Source: Paramicrosporidium saccamoebae KSL3 (lineage: Eukaryota > Fungi > Cryptomycota). From it: a DNA stretch of 8,776 nucleotides. The position numbers and the translations under genes were made by a program. Below, in pieces: positions 1 to 8,776 of this stretch. The number at the start of each line of letters is the position of its first letter. Position 1 is the first letter of the stretch. The stretch covers positions 1 to 8,776 of the forward strand of contig MTSL01000058.1 of NCBI GenBank assembly GCA_002794465.1, given 5' to 3'. The notes under the pieces are model-generated. The model saw nothing but the letters and a program-made list of their open reading frames with translations. It made no database searches and had not been told where the DNA came from.

Positions 1-2
1 TG

Positions 3-2033
3 CCAAAGCTTGGGGCCGTGCGGATCATGAAATTGCTGATAGACAAGAATATTGCCTTCCAGTGCAACATGAATCGTATAGTGCAGAAAGCAAAACCCGA
101 GGTTTTTCAGCTCTTGATTGATGAGGAAATATGGACGACGAATAAGAATGCGAATATTGAAGTTGCCAATGCAATCCGAGAGAAAGATCAAGAATACTTG
201 CAGCGTCTCCTTGAGACGCTCAAAGTGATACCTGACGAGGATTGCATCGAGTTATTAATCTATAATCGCAATTCAGATGCCTTCAAATGGATAAAGTCCA
301 CCCATCCCAACTGGACGCTTGATCAGAAACTGGTTGATAGATTCGTGCAAGGTGGATCAGGAATCATCTTGGAATGGCTCGACTCTCTCAATCTCGACTT
401 GCTTCAACTAAGCGAAACTGTCTTGGATGATGCATTTCAAAAAAGGCATTTCCGTGTTCTCGAATGGCTTTTGAAAAAGAGCCAGCGCGATGGGACGCAC
501 AAGTTTCCATTGGAATGGACGTGGCAACAAGAAGACATTGCTGTTATCGTTAGAGAAGAGTGTGTACAACTTTTGGAATGGTATGGGACCATCAATCCTG
601 GCTGGAAGTTGAGCGAAGCAAACATTGCGTTTGCGGTTACTTGGGGACTTTTGTCTATTCTGGAAGGGCATGCTCGTCAAAATCCTGATTGGACCTTGAA
701 CCCAGCCGCAATCGACGTTGCCATTAGGTTAGGATATTTGCCTATTTTGATGTGGCACGCTGACAGAGTTCCAAGCTGGGTCTTGCAGCAAGCTGGTATT
801 GATAGTGTCGCTGCGCGAGGGTACGTGCACATTTTGGAGTGGAATGATTCCTTGAATCGCGCAGCAATTATGCCGAGCGCAGATGCGCTGAAACAGGCAT
901 ATGAACACGGGCACTTGGAGCTCCTCGAATGGTTCCTGATGAAATATCCCGACCAGGTTCTAACATTCCGACCCGAGTGGGCGTTGAGTGAGAAAGACAT
1001 TCAAGCTATCATTGAACAAGGATACTTGCACATTATCTTGTGGCACCTCTCTATCAATCCTAACTGGACACCAAGTGAAGAGCATATTGACACTGCTATC
1101 GAGAATGGACATTTGCTCGCTCTGGTGCAGTGTCTCCCCACTGATCTTGCACTGCCTTTACCAAGCGTATATCAACTTGATAGGATGTTCACAGAGGAAA
1201 GAGTCAATGATTTCGAATGGTTCTTTTCTTCCAATCGTGAATGGATTTTACCGCAAGAAACCATTGACGCTGCCAGTAAAGACGGATATCATAAAGTTTT
1301 GAGATGGTATGCCCGGATGAGGCCTGACATGCTAAAGCCCAAAGTAGGTAAACTTATGGATTCTGGCACGAACGAAACTTTGGGAATTATAACTTTGGAA
1401 TGGTTCCTGGAAACGTTCCACCATGGTGATTTAGAATCGTTCTGCCCGAATTGGAGGTTGAACGCTGAGAATGTCACTACTGCTATAACGAATGGGTGTA
1501 TGTATGTTTTGAAATGGTATGCAATCGGAAACCCTGAGTGGAAATTGGGGGAACGCGGCATTACTGCTGCAATCCAACATGACCGCCTGTTAATTTTGAA
1601 GTGGTTCGCGGACATGGAGCCTAACTGGACGATGAGTCAAGATAACATTGATACCGTCGTGCTGTATGGACATGGGCACATTTTGAGATGGTATTTCACC
1701 ACCAATCGTCCAATGCTTCTACCAAGCCCAAATTCGTTGAGCCGGGCTCTCTTTAGATTTCCATCGTACAAAACCCTCGACTGCTACACCCACACGCGCC
1801 GTGACTGGGAGGTAAATCAAGAGCACATTGATGATGCTACGAAATACGGACAGTTGCAAGTTTTGGAATGGTATGACCGTGTCATGCCCAACAGTATCAG
1901 ACCAAGCGATGAGGCACTAATCTCGGCTCGTGAGGCTGGCCACGAAAATGTCATCGTATGGCATGTAAAGAAGCATTGCGAAAAAAGCATGATTTTATTG
2001 CTGACTCTCATAAAATCGCTTGAGATACAGTAG
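3..2033 (+). CDS. Ankyrin-like repeat protein, family copy 1 (5'-truncated by the window edge; ~158 N-terminal aa inferred to lie upstream)
   Basis: The frame is open from position 3 (PKLGAVRIMKLLIDK...). It matches copy 2 at offset 3047 and copy 3 at offset 6045, so GTG at 18 is an internal Val, not a start. The offset to copy 3 is 6045 at both the window start and the stop (TAG 2031-2033), implying no net indel. Carries repeated PxWxL...IDxAxxxGxLxILxW units. Confidence 0.92.
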   Translation, partial: PKLGAVRIMKLLIDKNIAFQCNMNRIVQKAKPEVFQLLIDEEIWTTNKNANIEVANAIREKDQEYLQRLLETLKVIPDEDCIELLIYNRNSDAFKWIKSTHPNWTLDQKLVDRFVQGGSGIILEWLDSLNLDLLQLSETVLDDAFQKRHFRVLEWLLKKSQRDGTHKFPLEWTWQQEDIAVIVREECVQLLEWYGTINPGWKLSEANIAFAVTWGLLSILEGHARQNPDWTLNPAAIDVAIRLGYLPILMWHADRVPSWVLQQAGIDSVAARGYVHILEWNDSLNRAAIMPSADALKQAYEHGHLELLEWFLMKYPDQVLTFRPEWALSEKDIQAIIEQGYLHIILWHLSINPNWTPSEEHIDTAIENGHLLALVQCLPTDLALPLPSVYQLDRMFTEERVNDFEWFFSSNREWILPQETIDAASKDGYHKVLRWYARMRPDMLKPKVGKLMDSGTNETLGIITLEWFLETFHHGDLESFCPNWRLNAENVTTAITNGCMYVLKWYAIGNPEWKLGERGITAAIQHDRLLILKWFADMEPNWTMSQDNIDTVVLYGHGHILRWYFTTNRPMLLPSPNSLSRALFRFPSYKTLDCYTHTRRDWEVNQEHIDDATKYGQLQVLEWYDRVMPNSIRPSDEALISAREAGHENVIVWHVKKHCEKSMILLLTLIKSLEIQ
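303..1973 (+). repeat. Intragenic ankyrin-like repeat region of copy 1 (~18 units)
   Basis: Units from HPNWTLDQKLVDRFVQGG... to ...AREAGHENVIVWHVKK. The ankyrin assignment rests on the AxxxGHLxILxW helix-turn-helix pattern, not on an HMM search. Confidence 0.72.
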
Positions 2034-2095
2034 CCCTTATACTATTCCACAGTATATAAAGTGATTGGCAGATTCGTGACCAACCATTTATTAAA
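2034..2095 (+). terminator. Candidate 3'-end/polyadenylation signal block, copy 1
   Basis: CCCTTATACTATT directly after the stop, TATATAAAG at stop+20 (2053-2061) and ATTAAA at stop+57 (2090-2095). The same offsets recur after copies 2 and 3. Confidence 0.4.
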
Positions 2096-2447
2096 GGCTG
2101 CGAAATGTATAGTGGGATCCCTGTTGATGGATGAGCTCGCTTTTATTAAAGTATATGGCTCCTTTATAGGCAGCTATTTTTAATAGGTGATCGGACTGAA
2201 CTGAGGCCAAGTAAATGTGTCCGTAACTGGCATATTGTAAAATATTCAAACTGTGGCGACCAATAAAGGGAGCACGATTTTAATCAGTCTTAATTATGAC
2301 CTTTTGTCAGCTCGACAGTTACATAGTCCCACTGGTAGCAGGAGCGCTCACTCTCGTCCAACTTAGGTCAACAACCACGACCAAGTCAGCAATTCACCCG
2401 AACTACCGTTTGCTAGTGATGAGTCAGAGTTAGTGCCCCTGCCCTCG

Positions 2448-2572
2448 CACGCCTATATAAAAGCAGTAGCGGAGTTTATTGGGCGACTGACATCTATCCT
2501 CGCCTATAATACAGCCGGGGCAGCGACTATTCACGGCAATTAATTGACTACGCAACGCTAGCACTGGTAGCC
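2448..2572 (+). promoter_or_regulatory. Putative core promoter of copy 2
   Basis: TATATAAAAG (2454-2463), TAGCGGAGTTTATT (2467-2480), second TATAAT (2505-2510), CCGGGGcagcgactat (2515-2530) and palindrome CAATTAATTG (2537-2546). Homologous motifs occur in the same order before copy 3, and the TAGCGGAGTTTATT and CCGGGG blocks also before copy 4. Confidence 0.6.
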
Positions 2573-2632
2573 ATGCGTCTATTACGCGCTATGTTTTATC
2601 TACCCTTTTTTCTCAGACCTATCATCGGTTCA
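2573..2632 (+). other. Predicted N-terminal signal peptide, copy 2
   Basis: Basic n-region (MRLLR), hydrophobic h-region (AMFYLPFFL) and small residues at the c-region (IIGS/S). Judged by eye, no predictor run. Confidence 0.65.
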
Positions 2633-5071
2633 AGCCACATTAATTTGAACGAAATGACTGAGGAAGAACTATACAGATACGCAACTAATCCGAACCGTGA
2701 TGCTGATACGTTCGCATCGATTGTGAGAGTAGCCAGAGAGAATAAGTATACCATGTTCCTCGAAAATATATCTATCATGCCAAATGTGTCGGCTGAGGAT
2801 CGTGATAACTCTTTTCAAGACTGGCGTATTTTCCAATGGTCCCCTGAGCCACGTTCAAATCTGAGCCAAGACGAGGAGAAAAAAGCCATTCCCCTTCTAG
2901 AAGCTGATGATCCAAAGTGTCTTGAGTCCCTTTCAGCAGAGTTGCTTAATGCGGTGCTGGACCCATTCTACTTGGCTGAATTTGATGCCGTCAATCTTGC
3001 AAACACTATGGCAGATTTGAGAGTGTTCTCCAGATACGACTTGGATCTGCCAAAGCTTGGGGCCGTGCGGATCATGAAATTACTGATAGACAAGAATATT
3101 GCGTTCCAGTGCGACATTTACCGCACAGTTCGGGATGGAAATGCCAAAGTCCTTCAATTCTTGGTTGATGAGAGGGTATGGAAGGCCGATGAGAATGTAA
3201 ATCGTGAAGTTGTCCTTGCAATCTACGGGGGAGAACAAGAATACTTGCAGCGCCTTCTTGAGATGCTCAAAGTGGTGCCTAACACAGAGTGCGTCAAGTT
3301 ACTGATTGAGAAACAAAATTCAGATGCTTTCAGATGGATAAAGTCGGCTCATCCCGACTGGAAGATCAATCAGGCACTGGTCGATTACATGGTACAACGT
3401 GGATCAGGAGACGATTTAGAATGGTGTGACTCTCTTAATCTCGACTTGCTCCAACTAAACGAAACCATCCTAGATGACGCATTTCAAAGAGGTCATTTCC
3501 GTGTTCTCGAATGGCTTTTGAAAAAGAGTCAGCGCGATGGAGTGTACGAGTTCCCATTGGAATGGACGTGGCAACAAAACGACATTGATACTATCGTTGA
3601 ACAAGGATGTGTACAGCTCGTAGAATGGTACGGGAAGATCAGTCCTGGCTGGAATCTGAATGAAACGAACATTGCGTCTGCGGTTGAACAAGGGCTCTTG
3701 ATTATTTTGGAAGACTACGCTAGTAAGCATCCTGGCTGGGCCCTACAACAAACTGAAATCGAGATTGCCATTAAAGGAGGACATTTGCACATTTTAAGGT
3801 GGCACGCCGAGAGAATTCCGAGCTGGGTTTTGCAGCAAGCTGAAATCGATAGTGCTGCTGCGCGAGGACATATGCACATTATAAAATGGAACATTTCCTT
3901 TAACAGCGCAACGCTTTTACCTAGCGCAAATGCGCTTAATCAGGCACGCGTATATGAGTACTTGGAGCCCCTTGAATGGTTCCTGGTAAAGTGTCCTGAT
4001 CAGATACTAGCATTCCGACCCGAGTGGGCGTTGAGTGAGAGAGACATTCAGGCTGCCATTGAGCAAGGATACTTGCACATTATCTTGTGGCACCTCTCTG
4101 TCAATCCTCACTGGGCACCAGGTGAAATGGAAATTGATGCTGCTATCGAGAATGGACATTTACAAGCTCTAGTTCAATGTCTCTCTGATAATCTTGCGCT
4201 GCCTCTACCAAGTGTGTATCAACTTGAAAAGATGTTTGCGGAGGAAAGAGCCGGCGATCTCGAATGGCTTTTCTCTTGCGGTCGTGAATGGATTTTATCG
4301 CAAGAAACCATTGATGCTGCTACTGAAGGCGGATATCATGAAATCTTGAGATGGTACGCCCGAAAAATGCCCAACATGCTAAAACCCAACATAGCTACGC
4401 TTGCGGATTTTGAAACAGCCGAAAATTCGGCAATGTTAACTTTCGAATGGTTCCTGGAAATGTTCTACCACGACAGTTTACAGTTGTTTAAACCTGACTG
4501 GGAGTTGGACACGACTTTTGCAGCCATGGATGGATGTATATACACTTTAAAATGCCACGCAATCCATTACCCATTCCGGAAATTGGGGGAACGCGAAATC
4601 ACCGCTGCGATCGAGCATGACCACCTGCCAATCTTGGAGTGGTGGGCAGACAGGGAGCCTAACTGGGTGATGAGTCAAAATGACATTGAGGCTGCCGTTT
4701 TGTATGGCCATGCACACATTTTGAAGTGGTACCTTGAAACCAACCGCCGAATGCCTCTGCCAGGCCCAAAAGTGTTGAGTCGGGTTCTTCTTAGGTTTCC
4801 ATCATACAAAACCCTCGACTGCTACACCCATACGCGCCGTGACTGGGAGGTAAATCAAGAGTGCATCGATGATGCTACTAAAAATGGACAATTGCGGGCT
4901 TTGGAATGGTATGATCGTGTCATGCCCAACAGCGTCAGACCAAGCGATGAGGCACTGAGCTTGGCCCATGATGCTGGTCACAATAACACTATCGTGTGGT
5001 GTGTAAAAAAATATCACTCAGAAGGCATGATTTTTTTGCTGACTCTTATGAATTCGCTCAAGATACAGTAG
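2573..5071 (+). CDS. Putative secreted ankyrin-like repeat protein, family copy 2 (832 aa)
   Basis: Uninterrupted 832-aa ORF with the ATG in gccATGc context. Hydrophobic N-terminus MRLLRAMFYLPFFLRPIIGS. About 18 repeats with the AxxxGHLxILxW core typical of degenerate ankyrin repeats. Full-length paralogy to copies 1 and 3, with many synonymous differences. Confidence 0.93.
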   Translation: MRLLRAMFYLPFFLRPIIGSSHINLNEMTEEELYRYATNPNRDADTFASIVRVARENKYTMFLENISIMPNVSAEDRDNSFQDWRIFQWSPEPRSNLSQDEEKKAIPLLEADDPKCLESLSAELLNAVLDPFYLAEFDAVNLANTMADLRVFSRYDLDLPKLGAVRIMKLLIDKNIAFQCDIYRTVRDGNAKVLQFLVDERVWKADENVNREVVLAIYGGEQEYLQRLLEMLKVVPNTECVKLLIEKQNSDAFRWIKSAHPDWKINQALVDYMVQRGSGDDLEWCDSLNLDLLQLNETILDDAFQRGHFRVLEWLLKKSQRDGVYEFPLEWTWQQNDIDTIVEQGCVQLVEWYGKISPGWNLNETNIASAVEQGLLIILEDYASKHPGWALQQTEIEIAIKGGHLHILRWHAERIPSWVLQQAEIDSAAARGHMHIIKWNISFNSATLLPSANALNQARVYEYLEPLEWFLVKCPDQILAFRPEWALSERDIQAAIEQGYLHIILWHLSVNPHWAPGEMEIDAAIENGHLQALVQCLSDNLALPLPSVYQLEKMFAEERAGDLEWLFSCGREWILSQETIDAATEGGYHEILRWYARKMPNMLKPNIATLADFETAENSAMLTFEWFLEMFYHDSLQLFKPDWELDTTFAAMDGCIYTLKCHAIHYPFRKLGEREITAAIEHDHLPILEWWADREPNWVMSQNDIEAAVLYGHAHILKWYLETNRRMPLPGPKVLSRVLLRFPSYKTLDCYTHTRRDWEVNQECIDDATKNGQLRALEWYDRVMPNSVRPSDEALSLAHDAGHNNTIVWCVKKYHSEGMIFLLTLMNSLKIQ
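3350..5011 (+). repeat. Intragenic ankyrin-like repeat region of copy 2 (~18 units, mostly 29 aa / 87 nt)
   Basis: Consecutive 29-aa units, e.g. SPGWNLNETNIASAVEQGLLIILEDYASK / HPGWALQQTEIEIAIKGGHLHILRWHAER / IPSWVLQQAEIDSAAARGHMHIIKWNISF. Confidence 0.75.
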
Positions 5072-5133
5072 CCCTTATACTATTATGCGGTATATAAAGT
5101 GAGTGGCAGGTCCTAGGTGAGCCATTTCATAAA
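5072..5133 (+). terminator. Candidate 3'-end/polyadenylation signal block, copy 2
   Basis: TATATAAAG at 5091-5099 (stop+20) and CATAAA at 5128-5133 (stop+57). Confidence 0.4.
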
Positions 5134-5455
5134 GATTGTGGGGTTTGTAGCAAGACCATTTACCGTGGATTTGTAAATATAATGTACTCTTTCGCAAAGG
5201 TACTCGAAATGACACAAGGTCAAGCAAACATGTTTATAAAGGGCTAATCACGAGAGATTCAGGCCGTGGTGGCTGATGGAAAATATGCAATCCCCGTCAG
5301 TTGTAATTAAAACTCTTTGGTTCCAGATCGGCCGCCTCGTATTTAAATTGGTGAGTGGGATTCCTCTCGCTTAACGCAGGTCAATGACCATGGCCAAACC
5401 AATGCTTTACTCGAATTTTTGTTTGCTAGCGATGCACCAGAAACAATCACCTCGT

Positions 5456-5465
5456 CCCCCCCCCC
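5456..5465. repeat. Poly-C homopolymer (C10)
   Basis: Ten consecutive C ending 5 nt upstream of the TATA element of copy 3. The homologous stretches in the other spacers are interrupted (gcccctgccctcg; gtccctgttcttt). Confidence 0.9.
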
Positions 5466-5570
5466 ACGCCTATATAATACAGTAGCGGAGTTTATTAAAT
5501 AACTGACATTTATCCTCGTCTATAACACGGCCGGGGCGGCGACTATATCTGTGACAATTAATTGGCAACC
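5466..5570 (+). promoter_or_regulatory. Putative core promoter of copy 3
   Basis: TATATAATAC (5471-5480), TAGCGGAGTTTATT (5483-5496), TATAAC (5521-5526), CCGGGGcggcgactat (5531-5546), CAATTAATTG (5555-5564). Confidence 0.6.
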
Positions 5571-5630
5571 ATGCATCTATTGCGAGCTGTGTTTTATCTG
5601 TTCTTTCTTTTAAAATCCATCATTGGTTCA
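5571..5630 (+). other. Predicted N-terminal signal peptide, copy 3
   Basis: MHLLRAVFYLFFLLKSIIGS: n/h/c organisation, hydrophobicity retained despite substitutions. Confidence 0.7.
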
Positions 5631-8078
5631 AGTCGCACTAATTTGGACAAGATGACCGAGGAAGAGCTATACAGATACGCAACCAATCCGAACCGTGAGG
5701 CTGGTAAATTCGCATCAATTGTGAGAGTGGCGACCAAAAAAAAGTATACCATGTTCCTCGAAAATGTTTCCATCATGCCAAATCTGCAGACTGCAGAACG
5801 TGACAGTTATTTTAGGAACCGACGTAACCTTCAGTGGCGCCCTGAACCTCGTTTAGTCTTGAGCCAAGACGCGGAACAAGAGATTATTCCAATTTTAGAA
5901 GCTGATGATCCATGGCGTCTTGAGTCTCTTTCAGCGGATCTACGTAATGCGGTGCTTGATCCATTCTATTTGGCTGAATTTGATGCTGTCAATCTTGCAA
6001 GCACTCTGGCAGATTTGAGAGTGTTTTCCAGATACGACTTGGATCTGCCAAAGCTTGGGGCTGTGCGGATCATTAAATTGTTAATAGACAAGGACATTAC
6101 GTTTCAGTGTGACATTTGTCTTATAGTTCATGAAGGAAATGACAAAACCATCCAGTTCCTGATCGATGAGAAAGTATGGAGGGTGGACAAGAATGCAAAC
6201 ATTGAAGTCGCCAATGCAATCCGAGAGAATAAACAAAAATACTTGCAGCGTCTCCTTGAGACGTTCAAAGTGGTACCTGACGAGCATTGCATCAAGTTAT
6301 TAATCTATAATCGCAATTCAGATGCTTTCAAATGGATAAAATCGGCTTATCCCGACTGGAGGATAAATCAAGAGATAGTCGATCAATTAGTGCGATATGG
6401 AATGGGAGACCTGATGGAATGGTGCGACTCTCTCAATCTCGACTTGCTTCAACCAAGCGAAACCGTCCTAGAGGACGCATTTCAAAAAAGACATTTTCGC
6501 GTTCTCGAATGGCTTTTGAAAAAGAGTCATCGTGATGAACTGTACAAGTTCCCATTGGAATGGACATGGCAACAAAATGAGATTGATATGATCGTGAAAA
6601 AAGAATGTACACAACTCTTAGAATGGTACAGAACAATCAATCCTGGCTGGAAGTTGAGTGAAGGAAACATTGCGTTTGCGGCTAATTGGGGACTTTTGTC
6701 CATTCTGGAAGGGCATGCCGATCAAAATCCTGATTGGACTTTGCAGCAGGCTGAAATTAGCCTTGCTGTTATGGAAGGACATTTGGAAATTTTAAAGTGG
6801 CACGCCAATAGAGCTCCTGATTGGGTTCTGCAGCAAGCTGAAATTGACAGTGCCACTGCGCGAGGACATGTGCACATTCTGAAATGGAATGATTCTTTAA
6901 GCAGAACAACGATTATACCTAGCGCAGATGCGCTGAATCAGGCACGTGAATATGGGAATTTAAAGTCCCTTGAATGGTTTCTGTTAAAGTATCCTGATCA
7001 GATATTAGCGTTCCGACCCGAGTGGAGGTTGAATGAGGACAAAATTCGAGCCGCCATTGAGAAAGGATATTTGCAAATCATATTGTGGCACGTCTCTAGC
7101 AACCCTAACTGGACACCCAATGAAGTGCATATTGACACTGCTGTCAAGACTGGAAACTTGCACACTCTAATCCAGTGTTTCTCTGCTAGTCTTGCGCTGC
7201 CTCTACCAAGCATATCGCAACTCGAAGCAATGCTTGCAGAGGATGAAATAAATAACCTCGAATGGTTGTTCTCTGTCAGCCGTGAATGGATTTTACCACA
7301 AGAAAAGATTGATACTGCCACTAGAAGTGGGAATCATAAAGTTTTGAACTGGTATGCACGCATAAAGCCTAGCATGCTGAAACCCAGCGTGGGTGAACTC
7401 GTGGGTCTTTACACGGACAAAACTTTGGGAATTCTGACTTTGGAATGGTTCCTGGAAAGGTTCCACCGTGATAGTTCAAAGTCGTTTTATCCTACTTGGA
7501 AGTTGGATCGGCAGGACATTTTTATTGCTGCCACGAACGGATGTATAAACGTTTTAAAATGGCAGGCAGGCAGTCAGCCTGACTGGAAATTGAGCGAAAG
7601 CAACCTTAGTGCTGCAATTCGACATGGACGCTTATTAGTCTTGGAATGGTTTTCAAACCTGAATCCTCCTTGGATGATGAGTCAGGATAATATTGATGAT
7701 GCCGTTGAGTGTGGTCAGGGACACATTTTGAAATGGTATTTTGAAACCAATCGCCCGATGCTTCTACCAAGCCCACATATATTGGACCGGGTTCTCCTCA
7801 GGTTCCCATCATACAGAACCCTCGACTTTTACACCTCGACACGTTGTGACTGGGCGGTGAGTCAAAATCACATTGACTCTGCCACTATAAATGGACAGTT
7901 GCGGGCTTTGGAATGGTACGATCGCGTCATGCCCAATAGTATCAAACCAAGTCTAGCTGCACTAAACGCGGCTAGGAATTCTGGCCATAGCAACCTCATC
8001 GCATGGTGTATAAGAAAACACCACTCAGAAGGCGCAATTTTCTTGCTGACCCTTATGAATTCTCTCAAGATACAGTAG
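5571..8078 (+). CDS. Putative secreted ankyrin-like repeat protein, family copy 3 (835 aa)
   Basis: The ATG at 5571 (accATGc) aligns with the ATGs of copies 2 and 4, so the ORF-track start at TTG 5562 is not the homologous start. N-terminus MHLLRAVFYLFFLLKSIIGS. Colinear with copy 2 apart from a net 3-codon indel. Confidence 0.93.
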   Translation: MHLLRAVFYLFFLLKSIIGSSRTNLDKMTEEELYRYATNPNREAGKFASIVRVATKKKYTMFLENVSIMPNLQTAERDSYFRNRRNLQWRPEPRLVLSQDAEQEIIPILEADDPWRLESLSADLRNAVLDPFYLAEFDAVNLASTLADLRVFSRYDLDLPKLGAVRIIKLLIDKDITFQCDICLIVHEGNDKTIQFLIDEKVWRVDKNANIEVANAIRENKQKYLQRLLETFKVVPDEHCIKLLIYNRNSDAFKWIKSAYPDWRINQEIVDQLVRYGMGDLMEWCDSLNLDLLQPSETVLEDAFQKRHFRVLEWLLKKSHRDELYKFPLEWTWQQNEIDMIVKKECTQLLEWYRTINPGWKLSEGNIAFAANWGLLSILEGHADQNPDWTLQQAEISLAVMEGHLEILKWHANRAPDWVLQQAEIDSATARGHVHILKWNDSLSRTTIIPSADALNQAREYGNLKSLEWFLLKYPDQILAFRPEWRLNEDKIRAAIEKGYLQIILWHVSSNPNWTPNEVHIDTAVKTGNLHTLIQCFSASLALPLPSISQLEAMLAEDEINNLEWLFSVSREWILPQEKIDTATRSGNHKVLNWYARIKPSMLKPSVGELVGLYTDKTLGILTLEWFLERFHRDSSKSFYPTWKLDRQDIFIAATNGCINVLKWQAGSQPDWKLSESNLSAAIRHGRLLVLEWFSNLNPPWMMSQDNIDDAVECGQGHILKWYFETNRPMLLPSPHILDRVLLRFPSYRTLDFYTSTRCDWAVSQNHIDSATINGQLRALEWYDRVMPNSIKPSLAALNAARNSGHSNLIAWCIRKHHSEGAIFLLTLMNSLKIQ
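6348..8018 (+). repeat. Intragenic ankyrin-like repeat region of copy 3 (~18 units)
   Basis: Units from YPDWRINQEIVDQLVRYG... to ...ARNSGHSNLIAWCIRK, in the same register as copies 1 and 2. Confidence 0.72.
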
Positions 8079-8140
8079 CCCTTACACTATTATGCGGTAT
8101 ATAAAGTAATTGGCAGATCCATGATGAACGATTGTATAAA
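8079..8140 (+). terminator. Candidate 3'-end/polyadenylation signal block, copy 3
   Basis: TATATAAAG at 8098-8106 (stop+20) and TATAAA at 8135-8140 (stop+57). Confidence 0.4.
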
Positions 8141-8467
8141 GATTGTGGGGTTTGCAGCAAGACCACTTACCGTGGGTTCATAGATATAACGCACTCCTTC
8201 GCAAAAGTGCACAAAGTGACACGAGGTCAAGCAAACATGTTTACAAAGGGCTAATTACGAGAGATTCAGACTGTGGTGGCTGATGGAAAATATGCAATTC
8301 TCGTCAGTTTTAATTAAAGCTCTTTGTTATCAGATCGGCCACCTCACACTTCAATTGGTAAGTGAGATGCCTCTCGCTTAGCGCAGGTCGATGGCCATGA
8401 CCGAGCCAATAGCTCAACTAAAGTATTGTGAGTTAGCAATGAGACATAACCAATGTCCCTGTTCTTT

Positions 8468-8606
8468 CATACCTGTAATAAAACAATAGCGGAGTTTATT
8501 AAAGAGCCTCGTGACGGCAATCTTCTTTTATACTACAACCGGGGAGCGGCGACCATATCTGTGTCAGCCTATTAATATTAATTACGCAACATTAGCGCCG
8601 ATAGTC
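8468..8606 (+). promoter_or_regulatory. Putative core promoter of copy 4 (TATA elements diverged)
   Basis: Retains TAGCGGAGTTTATT (8487-8500) and CCGGGGagcggcgaccat (from 8539). The TATA positions read TGTAATAAAAC and TTTTATAC. AT-only palindrome ATTAATATTAAT at 8571-8582. Confidence 0.5.
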
Positions 8607-8666
8607 ATGCATCTGTCACGCGCTGCATTTTGTCTGCTCTTTTTGCTCAAACCCGTCATTAGTGCA
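8607..8666 (+). other. Predicted N-terminal signal peptide, copy 4
   Basis: MHLSRAAFCLLFLLKPVISA|S: hydrophobic core with Ala at the putative -1 position. Confidence 0.7.
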
Positions 8667-8776
8667 AGTCACATTGGTTTGAGTAGCGGGATGACCGAAG
8701 AGGAGTTATACAGATACGCCACCAACCCAAACCGTGAGGCCGGTACATTTATACCAATTGTGAGAGTAGCGACCAA
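8607..8776 (+). CDS. Family copy 4, N-terminal 56 codons (runs off the window end)
   Basis: Manual translation gives MHLSRAAFCLLFLLKPVISASHIGLSSGMTEEELYRYATNPNREAGTFIPIVRVAT, clearly homologous to the N-termini of copies 2 and 3. It is preceded by the same promoter motifs and is absent from the ORF track, apparently because it is short and truncated. Confidence 0.9.
   Translation, partial: MHLSRAAFCLLFLLKPVISASHIGLSSGMTEEELYRYATNPNREAGTFIPIVRVAT

Follow-up and report, generated by a model that had tools for sequence, protein, structure and literature searches.

The window analyzed here, a stretch of 8,776 nt that is 99.9% identical to Paramicrosporidium saccamoebae contig MTSL01000134.1, contains four paralogous genes in tandem, all on the + strand. 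The period of this array, measured from start to start and from stop to stop, is 2998 to 3038 nt. The genes and the elements in and around them are as follows.

3..2033, + strand: copy 1, 676 codons plus stop, corresponding to residues ~157 to 832 of copy 2; the frame is open to the window start
2034..2071, + strand: conserved block just after the stop codon, recognized by alignment; it recurs at 5072-5109 and 8079-8116
2454..2480, + strand: TATA-like box and invariant 14-nt motif, 93 to 119 nt upstream of the copy 2 ATG
2573..5071, + strand: copy 2, complete, 832 aa, ATG start
2573..2641, + strand: copy 2 leader, residues 1 to 23, delineated by inspection and hydropathy; a detached helix in the AF2 model
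2642..3259, + strand: copy 2 N-terminal module, residues 24 to 229, family specific and predicted to be all-alpha; its end grades into degenerate repeats
3260..5017, + strand: copy 2 predicted repeat solenoid, residues 230 to 815, 19 units of 29 to 30 aa
5018..5068, + strand: copy 2 C-terminal amphipathic helix, residues 816 to 832 (helix at 817 to 831 in the model), with the same tail in relatives
5471..5496, + strand: TATA-like box and 14-nt motif upstream of copy 3
5571..8078, + strand: copy 3, complete, 835 aa counted from the ATG
5571-5639, + strand: copy 3 leader
8474..8500, + strand: degenerate TATA-like box and 14-nt motif upstream of copy 4
8607..>8776, + strand: copy 4, first 56 codons, truncated at the window end
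8607-8675, + strand: copy 4 leader

Where full length, the frames of the array copies span 832 to 835 codons, and no stop codon interrupts any of the four. The probability that an 832-codon open frame would arise by chance is ~1e-17, assuming 3 stops per 64 codons. Copy 1 lacks its 5′ end in the window, and the deposited contig begins only ~171 nt further upstream; copy 4 is intact in the deposited contig, where it forms an 835-codon frame (L004 7892..10399). The mechanically called ORF of copy 3 begins 9 nt before the ATG, at a TTG. The copies are 64 to 67% identical in protein and 75 to 78% identical in DNA sequence. They are intronless, with a single frame running from the leader to the conserved C-terminal helix, and are separated by intergenic regions of ~500 nt with TATA-like boxes.

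The 14-nt motif has three occurrences, against none expected, and so does the 20-nt core of the block that follows the stop codon. Together with the TATA-like box, the motif is probably the core promoter, and the post-stop block is probably a region of 3′-end formation. The motif was not found upstream of other subfamilies. Scans of the window for tRNAs and Rfam families were empty, and it contains no DNA-level tandem repeats of note. Antisense ORFs of 86 to 108 aa within the genes are taken as chance occurrences.

Downstream on the same contig lie MCM, MUS81/BRCA2-like, RRM, and STT3 genes. A giant virus, listed in the initial annotation as a possible source, is excluded because these cellular housekeeping genes share the contig. 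The rest of that annotation's description of the locus was accurate: it had reported at least four same-strand paralogs with intact frames at a ~3.0-kb period, regarded the locus as compact, intron poor, and eukaryotic, and pointed to an intracellular parasite resembling microsporidia or Rozellomycota, and P. saccamoebae is a member of Rozellomycota. A bacterial origin was rejected in view of the ~500-nt intergenic regions with TATA-like boxes and the eukaryotic neighbors. It is also very improbable that the array is foreign to the parasite, whether as a giant-virus insertion, host amoeba DNA, or a misbinned metagenome contig. The genome was obtained by binning a host-community metagenome, amoeba-infecting giant viruses have large ankyrin families, and the more distant database matches include metagenome contigs with several ankyrin paralogues. 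However, the contig with its eukaryotic housekeeping genes is 127 kb long, family members of the same compact architecture occur on six contigs, the G+C content of the window (41 to 50% per 500-nt window) is near the genome value of 47%, and viral contigs gave no match in a scan that detects close relatives only.

The N-terminal module is found in at least 12 proteins encoded on six contigs of the P. saccamoebae genome, including a second array of three (4 members in this array, 3 in L006, 1 each in L005, L007, and L011, plus P0157 and P0158); this count is a lower bound from the part of the genome that was scanned. The number of repeats varies among members from ~3 to ~21. An exhaustive HMMER search of 1.84 billion representatives shows that relatives of the module are all P. 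saccamoebae or metagenome proteins, with every named relative coming from P. saccamoebae, and it found no housekeeping orthologues in free-living taxa. A word-index protein search with full-length copy 2 retrieved only 3 weak generic ankyrin matches, the same kind of search with the N-terminal module alone retrieved nothing, and exact-product look-ups of copies 2 and 3 in assemblies and transcript collections found no identical product. Judged by these searches, the family is lineage specific and corresponds to no named family, just as none had been recognized at the outset. A related cluster on another contig (L010) encodes leader-bearing ankyrin-like proteins that end in a basic, NLS-like motif.

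In GenBank, copies 1 to 3 have no gene model, and copy 4 is represented only by a 132-aa fragment covering its last 132 residues. Other models in the family are wrong as well: one fuses two genes into a chimera, and another introduces a false intron into an uninterrupted frame. None of the family members whose deposited models were checked has a correct one. The terms “ankyrin,” “secret,” “signal peptide,” and “effector” do not occur in the text of the genome paper, and the RNA in that study came only from spores.

Copies 2, 3, and 4, the three with visible starts, begin with hydrophobic N-terminal leaders, as the initial annotation had stated. The leader of copy 2 consists of a basic n-region, a 9-residue hydrophobic core, and a polar c-region ending in small residues at positions −3 and −1; it is the weakest of the set, with a maximum hydropathy of 1.87 and a charged residue close behind the core. 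In copy 4, the leader has a Glu in the deposited sequence versus a Lys in the window. Ten of the 11 P. saccamoebae family members with a visible N terminus have a core of 9 to 13 uncharged residues, a charged residue, and small residues at −3 and −1, and the environmental relatives P0008 and P0012 share this layout. The leader sequences themselves have diverged among family members while the layout has been kept: members that are <30% identical still show the n/h/c arrangement and the small residues at −3 and −1, with cores of 11 to 13 residues. Maximum N-terminal hydropathy is 1.9 to 3.3 in all 10 leaders scanned (8 from this family and 2 from the L010 cluster), and in every copy, all other 19-residue windows stay below 1.5. 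Of 22 valid models of neighboring control genes, only 3 reach a hydropathy of 2.5, and two of those are GH47 enzymes of the secretory pathway.

By inspection and the heuristic hydropathy scan, the leaders have the architecture of signal peptides (n-region, h-region of 7 to 15 residues, and polar c-region), which agrees with their earlier designation as classical ER-type signal peptides; such peptides would be cleaved. An uncleaved signal anchor, a mitochondrial presequence, or a buried helix, any of which would have the proteins act in or on the parasite in the manner of ordinary ankyrin scaffolds, is an unlikely alternative reading of the hydrophobic stretch. It could account for n-regions that contain Arg, His, and Lys but lack acidic residues up to about position 27, and for the short core (9 residues in the window copies) followed by a charged residue, but it sits poorly with the conservation of layout and the longer cores in the most diverged members. 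The AF2 model of copy 2 likewise speaks against this alternative, as it leaves the leader as a detached helix followed by a low-confidence segment (pLDDT <50).

Behind the ~23-residue leader, each protein comprises the all-alpha N-terminal module, the repeat solenoid, and a conserved C-terminal helix. The module has conserved columns across family members; it has no Pfam match, and a search of its predicted fold against the PDB returned nothing significant (best E value, 0.08). The AF2 model of copy 2 (pLDDT, 82.7) has 19 regular helix-turn-helix units in residues 230 to 815, preceded by 2 or 3 degenerate ones, so that the repeat fold proposed from the sequence was recovered and the original estimate of ~18 repeats proved essentially right. 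The proteins of the array have 19 to 21 such helix-turn-helix repeats. The unit consists of a loop of 7 or 8 residues, a 9-residue helix, a 3-residue turn, and a 10-residue helix; autocorrelation peaks at 29, and 15 of the 19 model units are 29 or 30 residues long. Two Trp positions are conserved, one in the loop (11 of 18 repeats) and the other close to where helix 2 ends (14/18); the turn has a Gly in 12/18 repeats followed by a His in 7/18, and Leu occupies two helix 2 positions in 8/18 and 11/18 repeats. Helix 1 has no TPLH-type motif and favors Ile or Leu at position 12 (15/18) and Ala at position 15 (12/18).

Foldseek ranks the 24-repeat AnkB, ankyrin-1, and DARPins as the best PDB matches of the model (E values of 1.6e-7 to 1e-4, probability 1.0), with low global TM-scores to ankyrin structures (~0.2) and with PPR proteins also among the fold matches. 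A sequence search of the PDB gave no match. The Pfam family Ank_4 matches the whole of copy 2 at 27.6 bits and its repeat region at 30.6 bits (cutoff, 22.7), a weak match for the window copies that passes on the summed score only; Ank, Ank_2, and Ank_5 stay below their Pfam cutoffs for copy 2. Relatives in the family score 43.8 bits on Ank_4 and 29.9 to 31.7 bits on Ank_3. The weak Pfam matches and the predicted fold support the assignment of these repeats to the ankyrin clan, in keeping with the initial “ankyrin-like” label. The repeat is a shortened variant of 29 to 30 residues, not the canonical 33-residue ankyrin repeat. A GPI or tail anchor at the C terminus was considered and rejected: the hydrophobic run there is ~7 residues long and followed by polar residues, and it is modeled as a capping helix.

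Pairwise dN/dS values between the four copies are 0.33 to 0.37 at a dS of 0.56 to 0.75, with copy 1 at 0.34 to 0.37 against the others. The copies are under purifying selection (dN/dS, ~0.35), except for the exposed face of the first helix (~0.8). Among paralogues, framework positions are invariant in 60 to 90% of repeats, and exposed positions of helix A in only 11 to 28%. By site class, dN/dS is 0.80 (0.61 to 1.01) for exposed helix A plus turn, 0.29 for exposed helix B, and 0.18 for the framework, a contrast that is partly circular, as the classes were picked after the variability table had been seen. A value of 0.8 on helix A is also compatible with relaxed constraint instead of diversifying selection. 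By analogy with canonical ankyrin repeats, the variable face would line the concave groove. These values leave hardly any room for the view that the copies are functionless, decaying duplicates, which would explain why three of them lack a gene model and the fourth has only a fragment. Four frames of 676 to 835 codons have stayed free of stops at a dS of ~0.6, the framework is constrained most strongly, the promoter-like and 3′ blocks are conserved, and the deposited models elsewhere in the family are visibly wrong too.

With moderate confidence, we regard the array as a set of tandemly duplicated, recombining nuclear genes for lineage-specific, soluble secretory proteins that act as exported host binders. 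A cleavable N-terminal signal peptide would direct each protein into the parasite ER, and the mature protein would leave the parasite cell by default, because it has neither a second hydrophobic segment nor an ER retention tail. Since the parasite grows inside the amoeba nucleus, the protein would then reach host nuclear contents. There, the α-solenoid of ~20 repeats, capped by the N-terminal module and the C-terminal helix, could bind host macromolecules. Most differences between paralogues fall on the exposed face of helix A, the first helix of each repeat; as this face is the binding surface of ankyrin repeats, the array may represent a panel of related binders that differ in specificity. 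The leader-bearing ankyrin-like family is a good candidate for host-exported proteins. The initial annotation had proposed an exported, host-manipulating family; the parts of that proposal that can be checked are supported, and signal-peptide cleavage, export, host exposure, and binding are predictions from the protein sequences.

The main competing possibility, which we consider fairly unlikely, is that the proteins are secretory and stay with the parasite, in a surface coat, the spore wall, the polar-filament apparatus, or the ER/Golgi lumen, with the repeats serving as scaffolds. Spore-wall and polar-tube proteins of this lineage carry signal peptides as well, P. saccamoebae spores have a polar filament, the conserved N-terminal module and C-terminal helix could serve in assembly or anchoring, and an overall dN/dS of 0.35 is not extreme. 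Nevertheless, the proteins have no transmembrane segment, GPI-like tail, or retention motif, and both the range in repeat number and the concentration of variation on one helix face fit a specificity panel better than a lattice. A bolder version of the exported-binder reading, which we put forward only tentatively, is that this family and the L010 cluster are released directly into the host nucleus and target amoebal chromatin or nuclear proteins. If so, a repertoire of host-nucleus binders has stayed hidden because gene prediction skipped it.

Paramicrosporidium is a basal lineage of the microsporidian radiation that inhabits the host nucleus. Published gene counts, orthogroup comparisons, and proteome-derived secretomes miss the family, and with it what may be the main host interaction repertoire, because its gene models are missing or wrong. 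If the bolder reading of release into the host nucleus is correct, no effector repertoire of an intranuclear eukaryotic parasite would have been described before this one, which uses a shortened, Trp-rich ankyrin variant of 29 to 30 residues. For expression and localization studies, the family provides a defined candidate set whose fold has been predicted and whose variable surface has been mapped.

Like canonical ankyrin repeats (Pfam Ank and Ank_2 to Ank_5; the 24-repeat solenoids of AnkB/AnkR; DARPins), the Paramicrosporidium units are helix-turn-helix-loop elements predicted to stack into a solenoid, and they share in part the Gly in the inter-helix turn, the aromatic residue or His that follows it, and the Leu-rich second helix. 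In contrast to the canonical repeat, the unit is 3 to 4 residues shorter, with a correspondingly truncated loop, helix 1 lacks the TPLH-type start, and Trp residues are conserved in the loop and near the end of helix 2. The ankyrin proteins of intracellular bacteria (Legionella, Coxiella, Anaplasma, and Wolbachia) and giant viruses similarly are binders that an intracellular parasite directs against a eukaryotic host, amoebae included. However, those proteins are delivered by type IV secretion or made in the host cell, whereas the Paramicrosporidium proteins are products of nuclear genes with an ER-type leader, and no specific homology to the bacterial or giant-virus families was found.

The closest lineage with a comparable repertoire is that of the microsporidia. 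In Nematocida, proteins shown experimentally to be host exposed are enriched for a signal peptide, membership in a large family, and clade restriction (PMC5423893). The large families described there (NemLGF and others) share with the Paramicrosporidium family a targeting signal, at least 10 paralogues per genome, and clade restriction; here, at least 12 paralogues were counted, the leader is present in 10 of 11 members (versus 3 of 22 control genes), and the family is clade specific. The microsporidian families differ in having an unrecognizable fold, LRRs, or other domain types, and the parts of that report describing them list no ankyrin-type family. Host exposure in Nematocida was established by proximity labeling, whereas the Paramicrosporidium family is known from sequence alone.

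A similar system is found in the plasmodiophorids Plasmodiophora brassicae and Spongospora subterranea, where the largest cluster of the secretome consists of secreted ankyrin proteins, one of which binds the host MPK3 (PMC12503489). These, too, are obligate intracellular eukaryotic parasites, and their effectors, as described in that report, combine a signal peptide with ankyrin-type repeats, have expanded to dozens, and retain a conserved hydrophobic framework with polymorphic surface residues. Their repeats are 32 to 33 residues long, compared to 29 to 30 with two conserved Trp residues in Paramicrosporidium, which also has its own N-terminal module and C-terminal helix and an amoeba nucleus as its host environment. 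The comparison is one of descriptions, with the Paramicrosporidium side known from its genes, and the only shared family signal is that of the generic Ank clan. The concept of a secreted ankyrin expansion is already established in plasmodiophorids, and the Paramicrosporidium family adds a further case.

The window carries a tandem array of genes encoding ankyrin-like paralogues, arranged as follows:

3..2033, + strand: copy 1, reading frame open up to the window start
2573..5071, + strand: copy 2, 832 aa
5571..8078, + strand: copy 3, 835 aa counted from the ATG
from 8607, past the window end, + strand: copy 4, an intact 835-codon frame in the deposited contig MTSL01000134.1 (stretch L004, 7892-10399)

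The period between the copies is 2998 to 3038 nt, and they are 64 to 67% identical in protein and 75 to 78% identical in DNA sequence. The spacers of ~500 nt are mostly diverged (58 to 69% identity between the regions upstream of copies 2 and 3) and contain two conserved islands. One lies immediately 3' of each stop codon; the other, 93 to 133 nt upstream of each ATG, consists of a TATA-like box and, 3' of it, a 14-nt motif that is invariant. The core motif of each island occurs three times, versus 0 expected. Since both islands are conserved, the duplicated unit comprises the whole gene and its flanks. Unlike the other two spacers, the one before copy 3 has a run of C residues (5456-5467), shortly before its TATA-like box. 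Scans of the window for tRNAs and Rfam families gave no matches, and it contains no DNA-level tandem repeats of note. Minus-strand open reading frames of 86 to 108 aa lie within the genes (408-680, 677-1000, 1289-1615, 3470-3730, and 6998-7321) and are taken as chance products of coding-strand composition.

The initial annotation offered a microsporidia/Rozellomycota-like parasite or a giant virus as the source of this DNA. Matches to P. saccamoebae bear out the first: MTSL01000134.1 (127 kb; assembly GCA_002794465.1) is 99.9% identical to positions 716..8776 of the window and bears the best-matching named fragment. Viral DNA is ruled out, as the same contig encodes, downstream of the array, MCM, a MUS81/BRCA2-like protein, an RRM protein, and STT3. 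The array is nuclear DNA of P. saccamoebae, an intranuclear parasite of Saccamoeba that is assigned to Rozellomycota, is sister to Microsporidia, and has a 7.3-Mb genome with 3750 genes and 47% G+C (PMC5701793). The window and the contig are identical over 716-8501, and all 9 differences fall inside 8502-8724. Seven of these are A/G transitions, and at six of the nine the window has the homologous base of copy 3. Four of the five coding differences alter a residue, including a leader Glu of copy 4 (deposited) that is Lys in the window. The differences could reflect allelic variation, collapse of a paralogue, or a different version of the assembly.

The family proteins comprise a leader, an N-terminal module, repeats, and a C-terminal helix (residue numbers are those of copy 2). 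In copies 2 to 4, residues 1 to 23 comprise Met, a basic n-region, 9 uncharged hydrophobic residues, one charged residue, and a short polar stretch ending with small residues at -3 and -1. Members encoded on five further contigs, as well as two environmental relatives, share this layout, with other residues and cores of 11 to 13. The 10 leaders submitted to a hydropathy scan (8 from the family and 2 from a related gene cluster, L010) all scored 1.9 to 3.3; only 3 of 22 neighboring genes used as controls reached 2.5, two of them encoding secretory enzymes of glycoside hydrolase family 47 (GH47). The scan found no further membrane-span-grade hydrophobic segment in the copies, and the family proteins have no retention tail. 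The main rival to export, that these proteins are a secretory or spore component retained by the parasite, appears unlikely.

The N-terminal module (residues 24 to ~229) is all-alpha, with several columns conserved family-wide; it has no match in Pfam and no significant match in a PDB fold search (best E value, 0.08). The repeats give an autocorrelation peak at 29 residues. In the AF2 model (pLDDT, 82.7), 19 units, each consisting of a 7- to 8-residue loop, a 9-residue helix, a 3-residue turn, and a second helix of 10 residues, are predicted between residues 230 and 815, preceded by 2 or 3 degenerate ones. Among the 18 regular units analyzed, 11 have Trp at loop position 5 and 14 have it at helix-B position 26, the turn Gly is present in 12, and helix-A position 12 is Ile or Leu in 15. 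The model ends with an amphipathic helix (817-831) that is conserved in relatives.

Pfam Ank_4 (cut-off, 22.7) is passed on the summed score only (27.6 to 30.6), and the Ank, Ank_2, and Ank_5 scores are below their cut-offs; family relatives score higher (Ank_4, 43.8; Ank_3, 31.7). A sequence search of PDB gave no match. The top Foldseek matches of the AF2 model are the AnkB 24-repeat and ankyrin-1 solenoids and DARPins (E values from 1.6e-7; probability, 1.0), with global TM scores of ~0.2 and PPR proteins interspersed among them. The family is assigned to the ankyrin clan as a divergent member; compared with the canonical repeat, its unit is 3 to 4 residues shorter and lacks the TPLH-type signature.

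Between pairs of the four copies, dN/dS ranges from 0.33 to 0.37 at dS of 0.56 to 0.75; they are old duplicates that have been maintained. Across the 18 repeats, dN/dS is 0.18 for the framework, 0.29 for the exposed helix-B face, 0.42 for the loop, and highest, 0.80 (0.61 to 1.01), for the exposed helix-A face and turn, a contrast that is indicative only, as the structural classes were picked after inspection of the variability table. In canonical ankyrin domains, the binding groove is lined by the first helices and loops. The closest paralogue shifts along the gene (window 2573-8078 and L004 7892-10399), the closest pair being copies 3 and 4 in the N-terminal part, copies 1 and 3 in the middle, and copies 1 and 2 in the C-terminal half, and the nucleotide identity of copies 3 and 4 rises to 96% near residues 120 to 180. 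This pattern indicates recombination within the array, by gene conversion or unequal crossing-over.

At least 12 P. saccamoebae proteins, with ~3 to ~21 repeats, carry the N-terminal module:

MTSL01000134.1: copies 1 to 4 (this array)
MTSL01000205.1: a second same-strand array of three genes, 783-806 aa
three separate loci: single genes of 528, 308, and 315 aa, the last ~15 kb from this array
a 10.9 kb contig: an adjacent pair

The 315-aa gene adjoins two adjacent genes (stretch L011 of MTSL01000134.1, 5782-7555) encoding a hydrophobic leader and, after it, low-complexity sequence that is extremely rich in Ser and punctuated by Arg, so that this neighborhood is rich in leader-bearing genes. 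The 528-aa gene lies within a run of five GH47 gene models of 199 to 391 aa (stretch L005 of MTSL01000095.1, 7739-16050), which may represent either fragments or ER mannosidase-like genes in tandem.

When 1.84 billion representative proteins were searched exhaustively with HMMER, 719 matches were obtained, only five of them with E values below 1e-30; those named among the best matches are hypothetical proteins of P. saccamoebae. Further relatives sharing the N-terminal module all come from JGI and Logan metagenomes (contigs of ~1 to 3 kb); after them rank generic ankyrin proteins with 25 to 30% identity, e.g., from Pythium. A third tandem cluster (L010, 1797-12160, on MTSL01000206.1) comprises four related ankyrin-like genes with a distinct N-terminal region; a leader is visible in two. 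Three of its members have a Ser/Pro/Gln-rich C-terminal tail with a basic K-R-x-R-L-D/E motif ~15 residues from the C terminus. By its sequence, this motif looks like a monopartite nuclear localization signal, which would be notable in an intranuclear parasite.

The family is poorly represented in the deposited annotation. GenBank has no gene model for copies 1 to 3 and only a C-terminal fragment of copy 4 (132 residues of the 835-codon frame; PJF18263.1; L004, 10001-10399). A 416-aa model (stretch L006 of MTSL01000205.1, 10001-13835) is a chimera across two neighboring genes of ~800 codons each, and in a 443-aa model (L005, 10001-11587) a false intron has been excised from a single 528-codon frame. 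The genome was annotated using MAKER with a RepeatScout library, a Rhizopus-trained Augustus model, and RNA from spores only (PMC5701793); repeat masking of a multicopy family is a plausible cause of the missing models. The terms "ankyrin," "secret," "signal peptide," and "effector" are absent from the text of that paper (PMC5701793).

We lean toward the view that these proteins form a candidate panel of exported binders that would act on the host, with the host nucleus as the probable site, and rate this explanation best for its fit to two known systems. In Nematocida, a targeting signal, large family size, and clade restriction have been experimentally linked to host exposure (PMC5423893), and the family fits that profile in each of these features. 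Plasmodiophorids have expansions of secreted ankyrin proteins, one of which binds the host MPK3 (PMC12503489); the P. saccamoebae family, known here from sequence and predicted fold, is consistent with the same pattern.
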